Of a stretch of 64,000 nt of DNA, positions 1 through 64,000 are shown piece by piece. The notes under the pieces were generated by a model. That model searched no databases. It saw only the letters and a program-made list of their open reading frames with translations, and was not told the DNA's origin. The position numbers and the translations under genes were made by a program. Location: positions 37,251 to 101,250 of IMG/VR virus record IMGVR_UViG_3300028801_000007. The stretch is one strand, 5' to 3'. Numbering within the stretch: the stretch's first letter is position 1; each line of letters opens with the position of its first letter. The DNA is from a virus.

Positions 1-324
1 ACCTTCGACCCTAACTCGGATGCGTTCGGCGACATCATCAGCACGCATCGCACCGCAGCTGCCGCCGAAAAAGCGCTCAATAAGATTGATTATGCCCGTT
101 GGATATACATCGCACGCCAAAAAGTGGGCGGCGAGTGGGAAAGACCCGGCGAGGCACGTGATCGCCGCGAAACGCCGCCGTCACTCGGACGCCCCCCAGA
201 AATGACGGGGGGAAAGCGTGTGAATGTCTATCTTGATGCCGCTAGCGTCGCTAAAGCGCTAAAGCGCGGAAACGGCAATCTCAGCGAGGGAATTAGAATT
301 GCCCTCGCTGATCCACTCACTTGA
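1..324 (+). CDS. 5'-truncated protein with C-terminal ribbon-helix-helix-like DNA-binding motif
   Basis: Frame 1 is open from base 1; ends GRPPEMTGGKRVNVYLDAASVAKA...GNGNLSEGIRIAL. Confidence 0.5.
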   Translation, partial: TFDPNSDAFGDIISTHRTAAAAEKALNKIDYARWIYIARQKVGGEWERPGEARDRRETPPSLGRPPEMTGGKRVNVYLDAASVAKALKRGNGNLSEGIRIALADPLT

Positions 325-770
325 TTCAAATTCATGGCTGGCATCGGCTTCGACTGACGCAAAATTCCGCTCAGTACCAAAAGTTTTCCCCGATGCCATG
401 CATGAATTTTGAGCCAGCCGTTCGTAAATCTTTTCAACTTCCGCAGAATGTGCCATTCTTAGCGTTTCTGCGATGCGATTACAGCTAGTCACGTCTGAAT
501 CGGCTTCATTCAAGCGTCCTGGACAACGATTATTGCCCATCCACTTCTTCAGCATCCGCTGAAAATAGCGCTTTGATGCTCGATGGACGCAGAGCGACTT
601 TCTCAAAGTCATCATTCCGGCACCACGGATTTTTTCTCGGTACATGAGCTATCTAGCGGATTCCGGCATATTCTTTTGCCTCGTTGCCGGCTCTCAAGGA
701 AACGCGCCGACATGCGACTGCGCACAAAGTCGTCGGCGCAAGTACTGTGCGCTTCCTTGAAAGCCCTCGG

Positions 771-842
771 CATGGGGTGCTGGATTCGAACCAGCACTGC
801 ACGGTTTTGGAGACCGGCCGGCTACCGTTGCCACAACCCCAA
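771..842 (-). tRNA. tRNA-Trp(CCA), possibly degenerate
   Basis: Reverse complement folds as a cloverleaf: TTGGGGT/ACCCCAT acceptor, TGGC/GCCG D stem, CCGGT-CTCCAAA-ACCGT anticodon arm, GCTGG-TTCGAAT-CCAGC T arm; followed by CCG, not CCA. Confidence 0.8.
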
Positions 843-1182
843 GCGGAAAGCCCTCGTTTCGTGAGGGGCCGGCCGCGCAGCGCTACGCGAGCACCAATTA
901 ATTACACACCCGACTTTACGGGCACCTTGATCGCGGTGTTGAAGAGAGAATCCCCTATCGCCGCCGTTATATGGCTGATGCGCTTGACGGGGCGGACTAC
1001 GGTGGTTCCGTTGCAGGTGAAGCCTCACCACGCACAGAGGCCGTTTGGCAATGTGCTGACGGGTCAATCCGTGGCGCTGTCGCTCTCACGACTAACCCCG
1101 CTTCCACCATCACCCCCAAGAGGTTCTTGAGGCTCAGTAAGCAGAATCATGCGTGAAGGCTGCCGCTACCGGCGGCAAATCG

Positions 1183-1371
1183 CTAATGCTTCGGCCCAAA
1201 CACCGCGTCGGCGGCATCGATCGGGTCGATATCGGCTTTAAAATAGGCCTCCATGCGGACCAGAATCACATCGCATGGACTCCATGGTGGTGTGATGTAG
1301 CCTCGATCTACCGCCCAGTCAAAGACGCTGTGCGTCCATGCATGCAGCTTTTCTTCTCTGGCTGTAGGCAT
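1183..1371 (-). CDS. hypothetical phage protein
   Basis: 62-aa ORF co-oriented with the operon. Confidence 0.4.
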   Translation of the reverse strand: MPTAREEKLHAWTHSVFDWAVDRGYITPPWSPCDVILVRMEAYFKADIDPIDAADAVFGPKH

Positions 1372-1389
1372 GGATCATGACCGGTAAAC

Positions 1390-1423
1390 GAACAAAGCCC
1401 CGCGCGGCGAACCTGCGGGGCTT
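1390..1423 (-). terminator. Intrinsic terminator downstream of HNH gene (possible tR'-like)
   Basis: AAGCCCCGC (1395-1403) / GCGGGGCTT (1415-1423) stem, followed by TTTGTT on the minus strand. Confidence 0.6.
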
Positions 1424-1440
1424 GATATTCAACATATGAT

Positions 1441-1926
1441 CTAGCGTTGGTAAGCGAACTCGCCGTGAAACAGCAATGCTGCCGCTCGATATGCTTCGCC
1501 AGCTTCAGCCGCAGATCTGAATGTGCCAAGGTGTTTATTCTTTGGCCCAACACTTATGCGCGCGTGCCACCTTCTATCGCGCTTATTCCAAGTCACACCC
1601 TTAAACCCGGAAGAATTATTGGCTTGCGCCCCGCGGTTCTGTAAGTTCTGAGAGTTCGAGCAGACTCGGAGGTTCGCGCGTTGATTGTTGAGCTTATTGC
1701 CATCGATATGATCAACAACACGAACATCGTCGTACGATAGCCCAGCTAAAACACGATGCATCGAAATCCGAATTACTTTTCCGGATCCTGCCGATCGCTG
1801 CTCCGCTGCGGACGCGGTGCTGCTCGCGTATCCGTTATTGAGGTGCCATTTCCACACCGACAATATATTGAAGTCTTCGTCGTCGATTAGCGCAAATTTG
1901 CCTTGGGTAAGAGGTATTTCGCGCAT
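1441..1926 (-). CDS. HNH-AP2 homing endonuclease
   Basis: IPLTQGKFALIDDED start, VDHIDGNKLNNQRANLR HNH motif, SGFKGV..W.ARI..HLGTF AP2 domain. Confidence 0.9.
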   Translation of the reverse strand: MREIPLTQGKFALIDDEDFNILSVWKWHLNNGYASSTASAAEQRSAGSGKVIRISMHRVLAGLSYDDVRVVDHIDGNKLNNQRANLRVCSNSQNLQNRGAQANNSSGFKGVTWNKRDRRWHARISVGPKNKHLGTFRSAAEAGEAYRAAALLFHGEFAYQR

Positions 1927-2076
1927 CTTTACTATTCACTCAAGGCATTCACGGCAACGTTACGAGACTCGTGCATCCGCTCAATATTGCGGTCGGTTTT
2001 TCATCCATATCGCGCTCACGTTATTCGCGGGCGCAACTTGGCTACCCCCAAAATGTACCGGTTTCCGTCCCGGTTT

Positions 2077-2373
2077 TCACGATATTTCTGAAAGTTCATG
2101 TCCCGCTTTTTGTGGCACCGGTGGGGCGGGTTGATTTGCTACCACCTCGCGCCATTGATACAAGGTTGATGCACCGTTGACCGCGTGCGGCGGCCAGCGC
2201 TTCACCGAGCCGCAGTCAACTAGGGCGGCGATTGCTCGCTGAACGCTCTTTTTGACTGCGGCCCGCTCGCGGCCCAATGCTTGCGGTGCAACGTAGCGGA
2301 TGATTTCACGCATCTTGAAATCGCGGCCAGGGTACGGCGCCATCAACTCTATAATCTCACGAGCAAATTTCAT
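2077..2373 (-). CDS. hypothetical winged-helix-like protein downstream of Q
   Basis: MKFAREIIELMAPYPGRDFKMREIIRYV; ATGA overlap with the upstream gene. Confidence 0.55.
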   Translation of the reverse strand: MKFAREIIELMAPYPGRDFKMREIIRYVAPQALGRERAAVKKSVQRAIAALVDCGSVKRWPPHAVNGASTLYQWREVVANQPAPPVPQKAGHELSEIS

Positions 2374-2756
2374 TCGAACTCCGAGGCGATGCGCTGGCGG
2401 GCGCGGTAGATCATGCTTTCGTATGCCTGCACGGTCACATTGGCGTAACTGGCGGCGCAACACAGGCCGTTGGGTGTCCAGCGCTTCGATTCGTAGGTGG
2501 CCACGTATTCGGCCTTCACCACGCGGCGCTCGACGATGGAAAGCGTCGTATAGATGCGCTGCACCTTGAGCGCGTCGTCGATGTGGATCGGCGGGGGCGG
2601 CCTATCGTCCGGGTCCGTGGCCCATAGCCCTTCCGGGATATAGTCACTCTCCAGCGAACCGCACTGAGGCGGCAGCGGCCCCGGCGCCGGCCCAGATCGG
2701 CACCAGCGCACCCAGTTGTAAATTACGTGATCCAACCAATTGCGCGGCTTTTCCAT
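2370..2756 (-). CDS. Q-like late antiterminator
   Basis: NWVRWCR N-terminus, sigma-region-4-like C-terminus, position at the end of the nin region. Confidence 0.6.
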   Translation of the reverse strand: MEKPRNWLDHVIYNWVRWCRSGPAPGPLPPQCGSLESDYIPEGLWATDPDDRPPPPIHIDDALKVQRIYTTLSIVERRVVKAEYVATYESKRWTPNGLCCAASYANVTVQAYESMIYRARQRIASEFE

Positions 2757-3674
2757 TGCTATCCCCTTTCCGAATACAAATCACAGCGCCTTGACCGATG
2801 ATCCTCAAGCCAATATTTCTTCTCATCGAGCTTGCAAGTCGTGTAGCAGATATCCGCCACGCGTCGCTCGATATAGCTTGCGCAACCGATGCATGTTCTT
2901 CCGCGTGCCGACATTTCTTCCTCTTGCCGGCGAATCGCTACGCTTTCGGCTGATTGGCTGCGCTCCCATTCGCGGTTACCCCAGTCATCGCGGCGGTTGA
3001 AAGTCAAGTGCGCACTCCAAGTTTTCGTTGCGTCGCCAGCGCCTTCTCACACGACTTGCAGCGCGGGTAATTACCAGGCAGGAAGAGCGCGGCTTCCGTC
3101 GCTAGTACGCGGGTGCACAATGACTGCCGCATCCCTGCATACTCATCGCCGAACCAGTGAACCTTGTCCCCAGCGAAGATCTTCTTGGCCCACTGTGGAA
3201 AGCCACGACCCTCGGCCGCGCCTCCCCCGATGAATCCCTCGCGAATCTTTCCGTCGACGAACACGACCGGCTGCATTTCGCCGGGGATAATCGGTGTCAG
3301 GCGAATGACTCCTTTCATCTCAACTCCCGCAATGGTTGGAGTCGGCCGGCGCACCACACGCGAGACACTGCCGAACCTTGGTCGTGTCCGGATGGAACGC
3401 CGCACAAGCCTCATCGCCGCCAGTCGTCTGGAATCGCGGACTGCTGCGATTCAGGCAATCGTCGTTGAAGCTGTCGAAGTATTCGCAATCGCCGCAGGTT
3501 TTCATGCCACCACCCCAAAGAATCCGCCATCATAAAGCAGCCACGCGAGCACGGCGATATCGAAGCATTTAAACCAGGCGCTATGCAGGCCGCGCGGCTT
3601 ACCGTGTCTTGCGGCGGCGATTCCAAGCCCGATCGAGCAGAGGATGATGAGTGTGATTTGTGGCCAGTGGAATG

Positions 3675-4283
3675 TCATGCTGCCTCCATAGATGGATGGT
3701 TGCGGGACTCGGCGCGCGGCACCATTAGCCACTCGTAGTCGAATAGATAGTTGTGTGCATTGCCCTGTAGGTTGTAACGACTCCGCGATATCGACACCTT
3801 TGCGAAAGTGCGCATACCCGGTTCGATCTGGGCCGGGGGCCGGTGGACAACGGTGCCGTCCAGTCGCAGCAACGTGTGTTCGCCGTAGGTACAGATATTC
3901 TCTGACTTGGCCTGCGCCTCCATCTGTGCCATCGATTCGTCGCAGTCGTCGCTCAATTCGAATGGCTGCACGCAGAATTCCGTAGGCGCGCGGTCGCACC
4001 AGACATAGTTAATATCGTCGGTGCCAAAACCGTCCGCATGCCAGCCGGGTCGATTAAAGCACCTGTCGCGGTCAACATGAAGGTGCTTGGCCGTTAGATA
4101 AACATGTTCGTCTGGATGCGCAAACATGCATGCGACCTCAACCATGGGATAGAAGCACTTCAGGTTAGGCGGCAAGCGAATATCTGACCCCGGCATGCGA
4201 ACCGGCATGTACTGCACGAACAACATCTCCGGCGGCTCAATAACGACTCTGCCCATAACATCCGGCGCGTTACCCGCGATCAT
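3675..4283 (-). CDS. 2OG-Fe(II) oxygenase-like protein
   Basis: RPGWHADG (HxD), distal VVHRPP His and RTFAKVS 2OG-binding-like motif. Confidence 0.7.
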   Translation of the reverse strand: MIAGNAPDVMGRVVIEPPEMLFVQYMPVRMPGSDIRLPPNLKCFYPMVEVACMFAHPDEHVYLTAKHLHVDRDRCFNRPGWHADGFGTDDINYVWCDRAPTEFCVQPFELSDDCDESMAQMEAQAKSENICTYGEHTLLRLDGTVVHRPPAQIEPGMRTFAKVSISRSRYNLQGNAHNYLFDYEWLMVPRAESRNHPSMEAA

Positions 4284-4561
4284 GGCCGCGCCCTTTCGAA
4301 CACGTACATCATCAGTTCCATCTGCACGAAAATGGCGCCACAGCCCAGATAGCGATATTCCTGCAAGATGTCGATAGGCATCTCTGCGCCGGTCTTGAAC
4401 AGGTAGAACGTGCGATCCTCAGTCGGGGCCGTCGTCTCGACAATCGCCCACGCCCAAAGCGCTCCATCGAGGCCATCGATACGGATAATTTCCGCTCCGC
4501 ATGGCAAATCAATAGTCGAGACTTCCATAAACGGAATGCGGTACTTAAAGATTTTCTTCAT
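4280..4561 (-). CDS. conserved phage hypothetical protein
   Basis: MKKIFKYRIP...LWAWAIV...FKTG..YLG pattern; translationally coupled to both neighbours. Confidence 0.6.
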   Translation of the reverse strand: MKKIFKYRIPFMEVSTIDLPCGAEIIRIDGLDGALWAWAIVETTAPTEDRTFYLFKTGAEMPIDILQEYRYLGCGAIFVQMELMMYVFERARP

Positions 4562-5157
4562 GCGACCTCCATCTCAGGTTGATTGATTGCCGCCTTCTTG
4601 AGCTCCCGAACCTTTGCTCGGTAAAAAGCTTTCATTTCCAATATCTCCGCCAAGGTGAGTTTCAGCGGCGGATGGTCTTTCTCCAATTCCTCGACCGCCT
4701 CCAAACCGATTCGCTTGATGAGGTTGATGCGATAAGAAATCGGCGAGCCATGCTGGTACAGATTGCATTGCCGACATTGGAGCCAGCAATTATTTGGCAT
4801 GAAGCGGGTGGCGGCACTCGACCCAACCGATCGGTAATGCCCGGCTTGCATATCCTGGCCAAACCGGCCACACGAGATGCAAGGCTGCCCCGCGTCTCTT
4901 GCGCGCACCCAACCATTGAACGCCGCCTGCAACTCCTTCAAATGCGCGCCGCGTGTCTTCGCCTTCTCCAGCGCCTCGCGGAGTGATTTTCGCTCGGCGC
5001 GGTTCGCTCTCGCCGCCTTTTGCGCTGCGAGCTTTTTGGCCCAGGCTACGGCGCACGGAACGGAGCACGCGGACTGCATCGACCGCGCCGGGACGAAATT
5101 GCTTTTGCACACGCGACATGCGCGGGGCTTTAGGTCGCTTTTGCGAGTCAGAGGCAT
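4558..5157 (-). CDS. ninG: NinG/Rap-family recombination endonuclease
   Basis: CRVCK..F.P...Q..CS..CA N-terminal zinc motif; AFNGWVRARD..PCISCG..AGHYRSVG..RF...N...QC..CN. Confidence 0.9.
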   Translation of the reverse strand: MPLTRKSDLKPRACRVCKSNFVPARSMQSACSVPCAVAWAKKLAAQKAARANRAERKSLREALEKAKTRGAHLKELQAAFNGWVRARDAGQPCISCGRFGQDMQAGHYRSVGSSAATRFMPNNCWLQCRQCNLYQHGSPISYRINLIKRIGLEAVEELEKDHPPLKLTLAEILEMKAFYRAKVRELKKAAINQPEMEVA

Positions 5158-5356
5158 TTCGCGACCTCGATCCATACGGTGCGCAGAATGTACGCACTGA
5201 CGAAGACAAGAAGCGTCCATTCACGCGCCCGGTCCCAACGGGTGCGCCGCAGCTCATCATGCATATCGATAACCTCGATCGCACAACGCATCAACCCATC
5301 GTCTTGATAGGTCTCGGCGATTTCGGCGATGCGCACTGCTAGGGGCTTTTTGGGGG

Positions 5357-5827
5357 TCATTGCGAACCTCCCGCCTTCTGCCCAAACTGCAACCACTTCG
5401 AAAATGGGATGCGGAACTTATCGTGGAAAATCTGTGCCGCTTCCGGGTTGTGGTCGAGTTCTGCGCACGATACGACACCGCAAACTGTGCGGATAATCCT
5501 AACGGCGTCTTCCTCGCACTCGCAACGGCACCATTCCCAAAACTTCGGATCGTTGCGCCACAGGCCGGTCAGCTCCGCAAGTGCACCGCCCTTCTGTTTG
5601 TCTTCCGGTTGCTCGGGTTGCACCGGAAGTTCGTCATCACCGATCTCGACGAGTGCCGCCATAAAGCGATGGCCAGCAGTATTTCCTTTGCGCACAGTCA
5701 GCGCGCGGAAGGCTTCGAGCTCGGCGGCGTCGGGCAGCCAGAACGTGACCTTGCAGCCGCCGTTGTGCGTCTCGCTCCAGCCCGCGAGCTGCAACTCACC
5801 TTGAAATGCTGTCTGGATTTCGCTCAT
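5357..5827 (-). CDS. conserved phage hypothetical protein
   Basis: Coupled ORF; C-terminus (DP.F..W...CG..S..ELD.NP.AA..FH) is paralogous to 54015-54251. Confidence 0.65.
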   Translation of the reverse strand: MSEIQTAFQGELQLAGWSETHNGGCKVTFWLPDAAELEAFRALTVRKGNTAGHRFMAALVEIGDDELPVQPEQPEDKQKGGALAELTGLWRNDPKFWEWCRCECEEDAVRIIRTVCGVVSCAELDHNPEAAQIFHDKFRIPFSKWLQFGQKAGGSQ

Positions 5828-6033
5828 TTCGGCTCTCCGGTAATCAACCAACCGATGTTCGTGCCCGGCAGCGCATTGATAATCACGATCAGCGTGTCGA
5901 GACCTGGCTTGCGCTGGCCGGTCAGGATGTGAGAAAGGTTCGGTAGCGAAAATCCCGTCCGCCGCGCGAATTCGCTCAGCGAGATTTCATGATGCTGCGT
6001 GATCGCAACGCGAAGACGATTCCCGAAGCTCAT
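5824..6033 (-). CDS. XRE-family HTH protein
   Basis: MSFGNRLR...SLSEFARRTGFSLPNLSHILTGQRKPGLDTL...WLITGE. Confidence 0.8.
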   Translation of the reverse strand: MSFGNRLRVAITQHHEISLSEFARRTGFSLPNLSHILTGQRKPGLDTLIVIINALPGTNIGWLITGEPK

Positions 6034-6214
6034 TCGATCACCCTGTACGCAACGATGTCGCTCGAATGGTTGGCGTGGTGCCAGTGCCAGGTCGACGCCT
6101 CGTAATCTTGGCCGAAGCTGCCGTCGCGAAACTGCACTTGGTGCTCGATGCCATCCGCAATCGGACATTCCCCGCCACTCCAAGGGATCCAGCCGTCTGT
6201 GTTTTGGGGGTTGG

Positions 6215-6673
6215 TCATTGATCGCATCCTCGCCCGACTTGCCCGGGATCACCGGCAGCCGTGAATTTCTTCCAGTGGATAAAACCGGTCGGACAGAGGA
6301 ATCCCCACTCGCGCACGCGCGGCCCAGTTACGAATAGAGTCCAGCAGTCGCCGTCAGTGAGCTCGACGCGGTGCGCCGCAGCGCCCCACCGGAATTTGAC
6401 GTCGCCCGCGTTACGATCAACAAAGTCGGCCGCGCCGTCACCGAACCATTCGCGATACCGGCTACGTAGCAGCCAGCTCAGATTGAAGAGCCAAGGATGC
6501 GTATGCCGGGCCCGGTCGTCGTCGCTGCGTTTGAAGCAATGCAAGTAGACGTTGAAGAACCGATTGCGCGGGATGATCCACCAGCGCAGCAGGTACGGAT
6601 TCTCCGCACCGCCAATGATGAAATCCGGCTCCCGGCGCGTTACGCGTGCGATCAACCGTTCAGCGGCGCTCAT
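6215..6673 (-). CDS. cupin-fold phage protein
   Basis: YLHCFKRSDDDRARHTHPW...E...HRVEL...WTLFVTGP..REWGF. Confidence 0.7.
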   Translation of the reverse strand: MSAAERLIARVTRREPDFIIGGAENPYLLRWWIIPRNRFFNVYLHCFKRSDDDRARHTHPWLFNLSWLLRSRYREWFGDGAADFVDRNAGDVKFRWGAAAHRVELTDGDCWTLFVTGPRVREWGFLCPTGFIHWKKFTAAGDPGQVGRGCDQ

Positions 6674-6998
6674 CGCGCACCCCGCCCAAGCCGCGCCAAC
6701 TCCTGAAACTCCCGATTGCGGCGGTCATACCCCGTCAACTCGCCAACCTGCCAGCGATGCACTTGCGGCGCTTTTTCCTCGACCTTTTTCGGCTCAGTTC
6801 CCGCCACGTAATATCGCGTCGAAATCTTGTAGCCGTCGCCGATCTTCACGCCGACGATCTGCTTTGTCTGCATGGCTGCCGTGAGCGTCGGTGTAACGCC
6901 CTTGGCGTTTGTGCCGAAAAGCTTCCCGAGCTCGGTCGTCGTGTACGACTTGCCGCGCGTCATACGCTCGACTAGGCTGCCTGCGGATAGATCAGCGT

Positions 6999-7490
6999 TC
7001 ATGCTGCGACTCCCATCGTGAGTTGGTTGACCAGGGCGGCAAATCGATGCGACGGCTCAATCACTGGACGACGCGAGATCGCTCGGACCGGGACATACTT
7101 CACGTCAGCCAAGTGCCCAAGCGCCCAAAGAGCGGCCGGTTTGCGTGCGGTAACGCGCCAGCCCTTCACATACACGCCGTGGCCGTGGTGCAAGTCGATC
7201 AGGCGTGTGCAAGTTGCCTTCGCGCATCCGGTCTCCGCCACTAGGTCGTAAATCGACATGCCGGGCTTAGCCGTTAAAGCACGGTGTATCGCAGTCCAAG
7301 ACTTGCACTCGCGATATGGCACGAACCAAGAAGGTCTACTCACCCCAAGTTTCTCGCGATGCTTCCTGATTGCATCGAGCGAATGGCGCGGGATCTTTGC
7401 GGCGATGTCGATCATCTGGTCGCCGGCTTCCCACCGCTCGCGCAGTATTTTTTCTTCGCTGACCAACCAAGGTAGCTGCGGCTTAATCAT
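6999..7490 (-). CDS. HTH-containing hypothetical protein
   Basis: W..EE..LR..W..G...IAA Myb-like motif plus MSIYDLVAETGC wHTH-like segment. Confidence 0.5.
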   Translation of the reverse strand: MIKPQLPWLVSEEKILRERWEAGDQMIDIAAKIPRHSLDAIRKHREKLGVSRPSWFVPYRECKSWTAIHRALTAKPGMSIYDLVAETGCAKATCTRLIDLHHGHGVYVKGWRVTARKPAALWALGHLADVKYVPVRAISRRPVIEPSHRFAALVNQLTMGVAA

Positions 7491-7683
7491 GATTTGCTCC
7501 CTTTGCAGGATCGGATGCGAGGCCGCGCCAATAGCGGTTTTGCAAAGTGCAGTCGAAGCTATTTCCGGCATTTCTCCAGGCGGAGCCGTTCCAATACCAA
7601 TTAAGGTCACTCCATTTGCATTCGTATAGCCCGATCCTGGCCGGCTTGATCTCCGGCGGGAACCACCCCGTCAACTTACCCAT
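7483..7683 (-). CDS. small hypothetical protein, paralog of 7676-7948
   Basis: T.WFPP.IKP...G.Y...W.G..W...Q...WRGLA. Confidence 0.6.
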   Translation of the reverse strand: MGKLTGWFPPEIKPARIGLYECKWSDLNWYWNGSAWRNAGNSFDCTLQNRYWRGLASDPAKGANHD

Positions 7684-7948
7684 GATTCACCTCCGGCTTA
7701 GTCGCCAGCCCGCGCCAGCGTTTGTTTTGCGAGCCAATACCCTCACTTCCGGCGGCTATAGCCTTGGAAAGGTACTGATACCTCCAATGCACTCCGTCCC
7801 AGCGCGAATAACCGAGATCACCGCGACCGGCAGCGAACTCGGTTTGGTAGACGCCAGAATGAACTGGCTTGATGTCCGGCGGGAACCAATCGGTCATTTC
7901 CATTGCGTCTCCTTTGACGGTTTGATTGGGGGTGGGGTTGGTGGTCAT
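7676..7948 (-). CDS. small hypothetical protein, paralog of 7483-7683
   Basis: TDWFPPDIKPVHSGVY...WDGVHW...QNKRWRGLA. Confidence 0.6.
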   Translation of the reverse strand: MTTNPTPNQTVKGDAMEMTDWFPPDIKPVHSGVYQTEFAAGRGDLGYSRWDGVHWRYQYLSKAIAAGSEGIGSQNKRWRGLATKPEVNHG

Positions 7949-9312
7949 GCCTTGAACCCTCCGCGAGACTGTTTTTGCTGCGGCGCTTCAGGCCAGTAAC
8001 CGACGTGATCACCGAAGCGCACGAACTCGCCGGCATAAGTCAGGCCAACATCGGTTGTTCGGCCATGCCGGAATTTGGCGATGCGCAGTTTGGCAAATCC
8101 TCGGAACTGGTCGCCGCACTCGGGGTTAGCAATTTCCTCGCGGTGCAAGAACATCACCACATCGGCATCCTGCTCGATCGCGCCTGAGTCGCGAAGGTCG
8201 GATAGCTTCGGCAGGCCCGGGCGATCCTCGGCTTTGCGGTTGAGCTGGGCCAGCACCAGGATGGCGATACCCAGCTCTTTGGCGAGCGTCTTGAGCCCGC
8301 GTGAAATGCCTTCGATCTCGGTATTCCGATTCGCACCGTCGCCGGACATAAGTTGGATGTAGTCGATCACCAGCAAGTCAAGCCCGCTCTTGCGTTTGAC
8401 GAGGCGCGCCTTGGATCGCACATCCAACAGGCGTAGGCCCGATTGGTCATCAATAAACAGATTCAGGTCTTTGATGGAGCCGCACGCCTTGGTGACGCGC
8501 TCCCAAAACTCGGTGTCGCCCTCTGGGGCTTGCATTACCTTGTCGAGTGCAACTTTGCCGAGCGATGCGATGTTGCGATCGTGCAACTCAGATTCCGGCA
8601 TTTCCATCGACAGGAATAGTGAACTGTGATCGATCGCCACGTGGTCGGCAATGTTCAGCGCGAGGGCCGTTTTACCCATCGCTGGCCGAGCTGCCAGCAC
8701 GACCACCCAGCCAGGACGCAGGCCGCCGTTCAATGCTTTGTCGAGATTTTCCAAGCCGGTAGAGATGAGGCGCTCCGACCGGTTAGACCGGCGTTCGAGC
8801 AAATTCAGGTGCTCGGACAGACCGACCGACGCGCGGCGGGGTTCGGATTTTGTCTTGACCTGTGTGAGCGCTTCGATTTTTGCCGCGGCACGGTCCACAA
8901 GGTCTTCGGCCGAATCAGCCGAGGAGCCGACCGAATCCTCAATCTCAGAAGCCGCTGTGAGCAGCCAGCGCTTCTGCGCCCTATCAATCACGATCGATGC
9001 ATAACGTGCGATATTTGCCGAACTCGGCGTGTTGTGCGCCAAGCTGTGCAGGTATTGCAAGCCGCCCATATCATCGGCTTTGCCCTTGGCCGCCAAGCGC
9101 TCAAGCAGCGTGATCGGATCGGCACCAATGCCACCGACGATCATTTCAAGCAGCTCGGCAAAAATGGTGCGGTGATCGAAGCGGAAAAAATGATCCGCTT
9201 TCAGGTCGCCGATACGGTCGATCGAATCGTTGTCCATCAGCAGTGCCCCGAGTACCGATTGCTCGGCTTCGGCGCTGTGCGGTACGGTGCGTAGGTTGTC
9301 TCTTGCGCTCAT
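7945..9312 (-). CDS. dnaB: Replicative DNA helicase DnaB
   Basis: PHSAEAEQSVLGALL, Walker A AARPAMGKT, IDYIQLM, QLNR, DLRDSGAIEQDAD. Confidence 0.95.
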   Translation of the reverse strand: MSARDNLRTVPHSAEAEQSVLGALLMDNDSIDRIGDLKADHFFRFDHRTIFAELLEMIVGGIGADPITLLERLAAKGKADDMGGLQYLHSLAHNTPSSANIARYASIVIDRAQKRWLLTAASEIEDSVGSSADSAEDLVDRAAAKIEALTQVKTKSEPRRASVGLSEHLNLLERRSNRSERLISTGLENLDKALNGGLRPGWVVVLAARPAMGKTALALNIADHVAIDHSSLFLSMEMPESELHDRNIASLGKVALDKVMQAPEGDTEFWERVTKACGSIKDLNLFIDDQSGLRLLDVRSKARLVKRKSGLDLLVIDYIQLMSGDGANRNTEIEGISRGLKTLAKELGIAILVLAQLNRKAEDRPGLPKLSDLRDSGAIEQDADVVMFLHREEIANPECGDQFRGFAKLRIAKFRHGRTTDVGLTYAGEFVRFGDHVGYWPEAPQQKQSRGGFKA

Positions 9313-10142
9313 GCTGCGTCCTGATGTTCACGTTGCACCTGAATTCCTCGGGTGGTGAGGGAAAAGCCATCGTCTTTTTCAAACCAAAGGCGATACCAGT
9401 TTTCGCGGACAGCATTGCGAAAGTGAGCGCGCCAGTCTTTTTGCTTCTTTCCGCCCTCGATGCTTTTTCGCCTGAACTCAAGCCATGCATACCGAACAAA
9501 ACTCATCGGAAGTTTTTGCTTTTCGGCATAGTCGAAGATCGGATCGTCTTCACGAACCAAGTCCTCGCCAGCCGCTTTGCAGGAAGCAACCCAGTCGACA
9601 AATAAAGCCTCGGTCCGAGCGACGCGAACTTTCTTTTGAGTTTCTTTTGAAAGGTTTTCTTTTGTGTGTCCTAAGTTGGGACTACCGACCTGTCCTAAGT
9701 TGGGACTATCTTTGTCCTGATCTGGGACTAGTCCCGATTTAGGACTACTCAACTCCTTGGGTAAAACGACAGGGTCAACACTATCCTTGGTAGTACCGAT
9801 TCGGGACAGGGTGTCCTTTTTTGGGACTACCTTTGCCCAGCTTTTATGGTTTTTGTTGATACCGAGTGTGAGTCCGAATATCCCTGGCGCACGGGTGAGC
9901 ACATTCAATGCAACAAGCTGCCCAATCACCTCGGTAACGTGATTGCGACCCGTGTTGCAGATCTGCCCTATTTGTGCCGCTGACATGTCGTCCTCTTTTT
10001 TTCCATACCCGTACGTCTTGCGAAGCACGGTCAACAAAACCAAAATCTGTCGTTGCGTGAATCCATAACCCAAAACCGCCTCGAAAAGCTCGTTAGCGAT
10101 CCGGGTATATCCGTCTTCGAGTTGCGGGGAAGCATCTTGCAC
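9309..10142 (-). CDS. Lambda O-like replication initiator
   Basis: LEDGYTRIANEL.EA...R.TYGY.KKED N-terminus; internal iterons; KDWRAHFRNAVRENW C-terminus. Confidence 0.85.
   Translation of the reverse strand: MQDASPQLEDGYTRIANELFEAVLGYGFTQRQILVLLTVLRKTYGYGKKEDDMSAAQIGQICNTGRNHVTEVIGQLVALNVLTRAPGIFGLTLGINKNHKSWAKVVPKKDTLSRIGTTKDSVDPVVLPKELSSPKSGLVPDQDKDSPNLGQVGSPNLGHTKENLSKETQKKVRVARTEALFVDWVASCKAAGEDLVREDDPIFDYAEKQKLPMSFVRYAWLEFRRKSIEGGKKQKDWRAHFRNAVRENWYRLWFEKDDGFSLTTRGIQVQREHQDAA
9667..9829. repeat. Replication origin iterons (six 18-bp copies, TGTCCY-N5-GGGACTA-like)
   Basis: Copies at 9667 and 9691 (identical TGTCCTAAGTTGGGACTA), 9713 and 9812, with inverted copies at 9730 and 9791; T-rich tract at about 9629-9666 beside them. 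Confidence 0.85.
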
Positions 10143-10313
10143 GGCGCGCCTTGGCTCATTTGCTCTTGATCATACGAATCAGCGCTTGGCAAAGAAGATG
10201 CGCTTGCTGCCGTTTAGCTTTTTTGTCGCGGAGCCGCCCGATGTTCTCGGCCATGCGATCAAGATTGGCGTCTTCAAGAGAGCGCTGTTTAAAAAGGTCT
10301 GGCGTACGATCGT

Positions 10314-11750
10314 TCATGCGATCTCCAATGCAAGGCCGGGCTGGCGCAATCTGTCGCGCTGCAGCGGCTCGTAAGCAGAATTCAGCTCGCAACCAATCCA
10401 GTGGCGCCCGAGCCGTTGCGCAACTGATCCGGTAGTGCCGCTGCCAAAGAAGGGGTCAAATACGATGTCGCCGGGCCGACTGCCGGCCATTACGCACGGC
10501 TCGACCAGGGTTTCTGGGAATGTGGCGAAGTGCGCCGCAGCGTATGCTTGAGTAGGTATCGTCCAGACACTGCGCTTATTGCGTGTCAGCACGTCCCAAT
10601 CGCTTTCCACTCGGTCGGGCCGATGTGTGCCGACAGATTGGCCGGGAATAGCGGAAGCTCGCTTGCTATTATCGCGCTTGAAACTATCGCGCTTGCTGCG
10701 GCCGCGCTGTTGGATCCGCTCGGGGCTATCAAATCCATGCCCAAAGCCGACGCCCGATGGTGTCGCGCCGAATGATGCTGGCTCTCTAATAGCCTCAAAA
10801 TTGGAGAAGTACTGTTCCCGCTTGCTCAGGAAGAACAAGTACTCGTGCGACTTCGTGCAGCGGTCCTTGATGGACTCCGGCATCGGGTTTTTTTTCGCCC
10901 ATACGATGTCTTGCCGCAGGTAGAAACCGGGCTCAAAAAGAGTGGGCGGCGCAGGGTAGTCCACATCTGTCGCAATGCCGTTGTGCAAGTCCATCATGGC
11001 TTGATGCGCAGTCGCCCCAGCCTCTCCGCTTGACGGGCAGTTATAGATGAGCCGAGCTTGCTGGCGCTTCCCAACCAGATGCGGATAGACCTCGCGAGCC
11101 AGAATCTTCACCTCGTTCGGGGCGAGCCTCCACCGATAAATGGTCTGCTTGCGCCGATTGTTTTGCGCGGGGCTTTGTGTGGTCATGGTGCCGAACCCTG
11201 CAATCTCCTGAACGCGATCGATGATCGCTTTCTGTGTGTTGCATATCTCCAACCCAACCCCGTAGGTGTCAACCTTGCGAACATAGTTCGCTTCCGTGCC
11301 ATCGGCGCGGGTGAACCGAGAATGTGCGCTGGATCCAGCCTTTCGCTTGTGAATGAAAAAGCAGCCTTCCCCGTCGATCATCGCGCCCAACCACGCGCGG
11401 TCGGCTTCCCTCTTGATCTTGCCGGCGTAGTAGGGCTCCTGCAGGGCAATCGCGAGCCGGTGAGGCTGAACCGCCAACTGCTTGTTTTCCAAATACGAAT
11501 CGCCCATGTTGACCCACATCGTTCCGTCGTCGGCGAGCACTTCGCGACAGAGCCTGAAAACCTCGACCATGCCGGCGATGAACTCGCGCAACGTCGGCTC
11601 CATGCCGATCTGCCCGTCAACGCCGTAATCCCGAAGGCCCCAATACGGCGGCGACGTAACGATCGTTTGCACCTTCACGCCATCAGCGATCATGCGGCGC
11701 ATCGTGTCGCGGCAATCGCCGAAGTGACATTTGTCGAGCCAATCGCTCAT
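10314..11750 (-). CDS. Beta-class N4/N6 DNA methyltransferase with in-frame LAGLIDADG endonuclease insertion
   Basis: TSPPY catalytic motif, DIVWAKKNPMPES..DRCTKSHEY, HFATFP, DPFFGSGTTG; insert contains AWLGAMIDGEGCF. Confidence 0.9.
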   Translation of the reverse strand: MSDWLDKCHFGDCRDTMRRMIADGVKVQTIVTSPPYWGLRDYGVDGQIGMEPTLREFIAGMVEVFRLCREVLADDGTMWVNMGDSYLENKQLAVQPHRLAIALQEPYYAGKIKREADRAWLGAMIDGEGCFFIHKRKAGSSAHSRFTRADGTEANYVRKVDTYGVGLEICNTQKAIIDRVQEIAGFGTMTTQSPAQNNRRKQTIYRWRLAPNEVKILAREVYPHLVGKRQQARLIYNCPSSGEAGATAHQAMMDLHNGIATDVDYPAPPTLFEPGFYLRQDIVWAKKNPMPESIKDRCTKSHEYLFFLSKREQYFSNFEAIREPASFGATPSGVGFGHGFDSPERIQQRGRSKRDSFKRDNSKRASAIPGQSVGTHRPDRVESDWDVLTRNKRSVWTIPTQAYAAAHFATFPETLVEPCVMAGSRPGDIVFDPFFGSGTTGSVAQRLGRHWIGCELNSAYEPLQRDRLRQPGLALEIA

Positions 11751-11910
11751 GAATCCATCCCTTTCGACGCAACAATAAGTAACGCGCTCATCAGCGTTTT
11801 ATCAACAGCCGCGGCGAGCGCGACCTCTTGCCGAACGTCATCCGGCGACCGACCCGGCTTGGCCGCGCGCGCGAAAGCTTCAGCGCAAATGCGCTTGGCC
11901 TCGGCATAGT

Positions 11911-12282
11911 TCATGCGCTTTTCCTGGCGTCGAGAACCTCTTCCATCAGCGTCAGTTCGACTTGGCGCACCAGAAATTGCGTGATCGCGCGGTTGCCGAG
12001 CTCGCCCTCGCTGACCGCGATTTTCTCGGCCGGAAGTGAGCGGCGCGCGCGACCGTCGGCGTGCGTATCGGTTGGGCTGAAATAGTCCGTGACGTGCGAG
12101 GCGTACAGCCCGCAGCGCTCGGCAAAGGTCGCTTTCGTCATGGCCTTGATGCGGCGATGGCGCCACGCAAGGCGCACCGCATCACGGAACGTCACGCATT
12201 CCTTGATCTGTGCGTCCGGCAGGAAGGCCGGGGAGCGCATCATTCCGCCCATCATGTGAAGCTCGTCGTTACTGGGGCTCAT
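11911..12282 (-). CDS. CII-like / XRE-like regulator
   Basis: Position between cro and O; MTKATFAERCGLYASHVTDYF HTH-like segment. Confidence 0.55.
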   Translation of the reverse strand: MSPSNDELHMMGGMMRSPAFLPDAQIKECVTFRDAVRLAWRHRRIKAMTKATFAERCGLYASHVTDYFSPTDTHADGRARRSLPAEKIAVSEGELGNRAITQFLVRQVELTLMEEVLDARKSA

Positions 12283-12380
12283 ATAAAAATCCAATCGAAT
12301 TACCTGTTGAATTACCTGTTGGGCTAGGAGCCAAATAAAGGGGCCGAATAACCAGCCCCTCAGAAAACTTAATGCCCTAC

Positions 12381-12662
12381 TTACCCCACCAACCGCCAAA
12401 CAGCATCAGCCGGAAACATCGAGGCAACCAGGGCAAACAAAACGACCAGCTCGGCGAACGTTTCCAGATCCACTGCATAGAAGAGCGCGCTCCAGAAGAT
12501 GGCCCCGAGCACCGCGACGAAGCCAGCGATCAGCGCCCAGTCCGCGAGTGGCTTCGCTGGGCGAGCCTCGCCGACCTCTCGCGCTACGTCGGGGACCAAA
12601 GCGCCGAATCCACCGATGGATTGGCGGGTAACGTCCTTGCTCATGTCCTTTACTTGAATCAT
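12381..12662 (-). CDS. small membrane protein
   Basis: Two hydrophobic segments. Confidence 0.45.
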   Translation of the reverse strand: MIQVKDMSKDVTRQSIGGFGALVPDVAREVGEARPAKPLADWALIAGFVAVLGAIFWSALFYAVDLETFAELVVLFALVASMFPADAVWRLVG

Positions 12663-12719
12663 CGTGGCGGTCCTCGTGTCAGCTTTTAAGCAAAACCGGT
12701 GGGAATTATGAAATTAGTA

Positions 12720-13058
12720 CTACTTAGGGGTGTCTTCGTCGATTTCGCCAGCGGTGGGCGGCTGTGCGTCATCCGAGGCGATCGCGCTATCTACAGCGTC
12801 CTTCCCTTTGATTTCACGATCCTTGTTTGGCTCGTAAAAGAAAGCTATCAAGTCAGCTTTGCTAAACTGCGCGCCGAACTGAAGGCAGGCCTGGTGCAAC
12901 CACTCCATTCTCGTCGGGCTAGGAATTTTTCTGGCGTAGACCAGATGCGTTTCGATATACCGAACAGTAGTTTTGGCCGCCTCGGCAAAGGGTTTCTTGG
13001 CGGAGGCGTCTAGTGAGCGGTAAAAGCTCTTGAAATTGGCGGGTTCGGTCGGTCTCAT
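12720..13058 (-). CDS. cro: Cro-like repressor
   Basis: Divergent from cI; KPFAEAAKTTVRYIETHL...RKIPS HTH. Confidence 0.7.
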   Translation of the reverse strand: MRPTEPANFKSFYRSLDASAKKPFAEAAKTTVRYIETHLVYARKIPSPTRMEWLHQACLQFGAQFSKADLIAFFYEPNKDREIKGKDAVDSAIASDDAQPPTAGEIDEDTPK

Positions 13059-13064
13059 GACCAA

Positions 13065-13150
13065 AATATATATTACCCGTACGGTAGTTGCAAGCGGATT
13101 TTACTACCCTGCTGGGCAATTTACCTATTGGGTAACAAATGGCCTAATAT
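13065..13150. promoter_or_regulatory. OR region: divergent PR/PRM promoters with three operators
   Basis: ATTACC-CGTAC-GGTAGT (13072-13088), ACTACC-CTGCTG-GGCAAT (13103-13120), TTTACC-TATTG-GGTAAC (13120-13136); minus-strand TTGCAA-17-TATATT; plus-strand TAATAT at 13145. Confidence 0.75.
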
Positions 13151-13154
13151 CGAC

Positions 13155-13919
13155 ATGAAATCAAATGAAGAGGTGCGCCGCGAAAACCTGCAAAAGGTGA
13201 TCCGAGAGCGCTACGAAAACAGCCAAACTGCCGCGTCTGACAAGCTCGGGTACGACCGGCCGACCCTTGTGAATCACTGGATAGCTGGGCGCAAGGCGAT
13301 CAGCACGGCGTCAGCAAGGAAAATCGAGAAAGCTTTTGGGCTGCCTGACTTCTGGATGGACTCTGACCATAGTTCAGGGAAATTCGATCCGCCAAACATA
13401 GGGCGTAACCACGGCATAATTAAAGAAGCGCTTAATTCGCCCGGGGATACGCTAGATAAACACGAACGAAAAAAGTTCGACAAAAACGTAGACCCGGCGC
13501 CGCTGGGTAAACGCGAAGTACCGGTCATAAGCTATATACAGGCGGGGATGATGACCGAAGTTGTTGACCCTTACGCCTTGGGCGACGGGTTCGAAAAAAT
13601 CATGACGGACGCGGACGTTTCGGAGGGAGCATTCGCGCTCGTTATCAAGGGGCTATCGATGGAACCAGAGTTCCGCGAGGGCGATAAGGTCATTATTGAC
13701 CCTGCGGTGGCGCCCCTACCCGGCGACTTCGTGGCGGCCAAGAACGGCCATGAAGAGGCCACTTTTAAGAAATACCGCCCGCGCGGATCCAATGAGCACG
13801 GAGACCAGGTATTCGAGCTGGTGCCGTTAAACGAGGACTTCGCCACCCTGCAGAGTGAGCGTGACAAAATGCATATCATCGGCACAATGGTCGAGCATCG
13901 GAAGTATCGGAGGCGTTGA
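13155..13919 (+). CDS. cI: CI-like repressor with HTH and S24 autoprotease domain
   Basis: N-terminal HTH; VPVISYIQAG cleavage site, GLSMEPEF (Ser) and ATFKKY (Lys). Confidence 0.92.
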   Translation: MKSNEEVRRENLQKVIRERYENSQTAASDKLGYDRPTLVNHWIAGRKAISTASARKIEKAFGLPDFWMDSDHSSGKFDPPNIGRNHGIIKEALNSPGDTLDKHERKKFDKNVDPAPLGKREVPVISYIQAGMMTEVVDPYALGDGFEKIMTDADVSEGAFALVIKGLSMEPEFREGDKVIIDPAVAPLPGDFVAAKNGHEEATFKKYRPRGSNEHGDQVFELVPLNEDFATLQSERDKMHIIGTMVEHRKYRRR

Positions 13920-14043
13920 GGCTGCGCAACCAACTAAGCCAGTTGTGTCTCGCCAGGAAGTGGTGTAGGAACACGTCACATCACTATAAAAAGTTGTGTA
14001 TCATGGTGAATATACGCAACACCTACACTAACCGGAGAGCCAT

Positions 14044-14217
14044 ATGAACACCAAAAACGCGAAGAGGACTTTCGTCGGTGATTCTGCTCGTCCGATGATC
14101 ACCCCCAAAAACATCGTGCGCGTCGCAAGCGAGTCCGATCGCCGCATGGTCGTCACTGCGGCCCGCGCCGTCATCAAAGAGCATCACGACGTAATCAAGG
14201 CACTCGCGAAGCGCTAG
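14044..14217 (+). CDS. Putative 57-aa antitoxin (below the ORF-track cut-off)
   Basis: GGAG RBS; MNTKNAKR...AARAVIKEHHDVIKALAKR; stop is 3 bp before doc. Confidence 0.7.
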   Translation: MNTKNAKRTFVGDSARPMITPKNIVRVASESDRRMVVTAARAVIKEHHDVIKALAKR

Positions 14218-14220
14218 CGC

Positions 14221-14592
14221 ATGTTAGACGCGGATTTTGTCCTGCAAATCCACGACGAAATATTGCGCGACGAACCAGGGCTCAAAGGTTTCGCTGGGCC
14301 GGGATTTGCTGGTCTAGAGAGTGCTTTGCTGCGTGTGGATAACTGGGCCACCTATGCCGACCTCACAGACGTCTTCGGGGTCGCATCAATATACGCGGTC
14401 GCCATATCGCGAGGGCACATTTTCAATGACGCCAACAAGCGCACCGGCCTCGTAGCCGCCCTCACCTACCTCAAGCTCCAGGACATCAATGTTGAGCGAA
14501 ACGAGGGCCTTGAGGATTTAATGGTTGAGGTCGCAGAAGGCGCGCTAGACGTTCAGACGTTCGCGAATATCCTTGCGGAGATAGCTTTGTAG
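14221..14592 (+). CDS. doc: Death-on-curing (Fic/Doc) toxin
   Basis: Doc motif HIFNDANKRTG; 123 aa. Confidence 0.9.
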   Translation: MLDADFVLQIHDEILRDEPGLKGFAGPGFAGLESALLRVDNWATYADLTDVFGVASIYAVAISRGHIFNDANKRTGLVAALTYLKLQDINVERNEGLEDLMVEVAEGALDVQTFANILAEIAL

Positions 14593-14628
14593 GCCGGTAA
14601 CTACGGCGAGAGCCAACCCGCAACACCT

Positions 14629-14693
14629 AGCCCGCCCCGAGCGGGCTTTTTTACGCCAATTCCAGCAGACCCGCCGACCGCGGGTATTTTTTT
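14629..14693 (+). terminator. Tandem intrinsic terminators after cI and the TA pair
   Basis: AGCCCGC-CCCGA-GCGGGCT-TTTTT and ACCCGC-CGACC-GCGGGT-ATTTTTTT. Confidence 0.8.
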
Positions 14694-14703
14694 ATCTATC
14701 GCT

Positions 14704-14779
14704 ACTACCCTGGCAGTAGAAATAATTCATCGACTTTATTACCCTAAGGGGCTATCGGAATTGCTACCCGTGGGGTAAT
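14704..14779. promoter_or_regulatory. OL operators (three 17-bp sites)
   Basis: ACTACC-CTGGC-AGTAGA (14704), ATTACC-CTAAG-GGGCTA (14738), GCTACC-CGTGG-GGTAAT (14763); same consensus as OR. Confidence 0.75.
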
Positions 14780-14827
14780 ATTATTTCCATCAGCAGCACA
14801 CATCGCTGCATCCAGATGGAGTGAAGA

Positions 14828-15022
14828 ATGCAAGCCACTGTCACCAACAACATCGAAGAAGCCGCTAAAGCATTTGCCGCCGGCCGCATCGTGCTCGGCG
14901 CATTCGAGGGAAGCAAGTTGGTTGACTTCGTGAAGTTCGACAAAGAGTCGGACATGCGTGCCATGAAGTCGCATCTGGAAACGAATTACCCGGGTTGCGT
15001 GATTCGGCGCAAGACTGCCTGA
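14828..15022 (+). CDS. first PL gene, hypothetical
   Basis: GGAG RBS, 64 aa. Confidence 0.55.
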   Translation: MQATVTNNIEEAAKAFAAGRIVLGAFEGSKLVDFVKFDKESDMRAMKSHLETNYPGCVIRRKTA

Positions 15023-15155
15023 GTCCGCCATGACCCTTATCGACCAAATAGACGGAATCCTCGCAGCACTCGTTTTTGCTTTGATGCTGGTCGAGATGGT
15101 GCGTGGGTTGAAGTTTTGATAATTGCGGCATGGTGCCGCTAACTAGGGGATAGGA

Positions 15156-15500
15156 ATGACCATAAGACCCATCACGGACACCCTGCGCCATATCGGCGGT
15201 GGCGTGTTCATCGATACAGCCAGCGACAAGATGAACGAGTTGGTTTCGGCTGTTGATGCCAGCGGCAAAGCCGGAAAGCTCACGCTTGAAGTGCTGGTCA
15301 AAAAAGCTACGCGCGGTGGCGCCATGCACATCACTGGCAAGGTCACGCTGAAAAAGCCGGCCGAAGAGCCCTTCGAAGTCATGTTGTTCGCCACGCCCGA
15401 AGGCAACCTGATCGCTGACGATCCGCGCCAATCCAAGCTCGATTTGAAGCGCGTCGAAGGCGCTTCCGATGCAGCGCCGTCCGCCCTGAAAACGGCATAA
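15156..15500 (+). CDS. YfdP-like protein
   Basis: ELVSAV...GKAGKLTL.....F.T.EGNL...DPRQ..L; sits directly upstream of the DUF2303 gene. Confidence 0.7.
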   Translation: MTIRPITDTLRHIGGGVFIDTASDKMNELVSAVDASGKAGKLTLEVLVKKATRGGAMHITGKVTLKKPAEEPFEVMLFATPEGNLIADDPRQSKLDLKRVEGASDAAPSALKTA

Positions 15501-15529
15501 CTTTTTACAGACACTAGGACTGACCACCC

Positions 15530-16378
15530 ATGGACCACGAACAAGAAAACTTAGCTCAAACGCTCGCCCAAGAAATGAAGGCGCCGACAGAGCTAGTCAG
15601 CAATCAGACGCAGCGGCGCGTTGCGCTGCCGCCGAACTGGTTGATCAAAGAGTTTGACGACGCCGCATTGCAGCCTGCGCCGTTGCGCAAAAAGGCCGTC
15701 GTCTCCCTGCGCGACAGCGACAGCTTTATCAGCTACGTGAAGCGCCACGGCTCGCTGACTGACAGCACGGTTTGGTGTACCGCCGACTACACGAACGGCA
15801 AGGTCGACTTCACCGCGATCATCAACGATAACGGCGAAGACCCGGAAAAAGCAGCGTGGCGCGATCACAAAGCATTTTTCTCGCCCGAGTTCAGTGAAGA
15901 GTGGCGCCGCTGGATCGGCAAGAATAAGCATCCGTTCACGCAAGCCGAATTTGCCGCGTTCATTGAGGAAAACCTCAAAGATATCGCATCGCCCGATGAT
16001 AGCGGCTTCCCAGCCGGCTCCGCGATGCTGGAAATGGCAATGTCGTTCGAAGCCAACCAAGACATGCGCTTCAAGAGCACGATCCGCCTGCAGAACGGCG
16101 GCTTGAATCTCCAATTCGTGCAAGACGATGACGCTCAGACGCTGCAGAAAATGCAGGTGTTCGAGCGGTTCGCGATCGGCATACCGGTTTTTTGGGGCGG
16201 CGATGCGTACCAGATCGATGCACGCCTGCGTTATCGCGTTCGAGACGGCAAGCTCGCGTTCTGGTTTGAGCTTATCCGCCAGGACAAAGTGCTCGAAGCG
16301 GCCGCCATTACCGTAATCGACCTGATTAAGGAAAAGACCGGCAACCCGTTCTTTTTCGGCAAGCCGTTTTTCGGCTAA
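15530..16378 (+). CDS. DUF2303/YfdQ-family protein
   Basis: SFISYVKRH, WRDHKA, QAEFAAFIEEN..DI, IPVFWGG..Y.I.ARLRYR. Confidence 0.8.
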   Translation: MDHEQENLAQTLAQEMKAPTELVSNQTQRRVALPPNWLIKEFDDAALQPAPLRKKAVVSLRDSDSFISYVKRHGSLTDSTVWCTADYTNGKVDFTAIINDNGEDPEKAAWRDHKAFFSPEFSEEWRRWIGKNKHPFTQAEFAAFIEENLKDIASPDDSGFPAGSAMLEMAMSFEANQDMRFKSTIRLQNGGLNLQFVQDDDAQTLQKMQVFERFAIGIPVFWGGDAYQIDARLRYRVRDGKLAFWFELIRQDKVLEAAAITVIDLIKEKTGNPFFFGKPFFG

Positions 16379-16476
16379 GACGTAGACAAGGCAATCGCAG
16401 TACTCAGCGACTTCAACGAGGTTGCTGACTAAAGCGATTTAGTAGTACCCGCACCCGCCAGAGGCGGAATTGCGAA

Positions 16477-16489
16477 CGGTCTTTAACAA
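16477..16489 (+). promoter_or_regulatory. boxA-like antitermination element
   Basis: CGGTCTTTAACAA versus consensus CGCTCTTTAACA, followed by several hairpins. Confidence 0.6.
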
Positions 16490-16901
16490 TCGATTATGCA
16501 GCGGCCTCCCGAGAGGGACTCGCCCTGCCGGCCTTATCAGGTCGTTAGTTGGGAGATGCACCTCACGCTAGGCCGAATTTTGGCTACTGAGCAGATGCAT
16601 CGCCGCCCAACGAAGAGCGCAGCGGACCCGGAGCCGATTCAATTCGGGTGTCGCCAGGACGCTGCGCTGATTCACCAGATTCCATTCTATTTGAGTGGGA
16701 TGCGGTTAGTCATCCTAATAACGGGAGCCTGAAATGCGCACCATTCTGATTCTGCTATCGCATGCGTACATGGAATACGTCACATGGCCGCATCAAGTTT
16801 GGAGCGAGCGGCTCGGGCGATATGAGCAGCCTTCGATTTACCGAAGAAGTGTTTCGTACGAACAAATCGTGTGGTGTTGAATTTCCAGTAGCTGCATAAG
16901 G

Positions 16902-17567
16902 ATGAACTTAATCGAGATCGAAATGAGAGTGCGAGTCAAGGATCTAGCGGGGCAAAAATTCGGCCGCCTCTTGGTTGTCGGGTTTGATCGAATTGATGAA
17001 AAGCAGAACGCGCGTTGGTTATGCGAATGTGAATGCGGGAAGTCGGTGGTGATGCGCGGAGCGACTTTGACCGGCGGGAGATCGAGGTCGTGCGGGTGTC
17101 TGCAGCGAGAAGCTGCCTCGGCCATGAACACAACGCACGGCGCCACTGCCGGTGGAAGAAAGGTCAAAGAATACTCGGTGTGGGCATCAATGTTTGCTCG
17201 ATGCCGAAACCAAAGTGACCCGGCCTATAAGGATTATGGCGCCAGAGGAATAGATGTATGTGCCGAATGGGCTAGTTTCGAGCAGTTCATTGCAGACATG
17301 GGGCCGAGGCCTTCCGGCGATTATTCAATAGACCGAATCGACAATGATCTTGGTTACTGCAAAGCGAACTGCAGGTGGGCTACTAGGGCACAGCAGGCAA
17401 GAAACAACCGCAGAAATCGTTTCATAAATACGCCATGGGGCGTGATGGTTCTGACGGACGCCGCCGCTTTGGCTGGAATACATGTGGGGGCCGTGCGAAG
17501 CCGGTTGCGTCGTGGGTGGGCTGAGAGCGATTTGCTTAAACCTGTCGAAACCAAGCGCAGCACTTAA
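16902..17567 (+). CDS. HNH-type homing endonuclease
   Basis: DLAGQKFGRL..WLCECECG..SCGC; YGARGIDVC; SIDRIDNDLGYCKANCRWAT. Confidence 0.85.
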   Translation: MNLIEIEMRVRVKDLAGQKFGRLLVVGFDRIDEKQNARWLCECECGKSVVMRGATLTGGRSRSCGCLQREAASAMNTTHGATAGGRKVKEYSVWASMFARCRNQSDPAYKDYGARGIDVCAEWASFEQFIADMGPRPSGDYSIDRIDNDLGYCKANCRWATRAQQARNNRRNRFINTPWGVMVLTDAAALAGIHVGAVRSRLRRGWAESDLLKPVETKRST

Positions 17568-17711
17568 AGAAAACGACCGTCTGGTCTGGTGCTGATTTAA
17601 CAACCATAAGGAGTAGTCATGCAACAGATTCAACCGCCTCCGCTTGCCGACGGCGAAATCCTTCTCTTCTCCATCGCCGACCATCGCGGTGAACTATCGT
17701 AGGAGGATCAA

Positions 17712-18053
17712 ATGAACCTCGCCCAAACCGAATCAGCCGCTGACTACGCCAGCGAGGCAATTTTCGCTGCCGCCGAGCGCACGAATGCGTTGATTGAAGC
17801 TTATGACACAGAACATGACCGACTTGTCAGGGCTGAATTCTTTCGGCTGATGTCAGCGCCTACAGTCCAGGACTTGCAGATCGCGATGGAGTGCTGGGGC
17901 CTGACCGAGGCCATCGTGTTTCATGCAGGTTATACGAGCTTCGGTCACGACATCGGCACGCTTGTGATGCCGGTTGGTGAGATGTTCAAGATTTCGTTTC
18001 AAAAAATGGCTGACGCGAAAGCAACGGCAATTATGGATGCGAGGTTGACATGA
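17712..18053 (+). CDS. hypothetical early protein, paralog of 58114-58479
   Basis: MNLAQTES...IEAY..EH..L.R.E..RL..APT..D.Q.A.E. Confidence 0.7.
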   Translation: MNLAQTESAADYASEAIFAAAERTNALIEAYDTEHDRLVRAEFFRLMSAPTVQDLQIAMECWGLTEAIVFHAGYTSFGHDIGTLVMPVGEMFKISFQKMADAKATAIMDARLT

Positions 18054-18352
18054 AAAAATTTCCAGTCGGAACAATCGCCATCTTGCAGCGCGGCAAAACA
18101 GCGCAAGCGGCGTATAACGGCACGCAATGCAAGATCGTGATCGGCTATGGCGTACATAAAAAGATTCATCAAAGTACGGGCGAGGAATTTACGTGGCTCG
18201 GCTACGGCATTGAATCATGCGATGGGCGCATGTTTGCTGTCGAGCCGCATCATTTGCGCGAGCCGCTGCCGTCTAGATTTGATCGCCTGATCGATCAGAT
18301 TGTGCCTTGGGATGATCAGGTCCGGGCGATTGCGCATGGGGTGTCATTGTGA
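18050..18352 (+). CDS. hypothetical early protein
   Basis: ATGA-coupled ORF. Confidence 0.55.
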   Translation: MKKFPVGTIAILQRGKTAQAAYNGTQCKIVIGYGVHKKIHQSTGEEFTWLGYGIESCDGRMFAVEPHHLREPLPSRFDRLIDQIVPWDDQVRAIAHGVSL

Positions 18353-18618
18353 GCGATATTTTCGATGCCGCCTTGCTTCGTGAGCCAATCCCGTTGCATC
18401 CACTAGAGCAGCACATGACGGCAATAAAGCGGCGGGAGATTGAATCGCGTCGAGCAGCAGATGAAATCGAGCGGCTGCGCACGAGCAATGCTGATCTGAT
18501 CAGCGCCTGCCGGAAGGCCATTGTCGCGATCAAAGGTCGTGAGCATACGGGATTTTTGACTGAGGCAATTGCTCGCGCGTCAATATTGACGAATCAATTC
18601 AATGAGGTGAACGCATGA
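18349..18618 (+). CDS. hypothetical early protein
   Basis: Coupled ORF with RAADEIERLR motif common in phage early genes. Confidence 0.55.
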   Translation: MSDIFDAALLREPIPLHPLEQHMTAIKRREIESRRAADEIERLRTSNADLISACRKAIVAIKGREHTGFLTEAIARASILTNQFNEVNA

Positions 18619-18770
18619 ATCTCTCTCCTAACGTCGATCTGAAACGTATCCGCCCGAGCTTGATTTACCGCTTCAACGCTTGGTGCGATAAGCACCCGAA
18701 AACCTCCATCGGCATGGGCATTGTCGCCTGCTTCTTGATCCTAATTTTGAAGAAATACGTGCAGCATTGA
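18615..18770 (+). CDS. 51-aa membrane peptide, paralog of 58658-58840
   Basis: MNLSPNVDLKRIR start identical to the gene at 58658; C-terminal TM segment. Confidence 0.7.
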   Translation: MNLSPNVDLKRIRPSLIYRFNAWCDKHPKTSIGMGIVACFLILILKKYVQH

Positions 18771-19209
18771 AAGCCGTTCTGCTTCTATCGGCGCTTTGGA
18801 TTGTAGTGCTGGCTTGGTGGATTTTTCAGTAGGTGAATGTGAGTCGACCGGACATCTCACTAACAACTTAGGGGATCGACATGCGAATGCAACCGTCCAA
18901 ACTTTTGAATATCTGAGCCTGCATCGGCGGCCTGAATGGCCTTGTAAAGGCGCGCTGTAGTGATATCTACAGCGCCACGAAAAGCAAGAAAGCGACATGC
19001 CGCTTTAGCATGGACTGAGAGCGGCCCGGAGCGCTGATCCTCCGGGACTTTCAGGGCTGCGCAGCGTGGAGCTTAGGGTCAGCGCGAAAAATCCGGGGTG
19101 CGTCGCTGGATAACTGATCCGATCTGAGAAGCGCTTTAAATCCTGCGGACATGACAGGCCGCAGGACGCAGCCCTGAAAGCATCACCCAAACAACGATAG
19201 GAGAAGGAA

Positions 19210-19515
19210 ATGAAGATAGTCATTCGCGGATGGCTGTATGCACAGCCGAACATATTTAACCCGGACGAGCCGCAGATCAGTTTCTGGAGCGGCACGGAAA
19301 CAAAGTTTTGGGTCTCGGAAGGCTATGTGCCGCTGTGCCAGCACACCATCGAAGTCGATGCGCCCGATGTCGATATTGTCGAAGGACAAGTGCAATGCTT
19401 GCTTGCCAAGCGCGACAAACTGGTTAAGGAATTCGAGGCATCCGCCGCCAAGATCGACGATGCGCTGTCGAAATTGAAATGTCTGACGTTCGACGCAAGC
19501 GGGGTGGCAGCATGA
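19210..19515 (+). CDS. hypothetical early protein, paralog of 60788-61075
   Basis: Both end in a coiled coil with LKC; strong RBS. Confidence 0.65.
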   Translation: MKIVIRGWLYAQPNIFNPDEPQISFWSGTETKFWVSEGYVPLCQHTIEVDAPDVDIVEGQVQCLLAKRDKLVKEFEASAAKIDDALSKLKCLTFDASGVAA

Positions 19516-19784
19516 GCACCACTACGCCGCAAATCGCAATGGATGCCGTCAAGTCGTCGCAAATCCACAGCATCGGCCACGATGCAGAAACGCAGACGCT
19601 AGCCATCCGTTTCAAGAACAAGGACGGTGCGCCAGCGGGCTTGTATCACTACCGCAATTTCACGACCGACGATCTCAGCCAGTTCAAGAGTGCCGAGTCG
19701 ATCGGATCGCATTTCTATCGCGCAATAAAACCGAACAAAGAAAAATACCCTTTCAGGAAGATCGATGAAAGCAAAGAAGATTAG
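19512..19784 (+). CDS. KTSC-domain protein
   Basis: VKSSQIHSIGHD...TLAIRF...LYHY....AESIGSHF. Confidence 0.85.
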   Translation: MSTTTPQIAMDAVKSSQIHSIGHDAETQTLAIRFKNKDGAPAGLYHYRNFTTDDLSQFKSAESIGSHFYRAIKPNKEKYPFRKIDESKED

Positions 19785-20006
19785 GGCCGGAGTTTATTGT
19801 GATCGAGGAATACATCCACTTGCGCCATGGCTGGGAAGACTTGACCCGCGAGCTGCAAAGCTTTCTGTTCGAGAAGCTTGTCAGTGTCGGAGAGGAGTTG
19901 GTCGGCGCACCGCTGTAGGAGGTTCTTATGGACACGGGCAATGGAGCAGATTGGCGGCAACAGGAAGAGCTAGACGAGCAATTTCAATCAAACAAGGAAT
20001 CAGAAA

Positions 20007-20669
20007 ATGAGCATCGCAACCTTAATCATCGGCGAGAGCGGGACCGGCAAGACGACCAGCTTGCGCAATCTGGACCCGAGCCAGACCCTTTTGATTCAGG
20101 CGGTGAAAAAGCCGCTGCCATTCCGATCTGGCGCATGGAAGCCAATCGTCAAGGGTAAGGGTGGTTCTGTCTACGTGACGGATAACAGCGCAAACATCGT
20201 GGCCGCCATGCAGCGCACCGAAAAGGAAATCATTGTGCTTGATGATTTTCAATACTGCCTCGCCAACGAATTTATGCGGCGTGTGACGGACGTTGAGACG
20301 GGTAATGGTGCGTTCGCCAAGTACAACGAAATCGCCCGCCATGCCTGGGACATCCTCATGGCGGCGAGCTCGTTGCCGGATCACAAGCGCGTGTACATCC
20401 TCAGTCATACCAGCACCGACGACTTCGGAAAGACCAAGATCAAGACGATTGGCAAGCTTCTGGACGAGAAGATCGTCATGGAGGGACTTGTCACTATCGT
20501 TCTACGCACTGGCGTGACGAACGGCGAGTACACGTTCAGCACCAGGAACAACGGCCAGGACACAGTAAAGAGTCCGCTGGGCCTTTTCGAATCCGACCAT
20601 ATCGAGAATGACCTCGCGATGGTGGATGCAGCCATCACGGCTTATTACGACCTCAAGCAAGCAGCCTAA
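20007..20669 (+). CDS. Sak4-like AAA recombination ATPase
   Basis: LIIGESGTGKTTS, IVLDDFQY, KIKTIGKLLDEK, KSPLGLF. Confidence 0.85.
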   Translation: MSIATLIIGESGTGKTTSLRNLDPSQTLLIQAVKKPLPFRSGAWKPIVKGKGGSVYVTDNSANIVAAMQRTEKEIIVLDDFQYCLANEFMRRVTDVETGNGAFAKYNEIARHAWDILMAASSLPDHKRVYILSHTSTDDFGKTKIKTIGKLLDEKIVMEGLVTIVLRTGVTNGEYTFSTRNNGQDTVKSPLGLFESDHIENDLAMVDAAITAYYDLKQAA

Positions 20670-20681
20670 AGGAAATCAGAC

Positions 20682-21353
20682 ATGTATCAACTCGACAAGC
20701 AAGCCGCGATGAATGCCGACTCCACCGGCAAGTGGCTCAACGAAACTGGCAAGTACATCGGCAAGATTCTCTATGCAGAGGATATCGAGGCACAGACGGG
20801 GACGCGCGGCATTGTCCTTAACCTGCAAGCCAACGATGGCCGGGAGACTCGCCAGTACGTCTATACGATGAAGAAGGACGGCGAAAAGCTGTCTGGCTAT
20901 GACCTGCTGATGGCTCTCATGACGTGCCTGAAGCTGCGCGGCATCAAGCCTGTTCCGGGGCCGGTGAAGCGCTGGAACAAGGATACGAAGCAGGAATACA
21001 CCGAGCAGGGCCAGGTGTTTCCTGAGCTGGCCAACAAGCCAATCGGCTTCCTGCTTCAGAAGACCGAAGAGGAAAGCCGCAAAAATAAAGGTCAGACGGC
21101 ATGGACCGCGAAACTCGTCGGCGTGTTTGAGGCTGGCACGGAACTGGTGGCGGCCGAAATCCTGAACGGCAAGACGAAGCCTGAGGCGCTTGCATTGCGG
21201 GTTGCGCAGCTCGCTGACCGCCCGATGAAGAAACGTCCCGCTGCGGCATCCCATCAAGATTACGACTACGGCGATCCGCCAGCAGACGCAGGCTTCAATG
21301 ATGACGTGCCATTCGCCCCGGCTTACGCGCGCGCAGCCTGGTCAATCATTTAA
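20682..21353 (+). CDS. putative single-stranded DNA-binding protein
   Basis: Follows Sak4; acidic tail containing FNDDVPF. Confidence 0.65.
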   Translation: MYQLDKQAAMNADSTGKWLNETGKYIGKILYAEDIEAQTGTRGIVLNLQANDGRETRQYVYTMKKDGEKLSGYDLLMALMTCLKLRGIKPVPGPVKRWNKDTKQEYTEQGQVFPELANKPIGFLLQKTEEESRKNKGQTAWTAKLVGVFEAGTELVAAEILNGKTKPEALALRVAQLADRPMKKRPAAASHQDYDYGDPPADAGFNDDVPFAPAYARAAWSII

Positions 21354-21363
21354 GGAGGCGATA

Positions 21364-22149
21364 ATGAATGTGACTCTGGACATCGAGACCATACCCTCGA
21401 CCAACCCCGCCGTGCTCGAAGCCATTCGCGCCGATCTGCGCGAGAACTTCAAGGCCCCGTCCACGCTGACGAAGGAAAAGGCTTGCGCTGACCTCGGCAT
21501 GACTGACGCGGACAAGATCAAGTACACGTCGAAAGACAGCGCGATTGCAATGTGGGTGGAACGCTTCCGCGATGAAAAGCTCGAGGAGTCCGCGCAAGAA
21601 CAGTGGCGCAAGACCTCATTCGATGGCGGATCCGGTCAAATCGCCGTGATCGGCATTGCACTGGACGACGCCGAGCCGGTCACATTCTATTCCGAAGACT
21701 GGGCGCATGACGAAGCCAAGGTGCTGCGATCCGCATTCGACGCGATCAAGGATGTGTACACGCCAAGTTCCGACCGTCGCCCGGTGTTTATCGGCCATTA
21801 TGTGACCGAATTTGATCTGCGCTTCATCTTCCAGCGTGCGGTCGTGCTGGGCATCAAACCGCCGTCAATCATCCCGTTTCACGCACGCCCCTGGGACGAT
21901 TACGTTTTCGACACCATGACGCGATGGGCCGGGTTCAAGGGATCAGTGGGGCTTGACCGGCTCTGCGACGCGCTGGGCATTCCCGGCAAGACTGACGGTG
22001 TGGGCGGCTCCAAGGTATGGGATATGGTCGCTGCCGGCCGTATCGCCGAAGTGGCCGAGTACTGCGCAAACGACGTGCGCATGGCTCGCGCCGCATACAA
22101 GCGACTGACGTTTCAAGACACCGCCCACCTCGAAGCCGAACACGCCTAA
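21364..22149 (+). CDS. DnaQ/PolB-like 3'-5' exonuclease
   Basis: LDIETIP (Exo I), GHYVTEFDLRFI (Exo II), YCANDV (Exo III). Confidence 0.88.
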   Translation: MNVTLDIETIPSTNPAVLEAIRADLRENFKAPSTLTKEKACADLGMTDADKIKYTSKDSAIAMWVERFRDEKLEESAQEQWRKTSFDGGSGQIAVIGIALDDAEPVTFYSEDWAHDEAKVLRSAFDAIKDVYTPSSDRRPVFIGHYVTEFDLRFIFQRAVVLGIKPPSIIPFHARPWDDYVFDTMTRWAGFKGSVGLDRLCDALGIPGKTDGVGGSKVWDMVAAGRIAEVAEYCANDVRMARAAYKRLTFQDTAHLEAEHA

Positions 22150-22395
22150 CCCCTTCGGCGCGCAGTGTGGCGCCTCTTATTGAGAGAAGAAAATGGATCT
22201 CGCCCACTACATCGCCCTCACTTTCTGCCTCCTAGCTGCCGCAGTCGTCATCTATGCAATCAAACAAGCGCTTAAACATCCGCGATGGGACTTGATACAG
22301 GCTGGCGACGCGCACGAGGAATTTGTAGCGAGGAAGGCAATGCATCCGGTAGCGAGCGGGGATTCTATGGAAGATTTGGTACGGGGAGAGGTTAA

Positions 22396-22773
22396 GTGAG
22401 TTGCTCTTGTGATTACGACGAATATGCGGCCGTTTATGTTGCAAAACGCATTATTGCGCGCAAGCAGCATAAGTGCAGCGAGTGCAGCACGCCGATCCTG
22501 GCGGGCGAGCAATACGAGCGCGTTGGATCGTTCTTTGATGGCGCGTGGGGCACCTATCGAACTTGCTCGCGATGCTTGGCGTTGCGCGACTTTGTAGAGG
22601 CGCATGTGCCATGCATGTGCTGGCAACACCACAGCATGAGAAGCGACGTTATCGAAACGGCTCGCGAATATGCGCACGAAGGACCGGGGCTGTTGTTCGG
22701 CGCATATCGGCGAGAGGTCCTGATCAAGAGAGCAAGATTGCTCGCTCAGTCGGCGGCTAAGGGAGGTGCGTGA
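22396..22773 (+). CDS. zinc-finger hypothetical protein
   Basis: ARKQHKCSEC...I..GEQYE...TCSRC. Confidence 0.65.
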   Translation: MSCSCDYDEYAAVYVAKRIIARKQHKCSECSTPILAGEQYERVGSFFDGAWGTYRTCSRCLALRDFVEAHVPCMCWQHHSMRSDVIETAREYAHEGPGLLFGAYRREVLIKRARLLAQSAAKGGA

Positions 22774-23354
22774 TGAAACTGACTCGATCTATCGAGCGTT
22801 GGGCAAAATGCTCACCCGATGTCATGAGCGAAATGTCCACCGCTGCGATCTGCTTTGCCTTTAAGGATGCGAAGCATGATATTGCCGCCCTCGCCGCCTC
22901 GCATGCAGCACTACTAGCAGCGCTTGAGCGAGTTCGCCAGAATATTCCGGACACGCAAATTTGCTGCGAGTGCCCAAGGGCAGATGGTTTCGATATGGAG
23001 CCCCAGTGCTGCAACGAGCCCGACAGACTGCATGACGTGATCGACGCTGCCATTAAGGCTGCGAAGGGGTTGGGATGGATGAGCGAAGAAGTTCTGACCG
23101 TATCGGACCTGCGAAGGCTATGGCACATGCTCGGTGCTGGTCCTGATAGACCGATGCGGAACTGGGGTTATCGAAACCACTACGCGTCAGGGATTGTTGG
23201 CGAGGCATACGAATCGATGTGCCGGATGGAGCGCCTCGGTCTGGTTGTGGCGGCCCAGCGTGACGGCAGCATGACGTTCTTTCACGCGACTGAGGCCGGG
23301 TGCCGAGAAGCCGGTCTAGACGCGAAGCAGATTAAACGCGCACTGGAGGATTGA
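22770..23354 (+). CDS. hypothetical protein, apparent fusion of two genes
   Basis: GATGGATG at 23074-23081 where the counterpart in B has a GATGA stop/start overlap. Confidence 0.6.
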   Translation: MMKLTRSIERWAKCSPDVMSEMSTAAICFAFKDAKHDIAALAASHAALLAALERVRQNIPDTQICCECPRADGFDMEPQCCNEPDRLHDVIDAAIKAAKGLGWMSEEVLTVSDLRRLWHMLGAGPDRPMRNWGYRNHYASGIVGEAYESMCRMERLGLVVAAQRDGSMTFFHATEAGCREAGLDAKQIKRALED

Positions 23355-23550
23355 GATGCTGAACTTTGATGCTTGGTTGCGCCAGCCGATAACGACAGAG
23401 ACCACAGAAGAAGACGTTCTGTACTTGCATTGCATCGGCTGTGGCAAAGACGAAATGGTCACCAAGAAAGCTTTAGAAAACGGCGATGCCTGGGCCACCG
23501 AAGAACTGTGCGGCGGCTCGCATCTGTGCTGTCCATAAAAAGGAACAATC

Positions 23551-24951
23551 ATGAGCAACGAACTTAGCGATAGCCGCGAGGCGTTTGAAAAAATCGAAGC
23601 GGCATCGGAATTGTCGCGTGACGAAACCGGCGATTACTCGAATCCTTGCGTTCAATCTGCATGGGAAGGGTGGCAAGCCGCTCTCGCCCACAAGAGCGAG
23701 GGGGCTGTGCCCGTCGCTGCGCCGGTAGATGCGAGCAGCGAGCAGGCGACCAGCACCGGGTGGGTGCCCGAAATCTTGGAGGGGCCGGGTGAGAATGTTT
23801 GCTACACGCAAGACAACACTCCGCGCGCCGAGCGCAAGGAAATGGTGGTGATTTCAGCGGCAGACCACGACAGACTCCGCTATTTCGCGTCGATCGACGA
23901 ATTTTCTTACGCCGAGGAAACCAAGTTACTCAGCTCGATATCGCCGACAGTCCTTATCGGTCAACTGCGGAAATTGCGGAAAGATTTAAGGGCAGCAAAA
24001 AAGGCGATCGACCCTGCGCCCCATAGCGGTGAGGCTGCGCCCGTGGTGGCAGATGCGCAAGCCGAGGCGGATTTGAACGCCGTGTACGACGTTTTTGCCA
24101 TCGGGGCGAAGGCGCGCACGATTTCGACGCTACTTGTGAACTGCCAGAACGCCTCGCGCCGTTCAGGTTGCCTATCGGCGATCGAGCGTGAGTTTTTCAC
24201 GACGGAAGCACCTGCCGAAGACCCCGAAGAAGAAGGCGATACTATCGAGGTGTGCCCGCTGAGCTGGGGCTCCAACCGGACTGAGTACGTTGAACAGATG
24301 CGCGGCGCGCTCGCAGAACGCGAAAGGATTGCGGTCGAAGCATTCAAAGCCACCGCCTCATCGCAGCACGTGGCTGTGAGTGATCCGGTCGGCCACTTCA
24401 TCGATGATGCAGCGGACGGCGAGAAACCCCACTATTCGCAGGTCGCCGAGGTGTTCAAGAGCGCGGCCGATGTGATCCCGCTGTACCGTGCTCCCCTTCC
24501 TCGCGCCAGCGATGCGCCTATCGGTGAGGCTGCTGTTTCTGACGACAGTGCGCGCATCCAAGATTATGCCGAGCAGAACATGCTCACGCTTGAGGAAGCA
24601 GCCGACGAATTGCGAGCAGCGCCACGGCATGACCGCGCACCTGCTATCGGTGAGGCAGGGGGAGTGGTGGCGGAGGAAGTACTAGCTGCCATAAAACTGG
24701 CATGTGAATCACGGGATATTGAATTTAATGCCGACACGCCGCGCGCAACCGTTGGGAGTCTATTTCTCTGGGAAAGAGACAACGCCGCCCAGCCGCAAGC
24801 AGCGCCGAGCGGGCTGAGCATGGACCGCATGCGTGAGCTAGCACGCGAAACGCTAGACGAAGGGTTCTCAGGCGGATTCTACGAGGAAACGTTGACCCGG
24901 CTTATCGGTCGAGCTATCGCTGCTGCTCAGGCTGCCGGGAGCGGAGCGTGA
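23551..24951 (+). CDS. Mosaic Ea22/Ead-like protein (element A)
   Basis: SREAFEK...W.GWQAA N-terminus; shares seven linker blocks with 62044-63888. Confidence 0.75.
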   Translation: MSNELSDSREAFEKIEAASELSRDETGDYSNPCVQSAWEGWQAALAHKSEGAVPVAAPVDASSEQATSTGWVPEILEGPGENVCYTQDNTPRAERKEMVVISAADHDRLRYFASIDEFSYAEETKLLSSISPTVLIGQLRKLRKDLRAAKKAIDPAPHSGEAAPVVADAQAEADLNAVYDVFAIGAKARTISTLLVNCQNASRRSGCLSAIEREFFTTEAPAEDPEEEGDTIEVCPLSWGSNRTEYVEQMRGALAERERIAVEAFKATASSQHVAVSDPVGHFIDDAADGEKPHYSQVAEVFKSAADVIPLYRAPLPRASDAPIGEAAVSDDSARIQDYAEQNMLTLEEAADELRAAPRHDRAPAIGEAGGVVAEEVLAAIKLACESRDIEFNADTPRATVGSLFLWERDNAAQPQAAPSGLSMDRMRELARETLDEGFSGGFYEETLTRLIGRAIAAAQAAGSGA

Positions 24952-25063
24952 GCGACGTAGCCGAAAAGACAATTCTCGACCCGTGCTGCGGTGGACGAAT
25001 GATGTGGCTTGACCGCCAGCACCCGAGCGTGATCTTTGGCGACCAGCGTCACGAGGTGCTGAC
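24937..25063 (+). repeat. Direct repeat, left copy (identical to 63874-64000)
   Basis: 127/127 identical by eye; the true length is unknown because the right copy reaches the window end. Confidence 0.95.
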
Positions 25064-25472
25064 CGTTACTGACCGCTCGCATGGTAACGACAGCGGCACG
25101 CGCACGCTCCGCATTGAGCCTGACGTGATGCTGGATTTCCGTGCTTTGCCGTATTCGGACGGCGCTTTCAAACTGGTTTCGTTCGATCCGCCGCATTTGG
25201 TGCGTGCTGGAGCCAAGAGTTGGTTGGCAGCTAAGTATGGCCAACTCGGTCCCGACTGGCGCGACGACCTACGCAGAGGCTTCGCAGAGTGCTTTCGCGT
25301 GCTCTCCGTGGATGGCGTTTTGATCTTCAAGTGGAATGAAACGCAGATCAAGGTGAGTGAGGTTTTGGCGTTGGCTGAGGTCAAGCCGCTCTTTGGCCAT
25401 CTAAGCGGCCGCAAAGGGCTCACACACTGGCTCGTCTTTATGAAGACCGCTGCGCATGGAGATAAATCATGA
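24948..25472 (+). CDS. SAM-dependent (amino-)methyltransferase
   Basis: ILDPCCGGRMMW (motif I) and FDPPHL (motif IV-like). Confidence 0.85.
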   Translation: MSDVAEKTILDPCCGGRMMWLDRQHPSVIFGDQRHEVLTVTDRSHGNDSGTRTLRIEPDVMLDFRALPYSDGAFKLVSFDPPHLVRAGAKSWLAAKYGQLGPDWRDDLRRGFAECFRVLSVDGVLIFKWNETQIKVSEVLALAEVKPLFGHLSGRKGLTHWLVFMKTAAHGDKS

Positions 25473-25795
25473 CCACCCCAACACCCAACCCCACAGTAGC
25501 GCCAACGGTCGAGCAGGTTATGCTTTTGGCCTTTGAATGCGAGACCCTGGCAATTCCTCTGATGGGCTACGTTCCTGGGGCTGATTCCAAAAAGCACCGA
25601 GAAGCAATAGCGAAACTCCGCTCGGCGGTCGAGGCGCTAGCAGTTGATGCAGAGCGGTATAGGTGGCTGCGCGATAAGAGCGAGCCGGGGATATGCGCAT
25701 TCTACCTTTCAGTGGGAAAGGCATTCCATGGCGTTAAGTTCAAGCCGGAAACCGTAGACGAAGCTATCGACGCTGCCCGTACCAAAGGATCTTGA
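25469..25795 (+). CDS. hypothetical early protein
   Basis: DAERYRWLRD...DEAIDAAR motif common in phage early genes. Confidence 0.65.
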   Translation: MTTPTPNPTVAPTVEQVMLLAFECETLAIPLMGYVPGADSKKHREAIAKLRSAVEALAVDAERYRWLRDKSEPGICAFYLSVGKAFHGVKFKPETVDEAIDAARTKGS

Positions 25796-26283
25796 AATGG
25801 AAAACAAACTCGCGAATTTTACGGTCTCCGAACTAGAGATGGAATTGGCTCGGCGGCGGAATTTTGAAGACTTCATGGACCACAACCGCCATTGGGGTGG
25901 CCTATATACCGTGCAATCGCCAGAAGATATGCAGCGTGTGCAGAACCAAGGGCAGCAAGCTGGGCCTCCTTATTACGGAGCAGACCCGAAATGAAACCCC
26001 ACATCCAAGCTGCAGGCTGGCACTACAACTCGCTGGTCGGGATGTTCAACTGCAACATAGGCGGCGGAGTGCTTGAGTGCACAATCCCCGGCGATGATGT
26101 TGTAGGTACGGGCAGCACAGCCGTCGAAGCCTACGCTGCCTGGAAGTTGGCGAAAGAGCGGCGTGGTGATCACGAGACTTGGGAAAAGCGGCGCGCTGAA
26201 ACGTACGCCAAAGACGACCGAATTTACACCTTCGTTAGATTGGGCTTGTTCGCCCTGCTGGCGATACTTATATGCTGGGTACT

Positions 26284-26556
26284 ATGAAATTCTGTAAAGA
26301 TTGAATTTACTACAAAGCGTCATCATCAGGCGATGGCGGCATTCTACTCCCAGGTTTCGCATTTTTCGTCGCTGCGCAATGCATGAAAAATCCTACCCCT
26401 GTGACCTATAATCCTGTCGATGGAACTAAGCGTGGTGGCTTATATGAAACATGTGATCAGCAGCGACTCGAGCCGAAGAAATGCGGCATGGAAGCAAGGT
26501 ATTTTAAGCCGGCTAATCTGGATGGCCGGTTGGCAATGCTGCCACAAGATGTCTGA
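26284..26556 (+). pseudogene. Cys-rich small gene interrupted by an in-frame TGA
   Basis: MKFCKD*IYYK...C...C...CGMEARYFKP; TGA at 26302-26304 occupies the expected second Cys of CxxC. Confidence 0.6.
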
Positions 26557-26568
26557 AAAGGGACTCCT

Positions 26569-26802
26569 ATGAAAGACGACGCAGAGCTATGTATCGGTAA
26601 GGTGCCCTTCGAATCGCTCGAAGCAGCGAAGAAGGTCACAAACCGCAGCAAGCACCGGATCCATAGCCTGCGCCGCGTGCCATATCGCTGCCACGTCTGC
26701 GGGAAGTACCACCTTGGCACTAAGACCAAGGTGACTAAGACCAACCATCGTAAAGCGGATATACGCGCCCTAGACGTTGAGCGCGGCGAGTCGGACGACT
26801 GA
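26569..26802 (+). CDS. small zinc-finger protein
   Basis: C.GK..F...AA...PYRCHVCGKYHL. Confidence 0.65.
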   Translation: MKDDAELCIGKVPFESLEAAKKVTNRSKHRIHSLRRVPYRCHVCGKYHLGTKTKVTKTNHRKADIRALDVERGESDD

Positions 26803-26816
26803 ATGGTATGATTTTA

Positions 26817-26864
26817 GTGCGGCTAGGAGGCATCCGAACAGCGTCTAGTCAACGCTTGCCGCAC
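26817..26864 (+). ncRNA. Candidate structured leader RNA (three-way junction) of the HNH gene
   Basis: P1 GTGCGGC/GCCGCAC, P2 GGA-GGCA-TCC, GAAC linker, P3 AGCGT/ACGCT; extended -10 TGGTATGAT just upstream. Confidence 0.5.
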
Positions 26865-26892
26865 ACCACAGACTTCCTTGACCGGAGATCAA

Positions 26893-27384
26893 ATGCTTAC
26901 TCAAGAACGCCTAAAAGAAGTCCTTCACTATGATCCCGAAACAGGGATATTCACTTGGGTCAAGCCTTCCTCTAATCGTCTGAAGCCTGGCGATCTAGCA
27001 GGATCAATAGAGCCGGATGGCTACAGAAAGATCATGGTCGATAACAAAAACTACAAGGCCAACAGGCTCGCCTGGTTATATATGACCGGCGTCTTCCCTG
27101 AACATGAAATAGACCATCGCAATACCTGCAGATCGGACGATAGCTTCTTTAATCTGAGGCATGCTACACACTCGCAGAACGCCCAAAACGCGTCGATTAG
27201 AACTGATAACACTTCTGGAATAAAAGGAGTGTTTTGGCATAAATACAGTGCGAGATGGGTAGCTCGACTTCAATCCAATGGGAAGCAAAAATGCGTGGGA
27301 TATTTCATATCGAAGGAAGAGGCTGGCAACGCTCTTCATGAGGCCAGGGAAAGACTTCACGGAGAGTTCGCTAATCACGGCTGA
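26893..27384 (+). CDS. HNH-AP2 homing endonuclease
   Basis: LTQERLKEVLHYDPETGIFTW, IDHRN..RSDD...NLR, NTSGIKGV AP2-like tail. Confidence 0.88.
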   Translation: MLTQERLKEVLHYDPETGIFTWVKPSSNRLKPGDLAGSIEPDGYRKIMVDNKNYKANRLAWLYMTGVFPEHEIDHRNTCRSDDSFFNLRHATHSQNAQNASIRTDNTSGIKGVFWHKYSARWVARLQSNGKQKCVGYFISKEEAGNALHEARERLHGEFANHG

Positions 27385-27848
27385 ATCTCAACCAGAGCAG
27401 ACAAAAGCAGCGCCAAATCTCCAGGCGCTATCTTGTTGCAAGGCGCAATCAACGGCGGAACAATCCCGCTTTTCTCAGTGCAAGCAGCGCCCAGCTCAGA
27501 GCAGTACCAGTCGTTAGGATCGCGCCAATTCCGACCCACCACAAAGGCGGCAATGGCTTCTTGGTCATATGGCTTCCCCACCTGTTCTTGAGCATAGGCG
27601 TAGAACGCCGCTTCCTGCTCGTCTGTGCACGGCACCGACACCCTGAGAACTGATTCCCCGTCCACATAACTGGACGGGCGAATCTGCACACCTGCCGGTA
27701 TGCCTAGAATCATATCGTCGCGGGCGCCTAGCAACGTGCCGTCTCGCAAGACGAGATCGACATGAGAGTAACGGTCGTGATCAAACCATTCAATTAGAGA
27801 GGAGCTGAGGCCCCTCCCCTCGACGAATTGGAAGGTTACGGCACCCAT
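27375..27848 (-). CDS. Permuted papain-like (NlpC/P60, YiiX/YebB-like) amidase
   Basis: YSHV His before GKPYD and WYCSEL Cys. Confidence 0.75.
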   Translation of the reverse strand: MGAVTFQFVEGRGLSSSLIEWFDHDRYSHVDLVLRDGTLLGARDDMILGIPAGVQIRPSSYVDGESVLRVSVPCTDEQEAAFYAYAQEQVGKPYDQEAIAAFVVGRNWRDPNDWYCSELGAACTEKSGIVPPLIAPCNKIAPGDLALLLSALVEIQP

Positions 27849-27851
27849 GGC

Positions 27852-28238
27852 TTAGCTCGCTGCGATACCGGCGACAGCAGCGGGTGCTGGAGTCGCAGCA
27901 GCCGTGCCGGTGATGTCGTTGCCAATTGCGGTTCCCACCGAAGTCGGGGTGAGCGCGCCGGGAGCCGCTAGCTTTGCGCTGATGGCGGCGAGCGCGGCAC
28001 TGATGAGCTGAGCAGCGGCCGGAACAGCGGCGTTTTCGATGGCGGGCAGGGTAGCTACCAGATTCGCAACGAATGCGGTTCCTTTGATCGTGGCGGATGC
28101 AGGGTTCACCCATTCTGCGGGATTGGCTTCGATATCTGCCAGCGTCGAATTGACGAGCGTCAGCACAGGCGGAAATGCTTCCGATGCGGCGAGTTGCGCG
28201 AGTTGCGCGAAAATCGATGATGCAGTGGTGCTGGACAT
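27852..28238 (-). CDS. Ala-rich hypothetical protein in the lysis region
   Basis: Co-oriented ORF with GAGGTG RBS. Confidence 0.6.
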   Translation of the reverse strand: MSSTTASSIFAQLAQLAASEAFPPVLTLVNSTLADIEANPAEWVNPASATIKGTAFVANLVATLPAIENAAVPAAAQLISAALAAISAKLAAPGALTPTSVGTAIGNDITGTAAATPAPAAVAGIAAS

Positions 28239-28294
28239 GGTGATCACCTCTTTACTAGGGTTGGACTGCGGAAAAACTTTTTTGCCGGTCTCGT

Positions 28295-28510
28295 CTATTT
28301 CTGCGCACCGGCCTGGGCCAAAGGGTCTGGCTCGACCGCTTGGAGTTTAGTGATTGCTTGGTATGCGCCGTGGAAGCCCAGCAAGGTGGCTACACCAGCC
28401 CCTAGCGCGATCGTAAGCGGTTGTGAGTCTGCCTTGCCCAAGATCACGAGAGCCGCCCATAAGCTATATAGGAAGCAGGAAACAATATATGTTGTTATGG
28501 TTGAATTCAT
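28295..28510 (-). CDS. putative holin (2 TM)
   Basis: Two hydrophobic helices; coupled to the endolysin. Confidence 0.55.
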   Translation of the reverse strand: MNSTITTYIVSCFLYSLWAALVILGKADSQPLTIALGAGVATLLGFHGAYQAITKLQAVEPDPLAQAGAQK

Positions 28511-29016
28511 GAAGCAACTCCGACCGATAAAGTGCCGCCAGCCAACTGATAGGCTGACATAAGCGTCGCGATAGTGTTCTGATGCTGACCGTACCCATTT
28601 CCGGGCAGGCTAGCCCAAATATTCGAGCACAAAGAAACTGCCTTCGGGAAATTACCGGCATCGATAAATGGAAGAGCGCCTCTTTCCCTGATCTGCTGCA
28701 ATGCAATCCTATCCTGCGAGATCGGGCTGAAGTCGGGCAAATTGAGGTTCGCTTGGTACGCGAGCCAGTATCGATAGAGAAGCTGATACCGGCCCGCAGC
28801 AGTAGATTGAAGTCCGCTGGTATTTACTGTCACCAGCACGTCAGGGTGCGACGCGTAGCTATCGAACCGCTGCGGTCCATTCATACCAGTTACGAGTACA
28901 TCATACCCATCGTCCAGGGTTGCAGGATCGGTCACAGTGCCTTCGCTCCCTGCGACCATATCCAAGAATGCAATTCGGTTCTGGCCTCCTGCCAGGTCGA
29001 TTGATATTCTAGCCAT
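28507..29016 (-). CDS. Lambda R-like endolysin (lytic transglycosylase)
   Basis: AFLDMVAGSEGT, STAAGRYQLL, DFSPISQD, WASLPG..YGQ. Confidence 0.92.
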   Translation of the reverse strand: MARISIDLAGGQNRIAFLDMVAGSEGTVTDPATLDDGYDVLVTGMNGPQRFDSYASHPDVLVTVNTSGLQSTAAGRYQLLYRYWLAYQANLNLPDFSPISQDRIALQQIRERGALPFIDAGNFPKAVSLCSNIWASLPGNGYGQHQNTIATLMSAYQLAGGTLSVGVAS

Positions 29017-29326
29017 GAGTCGTTACTCTGTGGCCTAGAAGTGAATCCAGCTTCGTTTCAAAGCGCACCATCGTTGCCGATAGAATCGTCTCCATGCGCT
29101 CCACCCCCGAGACGCGTGCAAACGTTTTTTCGACGTATGTCTCGAAACGCAGACTCTCTTCCTTGAACCTGTGCATCTCTTTCAAAAGCTCTATAACTTC
29201 CTTGCGGGCCTCATTCGCGTCGCCTTGTGCATTATCCACATGGCGCCATATGAGAGCACTAGCGCCTCCCACGACGATCACTAGGATGCCTGATATGATC
29301 AGGGCCCATCCACCGTCTAATGTCAT
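29009..29326 (-). CDS. single-TM coiled-coil protein (holin/antiholin-like)
   Basis: N-terminal TM followed by coiled coil; overlaps the endolysin start. Confidence 0.55.
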   Translation of the reverse strand: MTLDGGWALIISGILVIVVGGASALIWRHVDNAQGDANEARKEVIELLKEMHRFKEESLRFETYVEKTFARVSGVERMETILSATMVRFETKLDSLLGHRVTTHG

Positions 29327-29496
29327 GACTTCGCTCCGTGCGGAATATCGGTATGCAGACGATCGTTCGGCGTTAGGAACTCAACGCGAATGACAGTCAC
29401 GCCATCCTCTGCGAATTCTAGCGCCTTAACATGCGGACAAATATCGCCGTGGAAATGCGAACACCAGCGGCATGGAATCGCTTGATCAAGGCTCAT
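29323..29496 (-). CDS. 57-aa zinc-finger-like protein (not in ORF track)
   Basis: MSLDQAIPCRWCSHFHGDICPHVKALEF..DG...RVEF; GGAAG upstream and ATGA coupling downstream. Confidence 0.6.
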   Translation of the reverse strand: MSLDQAIPCRWCSHFHGDICPHVKALEFAEDGVTVIRVEFLTPNDRLHTDIPHGAKS

Positions 29497-29505
29497 TTTG
29501 CTTCC

Positions 29506-30117
29506 TTAGCGAATACGTCGAGCAGCAATGTATGCTGTTGCAGTCAAAGTGCTAACCGTAAACCCTGCAAATCCAACTACAAAAACTGTAGTTGGAGAAG
29601 AAATGTTGACGCGGGTAATTGGCAAAAAAGAAGACTGCTGATTGCCAGCTATGCTTGGGTAATTACTCACGGCCTTCAATGGTGAACTTGGAAGAGTGGC
29701 GGAAGTAACAGAAATTCCAGATACAGACTGCACAAAAATCGTCGTGCCAGCCGGATCATACTCAACATTCCCGCGAACATCCCAATCGCCAGGAGTTAGC
29801 GGAATGCTTATGATATTTGTCGATGTCGATGTCGAGAGAGAAACTGCCCCACTCTGTGCTGTTATGACCTCTCCTACGCTTCCAGCTGCCGCATTTGATG
29901 TATTAGTTACACCGATAATATTCGGAGTCGTGATTGTCGGAGATGATGCGCCAACTACCGCAGTCCAAGCCGGCGCGCTCGAAGCTCCGGTTGAAACTAT
30001 TGCCTGTCCACTTGTCGAACCAACCGGGCTTATCAGTTGGATCGGGAGATTTGTGGCAGCATGTGCACAGATCGATGCTGCACTGAACAGTGAGATAAAT
30101 AGTCGTTTCATTTTCAT
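29506..30117 (-). CDS. Tail-associated beta-rich protein with signal-peptide-like N-terminus
   Basis: MKMKRLFISLFSAASICAHA; SNAAAGSVGE...LTPGDWDV. Confidence 0.65.
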   Translation of the reverse strand: MKMKRLFISLFSAASICAHAATNLPIQLISPVGSTSGQAIVSTGASSAPAWTAVVGASSPTITTPNIIGVTNTSNAAAGSVGEVITAQSGAVSLSTSTSTNIISIPLTPGDWDVRGNVEYDPAGTTIFVQSVSGISVTSATLPSSPLKAVSNYPSIAGNQQSSFLPITRVNISSPTTVFVVGFAGFTVSTLTATAYIAARRIR

Positions 30118-30119
30118 CC

Positions 30120-32393
30120 TCAAGCGTAGACCTTCTTCACTTCCACTATCCAAGTGCCAGTACCGAAAGCTGCGGATGCAGCGCCGTTGACATTGGAAAG
30201 CATAAGCTCAACCTGATTGCTGGTCGTTACGAAGCCACTAGCGATACAAAATGGTATCGCATATGGCACCTTTACTGCTACGGAAGACCCTCCTACCGCG
30301 CCAGGCACTGTAACTGTTCCGGGAAACAGAACGGTACTATTGCCGGGCACAGAACCTGGCGCCCAAGACACGCTCCCAGTCAGCTTTGAGTTCTCGTAAG
30401 TTGCGATAAAACTTGATGCTGGAGCGATCGACAGAACGCCAGAATTGGAAAGATCATTTGCTCCGCCGTAAATCGTCCCGCCATTGATCGTGAGTGCCCC
30501 ATCTAGTAGTGTCTGCCCATTATTCATATGGACTTCGGCATTGTTCACTATCGATGATCCGGAGCTAGTGAGGATCATCTTCAATTGCGCTCCGGACAGC
30601 GTATTAACCTTTACCTTCATGCCATCGTGAGTGGTGCCCGATGTGTTTAGGATATATGCCGAACCTGTCAGGCCCGCCGAGGTGCAGTCGAATACGAGGC
30701 CTTCTGTATTTCCGGTAAGTGCTGCGATTGCTGGGAATGATTCAAAATCCCCAGTGAATCGTATGTTTGAGCAGTTCTGGTAACCATCCGCCGATGACAA
30801 AATCGTCATGGCTGCGGCTATGGCGCCGCCTAGAGCGCCATTTAGAGACCAATTGCACTGATCAAATGTGGTATCGGCCACTCCCTGTAAGAAGCAGCCC
30901 GTTCCGTTCCTAGCCAAGAAAATACATTGCCTAAACGTTTTGTCGGTATTGCTGAACGTAGTGTTAGCGACTGTCGCGTACGTTGACACGAAACTTAACT
31001 CATTCGCCAATGTGGAAGCATAAGGAGTGTCGGAAAGAAACCAGCACATATCGAACAGACAATTTTCCATGCAGTTGTCTGCTAGCGCGATAGACCCCGC
31101 GCTACTTCCTGAGCTTGACGGCAACTCAATGATCATCTTGAACATCGAGTTGAATATGGCGAAGCCGACTACAGTTGACCTCGCGTACAGACAGCCTAGC
31201 GTCGAAAAACCAGTCGCGGCGCCATTGGAAAACCAGCGCATATGCTCTAGATGTAGGAATTGACAGCCAGTCATATCGGCCATCCATGTGCCCGTCTGGA
31301 ATAGAAGCGTTGTCCCCGTATTTTGTTCTAAGTATCCCCCGTCGCCACTTATGACTAAAGGCACGCTCCCACGATTCGTGAAGTTGAGCGTCTTGGTAAT
31401 CAGATAGGTGCCAGCCGGCACGCTGATCCGAGTGGCGCCCGAGTTGATGGCGCTCTGGAATGCTGTCGTATCGTCAGTTGTACCATTGCCGGTTGCCCCG
31501 AAATCCTTTACCGAGACCGAATTTGAAAGCCGTGCCTGGACAGTTTCAGCGACGGCGCCAGTGTAGGGCGCAGTATAGGAAAGCTTGGATGCCTCGATCC
31601 CTGCATTGGCGGCTACGGTGGAATCTGTAACTGTCCCTGTTCCGGGTGCACCAATACTGACTGTAGTGCCTCCTTTTATGTAGATAGCTTGAACACCAAT
31701 GGGGATAGGAGCATTGAAGGTCAACGTGAAATTATTGAGGCCAAACGTATCCTCTCCCTGCGAGGCAGCATCGAACTGGATCCATAGATTCGACTTGCTG
31801 CCATAGAAACCGACCAGGGTCAGGACCGTGCTGAATCCAGGCGCAAACTGATCTGTGCCTGCCGAGGACATTGGCTCAGAGGCGACGGTTTGCGGTGTGC
31901 TGACGGTCCATGAGGTACCGGCCCCCCCCGTGATCGTCGTTCCTGCGGTTACACCAGCGCCGAACAACGTCTGACCAATGGCAACCGATCCGGTCACTCC
32001 GCTGATAGTCAATGCAGTTCCAGTGATGGAACCGGTAAATGTTGGTCCGGCCAGGAATGGGCCTTCGTCGGTCATGCTGCCTGTTTCTGCCCCGCCGCTT
32101 GTGACATTTTCGGCAACCCAAATTTGATTTCCGTGTGCATCGAATAGCGTGAAGGTATAAACGACCGCATCGAAAAGGAAAAGCTGACTCGATACACCGG
32201 ACGAATTGGAAATCTCGCCACGGGAGTTCAAAGGGATCGGATTAGGCAGCGGAGTGCTACCAGCAGCATCCTCGAATGTTGGATAGTTGACGCCGCCAAC
32301 CTGGGTTAGCAGACTTCCACCGACATTTGGTAGCCCCGCATTATTGAAAAATTGCAATATTGCGTCAGGTGCCTGAACGACAGACGTTCCCAT
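30120..32393 (-). CDS. Tailspike / depolymerase with pectate-lyase-like beta-helix
   Basis: N-terminal virion-binding region (PNPIPLNSRG); SVKDFGATGNGTTDDTTAFQSAI...VPAGTYLI. Confidence 0.85.
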   Translation of the reverse strand: MGTSVVQAPDAILQFFNNAGLPNVGGSLLTQVGGVNYPTFEDAAGSTPLPNPIPLNSRGEISNSSGVSSQLFLFDAVVYTFTLFDAHGNQIWVAENVTSGGAETGSMTDEGPFLAGPTFTGSITGTALTISGVTGSVAIGQTLFGAGVTAGTTITGGAGTSWTVSTPQTVASEPMSSAGTDQFAPGFSTVLTLVGFYGSKSNLWIQFDAASQGEDTFGLNNFTLTFNAPIPIGVQAIYIKGGTTVSIGAPGTGTVTDSTVAANAGIEASKLSYTAPYTGAVAETVQARLSNSVSVKDFGATGNGTTDDTTAFQSAINSGATRISVPAGTYLITKTLNFTNRGSVPLVISGDGGYLEQNTGTTLLFQTGTWMADMTGCQFLHLEHMRWFSNGAATGFSTLGCLYARSTVVGFAIFNSMFKMIIELPSSSGSSAGSIALADNCMENCLFDMCWFLSDTPYASTLANELSFVSTYATVANTTFSNTDKTFRQCIFLARNGTGCFLQGVADTTFDQCNWSLNGALGGAIAAAMTILSSADGYQNCSNIRFTGDFESFPAIAALTGNTEGLVFDCTSAGLTGSAYILNTSGTTHDGMKVKVNTLSGAQLKMILTSSGSSIVNNAEVHMNNGQTLLDGALTINGGTIYGGANDLSNSGVLSIAPASSFIATYENSKLTGSVSWAPGSVPGNSTVLFPGTVTVPGAVGGSSVAVKVPYAIPFCIASGFVTTSNQVELMLSNVNGAASAAFGTGTWIVEVKKVYA

Positions 32394-32433
32394 GATATTA
32401 TCCAGAAACAGTATTTATGGTTAGGAGCGGTAG

Positions 32434-32946
32434 ATGCCGAATAAAAATACACGGATCCAACCGGGCGAAGTTCATGGCGAACTGACCGCTATTCGAAGAA
32501 TTCCTAGGGGATCGGGGGATGGGAAGTCGACGCAGTGGCTCTGTAAATGCTCTTGTGGAAACGAAAAAATCATCAGTGGTTTCCGGCAAAGCGTGCTCAT
32601 ATCTTGCGGATGTGTTACTCCGACAGGAAGGAAGTATATTCGGAGCGGAAAATCTAATACGCCTCTTTATTGGGTATGGCGAGCAATGATAGATCGCTGC
32701 AACAATCCGGAAAATCCAGCCTTCCATTGCTATGGTGGCAGGGGAATAGTCGTCTGTGATAGATGGCTGAATTTCCCATATTTTCTCGCTGACGTCGGAG
32801 AAAGGCCCGGGAATCTCGAAATTGATCGCGTCGATAATGATGGGCCATACGCGCCGAATAATTTCCGTTGGGCGACCAGAAAAGAGCAACTCGCTAATAA
32901 GCGCGGCGGAAGAGACGAAAGAACGGGCCGCTTTACAAAGGCATAG
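32434..32946 (+). CDS. HNH-type homing endonuclease, antisense to the late operon
   Basis: WLCKCSCG..SCGC; YGGRGIVVCDRW; EIDRVDNDGPYAPNNFRWAT. Confidence 0.85.
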   Translation: MPNKNTRIQPGEVHGELTAIRRIPRGSGDGKSTQWLCKCSCGNEKIISGFRQSVLISCGCVTPTGRKYIRSGKSNTPLYWVWRAMIDRCNNPENPAFHCYGGRGIVVCDRWLNFPYFLADVGERPGNLEIDRVDNDGPYAPNNFRWATRKEQLANKRGGRDERTGRFTKA

Positions 32947-32954
32947 GGAAACCA

Positions 32955-35588
32955 TTAAGGATTCCCCTTTGTTTTATTGAGTAATTGATTGAGCGGAACC
33001 GACTTAAGTCCGGCACCCGGCTCAAGCGAGCTGGCCACGGATTTTGCATCAGCACGCCTTGCGAGTGCCTGCCGGGTCCATGTTCCAACGGGAATCCCAT
33101 GAGCCGCAACGTTAGCCGCACCCTCTGCCGATGACTTGGCAGCGTTTGCGACCGACGCAACAAATGTGTTGCTGTTATTGACATAGCTGCCTCGCGGTTG
33201 CTCCTGCGTGTAGCGCGCAACATTGCCGAGTTTCTCGACCGTCTGCGATGCCTCTGGACCGAGCACAATGCGCGTCTTATCGCCCAAGTTTTGAAGGGAT
33301 TTATTCAGGCCCGCTTGACTGATATTCCCCGACCCAGTGCGTAGGTCGACACCGGCCTGGCTCCTGATATGGTCCATCAACCCGGAAGCGACGAGCTCCG
33401 AATTGACCGGATCATTCGACAGGTTCTGCATCATGTTCTGTACGTTTGAAGTCTTCCCGCCAGCCACGTACTTGCGCACGAAGTCATCGGCCAGCGCAGA
33501 AGGCTCTCCCGCGGGCGCTATATCGTTCACTGCGGCTTTGTAGGCTGGGTCCGAGTCCATCGCTTGGAAACGCGCTCGCGCACTCGCCTGCGCGGTCTTG
33601 TACGCTGCGAAGGCGTCCGATCCCGCCGCCGAAGGGTCAAGCTGAGAATTCACGACGCTATCGCGCAGTGCGCCGATGTCGTGCCGAACTGAACCATCCG
33701 TGGCGCCGCGCATGGCTCCCGAGAGCGTTTTATCGATATCCATCAAGTCGCCGACATTCATCGGACGCACTGACGAACCGTTCTGCTCGAAGCCAGCCGG
33801 GAGAGATACCTGATTGGCGCTTGCGTCGCGGAAGATCTGTTGAACGTTAGATGGCAGCGCATTGAACCGTGTGGGACCGATCTGCGAAGCGAAATCTTTC
33901 ATCTGCGGCGCAGCGTTGACCAAAGCGGGTGTGCCGTCGGCGCCGCGTGCCTTGGAATACAGATCAGAAATCTGCTGCGTGATCGGCGCGTCCATCTGCT
34001 TGTATGCATCAACAAGCGCTTGTCCCGTCGGCGCGCCAGAGGGAACATTTACGTTTGGCGAGACTTGATCCCGGATCGCACTGAGGTTGTCAGCGATCTG
34101 GCCATTCTGCATATTGAAGCGGTTCGCCAGTTCAGGGTTCTTTCCTCGAGCATTCAATTCGTCGGAGAGTAAACGCACGTCGCTACTCGCTTGTCCGGCA
34201 GTCAGATCGATCGGAACTGGCAAAGAACCGGCCTCGATGTGCCGGCCTGCTGAGACGGGGTTCAAGGTGCCACTCTTTTCCGCCGCGGCAATTTTCCCGA
34301 CAAGCGCATCGGGAACGCCCTCGGCCGCAGCCTGCTGCGCGAACGAGGTTCCCGCCGCGCCCATACTCGGACGGCCTGCAGCACCAGCGCCTACAACAGG
34401 TATAGATGCTTGCCCAGCAGCTTGCTCGGTAGCGACTTGTTGAGGCGTCTTGATCCCAGTCGCCACGCTGGTCGCGTTCTTGAGGTCGCCCGCTGTCTGC
34501 CCAACTGCTTTCGCGGCATCAGACGCTGCATCTCCGACAGCGCCAGCCGCAGCCTTTATGCCTTGGCCAGCAGCAGAAGCGGCGTAGCCGATTTCGTTCG
34601 CCACGCCTTTCGCTAGCGGAGCAGCGAGGTGAGCCGCACCGGGGACCAACATCGATGCAGACCCCACCATATTGGAAACGTCTTGCGGCGGTAGACCGGT
34701 TGCACTGGCCACTGCATTAACGCCTTTCCCGACCACATTGCCTACGGCCTGCGTAGCTTGCTGTGATGCTTCATTCTGGTACTCGGGCGTGTTGGTCACG
34801 CCGAAAGCGTTGCCGACAGGATGGACTGATCCGCCGAAGTCGCCTGCGGAGCTCTGCTGCGCTTGCTGGGGATTCTGTCCAAATGCACGACGAACAGCGT
34901 AGTCAGCGGCGCCAGCAGCAGCGCCAGGAGCGCCTAGCACTGTATCTGCGAGTCCAGCCGTCGACCGGCCTAGGCCAGCGAGAAATCCGCCTTGCGCCGG
35001 AGGCTGCTTATCAGGTGCGGGCGCGGCAGGTTGCGCAACCTTCGAAGGTTGCGATGGACCCTGCTGGAGCGTCGAGAATAGATCCGACATTGGACCCGAG
35101 TCGCTCTGTGGCTGAGCACCGGAGTTCGACTGCCCTGGAATCGTCGGTGCCGGCGCGCTTTGCTGGCCCGTTACACCGCTCATCGCCTTCGCGACATACT
35201 GTGTAGGGTCGGCGGTCTTGAACCCGCCATAGGCCTTCAAAGCGCCTTCATAGCTGCCGCCGTTCTGCCCTTTGAGTTGCTGCAAATAGTAGTCGGCAGC
35301 ATTACGCGCTTCTTGCGGGTCGAATGGGTTGAACTTGACGCCCTGCTTTTGCAGCATGGCTACAGTGGATGGGGTGAATTGGTACGGACCCATGGCCTGG
35401 GTTTTCGGGTTAATAGCATACTGGTCGCCGCTGCTTTCCTCGCACGCGAGATTGTCGAGCAGCTTTGCTGGCGTGCCATAGCTCTGGGAGGGACTGAATG
35501 CGCCACTAGCCGACGACGCAGCCGGCGCTGGTCCGGCCGGCGACGCGCTCGGGTTTCCGCTTTGGATCGTGGCGAGCAGATCGTCCAT
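32955..35588 (-). CDS. Large ejection (internal virion) protein with N-terminal lytic transglycosylase domain
   Basis: EESSG...AMGPYQF.P.T...FDP..A...YL...ALKAY SLT motifs; position as P22 gp16. Confidence 0.8.
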   Translation of the reverse strand: MDDLLATIQSGNPSASPAGPAPAASSASGAFSPSQSYGTPAKLLDNLACEESSGDQYAINPKTQAMGPYQFTPSTVAMLQKQGVKFNPFDPQEARNAADYYLQQLKGQNGGSYEGALKAYGGFKTADPTQYVAKAMSGVTGQQSAPAPTIPGQSNSGAQPQSDSGPMSDLFSTLQQGPSQPSKVAQPAAPAPDKQPPAQGGFLAGLGRSTAGLADTVLGAPGAAAGAADYAVRRAFGQNPQQAQQSSAGDFGGSVHPVGNAFGVTNTPEYQNEASQQATQAVGNVVGKGVNAVASATGLPPQDVSNMVGSASMLVPGAAHLAAPLAKGVANEIGYAASAAGQGIKAAAGAVGDAASDAAKAVGQTAGDLKNATSVATGIKTPQQVATEQAAGQASIPVVGAGAAGRPSMGAAGTSFAQQAAAEGVPDALVGKIAAAEKSGTLNPVSAGRHIEAGSLPVPIDLTAGQASSDVRLLSDELNARGKNPELANRFNMQNGQIADNLSAIRDQVSPNVNVPSGAPTGQALVDAYKQMDAPITQQISDLYSKARGADGTPALVNAAPQMKDFASQIGPTRFNALPSNVQQIFRDASANQVSLPAGFEQNGSSVRPMNVGDLMDIDKTLSGAMRGATDGSVRHDIGALRDSVVNSQLDPSAAGSDAFAAYKTAQASARARFQAMDSDPAYKAAVNDIAPAGEPSALADDFVRKYVAGGKTSNVQNMMQNLSNDPVNSELVASGLMDHIRSQAGVDLRTGSGNISQAGLNKSLQNLGDKTRIVLGPEASQTVEKLGNVARYTQEQPRGSYVNNSNTFVASVANAAKSSAEGAANVAAHGIPVGTWTRQALARRADAKSVASSLEPGAGLKSVPLNQLLNKTKGNP

Positions 35589-37084
35589 TACTGAGAACCG
35601 CCAGTATTAGACAGTTTCTGGAGGTTCTGAGCCTTCTGCATCATGTCGTTGTAGCCTTTTGAGTTCAGGCCGCCCAACTGCTTAACGATAGCCTGCTGCT
35701 CGCCAGTGTCACCAGCCTTGATCGCGTTGTAGTACTTGAAGATGTTCGGGTCGAAGTTCGCGCCCCATTGCTGGTCGAACTGGCGCTTGGCGATAACGCC
35801 AGCAGACGGATTCGCAGCGATGGCGCGTTCTAGGCCAGGCTGATACGCCTGTACGCCAGTCGTAAGAGCATCGTTCAGCTTCGTCACTTCTTTGATAGCA
35901 GCGGGCGTATAGCCAAGCGAACCGTTAGCCTTGATCTGCGCGTCTAGACCAGCATTTGTATTCGGCCCCATCGACTGTGCTGCCTGCAATGCGGAGCGCT
36001 CCAAGCCCTTACCCACCAAGTCATATGCAGTTGCCGCATCGGTATCTTGGCCAAGCCCAAAGACGTTGAGGGCGGCGCGTGCCTTCTGGCCGACAGCGCC
36101 GGTTGCCGCAACGTTATCGATATTCTGCAGGACCAGTTGATTGTTGGTGTGAGCAGAAGGAGCGCTTGTGTATGCATTGCGCGCCGCCTCGCGCTCGGCA
36201 GAGAGTCCGGGAATCGCTTGTGCGTCTCCGGGTTGCGGGACGTAGACGTTCTGCGTCGGCGCATTCGTGATCCCGGTAACTTGCCCCTGTCCATTCTTGT
36301 TGACCACAGTGGGGCCACCGGTCAGTGCATTGGTGCCGACTTGCGAACGCTCACCCAGCGGGATGCCCTGCGCCGTTTCTGGTCCGACCGCGCCCATTGG
36401 GACAGCGGAAAGCGGATTAGTCTGTACTGCCTGGACGCCGCCGCCTGGGCCGGTTGTAGTACGTATGCCCGGTGTTTGTTCCGCCACCGTAGTAGCCGCA
36501 GGCTGGAATTGCTGAGCCAGACGCTGGATTGCCATATTCCGCTGATCCATAGGCATCTGCGGATTGAGGTTTTGCGATAGTGCTTTGACGCGTGAGACCG
36601 CACTAGCAGCAGTTGGATTCTGCTGCGCATACGCATCCAGAGCCGGCCCAACCGTCGCCACAGGATCGGGCGAGCCGACGCCTGAGCGAATGATTCCGGA
36701 TAGATCATTGTTCACGTTCTGGCTCAGTCCGCGGATTGAGTCATTCAGTTTGATGTGATTATCCTGCGTTTGGATGATCGACTGCAGCACACCTTGCCCC
36801 GTCAGAGGCAGCGATGTATTGGCAAATTTCGACATCGCAACCGGATCAATCTGGCCGCTAGAGTCTTTTACTGAGGTTCCATCTGGCGCCGTGCCACTTG
36901 CTAACGTTTGCTGCAATAGCTGCCGCTCCTGCATCTGCTGCTGAGCCTGCTGCGCTTGCGCTTGCCCGACCTGCAACTGTTGCTGCTGATTCTTGAGACT
37001 CAAGATCCCGGACAACGATTGTGTAAGCTGGTTAGGGTTCGGCGGTGTTATACCGGTAGCGACTGGGGAGCCGAAGTCGGGCAT
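35588..37084 (-). CDS. Ejection protein (P22 gp20-like position)
   Basis: Gln/Ala/Gly-rich; synteny. Confidence 0.65.
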   Translation of the reverse strand: MPDFGSPVATGITPPNPNQLTQSLSGILSLKNQQQQLQVGQAQAQQAQQQMQERQLLQQTLASGTAPDGTSVKDSSGQIDPVAMSKFANTSLPLTGQGVLQSIIQTQDNHIKLNDSIRGLSQNVNNDLSGIIRSGVGSPDPVATVGPALDAYAQQNPTAASAVSRVKALSQNLNPQMPMDQRNMAIQRLAQQFQPAATTVAEQTPGIRTTTGPGGGVQAVQTNPLSAVPMGAVGPETAQGIPLGERSQVGTNALTGGPTVVNKNGQGQVTGITNAPTQNVYVPQPGDAQAIPGLSAEREAARNAYTSAPSAHTNNQLVLQNIDNVAATGAVGQKARAALNVFGLGQDTDAATAYDLVGKGLERSALQAAQSMGPNTNAGLDAQIKANGSLGYTPAAIKEVTKLNDALTTGVQAYQPGLERAIAANPSAGVIAKRQFDQQWGANFDPNIFKYYNAIKAGDTGEQQAIVKQLGGLNSKGYNDMMQKAQNLQKLSNTGGSQ

Positions 37085-37093
37085 GATTTCTCC

Positions 37094-37885
37094 TTAGAAT
37101 CCAGCGTCTTCAGCAGTTAGGCCGGCAGGAGTGGCACTCCCCTGAATGGCACTCCCTCCCTGGTTAGCGCTCAATATGCTATTCAAAGCAAAAGCGTTAC
37201 CCGCGCCACTTATTCCGGCTCCAGCGGCATTTGCCGCACCCACGGTACCGGCCGCCTGTGCCGCGCCGCCTGCTGCAGTCGCCTGAGCTGCACCGGTTCC
37301 CAGTTGCGTCCCTGCCGTCCCAACATTGCTCGCCGCATTCTGTCCCAAGCCAGCGATGCCGGAAAGGCGTGAGAAAATATTATTCTGCGCAGTCTGCTGA
37401 GTATTAAAGTTCGTCGTGTATGCGCCCAACGCTTGATTGTAATAATTGTTGTAATACTGCTCGGCGTTACCAGTTGCATAGTTGGTCAAAGCTTGCAGGG
37501 CAGGTCCAGACAGCGCCCCAACGTTCGGCGCTATTGCGTTCTGCGTCTGCTGCAATCCCTGGCTTTGAGAAAATTGATACCCGGGCGAACTTGTGATGCT
37601 CGATGGATTGAATGAAAACGGCGCTGGCCCAGCTTGCGACAAGTAACCATTGCCAGAGCCACCGGGCGTCAGTCCAAGCAATTGCGACAGTGAATTAGTT
37701 GCGCTGACCCCAGCCGACATGAACGGCTGTTCCTGCCCGTTGATGGTATTGAACATCGCCATCTGCTGAGCAGAGGCAGCGCTATCTGCGCCAGCCTGCG
37801 TATTAGCAGCAGACTCAGCGCCACTTGCAGATATAGCAGCGCTGCCAACCGTAGCGGCCCCAACTGCGATTGCAGCACCTACCAT
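37094..37885 (-). CDS. Ejection protein (P22 gp7-like)
   Basis: Gly/Ala-rich N-terminus, SPGYQF..SQG, LSG..LQAL..Y motifs. Confidence 0.75.
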   Translation of the reverse strand: MVGAAIAVGAATVGSAAISASGAESAANTQAGADSAASAQQMAMFNTINGQEQPFMSAGVSATNSLSQLLGLTPGGSGNGYLSQAGPAPFSFNPSSITSSPGYQFSQSQGLQQTQNAIAPNVGALSGPALQALTNYATGNAEQYYNNYYNQALGAYTTNFNTQQTAQNNIFSRLSGIAGLGQNAASNVGTAGTQLGTGAAQATAAGGAAQAAGTVGAANAAGAGISGAGNAFALNSILSANQGGSAIQGSATPAGLTAEDAGF

Positions 37886-38346
37886 GATTTTTCTCCTAAC
37901 CACTTCTCATGCGTGGTCTCGACGGGTTCAAAGCCCAGATACTTGAATAGCGCAGATGCATCGTGATCTATCTTGCTACCCACCGCCCACCGCACTACGC
38001 CGCGGCGTCTAAGTTCATCCTCGACGAATCGAAACATCCGGATGCCCAAGCGACCCTTGCGTCGATCTGGCTTCACATAGAAAATGTCTGGCGAGCAGGT
38101 CAGGCAGGTTTCATAGTGGAGCGCGGAAGCGATAAAGCAAAAGAAGTACGAGACGATATCACCGGCTTCGCGACCAACCACAATCATCAATGAACCATCA
38201 GCTTGGCGATCCTCGTATACCTGCGTTCTAGGCTTTAGCGGAACGCCATGCGCCACGTGGGTGGAAATTTCCACATAGTGCTCCTCTAGCAACGGCTTCA
38301 TCTCGCCGTACACGTCGGAGAACCGCTCGATGGAAAAGGTGATCAC
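37879..38346 (-). CDS. GNAT-family acetyltransferase
   Basis: DIFYVKPDRRKGRLGIRMF (motif A), LFKYLGF (motif B). Confidence 0.8.
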   Translation of the reverse strand: MITFSIERFSDVYGEMKPLLEEHYVEISTHVAHGVPLKPRTQVYEDRQADGSLMIVVGREAGDIVSYFFCFIASALHYETCLTCSPDIFYVKPDRRKGRLGIRMFRFVEDELRRRGVVRWAVGSKIDHDASALFKYLGFEPVETTHEKWLGEKSW

Positions 38347-38921
38347 GAAAACCTCAGATCGATGATCATGTGAATGCGGTCATTTGCGCTGTTATTCGTG
38401 ACCTCATGCTCAATAGCATTTTCGAACCACCATAGTTCGCCAGGCCGCATGTGCACTTGCTCGTTGCCACATCGGAAAACGTTACCCGGCTCCGACTGCA
38501 GAACTAGGTGATAGCGGTCCCAATAGTCCGCGTGCCATTTCGTATCTGCATGAGGAAAAATATGCCCGCCTGGAGCGATGCGGTTAATCATGCAGCGCCC
38601 TAGCCGAGTTGCTCCCATACCGCTCATTAGAGCGCTGATATGTGTCCGCGCCTCCGGCAACTCATTCATTTCTGGTCGCCACGGACATTCGTGGAGGTCA
38701 TGGCCTGCTAGGCGATTTTCTTCGTAAGCCTTAACTTCCGAATCATCAATAACCTGCAATTTGTCTTGGAACCGAAGATAGATCGTATCTGTCTCGCCAA
38801 ACGGGCCTTGTGGAAACTTTCTAAGGAAGTCATCGGCTTTCCATAGTTCGGGTTTTCGGTACAGCGCATTTAGAAGCGGCGCGACCGTAACACCTTCGAA
38901 TATTTTTTGAAAGTTCCGCAT
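38343..38921 (-). CDS. Aspartyl/asparaginyl beta-hydroxylase-family 2OG-Fe(II) dioxygenase
   Basis: IAPGGHIFPHAD (HxD), RYHLVL, GELWWFEN..EHEV.N...DRIHMIID. Confidence 0.85.
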   Translation of the reverse strand: MRNFQKIFEGVTVAPLLNALYRKPELWKADDFLRKFPQGPFGETDTIYLRFQDKLQVIDDSEVKAYEENRLAGHDLHECPWRPEMNELPEARTHISALMSGMGATRLGRCMINRIAPGGHIFPHADTKWHADYWDRYHLVLQSEPGNVFRCGNEQVHMRPGELWWFENAIEHEVTNNSANDRIHMIIDLRFS

Positions 38922-38927
38922 GATCGC

Positions 38928-39263
38928 CTACTGGATCAGGACGCCGGAAGCGGTGAATGACACAGACGTAGCGGCGCTAGAGAAGGCGCGTAGCTGTGAG
39001 CCTGCAGGGATGACAGCGCCCGCGAGTTCAGGCGATACGTAGGATTCGCCGGGGGCAATAGTGCGTGCAGAGATCATTGATGTTGCTCCGAGTGCTCCAC
39101 CGGTAGAGATACCGGCAGTGATTGTGACTGCACTCGCCGTGGTGTTGGTGAACACCGCGCGACCAATTTGGGTCGATGTCTGCGTACCGGAAGTATATAC
39201 GGACGTGTCGACCGCCGCTAGTTGCTGTGGCGCGACAATTTGAACCGGCGTAATCGTGGTCAT
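38928..39263 (-). CDS. small beta-sandwich virion protein
   Basis: FTNTT...TIT...IAPGES..PEL.G.VI..G pattern; synteny. Confidence 0.6.
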   Translation of the reverse strand: MTTITPVQIVAPQQLAAVDTSVYTSGTQTSTQIGRAVFTNTTASAVTITAGISTGGALGATSMISARTIAPGESYVSPELAGAVIPAGSQLRAFSSAATSVSFTASGVLIQ

Positions 39264-39271
39264 GAGGTCTC

Positions 39272-40075
39272 CTAGTCCGGCAGAAATACGACGAGAGGCA
39301 ATCCGGTATACGTGATACGAACTTGATCCAAGCGCCGCAATGGAATTAGCCCACCAAGCGAACTGAGCGTCGAGGGAACGGCACCTTTCACGAATACATT
39401 CGCGGTTCCGACTGGAATCGGCGCGTTAAACGTCAGCGTGGTGCCGCTCAATGAATAAGTATTTGGCCCCTGCTCAGCCGCATCAAAGGCTATCCAGAGA
39501 TTGGATGCGCTGCCATAGGCCTGGGAAAGAGTGAGAGCGGTAGTCGTGCCGGGAGTGAAATCGGTGCCAGCCACAAAACCAGGCAGGCCACCAGACCCCT
39601 TCTCATCAGTCAGAGCGCCGATAACACCTGCGCTGGAAAGCGTTATTCCGGTAGGAACAACAATTCCCTGTCGGATAATTACGATCGATGACGCGACGCC
39701 ATTGCTCACGGACAGGGTTCCGTCATGAAGCGCGGTATAGGTGAACGGAGATGCACCGACAGTGATATTCTGTGCTGGCTGAGCACGTGGCGAGGGGTCT
39801 ACAAGAGCGCCACCAGCGATAAGCGTGGCCAGATTTTCCAGTCCTCGGTATGCCTGCGGGACATCCGCACCTTGCGCGAATAAGTTGGCCGCATCCAGTG
39901 CGTCGAACGGAGAAACAGGTGTAGTGCCGCCGCCCCCGGATCCAGTCCCCAGCACCTGTACACCTAGGTTATAGAGGAACAGATACCAGTTGATGTTCAA
40001 AAATGCAGGTGCACCCTGGCCGTCGACCGAGATAGGGACGCTTTGCGGAGGAATGAGAGTAGGCAGACCGCTCAT
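39272..40075 (-). CDS. tail-associated protein (needle-like position)
   Basis: WYLFL N-terminus, ITVGASPFTYT, and a beta module shared with the tailspike. Confidence 0.6.
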   Translation of the reverse strand: MSGLPTLIPPQSVPISVDGQGAPAFLNINWYLFLYNLGVQVLGTGSGGGGTTPVSPFDALDAANLFAQGADVPQAYRGLENLATLIAGGALVDPSPRAQPAQNITVGASPFTYTALHDGTLSVSNGVASSIVIIRQGIVVPTGITLSSAGVIGALTDEKGSGGLPGFVAGTDFTPGTTTALTLSQAYGSASNLWIAFDAAEQGPNTYSLSGTTLTFNAPIPVGTANVFVKGAVPSTLSSLGGLIPLRRLDQVRITYTGLPLVVFLPD

Positions 40076-41712
40076 GCTGAACTGAATGCTTTCATCGTTG
40101 CACCAACAAGGTCGCGATTCACTGGATCGATCACTTCCAGATCGACCACATTATCCCGGCCCCAGCCTAGCTTGCGCCACATCGTGCGTGTGCGATACTC
40201 ACCTATTGCACCCATCGGCGCATACATACGATCGCCGAATGTCCTGCCGCCATCGCGAGAGATCGAGAGTCCGCAGCGCGGATTCGTACCCATGCCGCTT
40301 GGGTTGCCGACCCCAACGTTAAAATCGAGTTGTAGGCTTTGCATGAAAACACGTCCGCGTTGCCCGCCGTCCCAAATATGTGGTGCGCGTCGCTTTGCCA
40401 GCAGTGGCCAGCCAGCATCGGTATAGGCGGCTCTCGTAAGTTGGTACAGAGCCCCGTTTTGATAGTCGCCAACGACGCGCATACCCTGGAAGTTCATGAA
40501 TGCGTTCGAACGGTGGCGATGGAACTCCTTTGCATACGGATCGTACGAAAGGCGCTTGTGCAGCAGCCCTGATTGCCCGTCATAGCACCAGCACGTGTCT
40601 GCGGTCGGGAATATCAGCACATAGAATTCATGCGTGTCTTCCTGATAGGTGTATCCGATTGCGTCGTCGGTGGTCGCGTATGTGGCCACCTCCGCACCGA
40701 AAGAAGGCGTAGATATGACCTGATCGAGAAAGCCTTGCGTCCGCACGATCACATTCTCGCCGCGCTCCGACCGCCCGAACCAGATCAACCCTTCCTGACC
40801 CTGGGACCCATAGCGAGCCACCGAGTGTTTAGCCTTGCAACCGACCTGCAAAAGGGTGCCGACAATGCGCTGAAAGGCAAAGGTCGCGCCTACACCACCT
40901 GGCGCGCCGCCAGCGTTGTACCAAATCTCTGTCGTCTTATCGCCTATCAACCACAGCAGCTCTTTGTTCTCGATCACGGCCACGAGGTTGTCAGCCGCGG
41001 CATCCTTGAGTGCGAAGAACAGCGCATTGAACGTCAGGCTATACGGCTGCGAGTTCGAATAGAACGTCTGTGTGCCCGGCTTGTTGAAGATCCACCAACC
41101 GTCGATATAGGCAACCGTATCTGAGCCTAGAAAACTCGGATCGTTGATCTGAGTGAAGGCCTGCGTCGCTATGTCATAGAGATAACCGTTCGGGCCATCT
41201 ACGATCACGGCGTTGCCGCCGCCCGTATTGTTGTCGCGGATGTGCACGGGGCCGGTGCTGGTTTGGAGCGTACCGACCGAAGTCAGAGACAAGGTGGGAA
41301 ACACGGTGGGCGCCGTCATTGTCGCAGTGACGAGATAGCAAGTGTTTCCAATGACCGCTAGGGCTGTCGTATCGACCGTGCTACCCGTCCCGTTCGGCAC
41401 CGTGTCGTTATTGGCCGGAAGCTCCCACAGCCCGCGCACCTCCAGCGAAGGGCCGGAGTACGGCATGGGCCACACGGTCATTGTCGAAGTGAATCCGGGC
41501 GCACCGGCCCCGGCGACAGGTGCGGCGACAAGTTGGTTTAGGCCTGGGCAACCCAGCAGACCAAGCACCTCTTTGGAGTTGCCCGGATCGACCTCGGCGT
41601 ACATGTTGATGCACATCTGATCGTCTTGCAGATGGTTAGGCGCATTGTCCTGACCGCCAGCCAGGCCAAAATCACCGAACAGGTTCAGAGGTCCGTTATT
41701 ACCGCCTGGCAT
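40072..41712 (-). CDS. Tail hub / DNA-stabilisation protein (P22 gp10-like)
   Basis: IDGWWIF, TTEIWYNAG, YQEDTHEFYVL.FP, SRDGGRTF, WRKLG. Confidence 0.85.
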   Translation of the reverse strand: MPGGNNGPLNLFGDFGLAGGQDNAPNHLQDDQMCINMYAEVDPGNSKEVLGLLGCPGLNQLVAAPVAGAGAPGFTSTMTVWPMPYSGPSLEVRGLWELPANNDTVPNGTGSTVDTTALAVIGNTCYLVTATMTAPTVFPTLSLTSVGTLQTSTGPVHIRDNNTGGGNAVIVDGPNGYLYDIATQAFTQINDPSFLGSDTVAYIDGWWIFNKPGTQTFYSNSQPYSLTFNALFFALKDAAADNLVAVIENKELLWLIGDKTTEIWYNAGGAPGGVGATFAFQRIVGTLLQVGCKAKHSVARYGSQGQEGLIWFGRSERGENVIVRTQGFLDQVISTPSFGAEVATYATTDDAIGYTYQEDTHEFYVLIFPTADTCWCYDGQSGLLHKRLSYDPYAKEFHRHRSNAFMNFQGMRVVGDYQNGALYQLTRAAYTDAGWPLLAKRRAPHIWDGGQRGRVFMQSLQLDFNVGVGNPSGMGTNPRCGLSISRDGGRTFGDRMYAPMGAIGEYRTRTMWRKLGWGRDNVVDLEVIDPVNRDLVGATMKAFSSA

Positions 41713-42704
41713 TATCGGTAACCTCCATGAGTCACCCATCCGCCATCGGGCCTGTTCCCTCGCGACAGCTCACGGTCATAGTTCGACACGTTCGCCGGCT
41801 TCGCATTGAGCGCTTTTACAAACTCTCGCGCCTCCTTCGCATTCAACGTGATGGCCGGAGTAAGCGGGAAGCCATACTCCGCACAGATTTCTTTCGCGAG
41901 CAGCCACTTGAGCATTCGGCTGTAGCCCTGAGGCATGACAAGGACTTGCTGCAACGTAAGATTTTGTAGGATCGTATCCGTGAACAGATGGCACTCTGTG
42001 CTGTTACCCGGGGTCTGGTAGACATTCAGAAGGCCATACGGGAACGTATTGTTGTACCATGCCACGGTAGGCCACGGCCCAGGCTGGGCCTTGTATAGGA
42101 ATTGCGTGTACTGTGTTTCCGTAGCGTAGACGTCAAGCGTGAAATCGAGCGCATTGAAGCGTGTGAATCCGTGCGTGATGCGCAGCGGGCGCGGAATCGG
42201 CAAGTCACCGGGGACTGTGAAGGTGATGCTATCCAGGCCGGCAGAGTTTCCGATCGCCGGCGCAGACATCGTTATGGTCGTCGGCGTTACCGACAGCACT
42301 GTGGCATTGACCGGAATCAGTCCCTGCGCATCTGACAGGATCGAGCCGGAGCCAACCTGAAAAGCCGGATTCTGTCCGGAGACAAGCTGCGGCGGCAGGT
42401 TGGTAATTCCGGCTATGACCGGTGAGCCTGCCGTTAGAGTCCCGGTAAAAGGCTGCAGTCCGAGCAGGGTGCATACCGGATTGCCTATCTTGTACAGGCG
42501 CTGCTGCGCCGTCCACGAAAGAATGTTTTCCTGCGAGCCAAATATATGGTCTTTATCCAGGCTGAGCGAGTCGAGCAAATCGTTCAGCGTGTCCAAACAA
42601 TCCGCAGCGTCGAACTCCGCGAGCTGCTCGCCAGACTGATACGAATTGATGCGACGCAGCGCCCCTTTGATGAGGCTCTCTGCCGTAGTGGTTCCAATGG
42701 TCAT
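41712..42704 (-). CDS. Head-tail adaptor (P22 gp4-like) with inserted beta domain
   Basis: TAESLIKGALRRI...D.LDTLNDLLDS; PQGYSRML...LA.E...EYG. Confidence 0.75.
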   Translation of the reverse strand: MTIGTTTAESLIKGALRRINSYQSGEQLAEFDAADCLDTLNDLLDSLSLDKDHIFGSQENILSWTAQQRLYKIGNPVCTLLGLQPFTGTLTAGSPVIAGITNLPPQLVSGQNPAFQVGSGSILSDAQGLIPVNATVLSVTPTTITMSAPAIGNSAGLDSITFTVPGDLPIPRPLRITHGFTRFNALDFTLDVYATETQYTQFLYKAQPGPWPTVAWYNNTFPYGLLNVYQTPGNSTECHLFTDTILQNLTLQQVLVMPQGYSRMLKWLLAKEICAEYGFPLTPAITLNAKEAREFVKALNAKPANVSNYDRELSRGNRPDGGWVTHGGYR

Positions 42705-43039
42705 GAAAAAGCTCCCGCGGTGAACTGGCTGGACACGGCCATCTTCGGCGCATTGACCGTAAGCGTTATTGGCGGCGTGTAGGCTTCGCTCACCGGAGTC
42801 GTGTTGGTCACTGTGACCGGTTGCCCTGCTGCTGGCGATTGCGCTGTTACGACGTCTACCGGCGCTCCGGGTTGCCACACGATGGCCACCGGCCAAGGGG
42901 AGAAATATCCAACTGTCGGCGCAGAAGTCTGAGCGTTCGGCACAGAGCCATCGTTCGGAACGATATTGGCCTCGATCAGCGCCACGGTAGCCGCTCGATA
43001 GTTCAGGCCAACCAGATTCGGCATCGTCGCCATACCCAT
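42701..43039 (-). CDS. PASTA-domain protein
   Basis: MPNLVGL...A...L...V.AQSPAAG..V...ITLTV. Confidence 0.7.
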   Translation of the reverse strand: MGMATMPNLVGLNYRAATVALIEANIVPNDGSVPNAQTSAPTVGYFSPWPVAIVWQPGAPVDVVTAQSPAAGQPVTVTNTTPVSEAYTPPITLTVNAPKMAVSSQFTAGAFS

Positions 43040-43046
43040 TCATCCG

Positions 43047-43074
43047 AAAGAAAAAGAGCCGCCCTAAGGCGGCC
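43047..43074 (-). terminator. Intrinsic terminator after the capsid genes
   Basis: GGCCGCC-TTAG-GGCGGCT-CTTTTTCTTT on the minus strand. Confidence 0.75.
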
Positions 43075-43106
43075 CCAAGGCCCCGAGGCCACCCGAGGAG
43101 ACTCGA

Positions 43107-43514
43107 TTACCAGTCCATCTGGTTGCCAGAAGCGGGCTTGATCCAGTTGGGTTGGACGCGCAGAACGTTGACCTGATACGTTTCAGCGGTGGGCGTGATC
43201 GGCGATGCGGTTGCGTTGATATAAGTGATCGCAAGCGTATCGACTGCCGACACGCGAACGTTCACGATACCCAAACCAGCTTGGAAGCTCGGCTTGCTCA
43301 CATCCACATTGTCGGTAACCAACAGGCCAATGCCGGTTGCAGCAAAGGTCTGTTCGGCAGTCGTGTTTGCCGCCACAGCGGTGGGCGTCAGAGCGATGGA
43401 GAAAATCCCCGTCTTCTGGACGTTACCGATCGGCGACTGGACGGTATCCGGCTGAGTCGCTACGTTCGGCCCAGGATTCGAGCCATCGACGTTAGTGCTT
43501 GAAGGGAATGCCAT
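43107..43514 (-). CDS. putative capsid decoration protein
   Basis: Directly after coat; P.AVAANT.AEQTF...G...RVSA.DTL.I. Confidence 0.6.
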   Translation of the reverse strand: MAFPSSTNVDGSNPGPNVATQPDTVQSPIGNVQKTGIFSIALTPTAVAANTTAEQTFAATGIGLLVTDNVDVSKPSFQAGLGIVNVRVSAVDTLAITYINATASPITPTAETYQVNVLRVQPNWIKPASGNQMDW

Positions 43515-43526
43515 GATATTTTCTCC

Positions 43527-44912
43527 TTAGCCCGACACGCGGCAAGCCAGCGAACGATAGAGGCTCGAAAATCCGTATGCCACATCCATACGTGTCGGTT
43601 CCGCGTCGTTATTGATCGTATATTGCGTTGCAACCCGGATCGATAGACCGAGATCTTCATCGAATGCTCGACTTGCTTCGACCGCGGTGCGCGGCAGCGG
43701 CAAATCGACGAAGGCCAGTGCGAAGGCATCCCGATGGAAGTACAGATTTTCCGTCGAGGAGGTCGCCGCTGCTGCGCCGCCGTTGATCGTCACAGCCGGG
43801 TTCCCAGTGAATGCAGCACGCGCTTGGCAGTTCTGGAACTGGCCGCCCGTGATCACGCACTCGCCGATCGTTACCGACAGCGTGCCGGTACCGCTCGACG
43901 TATAGACGCCGGTCGTTGCGTTGAACGTGCCAGCCGCGAGCGTCGCAGGAGCGAAGCCGGGACCGCCAGGCGCAGCCGACCCAGTGAGTTGCGCGTAGCC
44001 GCCCGGAGGAAGCACCACGAACTGCTTGAGCGTGGTGCCGTAGCTGCCGCGGTTCTGCGGGTTGACCGGGAAGATACCGGCGATCTGGATCGTGTCGCCG
44101 ACCGTGCACTGAGCTGCAGTGTTGGTCAAGCCTTGGATGTTCAACACACCCGTCTGCGCCCAGCCCGAAGTGAGCAACGCCGAACCAGCAGAAGCCGTAG
44201 TCACGCCAGCCAAGACCGGCGTACCAGTCAAGGTGCCAGTCGTATAGTTGGCGATGTTCGGATCTTCGAACCAGTCGGCGCCGGCGGTCTTCAAGGCGAT
44301 CATGCCCGTCTCGAAGTAGTCGCTGATGTTCGCTTGCGGATTGAAGAGGCCCGACAGTGCCGGCGTCAGGAACGCATTGGCAATTGGGTGCATCACGGCG
44401 GTCGGGATCAAGCCCTTGGGCATGCCTTCCGACACGAGGATAGCGCGAGCGTTGGTGAATGCTTGGAGCGCCGCCTGTGCGGTCTGGCCGCTGCCGGGGG
44501 GCGTACCGGGCGTGCCTTGACGGTTTGCGGTGTTCTGCAAAGCGAAGTAGGCGCCGTCCGAATCGATGCGGTTACCCACTGCGACGCAAGCCGGGTGGAT
44601 GAAGCGCTCTTCGAAGTCGTCGATGTCCAACAGCATGTTGATGGTGTTGAACTGGATGTCGACGTGGAACTGATACAGGATGTTGACCGGTACGTAGTTC
44701 TCCGTGCTGGGCTCGACATTGAGCGCAGGGCCGAAAGTACCGAGGTAGCGCGGGGGCAGGCGGACGTTACACGTCGCACCGATCTTGCGGCCCTTTTGCC
44801 CGAATTCTTTGTCGTACTGGCGGTTGAATTTGTCCGTCAAAACGCACATGTTTGCCAGAACCGGGAGTGCCCGGTTGGTGATCTGGCTGATCGTGAGTAG
44901 CTGATTTGACAC
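43527..44912 (-). CDS. Major capsid protein (P22 gp5-like)
   Basis: MSNQLLTISQIT..AL..L.N, K.GAT..VRLP, FHRDAFALA..DL, R.DV.YG. Confidence 0.9.
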   Translation of the reverse strand: MSNQLLTISQITNRALPVLANMCVLTDKFNRQYDKEFGQKGRKIGATCNVRLPPRYLGTFGPALNVEPSTENYVPVNILYQFHVDIQFNTINMLLDIDDFEERFIHPACVAVGNRIDSDGAYFALQNTANRQGTPGTPPGSGQTAQAALQAFTNARAILVSEGMPKGLIPTAVMHPIANAFLTPALSGLFNPQANISDYFETGMIALKTAGADWFEDPNIANYTTGTLTGTPVLAGVTTASAGSALLTSGWAQTGVLNIQGLTNTAAQCTVGDTIQIAGIFPVNPQNRGSYGTTLKQFVVLPPGGYAQLTGSAAPGGPGFAPATLAAGTFNATTGVYTSSGTGTLSVTIGECVITGGQFQNCQARAAFTGNPAVTINGGAAAATSSTENLYFHRDAFALAFVDLPLPRTAVEASRAFDEDLGLSIRVATQYTINNDAEPTRMDVAYGFSSLYRSLACRVSG

Positions 44913-44986
44913 GTGTAGCTCCTAAGCGCGCCATGAGGCGCAAAGCATCCGCAAAAGCGCAGCTTAGGGACCACCGGAGATGCGGC

Positions 44987-46021
44987 TTAATGCCGCTTAC
45001 GTGAACCGAGATTGACGCGGTTGCGCTTGGCAAAGTCCTCGATTGATTCCCGGATGTTCATATCCTTCGAATCTTTCGAAGCTGCTGCGTTACCGCCTGC
45101 ATCTAACGGCGCGAACACCGGGGCCGGCTTGCTGCGCGGCTTGCTCAGGTCAATGCCTGTATTGGTGCTCGGCTCGGTCTTGGCGACCTTCCCGTTGGAT
45201 GCTTCTTTGCTCGACTTGCTGTCGTGCTCGGTTTGAGTGCTACCACCGAATGGCGTGAGTGTACTCTCAATTTTTCCGATTTTCACTAATTGGGTGTGTG
45301 GCGACAATTTCAGTAGCGAAACTAATACATCCGGGTTCTTGGCCAGATAGTAGGTCAGTTCGGCCACCATCTCGGATTCTTCGAGGTAAGTACCGATGGC
45401 TGGCGACAGCGTAGAGTCGTTGCCCATGATCGTTTCTTCGAAGTCTGGCACCAGGTCTATGGCCTTCACAATGCGGCCTTTGGCGGTCTCGATACGCTCG
45501 TCATACTCGCGCTTTTGCGCCGCAGTACGGTCTTCTTCGGCCTTTTCAGCCAGGCGTTTGTCGACGCCGTACTGAATCATTGCGTCCACCCAATCGTTCT
45601 CGCTGGAGAAATTCTGGCGCAATGGGGGTACCGGTGCAGTGCTTTCCACCGTCTCCGGGGTACTCCCTTGCTTGAGCGCCGCCAATTGTTTCTCAAGATT
45701 CTCGGCGCGCTGCTCTGCAAGATGGCGCTGATTGTACTCGGCCTCGGCGAACTCTTCGGCTTCCATGCGCTTGCGATGCTGCTTGCCGACGGCCCTTTGC
45801 ATGCGCTTCGTGAGCACCTCCTTATCGGCGGCACTCAGACCTTTTTCATCTTCGTCGTCGTCTTGGTCTTGATCCTGCTGCTGCCCGGTCGGCTTGCTGG
45901 CATCCTTGCCCTCGGGCTTTTGCGCTTGCACTTGCTGATCACCTTGGGGCTGATCCAACTCGACTCCGGCATCGGCCAGGATTCCAGTCAGATCGGTACT
46001 ATCGAGTACGGTTACGGTCAT
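44987..46021 (-). CDS. Scaffolding protein
   Basis: Acidic coiled coil upstream of coat; YYLAKNP motif. Confidence 0.75.
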   Translation of the reverse strand: MTVTVLDSTDLTGILADAGVELDQPQGDQQVQAQKPEGKDASKPTGQQQDQDQDDDEDEKGLSAADKEVLTKRMQRAVGKQHRKRMEAEEFAEAEYNQRHLAEQRAENLEKQLAALKQGSTPETVESTAPVPPLRQNFSSENDWVDAMIQYGVDKRLAEKAEEDRTAAQKREYDERIETAKGRIVKAIDLVPDFEETIMGNDSTLSPAIGTYLEESEMVAELTYYLAKNPDVLVSLLKLSPHTQLVKIGKIESTLTPFGGSTQTEHDSKSSKEASNGKVAKTEPSTNTGIDLSKPRSKPAPVFAPLDAGGNAAASKDSKDMNIRESIEDFAKRNRVNLGSRKRH

Positions 46022-46281
46022 TTGCATTCTCCAACGAAGAGTGGCGAATATTTACGCTCGAAAACCTCTTTCGGATTGATATAGACATACCCATCCTCCT
46101 GAGTTACCAGATAGTCACCTTCGATCGGAAAGTAACGAGCCGTCATTTCTTCGGTGATTATCGAGTTTGTACCATCTCGGAGAGCCACGTCGTATGAACC
46201 GTTGTTGTGCGCCTCATTGTCAATGCTAACTATCTCGATAGCTCGTACCTTTACTGGTTTTGCCGTATGCGTAAAGTTCAT
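46018..46281 (-). CDS. small hypothetical protein between portal and scaffold
   Basis: GDYLVTQEDGYVYINPKEVFERKY; coupled on both sides. Confidence 0.65.
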   Translation of the reverse strand: MNFTHTAKPVKVRAIEIVSIDNEAHNNGSYDVALRDGTNSIITEEMTARYFPIEGDYLVTQEDGYVYINPKEVFERKYSPLFVGECK

Positions 46282-48458
46282 TGCTGCTCTCCGGTGGGCT
46301 GCTGAGGTTGAACGGCTCGGTCGGCCGCAGATTGTGATGCATCATGCAAAAGCTGTTTTTCGAGCATCCGCGCATCGTGGCCACGGTCGGCGTTTGAGTC
46401 GATGATCTTGCCGCCGGCGCGGATTTCTTCGACTTGCAGCGACGTAGCGGCACGTGTCTCGGTGTCGTGCGCTTTGACGACAGCCGCCATATGCGCCTTC
46501 TGCAATCCCTGCTTGATCTCCGTTGTCACCGCCTGGAGCTGCTGCTGGAGCGTCGTGATCTGGTTGGCCTGCGCCTGAACGATGCTCTTGGCGCGGCTCG
46601 ATAGGCCCTCCATGATCTTCTTCAAGCCCTCGGGATTCGAGGCCATCAGCCGGTCGGCCAACTCCTGCATGTACGGATGGTCTATCGAACGGAATACCAA
46701 ATCCGGGGCAGTCTTGGCGATAATCTCTGCTAGCGGCGGGATCTTGATCATCTCGACCAGATTCGATGCACCCTCTTCGCGTTTCGTCTCATAGCCTGGA
46801 CCGGTGTCCATCACGACATCGTACTTGCCGATAGAGAGGTCATTCTTGACGCGCTCGATACCGCCATCGTCGGTCTCTTTGTCGTTGACCTTGACCATCT
46901 GCGGCGTCGAGTCCTCGCCGATCACGCGCTGCATGCGACCTGGTTCTGAGTAGTAAGTCGGAATCCATTCGACCATAACGCGCCAGCACTGGGCGATGGC
47001 CTGCGTCAGGTTGTCGTAATACTGGAAGTGCGACTGATCTGAGAGCCACTGACGACGGTCTATGGCGCGGCCAGATACAACGACACCCTGCTGATCCTGT
47101 CCGGGCTCGTTCGGCATGCCAGCCACAGCGACCAAGTTAGACCTCATACCCTGCACGAACTCGCTGAAACCCGCCTCGATTTGTGCCGGTGGCTGACGTG
47201 CTGGCGCTGGGATCATGATCGGCAGACTGCCGGTCTCGATGACGATCGGCTTGTATGTCAGTACCGAGTATGACTTTTGGTTTGCATTATCCCACTCAGG
47301 GTGGCCGTCAAGCTGCCCTTCTGCTGCGACCCACGGCGCTTTAGGCGCGAGCCCTAGACGCTTGATCTTAGCCACTTCGCCATAGTTGACCATGCGCTGA
47401 GGGTCCATCATCGAATCGACCATGCCCTTGCGTCGGATCGCACCGTCCACATCCATCGTGTTGCCATCGACACGAAACACCGGAATCATGCTTCCGGGCA
47501 ACTCCTGGCGCTCGACTACGACCAGGCCATTGAGCCTGAACCATTCCACCTGGCGCTTTACCGAGTCACGCTCGTTGACAATTCGAATGCCTGCCTGCGT
47601 TAAGCTATCGACAGCATCTTTCAGCGAGGCCACTGAGCCTGTTATCCGCTTCAACTCCGACTGGTAGACCATATGCTCTTGGCCAGTCTTGTCGACGATC
47701 TGATAGAGCTTCTCTGGCTTCTCACGGATGCGGAAATACTCGGCGAGCCGGATTTCCTCTTTGTCTTCCCAGTCGATGCGGCTCTGCTGGCGGTCGATAT
47801 CGTTCCACTGCACATTCTTCGCGTTCGGGTAGCGACGGCGGTACTCCTGCCGCTTCATCTTGACTGATATCAAGCACCAGTTCTGGTCAGCGCCGCTAGG
47901 CATCATGGCGCTCGGGTCCATGTGCACACTGAAAATATTGCGGATCGGCAGGATGCGTAGATCCTTCTGGAACGAGCGCGGGTCGACATACTCAGCGACT
48001 AGCCGGAAGTAGCCCTCGCCTGCATCTACAGCACGCTCGGCGGCCAGATCGTAGGCGATCGACGCTTCGGAACGCGTTTCAACATGCCGACCGATGCCGT
48101 TGATGATTTCGGCGAGCTCGACATCGGCGCCATCGCCTACCGGATGGCACTTGCCGCGCGGACGCTGCTGCTTGATGTTGTTCACCACGCGGCGCACGAA
48201 TGCATCGGTGAGGTTGATGGTCAGCTCAGGCGAATCCTCGGAAGCGCTCGTGCCCGTATCGTGGTCCCACTGATCGCCGTCACGGAACAGCATCGCAGCC
48301 TTAGCGCGTTTGCGGTTATCGGAATAAGCTTCAGCCGCGATCTGCAGGCGGTCTTTTGCTTCGAGCCATATTTCTTCGTCAGAGATCGCAGCAAACTCGC
48401 GATCCTCTTCGGTGCGCTGGGTTGGCTCGTTGGCGCCGTGTGTTACTTGGTCGGTCAT
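46278..48458 (-). CDS. Portal protein (P22-like)
   Basis: 726 aa; F..GDQW, LTIN, MDPQRMVNY, SGRAI, G.YDV..DTGP.Y.TKR. Confidence 0.92.
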   Translation of the reverse strand: MTDQVTHGANEPTQRTEEDREFAAISDEEIWLEAKDRLQIAAEAYSDNRKRAKAAMLFRDGDQWDHDTGTSASEDSPELTINLTDAFVRRVVNNIKQQRPRGKCHPVGDGADVELAEIINGIGRHVETRSEASIAYDLAAERAVDAGEGYFRLVAEYVDPRSFQKDLRILPIRNIFSVHMDPSAMMPSGADQNWCLISVKMKRQEYRRRYPNAKNVQWNDIDRQQSRIDWEDKEEIRLAEYFRIREKPEKLYQIVDKTGQEHMVYQSELKRITGSVASLKDAVDSLTQAGIRIVNERDSVKRQVEWFRLNGLVVVERQELPGSMIPVFRVDGNTMDVDGAIRRKGMVDSMMDPQRMVNYGEVAKIKRLGLAPKAPWVAAEGQLDGHPEWDNANQKSYSVLTYKPIVIETGSLPIMIPAPARQPPAQIEAGFSEFVQGMRSNLVAVAGMPNEPGQDQQGVVVSGRAIDRRQWLSDQSHFQYYDNLTQAIAQCWRVMVEWIPTYYSEPGRMQRVIGEDSTPQMVKVNDKETDDGGIERVKNDLSIGKYDVVMDTGPGYETKREEGASNLVEMIKIPPLAEIIAKTAPDLVFRSIDHPYMQELADRLMASNPEGLKKIMEGLSSRAKSIVQAQANQITTLQQQLQAVTTEIKQGLQKAHMAAVVKAHDTETRAATSLQVEEIRAGGKIIDSNADRGHDARMLEKQLLHDASQSAADRAVQPQQPTGEQQ

Positions 48459-49807
48459 GATCTCATCCAGCCTGTGTTTGACCCAAGGCGCCGATGAATG
48501 AACTGCGGCTTTGGCTCTGGTTTAATTGCTTCCGGCTTGGCCAGCTCGGGGAATAGATCGGTCATAGCCCATATCATCGCATCGGCACGGTTCGGGCTGT
48601 TCTCGCCGGTATAGCCATGCGTGGTCATTGCGCATAACTCGTCTTCCATCTCTTGGAACACGCCAGCTAAGCGGACCTTTCCAGCGTCTACCAGGGCTGA
48701 TATCGGCTCGGCTCGGATGACCTTGCCACGCGTCGCGGTGACCGGCCTGAACGGTACATTCGGCAGCGCCGTGCGTACCACGAACTTGACCATCGCGCCG
48801 CCATAATTCACCTCACCGACGATGCGATCGCCGCCCCAACGCTTATAGGCATCCGTCGCAACCTTGCCCCACACAGCAGGACCAGCCTTGCACGTCAGAT
48901 CCTCCAATACATACCCATTCCCATCAATTCCGAGACCAGCCACGACAATTCCGATTTCGTCATTGTCGACGTTGTCATCATCATCGGCGCCTGACGGATC
49001 GACTGCCACGACGATACGCAACATGTCCGGCAGTTCGTCATCAATGTTGCGCCAACGTTCAAACACTTCTTCGGAGAAAAGTGCATTAGGCGAGGCATCG
49101 CGGAACTCTCCTTCGAGGAAGCGCTTGCGCATCCGTGGCGACATTTCGGACAGCGTCTTCAGGTAGTCGGCGGACAGATTCTCTTGGTTGTCGCGAGGAT
49201 TGATCTGCATGAAGGCGTAGTTGTCGGGCTCGCTCAACGATGCACGCGTTTCGGGACTCACCTTGGTCTTAAACAGGCGATAGGTCCAATGCCCTTTGTC
49301 GGGCGGATTCTCGTCGTAATACATCTTCATGATCAGATCGTTGCCCGTCGCATTGTCGCGTACCTTCTGCGCCAAGCGCGTCATGACCATTTCACGCCCC
49401 GAATATGGAATCTGAGAGCACTCATTCAAAAAGATGTCGGCAAACTCTGTGCCGAGAATCTTCTCAGTGCGCTGCTTGTCATCGAGGCCGCCGAACCACA
49501 GCTCACTGCCACCGGGAAACGTCGCATAGCCCAGCGACTTATTCACGTCATATGGGACGCCCGGAAAGCATATGGACATCACCTTAGGAAAGGTGTCCAG
49601 CATGATTGAGTTCTTGACGTGACCAAAGCGAAAACGAAGCACAGCGCCGCGTGAGCCGGGCGCCTTAAGACGACGTTGGACCTGCTTCCTAATAATTAGC
49701 AGCGTCTTTCCGGACCTAGAACCACCCGCAAGCATCACGTGCTTCGCCGGCCCGTTCAGCATCTCCTGGGCTTCGGCCTGCCTAGTAGTGAGCTTGAACT
49801 CAGCCAT
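48455..49807 (-). CDS. Terminase large subunit
   Basis: GGSRSGKT Walker A, FLNECSQ Walker B, VAVDPS nuclease, SPNRADAM. Confidence 0.92.
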   Translation of the reverse strand: MAEFKLTTRQAEAQEMLNGPAKHVMLAGGSRSGKTLLIIRKQVQRRLKAPGSRGAVLRFRFGHVKNSIMLDTFPKVMSICFPGVPYDVNKSLGYATFPGGSELWFGGLDDKQRTEKILGTEFADIFLNECSQIPYSGREMVMTRLAQKVRDNATGNDLIMKMYYDENPPDKGHWTYRLFKTKVSPETRASLSEPDNYAFMQINPRDNQENLSADYLKTLSEMSPRMRKRFLEGEFRDASPNALFSEEVFERWRNIDDELPDMLRIVVAVDPSGADDDDNVDNDEIGIVVAGLGIDGNGYVLEDLTCKAGPAVWGKVATDAYKRWGGDRIVGEVNYGGAMVKFVVRTALPNVPFRPVTATRGKVIRAEPISALVDAGKVRLAGVFQEMEDELCAMTTHGYTGENSPNRADAMIWAMTDLFPELAKPEAIKPEPKPQFIHRRLGSNTGWMRS

Positions 49808-50198
49808 GTACGTCTGATCCATTGAGCACGAGCTGCATCGGTGCTTCCGGATCGCCGGTATGCTGCACGCTATCGCCAAACTTCTTGCGGTTGCGTATCT
49901 TCAGCTCCCACTTACGAGCGTCCATGCGGTTCTTTGCGATCGCCGAGTCCTTTTCCGTATCCGCGATATAGACGATATCTTGCAGGCAAGAATCTTCGTA
50001 ATCCTTGTAGGCCTGATCGTACTGAGCTTGCAGTTCTGGCGCACGCTTGCGCCATTTATTAAACGTCGCCCGGTCGGGCATGCCCTTCAGTTCGCACGTC
50101 TCGCGCAAGCTCTTGCCGTCTGCAATAAGCTCGCATATCTCATCGAACAGCTTCTGAGAGAACTCAGTACGCGGCGCTTGTCCTTTCTTACCGGCCAT
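49800..50198 (-). CDS. Terminase small subunit
   Basis: EICELIADGKSLRETC...MPDRATFNKW; DARKW. Confidence 0.85.
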   Translation of the reverse strand: MAGKKGQAPRTEFSQKLFDEICELIADGKSLRETCELKGMPDRATFNKWRKRAPELQAQYDQAYKDYEDSCLQDIVYIADTEKDSAIAKNRMDARKWELKIRNRKKFGDSVQHTGDPEAPMQLVLNGSDVHG

Positions 50199-50623
50199 CG
50201 TTACGCTCCTGAGCCGATCTTGATCTTCGTGTACTGCGGTTCAGCGCCGCACGATTTGCGCAACTCACTGATGCGCTCTTGACGGTCCCAGATGTCCTGG
50301 CTTTCCTGCATCTTCACGAAGAATTCCATCGCCTTCCGATTGATCTCACTTATCGAGAGCAACCCCTTCGAGTTGCCGAAATTGATCGTGCCGTCTCTAT
50401 TGATCGTTGCCATCTCAGTGCCCGCAACAGGGTTGAGTTTTGGAGCCGCATGAGATGCAGGTACGAACCGAATCCTGCGCGATATCGTAGCTGTGCTTTG
50501 CTATAAATCCCGCAGTGGAATGGCGGCGTGGAATGGCATCCCGAAATACAGCATATTCTCGGTCGAGAGCACCTACCGACTCTTTCAGTATTAACATGCG
50601 AAACGCTTCGCTGATGATTGCCA

Positions 50624-50938
50624 TCATCTCGCCCTCGGGTCATGACTCTCGCGGGCATACCAACCGGAAACGAACGCCTGGCACAGCCCGTGATTCGGAA
50701 AGTGAAGCGCGCGCTCGGGTTTATCGTGGTCTAGCTCCTCGGGATAGAGCGTGACGACATATTCCGGCCCGTAGTTGCGCACGTTGAGTAGGTTGCCTTT
50801 GCGCCAGTCGGACGGGATGCTGACGTAGCGCAGTTCGTCGCCGGAGTCATCGATTAGCGCCTGCTCGCTGGTTTCGGTAGGCACGTCATCGACGGCCTCG
50901 ACTGGCAGCGCACCACGCTTGACGTTAGCGCGCTTCAT
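50624..50938 (-). CDS. hypothetical protein
   Basis: Coupled ORF in the late operon. Confidence 0.5.
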   Translation of the reverse strand: MKRANVKRGALPVEAVDDVPTETSEQALIDDSGDELRYVSIPSDWRKGNLLNVRNYGPEYVVTLYPEELDHDKPERALHFPNHGLCQAFVSGWYARESHDPRAR

Positions 50939-51172
50939 TCTGCTTTCGCGCTTGGATTTCGCGTGCATAGCAGAACAGCTTGTCACGCATACGGCGATCT
51001 TCTGTGTTGATATACAGCGCGTCTTCGATCCAGGCGCTTTGAGCAGCGATTGCTGCGGCGATGTGCGCACGTTTGCGCAGCTTGTGAAGTGCTTTTCCTG
51101 TCATCTTGATCAGTTTTTCCTTGGAAGCAACGAAGTCCGATGTTTCATCGATCCAAATCTTGTCGAGCGTAT

Positions 51173-51607
51173 TCATGCTGCCTCCTGTTCGACTATCCCG
51201 CTCACATCGGCTTCACGGCACATGATATGCATCGTGTTTCCCCAATAAATTTGCTGAAAGCTGTAGCCAACATACCGGCCTTCCAACTGCACCGAGCCGA
51301 GCTCAACGATATCGCCCACCTTCACCTGGGTTGGCAAAAATGTCTTGCTGCGCCACATCTTCGTGCGACGGTGCTTGTCCGGGTGGTCATATCGCAATGG
51401 AAAGTGGCCAGGCCCAACAGCCTTCACGATCCCGCGAACCGGCTTGATCTCTTCGACAACAAGCAGAATCTTCGAATGCTCTATCGGCAGCGGCTCGACC
51501 ACGATGTAGTCGTGAAGCGGCTGGATCTTCTCGTCGGGCGCAACGTAGGTCTTCGTCTCGTAAGACAACTCCCCGCCAGCGCCATTGGTCTTGAGGTTGA
51601 CGCCCAT
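51173..51607 (-). CDS. groES: GroES-family co-chaperonin
   Basis: IQPLHDYIVVEP...GIVKAVGPG...PTQVKVGDIV...IMCREADVSGIVE. Confidence 0.85.
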   Translation of the reverse strand: MGVNLKTNGAGGELSYETKTYVAPDEKIQPLHDYIVVEPLPIEHSKILLVVEEIKPVRGIVKAVGPGHFPLRYDHPDKHRRTKMWRSKTFLPTQVKVGDIVELGSVQLEGRYVGYSFQQIYWGNTMHIMCREADVSGIVEQEAA

Positions 51608-51885
51608 TATCGAATCCTTGTTTCGGCATTCAAAAGAAGTTGTCGATGATGGTCATCCAGATGGCATGCATGGTCCACGACGATGCCCTCCAAAATCTTG
51701 CCGTGCCATCCATGGTCTAGCCACGAAGGCTCTACGATCCTTAGGTCTTCCCGCAAAATCTTCGCAGCGAGCTTGCGGACATAGTCGGTGGCGAAAGGAT
51801 GCGGAGAAACATATACGGCACCGCGCGGCGCAGCCTTCATTTGCTCTGTCGTGCGCCCAGTTCCACGCTCATAATCGATAGTCAT
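51607..51885 (-). CDS. small P-loop-like hypothetical protein
   Basis: RGTGRTT...IVVDH. Confidence 0.5.
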   Translation of the reverse strand: MTIDYERGTGRTTEQMKAAPRGAVYVSPHPFATDYVRKLAAKILREDLRIVEPSWLDHGWHGKILEGIVVDHACHLDDHHRQLLLNAETRIR

Positions 51886-52235
51886 CAGCGAAATCTCCGT
51901 ATGTAGCGCTTGTGATACCGCTGAATATCCGTAACCGACTCAAACGGCATATCCCATGCCATAGCAGGTCCGAATGTGCGCAGCACCCACTTCCCAGCCT
52001 CGCAAAAGATGTGTGACTTGCGCTGCGGCGGACTCACAATCGAAGGTAGGTGCATCATGTCAATAAGCCTCCAACCCATAAATCTTCCTTACTCTGGCAT
52101 CCTCATCCGCATCGTATTCAGTCGCAGCAGCATGGCGCAAAGCCCCGAAGAACTCCTGCGGCGTTACACCGTTCTCCAGGCAGATCCGATCGAAGTCCGC
52201 GGCCATTTCTTCCATGGTGATAAGCTGGTTAGGCA

Positions 52236-52700
52236 TCAGTGGCGCTTCCTGCCGTATGCCGGCTCAGGCTTCGTATAACCCGGCTTAGCGCCCTTCTTCT
52301 CGGTCACCTTGCCAGCATCCGGCGTCTTACCACTGCCAGCCTGCGCTTGCTTGGTCATGCCATCCGGCTTGTGATGAACGCCAAGGTGCGTAATCTGCAA
52401 CTCGACATGGCGCTCTTCATCGCCGCCCTCGCGCTTCTCTGCACGAGCGCCGACGACATGCGCCTTCGAATGCATCGTGACCTCGCTACCGACCTCGGGC
52501 ATATCGTTCATGCCCATCTTCTTCATGCTGTCGTGGTCGAGATGCACCTTTAGGCCGTACGGATACTCGGGGCCGTCAGAGTTGGTCATGGCATTGGTCG
52601 CGCCTTCCTTCTTCGCAGCGTTGGTGCGGCGCATGTCGGTCATGTTGACCGCGCTCATGGTCTCGTCGCCCTTGGCCTTTCCTTTGACGTCACGGGGCAT
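52236..52700 (-). CDS. putative capsid accessory (staple-like) protein
   Basis: EYPYGL..HLD..SMKKMG...P.VG...VELQITHL. Confidence 0.5.
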   Translation of the reverse strand: MPRDVKGKAKGDETMSAVNMTDMRRTNAAKKEGATNAMTNSDGPEYPYGLKVHLDHDSMKKMGMNDMPEVGSEVTMHSKAHVVGARAEKREGGDEERHVELQITHLGVHHKPDGMTKQAQAGSGKTPDAGKVTEKKGAKPGYTKPEPAYGRKRH

Positions 52701-52848
52701 TATTTTTGCTCCTTGCGATCGTTGTAGGCGTCTGGCGACTTGCGTACTGCGCCGCTCTGCTGGCCTTGGCTGGTGCCATTCCGGTCGAAGTGCCCAGTGG
52801 GAAGCCTAGGCTGCGATTTGGGTTGACTCGGTTTCTGTGAGATTTTGC

Positions 52849-53343
52849 TCATGCTGCCCTCGCGAATTGGCCATGGAATTGCTGCGCTGCTCGCATATAG
52901 GCGGCATGCGCCTCTTCTGCGCTATCGAATAGGCCGAGGTACTTGAGGCTCCCCTCAATCCGTATGTCGGCCCTGAATCTACCTATTTGCTTGTGGAACC
53001 CGACACCCTTGAGCCCACTGGTGTTACGCAAAGAAATCTTACTATTTGCATTGTTTTGGGACCTTGTTGCCTCGCGAAGATTGCAGGGACGATTGTCATC
53101 ACGTACTCCGTTGGCATGGTCAACGTGCAAATCTGGCCAACGACCATTTGTCATCGCGAACGTGATTCGGTGCTCATAGATGCGCGAACCATCGATGTAG
53201 ACCCGGCGATACCCATCGCTCTTCAGGCTTCCGGCGCGATCGTCGGCGTGATGCCCTAAGCTAGCCCCTCGCCAGCACAGGAACCCGGTCGCTTCATCGA
53301 GGCGCAACAAAAAATGTAACCTAGCGATCGCAATTCGTCTCAT
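52849..53343 (-). CDS. HNH-AP2 homing endonuclease
   Basis: VDHANGVRDDNRPCNLREAT..QN; NTSGLKGV..YLGLF...EEAHAAY. Confidence 0.9.
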   Translation of the reverse strand: MRRIAIARLHFLLRLDEATGFLCWRGASLGHHADDRAGSLKSDGYRRVYIDGSRIYEHRITFAMTNGRWPDLHVDHANGVRDDNRPCNLREATRSQNNANSKISLRNTSGLKGVGFHKQIGRFRADIRIEGSLKYLGLFDSAEEAHAAYMRAAQQFHGQFARAA

Positions 53344-53495
53344 GACCTAACTCCTTTCTTGGCCTGCTCTCTGGCTTCCGAGTAGCCCAAAGCAAGGCGC
53401 TGCTTGACGTTCGAGTACTTGCGATCCTCACGTTTCGATGACACAAACCGCGAGAGGAAGTCGGAAAGCTTCTCGCCCTGTTTAGCTGCTGGCAT
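53340..53495 (-). CDS. 51-aa protein at the start of the late operon (not in ORF track)
   Basis: GGAG RBS; MPAAKQGEKLSDFLSRFVSS...QRLALGYSEAR; ATGA-coupled to the HNH gene. Confidence 0.6.
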   Translation of the reverse strand: MPAAKQGEKLSDFLSRFVSSKREDRKYSNVKQRLALGYSEAREQAKKGVRS

Positions 53496-53662
53496 GGCGA
53501 CTCTCCGAAATGTTGATGGCGGTATTCATACCTCAATCTTGATGATTTGGCAAGATTATCGGGTGTGGACTAGCCAAGCACCCGCGAAAACGAGCGATGC
53601 AGCCACCGGATGGACGAACAGTCCGACCAAAAAGGCGACAAACAGCGTGCAAAGGCAGAATT

Positions 53663-54025
53663 TCAGCATGATTGCTCCAGGGTTGATGTGAATCGTAGCG
53701 ACTGCCGAACGAATTCGGGCATGAGATGCGCTAAATCCGGCACAGGAGGCGGCGCTAGCCGCGCCTGTGCCTCTGCGTATCGCTTGGCCGTGTAGGCGCT
53801 TATCCTGAACTCGGCAGCGTCGCCAAGGGGCTCGCTAGTGCGGAATAGACGAGTTTTCTGCGCTCGACCTTTGCGATCACCACGCAGCATGCCCAGCTCG
53901 ATAAGTAGTAGCGCCTTCTTGCGGATCGCGTCCGGCTTCTGGCACATCACCTCGGCCAATTCATCGAACGTGGCCCCTGGATTCGCCTCGACCGCCAGGC
54001 ATAGGTTGCGATGACTATCCTTCAT
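53663..54025 (-). CDS. winged-helix protein (candidate late regulator)
   Basis: NPGATFDELAE...IRKK...L.ELG; last gene before the late operon. Confidence 0.55.
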   Translation of the reverse strand: MKDSHRNLCLAVEANPGATFDELAEVMCQKPDAIRKKALLLIELGMLRGDRKGRAQKTRLFRTSEPLGDAAEFRISAYTAKRYAEAQARLAPPPVPDLAHLMPEFVRQSLRFTSTLEQSC

Positions 54026-54251
54026 GATGATCTCTCCATTCGATGAACGGCTTGCGCAAATGCTCGTGAAACCGCTCAGCAGCGGTCGGATTCGTGTCCA
54101 GCTCGCGGCGGCTGTCTATGCCGCATACGACGCGCACGACCTCGGCAGCCTCTGCCGCATCCCCCGGATTGAAATCGGTGTCGTGCACGAGCCATTGTCG
54201 AAACACAGGGTCGCGGCAGAGGATTGCTGAGAGGCGTGCGAGGGACTGCAT
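54015..54251 (-). CDS. hypothetical protein, paralog of the C-terminus of 5357-5827
   Basis: LCRDPVFRQWL...CGIDSRRELDTNP.AA..FH. Confidence 0.65.
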   Translation of the reverse strand: MQSLARLSAILCRDPVFRQWLVHDTDFNPGDAAEAAEVVRVVCGIDSRRELDTNPTAAERFHEHLRKPFIEWRDHHEG

Positions 54252-54512
54252 GGTTAAACGAATCTCGTAAACGAAAGCGCCAAACAAATCGCATTGAACT
54301 CCCGAGACGCAGTTTCAACGGCGATCATGTAATTTTCTTGCTCTTTAAGCATCGCTGAGTGCATCACCGCGTTCTGCTCCACGACAGCCATCTGCATACG
54401 CAGAAGCTCACGCGCTACATGCTGCGTGCGCTTCTCCCTCAATCGTTCTGGCGTCATCACAAAATCTCCAACGAATGTTGAGCCACGGCATAACTGATCG
54501 GCGCGAGGCTGC

Positions 54513-55004
54513 TCATACGAAATGCCTCTGCGCATACCTAGCGATCAACAGAGCGTCAGAACGCCCATGATGCTTCTTGAGCGGACAGAATGCAGAGCCG
54601 AACAGCTTTCGCGCATGGGCAAGACTCTGATCTTTGGTATCGCTGATTTCGCTCTTGCGGATGCCATACCATTTCTGCCATGCCTGGGGCGAGACGAATA
54701 GCGTGTCTACACCGCACAGTTCGAGCACTGTGCTGATGACAGCCTTCGTAGCCGCCAGTGATGCCATCGTCTGCACCGAACCGCCAGCGAAGGTGTTTAG
54801 CACCTCCATGACGCATATGGCGCTGCGATCAGCTGGCAAGCGTTTCAGCAGAAGCGCCTTCAAAGCGACGGGGTCGATCTCGTTCTTGACCTTGCTCACA
54901 TCTCGCTTGAGGCGGATCGGCAGGTCATCGACGTAGACGCTTTCACCGTCGAGAGTGGCGAGAGCACCGGTTATGCCAGGGTCGATACCAATGACGATAG
55001 TCAT
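54513..55004 (-). CDS. RuvC-like Holliday junction resolvase
   Basis: IGIDPGITGALA, VME, V.PQ.WQK, GRSDALLIA. Confidence 0.85.
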   Translation of the reverse strand: MTIVIGIDPGITGALATLDGESVYVDDLPIRLKRDVSKVKNEIDPVALKALLLKRLPADRSAICVMEVLNTFAGGSVQTMASLAATKAVISTVLELCGVDTLFVSPQAWQKWYGIRKSEISDTKDQSLAHARKLFGSAFCPLKKHHGRSDALLIARYAQRHFV

Positions 55005-55038
55005 GCTTTAGCTCCATCGCGCACGCGTGTGCTGGTGA

Positions 55039-55680
55039 TCATGGTGTCTCCCAAATCTTCTGCCCAGTGGCCAGTTTCAAAGCCCTGGCGATCTGGTACA
55101 GGTTCGTGTATTCCTCGCGATCCTCATCCGCACAGTTCTCGAGCACCTTGCGTCCAGCGCTCGAAAGCATCGCGTCAGTAGCGCAGCGACGGACCTCATA
55201 GGTGAGTGGCAAGCCAGATAGCGACATCCCACGCCGAAGCAGCTTAAATGCCCACTCAGCGGTCGGCTCGGGGTTGGTCAACCGCTTGAGCAGCGGTCCA
55301 ATCTGCGCGATATGGGCATCAACAACACTCGGCGTCGATTGACCTCCGCTTTCAAGCCGAAGCGTATGGCTGGCAGATTCGTAAAGCCGCGTCTGCTTGC
55401 ACAGGCCGAAGAACTCGGGAAGCGTCGGCGGAAATTTCAGCGTAAGAAGCGCGCCAACCCCGGCTTTGAGCTCAGCGTTCGATAGTTTCGCGAGTGCCCT
55501 GCCCCACTCGACCTTAACGCCTTCGAGGTCAACCCCGCGCCACTGGTCGAGGAAACGAGCGCCCCACGTCCTGGCCATTTTCTCGAACAGACCCGTGACC
55601 CAATGCTCCGGCGCAGCATCCTTCGGCCAATTGCTCGGCGCTAGGGGGTTAGATGTCGATGATGTCGCTGGCAGGTTCAT
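55039..55680 (-). CDS. Replication protein P-like / helicase loader
   Basis: LF..M...WG.RF..QW...W...L...FPPTLPEF..LC; follows the initiator. Confidence 0.65.
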   Translation of the reverse strand: MNLPATSSTSNPLAPSNWPKDAAPEHWVTGLFEKMARTWGARFLDQWRGVDLEGVKVEWGRALAKLSNAELKAGVGALLTLKFPPTLPEFFGLCKQTRLYESASHTLRLESGGQSTPSVVDAHIAQIGPLLKRLTNPEPTAEWAFKLLRRGMSLSGLPLTYEVRRCATDAMLSSAGRKVLENCADEDREEYTNLYQIARALKLATGQKIWETP

Positions 55681-56464
55681 GAGGCGTGTTTCCGGTGAGA
55701 ATTTCGTAGGCGCGTCTGCGATCGTCATGCACGTTCAAAGGCTTAGAGGGTGATGCGCGGGCCTGTGGCGCAGCTGCTTCGGTGGTCCATCGCTCGGCGA
55801 TTCGAAGGACGTACGCCGGCGCTATGCGCTGACCTGGCTTAGCGGCTTTGGCTTCCGCACATGCGGCTTCGACCGTTGCGACGGAAACACCGGCATCAGC
55901 CGCTGCGATGATTCGGGGATCTGCGGGTTGCGCTGCGATGCTGTATCGACGCATTGCAGCAGACAATTCGGCAGGTTGCGCGCGAGGTATACCGCTATGC
56001 GTACTTTTTCCGCCTGTTGCTAAGGTTTTAGGTGTTAACGGTAATGGTAATGGTAAAGGGCATTCCTCAAGCACCTCTGGGGCATCTACTTGAGCAATGC
56101 TCGGAGCATCCTTTTTTCCCCATCTCGCTTCCGCTGCCTTCCGTGCCTTTTCGCTCGCTGCCCCTTTTCCCTCAAGGGCAGCAGCGATTTCCTCATCAAT
56201 TATCTTGTGATGCCATGCACCATCATGGACATAAAATAATTTCTCTAGAACAGGCCGCGTTTTCTTCCAAAGAAATGCAGATAAACGCGTGACGTTTTGC
56301 AGAATTTCATCATCGTCGGGCGGCGGACCAGAGCGCCAATAGTCCATCATGAGCAGAAAATATGCCCCATGTTGTTCGGTGGTCAAGCGAGTTGTGTCCG
56401 CCAAATAGTTACCGATATAAATCGGCATCCATATGTCGGCCTTGTTCTTCTCAGCGCACGCCAT
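55649..56464 (-). CDS. DUF1376/YdaU-family replication initiator
   Basis: WMPIYIGNYLADTTRLTTEQHGAY.LL...YW; AAEARW; CPLPLPLP linker. Confidence 0.85.
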   Translation of the reverse strand: MACAEKNKADIWMPIYIGNYLADTTRLTTEQHGAYFLLMMDYWRSGPPPDDDEILQNVTRLSAFLWKKTRPVLEKLFYVHDGAWHHKIIDEEIAAALEGKGAASEKARKAAEARWGKKDAPSIAQVDAPEVLEECPLPLPLPLTPKTLATGGKSTHSGIPRAQPAELSAAMRRYSIAAQPADPRIIAAADAGVSVATVEAACAEAKAAKPGQRIAPAYVLRIAERWTTEAAAPQARASPSKPLNVHDDRRRAYEILTGNTPHEPASDIIDI

Positions 56465-56470
56465 GATGCT

Positions 56471-56701
56471 CTATTCCTGCTCTTCTCGGCCATACCAGAG
56501 GTCTTTTAAGACAATCGGTAAGTTGCGATCTTTCGCAATTTCGATGATGCGACGATGGTGCTTGCCCGGCACTTGCCCTCCTTGCGGATCTTTCGGGCGA
56601 GGCCTGCGCCACCGGCAAACCGTTGCTGAGCTTATACCCAGAGCTCTAGCGAGTGGCGCGATTCCATTGAATTCTTTGATGACAATCTCAGCGGGGGTCA
56701 T
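56471..56701 (-). CDS. Cro-like repressor
   Basis: FNGIAPLARALGISSATVCRW...G.VP. Confidence 0.75.
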   Translation of the reverse strand: MTPAEIVIKEFNGIAPLARALGISSATVCRWRRPRPKDPQGGQVPGKHHRRIIEIAKDRNLPIVLKDLWYGREEQE

Positions 56702-56812
56702 AGCAGTCCTCTTTCCGTTTCGTTGATATTAGCGTATCACCAAGAACACCTCAAGGGAATCTTTCCTATACTTCGGTGGTCAAGTTGTCATTACCCCACT
56801 GGAGTATCCAAT

Positions 56813-57106
56813 ATGCGACACATTGACCTGAAATGGTTCCGCGCATTGCTCAAGACCCGCAAGATGTCTCAGAAGGAACTGGCGGACGCGATCCATATGA
56901 ATCCGTCAAGCATGTCCCTCACTCTCAGCGGCAAGCGAGAAGTCAGGCTCGGCGAGGCTCAACAGATAGCCCGAGTGCTTGATCTGTCTATAGAAGAACT
57001 CGTCGCACACTTCGGAAATGGCGACGACAACCGCACATCGATTGTCAAGTTCTCCATAGTCCGAGGCCGCAAGCGGAGGAAAAGGACAATACCGCTATTG
57101 CCATGA
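56813..57106 (+). CDS. XRE HTH repressor without S24 protease domain
   Basis: MSQKELADAIHMNPSSMSLTLSGKREV...IARVL; 97 aa; divergent from cro. Confidence 0.8.
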   Translation: MRHIDLKWFRALLKTRKMSQKELADAIHMNPSSMSLTLSGKREVRLGEAQQIARVLDLSIEELVAHFGNGDDNRTSIVKFSIVRGRKRRKRTIPLLP

Positions 57107-57352
57107 CGCAAATATTTATTCAAAAATCATTGGCAAAATGCATACGTTGAATTATAGTTGATTCCAACGCAGCACCACGAACAACCGCGAGGCCGTCATG
57201 TACCACGTAATCGATATCCGAACCGGTGCTGACGAAGGCGGCTTTGATACGCCTGACGACGCCCACACTTTGGCTGATCGGCTGGAACAAGCAATCGGAT
57301 ACGTGCGGTATGTGGTGCGCTGGCTCAATTTCTAATAACTGGAGAGGAAGAG

Positions 57353-58049
57353 ATGAAACTGACACTGGAAATGCTCGATGCAATCGCCCTGAATCATGGC
57401 GGTCACGGCTCGCCCGACGATGGTCACTGCCTGCTCGAAGTCGTGAGCATGTTCGCTAACGAACCGTTTGGCGACACGCCGGAATGCGTCGATCCGGTGC
57501 TTCGTTCTTTCGGCATCTCGTGGAACGACGGCATGCACTGCGACGAAGAGCGCGAGCAGCTCAAGCAGTACATCGTGCGCCTGGTTGGCACGAACAAGGG
57601 TCCCGAACTCTCCCGCAAGCGTTCTTGGATGGCGATGGACTGGTTGGTACGCGTGCATACCGCTGCCTGGCTCACTTTAACGCCGGCACTCATGCCCCAT
57701 GCTAATGCGCTGAAAGCGCTGCCACCCTTAACGTGCGAGCAAGACTTGCGTCTTGCGATGCCAGCACTTGAAAAGGCAAAAACCGAAGCCGCAAACGCAT
57801 GGGCCGCCGCAGGGGCCGCCGCAGGGGCCGCCGCACGGGCCGCCGCATGGGCCGCCGCAGGGGCCGCCGCATGGGCCGCCGCATGGGCCGCCGCAGGGGC
57901 CGCCGCATGGGCCGCCGCAGGGGCCGCCGCACGGGCCGCCGCACGGGCCGCCGCAGGGGCCGCCGCATGGGCCGCCGCAGGGGCCTACAGTAAAAACCCT
58001 CCAAGCCTCCGCGCATGAACTGCTGTCGCGGATGATCGACGCCGAATAG
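57353..58049 (+). pseudogene. Ala-Trp/Gly/Arg repeat protein, apparently frameshifted at the end of the repeat
   Basis: HCLLEVVS..D.PECV.PV...WND N-terminus; the plausible C-terminus PTVKTLQASAHELLSRMIDAE lies in the +1 frame (stop 58049). Confidence 0.6.
57803..57982 (+). repeat. 15 x 12-bp tandem repeat GCCGCCGCA(T/G/C)GG
   Basis: Direct count; encodes AAAW/AAAG/AAAR. Confidence 0.95.
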
Positions 58050-58113
58050 CGTTAAGCGACGGCCGCTCCATACGCCGCAGCGGTGGGACGCCGCACCACT
58101 CTCAGAGGTATCC

Positions 58114-58479
58114 ATGAACTTAGCCCGTACCGAATCCATAGCAGAAGCGCGCCACGAGCAAGCTGCATCGCATTACACGCGCTTGCTGGGCCAGATTGAG
58201 GCATACAACGCTGAGCACGAGAAGCTCGCTCGCACTGAATACGAGCGCCTCTGTGCAGCTCCAACCGGCCTCGACATGCAATGCGCTGTCGAATACTTCG
58301 CGCAAGCTGAGGGCACGATTCTGAGCTGCGCATGGGCCGGCGACGAAGCGAATCGCGATGCGCGTCTCGGCTTTGCTGTGCGCACACTGCTGGCGACTGC
58401 ATTCGGCAAGATGGCCGACAACAAGGCAGATGAGCTGATGACTGCGGCTGAGAAGGCTGCCGAGCGAGGTGCAGCGTGA
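58114..58479 (+). CDS. hypothetical early protein, paralog of 17712-18053
   Basis: MNLARTES... Confidence 0.7.
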   Translation: MNLARTESIAEARHEQAASHYTRLLGQIEAYNAEHEKLARTEYERLCAAPTGLDMQCAVEYFAQAEGTILSCAWAGDEANRDARLGFAVRTLLATAFGKMADNKADELMTAAEKAAERGAA

Positions 58480-58657
58480 GCGAATCCAAAGCTTACGCCG
58501 AAGCGATGGTGCGCGGCGACACCGACGCCTGTTTGCGCATCGAGCAAGCGCATGGCCTCTATGGCTATCCGCCTGAGCTTGTGTCCGCTGGTTTGGCCGC
58601 GATCGACCAGGGCGGCGACGCTCACAGAGCTATCGATGCAATCCTCGGAGATGACGA

Positions 58658-58840
58658 ATGAACCTCTCTCCAAACGTCGACCTTAAACGCATCCGCTCGG
58701 GCGCGCTATATCGTGCTCGCAGCTTCCTGCGCTCAACCTTTCGCCGCTTCGTCGCATGGGATCGCGCACACCCGGTCTGCGGGATGGTGCTGGCTACTCT
58801 TCTGGCGATTGTTTCGGCTTATCTGGTGGTGCTGTTATGA
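58658..58840 (+). CDS. membrane peptide, paralog of 18615-18770
   Basis: MNLSPNVDLKRIR plus C-terminal TM. Confidence 0.65.
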   Translation: MNLSPNVDLKRIRSGALYRARSFLRSTFRRFVAWDRAHPVCGMVLATLLAIVSAYLVVLL

Positions 58841-59073
58841 ACGCACAAAAGCACTATGGGGCGCCGAAGATGGTGAGCCGTAAATGTGCATGGTGTCGAG
58901 ACCCTTTCCAAGCGCGTGAAGCAGATGTTAAGCGCGGCTGGGGCTTGTTCTGCTCGAAGTCGTGCAAGGCAAAGAAGCAGGAAAAGCGCACGGGCCAGAA
59001 CGCGGCATATATCGAAGGCTTCGCCGCGCGAAACGATTACGACGATGACCAGAGTTGGGATGCCCATAAATGA
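58837..59073 (+). CDS. small zinc-finger protein
   Basis: CAWC...F.AR.ADVKRGWGLFCSKSCKA. Confidence 0.65.
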   Translation: MNAQKHYGAPKMVSRKCAWCRDPFQAREADVKRGWGLFCSKSCKAKKQEKRTGQNAAYIEGFAARNDYDDDQSWDAHK

Positions 59074-59981
59074 ATGACTCCATGTTCCCCGGTAGGGTCG
59101 TCTACGACCTCTCCATCGAGAAATACCATGCCGATCGCGACAGCATCTCGAAGACAGGCCTCGACCTGATCGACAAGGCGCCAGCAATCTTCCATGCGTG
59201 GCAGTCGCCCGATGCGCCCGCTCGTGTCGCTAAGCCCGGGCAACTTGAGGGCCACCTTGCGCACTGCGCGATTCTTGAGCCGGAAGAGTTTGGCAAGCGG
59301 TACGCAGTACCGCCGAAGAATGCGCCACGCAAGCCCACCGAAGCCCAGTGGAATGCAAAGAAGCCGTCCGATGACAGTATCGCGGCTATGGAATGGTGGT
59401 CTGCGTGGGCCACTGAGAACCAACAGAAGTTGCCGATTGCGCTCGGTCAGTACGAAGTGGCGATGCGGCAGGCTGAGAGCGTGCGCGCTTTGCCGGAGAT
59501 TCGTGAGTTTCTGTCGCGCGGTCGCGCCGAGGTGTCGGGCTACTGGACCGATTCAATCACCAACGTGAAATGCAGGTGCCGTCCTGACTTCGTGCGTCCG
59601 CTCAGCAAAAGCTCAGTCGTGCTGCTCGATGTGAAAACCTGTGGCGACGCATCGAAAGCAGAATTTGCGAGAGTCGCAGCACGCAAGAACTATCACCGGC
59701 AGGATGCCTTTTACTCTGGCGGCTATGGTGTAGCGGCAAATGTTTCTGTCGAGAAATTCATTTTTATCGCCGTCGAGTCCGAATGGCCATATGCCGCGGC
59801 ATCGTATGAACTAGGCAATGAGAGCCGCGAGGAAGGATTTCTCGAAGTCCACCGCCTGTTGGACATCTACGAGGAATGCCTGCGCACTAATGTATGGCCT
59901 GGCTATGCGGACAGCACCACCACGATAGACCTGCCGCCGTACGCATTCAAATCTCAGGAGGTTGAAATTGGCTACGTCTGA
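59070..59981 (+). CDS. RecE/ExoVIII-like PD-(D/E)XK exonuclease
   Basis: YHA...SISKTGL, G...HCAILEP, CRCRPD, LDVKT, Y..Q.AFY. Confidence 0.9.
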   Translation: MNDSMFPGRVVYDLSIEKYHADRDSISKTGLDLIDKAPAIFHAWQSPDAPARVAKPGQLEGHLAHCAILEPEEFGKRYAVPPKNAPRKPTEAQWNAKKPSDDSIAAMEWWSAWATENQQKLPIALGQYEVAMRQAESVRALPEIREFLSRGRAEVSGYWTDSITNVKCRCRPDFVRPLSKSSVVLLDVKTCGDASKAEFARVAARKNYHRQDAFYSGGYGVAANVSVEKFIFIAVESEWPYAAASYELGNESREEGFLEVHRLLDIYEECLRTNVWPGYADSTTTIDLPPYAFKSQEVEIGYV

Positions 59982-60732
59982 TATCACAAATCTTCGCAGT
60001 ACGATCGTACCGAAGTCGGATCAACTAAACGCCGATCAACTGCTTGACGGCGATATGACGATCACCGTTACAGACGTGCGCATGGGCAATGATGAACAGC
60101 CCGTGATCCTGCACTACAAGGATGATCAGGGGCGTCCGTTCAAGCCTGGAAAGACCATGCGCAAGTTGCTGATTTTCGCGTGGGGTGAGGACGGGCGCGA
60201 GTGGATCGGCAAGTCCATGACGCTTTACAACGATCATGCTGTGAAGTTCGGCGGGATGGTCGTGGGTGGAATTCGCATCAGCCATTTGAGCAATATCGAG
60301 CGCGAAATATCGCTGTCGCTGAATTCTACGAAGGGCAAGAAAGCGACGCATACGATATTGCCACTCACGGTCGTAACGCTCGATGACGTGCTCAAGGCAA
60401 TCAAGGCCGCTACTGGTCGCAACGCGATGAACGCGGCGAAGGTGATGGCAATGAAGCTCACCTCCGAGAGCGACGTGCAGGCAGCTAGTGATGCTTATGC
60501 TGAACGCGCGAAAGAGTTGCGCGGCGGTGTGACGAGCGCCCAACCGCCCGTCGAGCCCCAACCTGCCGCACTCAGCGTCGGTACCAAGCACCTCATCGAC
60601 ACCATGAACAGCCGCATGGACATCGACGCACTCGACGCCGACGCCACCCTGATCAGCGAATTGCCCGAAGCCGACCGCGAAGAAGCGACCGAGCGTTACC
60701 ACCAGCGCCGCGAAGAATTGCTAGGCGCATAA
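59968..60732 (+). CDS. recombination-module protein (candidate annealing protein / SSB partner of RecE)
   Basis: PKSDQLNADQL...PFKPGKTMRKLL...WG...GGIRISHLS; CAGGAGG RBS; follows RecE. Confidence 0.6.
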   Translation: MATSDITNLRSTIVPKSDQLNADQLLDGDMTITVTDVRMGNDEQPVILHYKDDQGRPFKPGKTMRKLLIFAWGEDGREWIGKSMTLYNDHAVKFGGMVVGGIRISHLSNIEREISLSLNSTKGKKATHTILPLTVVTLDDVLKAIKAATGRNAMNAAKVMAMKLTSESDVQAASDAYAERAKELRGGVTSAQPPVEPQPAALSVGTKHLIDTMNSRMDIDALDADATLISELPEADREEATERYHQRREELLGA

Positions 60733-60787
60733 CCAACCCCGTTGGGCGCGCATCCCCGGCGCCTCTTTTTCTTCGCTGGAGATAGGC

Positions 60788-61075
60788 ATGCCAACCATCA
60801 CGCAGAAGGGTTTTATCCACGCCGCCGTAGACGATTACACGAAGCTGCTCGAATACAAATTCGCCACTTACCAAGACATGACTTGTATCGGCTGGGTGTT
60901 CGTATGCGAGCACGAACTAACCTTTGAGGTTCCTGGCGAGTTAAACCCAATCGCTATCGAGACGCAGGCGCTGAAGCGCAAAAAAGCAGAGTTGACCTTG
61001 GAATTCAAGAGACGCGTGACGCCGATCAACAGTCGCCTGCAAGACCTCAAGTGCATTGAATCATCCGCCACATAA
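60788..61075 (+). CDS. hypothetical early protein, paralog of 19210-19515
   Basis: Similar size and LKC C-terminus. Confidence 0.6.
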   Translation: MPTITQKGFIHAAVDDYTKLLEYKFATYQDMTCIGWVFVCEHELTFEVPGELNPIAIETQALKRKKAELTLEFKRRVTPINSRLQDLKCIESSAT

Positions 61076-61532
61076 CCGGAGTTCGCCATGATCGGATGGA
61101 TATACATTTTCGGACTAGTCTCGCTGCTTGTTACCTTCTTGTGTGTATTCATCCGCGGTGCTGATGAGCGATGTTTGCGTTCAGAGCCGAAGCCCGATCC
61201 TTCAATTGAACGTACAGCTCAGATCATGCTTGATGAATACCACGCACAGATGCGCGCGGGCGGTGAGCCACATTTCCCACACTGGGCTGACGACATCGTA
61301 AGGAGCAAGAAATGAAAACCAAAGAGCTAGAAGCATTCATAGCAGCCGCGCATGATGTGATTGATATGAATCACGTGCGGCTCGACGGTGTCACCGTATA
61401 TGGTATGGGAAAGCTTTGGTCAACATTGGCAGCATACGAATCGGTCGAGCTGCACAAGCCTGCGCATTTGCATCCGAAGGCGAGCGAGCAGACCGATGAG
61501 GTGCTCACCCAGTCGGCGTCTAAGGGAGGTGC

Positions 61533-61841
61533 ATGATGGAAGATTTCGTGGTTCGCCACTACAGCGCTGACGAACGGCCAACCATCAAAGGAAATGGGTT
61601 CGATTGACTGCGTCTTGGAGAGAATCGAGAAGAGGCGCAGGTACTTACCGAGTATATCAACAGGAAGTTTGACAAATTGCGGCGTCTCTCTGCATCACAT
61701 GCAGCACTGCTAGCAGCGCTTGAGGAAGCCGAAGCGATTATCGCCAAGAACACGTATCCATGCCCAGATAAGCCAAATAGCACATGGGGCAAGTTGGAAT
61801 CGATGCGCGCAGCTATTAAGGCTGAGAAGGAGTTGGGATGA
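61533..61841 (+). pseudogene. Early gene interrupted by an in-frame TGA
   Basis: MMEDF...KGNGFD*LRLGENREEAQ...ASHAALLAALE...AAIKAEKELG; stop at 61605-61607; distal motifs match 22770-23080. Confidence 0.65.
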
Positions 61842-62043
61842 AAATCATTCAGATACAAGCTATGGGAGGGGAAGACGGAGACCTGTACGGGCTCGATGAG
61901 CAGGGAGGGCTCTACGTATATCGGTCTGCTATGGGTCCTCACACACGCCGCAATGGTCAGCTAGAGGATGGGTGGACGTCGGGATGGGCCCCGATGGACT
62001 GCGGCATCTCGGAACCAGTCCCACACCCGGAAAAGGAACAATC

Positions 62044-63888
62044 ATGAGCAAAGAACTTAGCGATAGCCGAGAGGCGTTTGAGAAATATTGGGCTGACAAC
62101 TATACCGGCCCACTGATGGTCGATGACTACCCATCGACCGAAGCGCAAATCTGCTGGCTCGGCTGGCAAGCAGCTATCGCCCACAAGAGCGAGGGAGTTA
62201 AGGTGCGGTTGACACAAGACGTATTGGATCATTGCTGGGAAATGTACCAGCAAGGTCAAATATCGGCCGATCACACCGCTAAGCAAGTGTTCGAGGGAAC
62301 ACTTCTAAGCTTGGCAGTATGGCTTGCGAAACACAATCTCGTCGCTGTCTCCTGCAAAGCATGTGATGGCTACGGTTCGATTTGGACCGGGATAGACGAA
62401 GCGCCTGCTGACTTGTGTAAATCGTGCTCAGGAACGGGAACAGCACCTGCTGCGCCCGTCGCTGTGCCGGTAGATGCGAGCATTCCACCGATTATGTACA
62501 ACGGCGATACGAAGCGCGACCCGGCATTGAAGGCGCTGCTTAATGCGCAGATTGCTGATCGGCTTTCCATGACGACGGGCCAAGTCAAGCAATTGGATGC
62601 GGTTCTAGACCGCATATTTGACGGACCTGTGATAGTCCCTGCGGCAGCGCCGAGCTACTCGAAACAGATCAAATGGCCAGAGGGGTATTGCCTCGACCCG
62701 AACGGGGCTATGACGTGCCCAGCAGGAATGCATGAAGCATGGAGCTTCGGATATGACTTGGGCTATGCAGACGCGCTGATCGCCAAGGCACCGCAAGTAG
62801 CATCGAGCACGGACGATTACGCTGCAACCCGTTTGCGTGGCATCTGTAAGACGCTGGGTTTAGAGAGCGCTATTCCAGCGGACGATGCTGAACTGCTTGA
62901 CTCTCTCTTTTCGGTGCTGGGTCAGATCCGCTTCCAGATAGAACGGATGCAAGCTAGCGCCCCCGTGCCCCATAGCGGTGAGGCTGCGCCGGTAGGAACG
63001 GCAGGCCCCGAAGGAGGCGCACTCGTGCAGTTTTCGAAGTGGTATGCCGCACAAGACTTTTCCGGGATGCCGGCAAAGGAAATTTCTTCGCTGTCATTTG
63101 ATGCGGGGCACCTGTTTTGGCACGAAAAAAACTTAAGCGAAGATTGGATTGAAACGGCAAAAAGCCTTGCTCGAAACTGGAGATTATCCCGGCGCGGTGC
63201 TGAGTCACAACAGGCATTCGCAAGATTTGAGAATCACCTTAAAACCCACGGCGCCCCTATCGGTGAGGCTGGGGGAGTGGTGGCGCATGTTCCGATTCAT
63301 CCGACGCAAGGGCCGTTGTGGGCCAACACGGTGCCATTGCTCGATGTCGGTGATCGTCCGAAGCATTACCCGACACTCCCTCTCTATTTCGCCGCCCAGC
63401 CGCAAGCAGCGCCGAGCACTGATACTCGGCACGTTGGCGATTCCAGGTTCGAAGGTTGGTATTCGGACTACCGTGCGCACGGCGCGAGTCCCAAGCAGAT
63501 AGCGCGGGATGCTTACGCGGCTGGCATGGGCGATCAGACAGCAGCGCCGAGCGGGCTGAGTGATGCGGTACGCGATGTGCTGGCCGAGCGAGTTCGTCAG
63601 GTGAATGTTGAAGGTTGGACGGTCGAGCACGATGACGAGCATACAAATGGGGAGATGGCGAAAGCTGCCGCAGCATATGCACTGAATGCAGGAAACATAG
63701 CGATCGGATGGCCCAATGATCCTATGCGTGCATTTTGCGAGCCTCCTCCATGGTGGCCTTGGAGCCGCGAGTGGTGGAAACCTGACACGCTGCGTTGGAT
63801 GCTTATTAAAGCCGGGGCATTGATCCTTGCCGAAATTGAGCGCATCGACCGCATCGCTGCTGCTAGCGCTACTGGGAGCGGAGCGTGA
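62044..63888 (+). CDS. Mosaic Ea22/Ead-like protein (element B)
   Basis: Shared linkers with 23551-24951; CxxCxGxG zinc finger; C-terminal DVLAER.RQ...EGWT.EHDD...WPW...KAGALILAEIER domain. Confidence 0.8.
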   Translation: MSKELSDSREAFEKYWADNYTGPLMVDDYPSTEAQICWLGWQAAIAHKSEGVKVRLTQDVLDHCWEMYQQGQISADHTAKQVFEGTLLSLAVWLAKHNLVAVSCKACDGYGSIWTGIDEAPADLCKSCSGTGTAPAAPVAVPVDASIPPIMYNGDTKRDPALKALLNAQIADRLSMTTGQVKQLDAVLDRIFDGPVIVPAAAPSYSKQIKWPEGYCLDPNGAMTCPAGMHEAWSFGYDLGYADALIAKAPQVASSTDDYAATRLRGICKTLGLESAIPADDAELLDSLFSVLGQIRFQIERMQASAPVPHSGEAAPVGTAGPEGGALVQFSKWYAAQDFSGMPAKEISSLSFDAGHLFWHEKNLSEDWIETAKSLARNWRLSRRGAESQQAFARFENHLKTHGAPIGEAGGVVAHVPIHPTQGPLWANTVPLLDVGDRPKHYPTLPLYFAAQPQAAPSTDTRHVGDSRFEGWYSDYRAHGASPKQIARDAYAAGMGDQTAAPSGLSDAVRDVLAERVRQVNVEGWTVEHDDEHTNGEMAKAAAAYALNAGNIAIGWPNDPMRAFCEPPPWWPWSREWWKPDTLRWMLIKAGALILAEIERIDRIAAASATGSGA

Positions 63889-64000
63889 GCGACGTAGCCG
63901 AAAAGACAATTCTCGACCCGTGCTGCGGTGGACGAATGATGTGGCTTGACCGCCAGCACCCGAGCGTGATCTTTGGCGACCAGCGTCACGAGGTGCTGAC
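63874..64000 (+). repeat. Direct repeat, right copy (start of a second copy of the methyltransferase gene; GTG at 63885)
   Basis: Identical to 24937-25063. Confidence 0.95.

Follow-up and report, generated by a model that had tools for sequence, protein, structure and literature searches.

The window analysed here, a stretch of 64,000 nucleotides, is the final 64 kb of a 101-kb viral contig. It contains two long open reading frames, ORF A and ORF B, that appear to be alleles of one hyper-mosaic early gene, shuffled by short-homology recombination at the DNA coding for its linkers. From sequence comparison, we give this reading a probability of about 0.7. The gene would belong to the early operon of temperate phages found in peat metagenomes, flanked by recombination genes on one side and a DNA methyltransferase gene on the other. 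Each allele would be a single reading frame in which four to seven small, mostly unrelated modules (about 30–150 residues) are carried on Ala/Pro-rich linkers, and the linker-coding DNA would be the only homology between different alleles. Crossovers in the linker blocks, between related phages or prophages that occupy the same cell, would then swap, insert or delete modules in frame.

ORF A (23551..24951, + strand) encodes 466 aa and is composed of six inter-linker modules with linkers L1 to L7. ORF B (62044..63888, + strand) encodes 614 aa when counted from the ATG downstream of the conserved ribosome-site block; the GTG at 61972, which would give a longer form, is unlikely to be the start. 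When the window was compared with itself by blastn, all matches were collinear and on the same strand, and they were confined to ORFs A and B and the region just upstream, the last one reaching into the next gene. The two ORFs have only 8–9 collinear DNA blocks in common, 21–55 bp long and 86–100% identical, and two more shared blocks lie in the genes upstream. In this 64-kb self-search the E-values of the blocks range from 1e-5 to 9e-65, and since the same blocks recur in independent metagenomic loci, chance is excluded. At the protein level (BLASTP), real similarity between A and B is limited to the 51 N-terminal residues (57%) and to the linkers.

All blocks are located on the + strand. L1 comprises the ribosome-binding site, the start codon and the first codons (23538-23592 in A, 62031-62085 in B; 55 bp, 94.5% identity). 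It is followed by L2 (23654-23702 and 62148-62195; 85.7%), L3 (23704-23737 and 62449-62482; 94.1%), L4 (24009-24044 and 62958-62993; 88.9%), L5 (24644-24672 and 63257-63285; 96.6%) and L6 (24783-24810 and 63390-63417; 100%). The core of L5 is G-rich; a Chi-like role for it was considered and set aside. One further block, L6b (24798-24818 and 63540-63560; 100%), is additional to the seven linkers of the first-pass annotation and was detected by sub-region blastn only. L6 and L6b are contiguous in A, where together they form 36 nt (24783..24818, + strand) that are identical in 5/5 other genes of the family. L7 (24916..24960 in A, 63853-63897 in B) is the end of the ORF, with a stop codon that overlaps the start of the methyltransferase gene; it belongs to a terminal block in which 24916-25063 matches 63853-64000 at 96.6% identity (blastn). 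The first-pass annotation had described the two ORFs as unrelated except for short, near-identical blocks in the same order. This is confirmed by the self-comparison, and its coordinates were right within a few bases. It had also considered the slot between L2 and L3 to be empty in A and filled in B, correctly so: the two linkers are adjacent in A and separated by 83 residues in B, where the reported zinc finger corresponds to a weak DnaJ-type match (E 0.058).

Both ORFs lie downstream of recombination genes. A module encoding a Sak4-like annealing ATPase, an SSB and an exonuclease (20007..22149, + strand) precedes A in phage 1, and a RecE-like PDDEXK exonuclease with its partner phrog_11517 (59070..60732, + strand) precedes B in phage 2, which is in keeping with the proposed link with phage recombinases. 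No Rad52-like annealing protein was identified among the recombination genes upstream of A or B, and neither an integrase nor a protease gene is present among the annotated neighbours of the two ORFs. The DNA methyltransferase gene located directly 3′ of A (24948..25472, + strand; phrog_954, E 1e-68) is also found after B, where it is truncated by the contig end at 64000. The contig end is a 127-bp exact repeat of 24937-25063, and assembly may have fused a 38.9-kb circular phage with a second phage in the source contig. Because of this possible join, we treat A and B as alleles of two phages from one community, not necessarily from one cell. The P22-like portal is only 31–39% identical to the portals of known phages, and module matches hint at a Burkholderiales host.

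We searched for relatives with available DNA by pattern scans in which every third codon position was left free. Four further distinct genes were recovered, at loci L001, L004 (identical to L078), L005 (identical to L003 and L081) and L007, the L004 and L005 genes each turning up in identical form in more than one record. About ten more members, all metagenomic and available as protein only, came from a profile search against 1.8 billion representative proteins. Each pair among the six genes with DNA has in common only collinear blocks of 20–55 bp (82–100% identity), separated by unrelated DNA. A module carried by two genes with DNA is 93–97% identical between them. Cutting the 18 proteins or protein fragments at the linkers produced 86 modules, which group into 64 sequence clusters; 53 of the clusters have a single member.

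The modules occur in new combinations among the relatives. Protein P0128 contains the two L4–L5 modules of L001 together with the C-terminal module of L005, and protein P0003 combines modules known from A, L004 and B. As read from these sequences, such recombinant combinations cannot be explained by a simple tree. Modules also change slots. Part of the region preceding L4 in B sits between L6 and L6b in P0003, and the same protein has, after an ordinary L4, a 34-residue module that in A comes after a hybrid linker. Between L6 and L6b, B carries a module of 41 residues (63418..63539, + strand) that A lacks; P0130 has it ahead of L5, P0131 behind L6, and gp32 of Burkholderia phage PhiBt-E264.1 contains it too. 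Cultured Burkholderia phages possess a comparable multi-module early gene (PhiBt-E264.1 gp32, phiE125 gp38) that is itself mosaic; they share one B module, at 76% DNA identity, flanked by other linkers. Module reassortment at the linkers, anticipated from A and B, is thus seen among the 18 proteins or fragments as new combinations and slot changes. The picture of exchangeable modules in slots holds for the exchange and fails for fixed slots, since modules move between linkers.

Mosaics of this kind could be false if assemblers had joined different phages at short repeats. The source contig does end in an exact 127-bp repeat, and in four other peat runs the Logan contigs (k=31) break at the linkers. 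Linkers of 21–55 bp are, however, shorter than sequencing reads and than the largest k of common assemblers. Protein A is documented without any difference from 4 contigs, separate records agree fully for the L004 gene and for the L005 gene, and every member has a long open frame, whereas random mis-joins would break two thirds of the frames. We therefore regard an assembly artefact as highly improbable. Gene A is present in at least 24 peat-metagenome runs, and no RNA run is listed for it. Contigs identical to A tile positions 23528-24812 in runs X3 and X9; for X10 and X24, stretches of A without contig cover were left out of the evidence. From the same samples come contigs of other family members that extend into modules of the L004 and B types. 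Depth varies among three contigs that lie entirely within A: 46, 10 and 5.5 in X3, with similar values in X9. This unevenness inside A fits modules circulating in different combinations although, depth per contig being a coarse measure, it is no more than a hint.

We then asked at which level the linkers are conserved. Among pairs of linker codons specifying the same residue, 461 of 505 (91%) are identical, as compared to about 159 (32%) expected from codon usage; the 505 pairs come from six related genes and are not independent. The spelling of the linkers is the same in all genes with DNA, rare codons included. A degenerate-codon scan for L6 in species-representative genomes returned 21 matches; all are due to chance in low-complexity sequence and use other codons. 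With L3, the degenerate pattern was insufficiently specific (52 matches, mostly chance), and the metagenome scan produced nothing beyond the L004 and L005 duplicates and chance matches. These chance matches indicate that other spellings of the linkers would have surfaced if they existed, so that the conservation lies in the DNA. Conservation beyond the protein level, on which the idea of DNA joints depended, is therefore borne out.

The linkers could nevertheless matter as peptides, for example as polyprotein cleavage sites or docking motifs, their DNA identity being incidental. All modules are indeed in one frame, and the Ala/Pro-rich composition of the linkers is that of flexible inter-domain segments. 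However, codon differences in the linkers are 42 nonsynonymous and 44 synonymous, as compared to 6 nonsynonymous and 36 synonymous in the shared modules and the methyltransferase gene. This near-equality of the two kinds of change in the linkers indicates weak constraint on their peptide, and protein function is an unlikely cause of the likeness. Furthermore, the seven linkers have no common motif such as one protease would need, and no protease gene is annotated nearby. L1 and L7 are the translation start and stop regions, and in L007 the linkers are spread over two separate ORFs. Together, these observations make a role as peptides quite improbable. The better-supported reading, recombination at linker-coding DNA, requires a further qualification. 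Identical codons amount to 84–92% in the shared modules and the methyltransferase gene, against 91% in the linkers. Synonymous sites in linkers, which the first-pass annotation proposed to examine, are hence more conserved than codon usage predicts and no more so than in other shared DNA.

The first-pass annotation also proposed to compare the linkers with phages of the Burkholderiales. The linkers are absent from the cultured-phage collection, even from the Burkholderia phages that share a module, and none was found in 185,579 species-representative genomes. A tblastn search with A against cultured phages gave no match. As conservation of the linkers does not exceed that of other shared DNA, and as cultured Burkholderia phages with a shared module lack them, they appear to be population-specific joints that are not deeply conserved.

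Several footprints of recombination can be recognized within the genes. In A, a hybrid linker (24517..24533, + strand), which precedes the 34-residue module, has a left half derived from L5 and a right half derived from L4, joined inside an 11–12-nt core common to both. In B, a 13-nt direct repeat (63405-63417 at the end of L6, and 63540-63552 at the start of L6b, + strand) brackets the 41-residue module, and A has at this position a single copy of the repeat and no module. In L007, a PAPS-reductase gene (PF01507, E 7e-15) in another frame lies between L3 and L4, so that the family gene is split into two ORFs.

Comparable joints are found outside the family gene. In L004, the L1 block additionally heads a different small ORF upstream, and in L005 the C-terminal end of a separate upstream gene corresponds to the first half of the second module of B. 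The ORF upstream of A (22770..23354, + strand, 194 aa) results from the in-frame fusion of two genes; in L007 these are distinct genes with a stop-to-start overlap, and a 4-nt tandem duplication near 23073-23076 is the only difference. Short conserved blocks resembling the linkers occur at several gene boundaries upstream. As joints are present at upstream gene borders, and a whole gene can occupy a slot, the phenomenon is a property of the entire early region, translated or not. The proposal of an intragenic plug-in assembly is accordingly retained for domain shuffling and set aside as a dedicated intragenic system.

In the classical explanation, mosaic joints at domain borders result from illegitimate recombination followed by selection. 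Applied to this family, modules would have been replaced without homology, selection would have kept the in-frame joins at domain borders, and the linkers would be passive leftovers that seem conserved as the oldest unreplaced DNA of a young population. The divergence of the linkers, equal to the background of shared DNA, agrees with this, as does the fact that linkers are unrecognisable in more distant phages with a shared module. On the other hand, the same 20–55-bp blocks bound exchanges repeatedly in about 18 genes, and random breakage would rarely meet such small targets. The hybrid linker joined inside a shared core, the direct repeat of linker sequence around the inserted module of B and the presence of the same linker DNA around the out-of-frame gene of L007 also argue against passive leftovers. 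We consider homology-independent replacement improbable, although less so than a role of the linkers as peptides.

Homology-driven recombination at the linkers is the mechanism we infer from these sequences. As the linker blocks are the sole homology between alleles, homologous recombination at these blocks is the simplest account. Their lengths are within the range used by phage annealing recombinases in recombineering. The enzyme would be either the phage single-strand-annealing machinery or the host RecA. Phage recombinases have been shown to generate mosaics through exchange that is guided by homology and tolerates divergence (PMC3945230, PMC2327257); the class tested in PMC3945230 is Rad52-like. 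The Sak4 of phage 1 is not Rad52-like, a point that counts against this reading. Because linkers share sub-cores (L3/L4, L4/L5 and L6/L6b), a module can move to another slot. Small indels upstream join neighbouring genes or separate them, so the long ORFs probably arose by fusion of former tiny early genes into strings.

The evidence leans towards the view that the linkers are survivors, homogenised in a recombining population and perhaps also alike through recent common descent, rather than handles maintained by selection. Linker divergence equal to that of other shared DNA, together with absence of the linkers from distant relatives, points in this direction. The suggestion that the linkers serve as recombination handles thus retains its support from DNA-level identity, footprints and upstream recombination genes, and loses it for selection as handles, conservation being that of other shared DNA. 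That second-order selection has kept them as handles, making the early operon an integrase-free 'domain array', seems rather unlikely. If it were the case, small host-directed modules, either free genes or domains of fused proteins, would be continually redistributed between co-infecting phages at a common set of joints, and each phage would gain a combinatorial, fast-changing, multi-headed early protein.

An integron-like mechanism is not supported. The linker DNA does not fold better than shuffled sequence (z -0.9 to +1.2), so that, unlike integron cassettes, the linkers have no folded attC-like sites; nor is there an integrase among the annotated neighbours. An Rfam search over the window detected only a tRNA, located away from the linkers.

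Several known systems resemble this family in part. For surface proteins of Gram-positive bacteria that bind albumin and immunoglobulins, recer sequences were proposed as joints for in-frame module shuffling (de Chateau & Bjorck 1996, as summarised in PMC3467074). In both cases, as far as that summary describes recer sequences, short conserved DNA lies at inter-domain junctions of an intronless gene and unrelated modules are carried in varying combinations. In the same summary, recer sequences are repeats of one 15-bp sequence in bacterial surface proteins, whereas the family described here has at least seven different linkers of 21–55 bp in a phage early gene, a far larger pool, and modules that exist as free-standing genes. 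The His boxes of gp37 are a related case to the glycine-rich motifs of the T-even gp38 adhesin. In gp38, these conserved motifs separate hypervariable segments and ease their interchange (PMC3157838). The motifs build the core structure of a single domain there, with host-range loops as the variable parts; in our family, by contrast, entire domains with no relationship to each other vary, and it is linkers under weak constraint that are conserved.

Among phage early regions, PeSLs (promoter/terminator cassettes) of T4-type phages lie on both sides of variable early genes in hyperplastic regions, where they are considered recombination sites (PMC2839356, PMC4122927). PeSLs are intergenic and regulatory, whereas the joints of the family are mostly translated in-frame linkers. 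The exo-xis region of lambdoid phages, downstream of the recombination genes, holds the mosaic gene ea22, which in lambda and Stx phages combines a common N-terminal part with unrelated, portable domains at the C-terminus (PMC10834534). ORFs A and B match such lambdoid accessory genes in position. The likeness to ea22, an early gene downstream of recombination genes, is limited to this genomic position: ea22 has two or three blocks as opposed to six or more, no DNA-level linker set is described for it, and no Ead_Ea22 signature was found by Pfam at E 0.01 in 17 members of the family.

Lambdoid mosaicism in general also involves temperate phages with their own recombination system, with residual homology at the borders of exchanged segments (PMC3945230, PMC2327257). 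In that work, exchanges are gene-sized or larger and involve Rad52-like recombinases, in contrast to the domain-scale exchange and the Sak4-type and RecE-associated recombinases of the present phages. Finally, polyvalent proteins of phages and conjugative elements carry many unrelated domains in one polypeptide and are thought to act early in invasion (PMC5512222). They differ in being typically large and rich in enzymes, in their association with virion or transfer genes and in being delivered along with the DNA. In the 17 members searched with Pfam, none of their signature domains (ArdC-N, MuF, enzymatic effectors) was found, and the gene sits among early genes.

One module, the C-terminal helical domain of B (63532..63885, + strand), recurs as the C-terminal part of hundreds of prophage proteins that vary widely in length. 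It caps proteins of 338–1075 residues in Pseudomonas, Burkholderia, Paraburkholderia and Cupriavidus prophages, and its partner domains in these proteins include Lar, DUF551, DUF4406 and DUF3850. The domain was modelled as a helical bundle with a pLDDT of 90. It had no match in a PDB-sequence profile search or in Foldseek. With VIA, the best match was the archaeal 2p06_B (Z 6.5, rmsd 4.2, 84 aligned) and a MazG-related chain scored Z 4.4, both in the chance range for helical bundles.

Other modules gave few matches. Pfam had none on A, and on the 17 members only DUF3850 in one and a marginal match in another; PHROGs matches of the family are to function-unknown families only. An AlphaFold model of the whole of A, from a 7-row alignment, had a mean pLDDT of 42 and was not used, and an ESM Atlas search with residues 166–320 of A scored 0.81, the chance level. 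The effector or anti-defence function suggested in the first-pass annotation is speculative, and a role of the gene in early host takeover or anti-restriction is a tentative guess by analogy. It draws on the position of the gene, its methyltransferase neighbour, the Lar partners and early expression as it would be in similarly placed genes.

The family is an extreme case of known phage mosaicism. It differs from the systems above in the at least seven different joints within one early gene, the very large pool of modules, the movement of modules between slots and the interconversion of free genes and fused domains. The mosaicism operates at the scale of single domains, in frame, with many defined joints per gene, in a natural population where different alleles coexist. 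This makes an old question directly testable, namely whether mosaic joints arise by homology or by random breakage followed by selection. For annotation, such long ORFs should be considered as strings of independent units. The 64 clusters in 18 proteins constitute a pool of small, uncharacterised early modules, some of which extend to cultured Burkholderia and Pseudomonas phages, and are candidates for host-takeover or counter-defence functions.

An exact repeat of 127 bp occurs at window positions 24937-25063 and 63874-64000, with a spacing of 38,937 bp, and its second copy stops at the contig end. This resembles the wrap-around of a circular P22-like phage, 38.9 kb in size, that has been joined to a second phage. 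The join would be either the work of the assembler or a true insertion at the DNA methyltransferase gene directly downstream of ORF A. Downstream of the methyltransferase gene, at a distance of about 1.4 kb, is an HNH endonuclease gene (26878-27384; phrog_99, E 1e-68). A single RNA gene was found in the 64-kb window, a tRNA-Trp gene (769-842, minus strand).

Upstream of ORF A, two genes that are separate ORFs with overlapping stop and start in L007, a metagenomic locus carrying another gene of the family, are fused in frame into a single ORF of 194 aa (22770-23354). A tandem duplication of 4 nt where the two genes meet, near 23073-23076, is all that distinguishes it from the L007 pair. The L007 family gene is itself split in two ORFs by a gene encoding a 257-aa protein with a PAPS-reductase domain (L007:9691-10461, minus strand; PF01507, E 7e-15), which is sited, in a different frame, between L3 and L4, two of the short linkers that join unrelated modules.

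The C-terminal helical domain of ORF B (63532-63885), for which the copy of Pfam searched holds no family, contains an invariant acidic/histidine cluster and caps hundreds of prophage proteins of widely different lengths.

Mosaicism extends to cultured Burkholderia phages, as seen for gp32 of PhiBt-E264.1, a multi-module early protein of 585 aa (L085, the locus from this phage, 2296-4050) whose gene adjoins the integrase gene. Only the initial 33-43 nt of the gp32 gene are common to several phages, at 100% identity; phiE125 has only the final 31% in common with it, at 99.8%.
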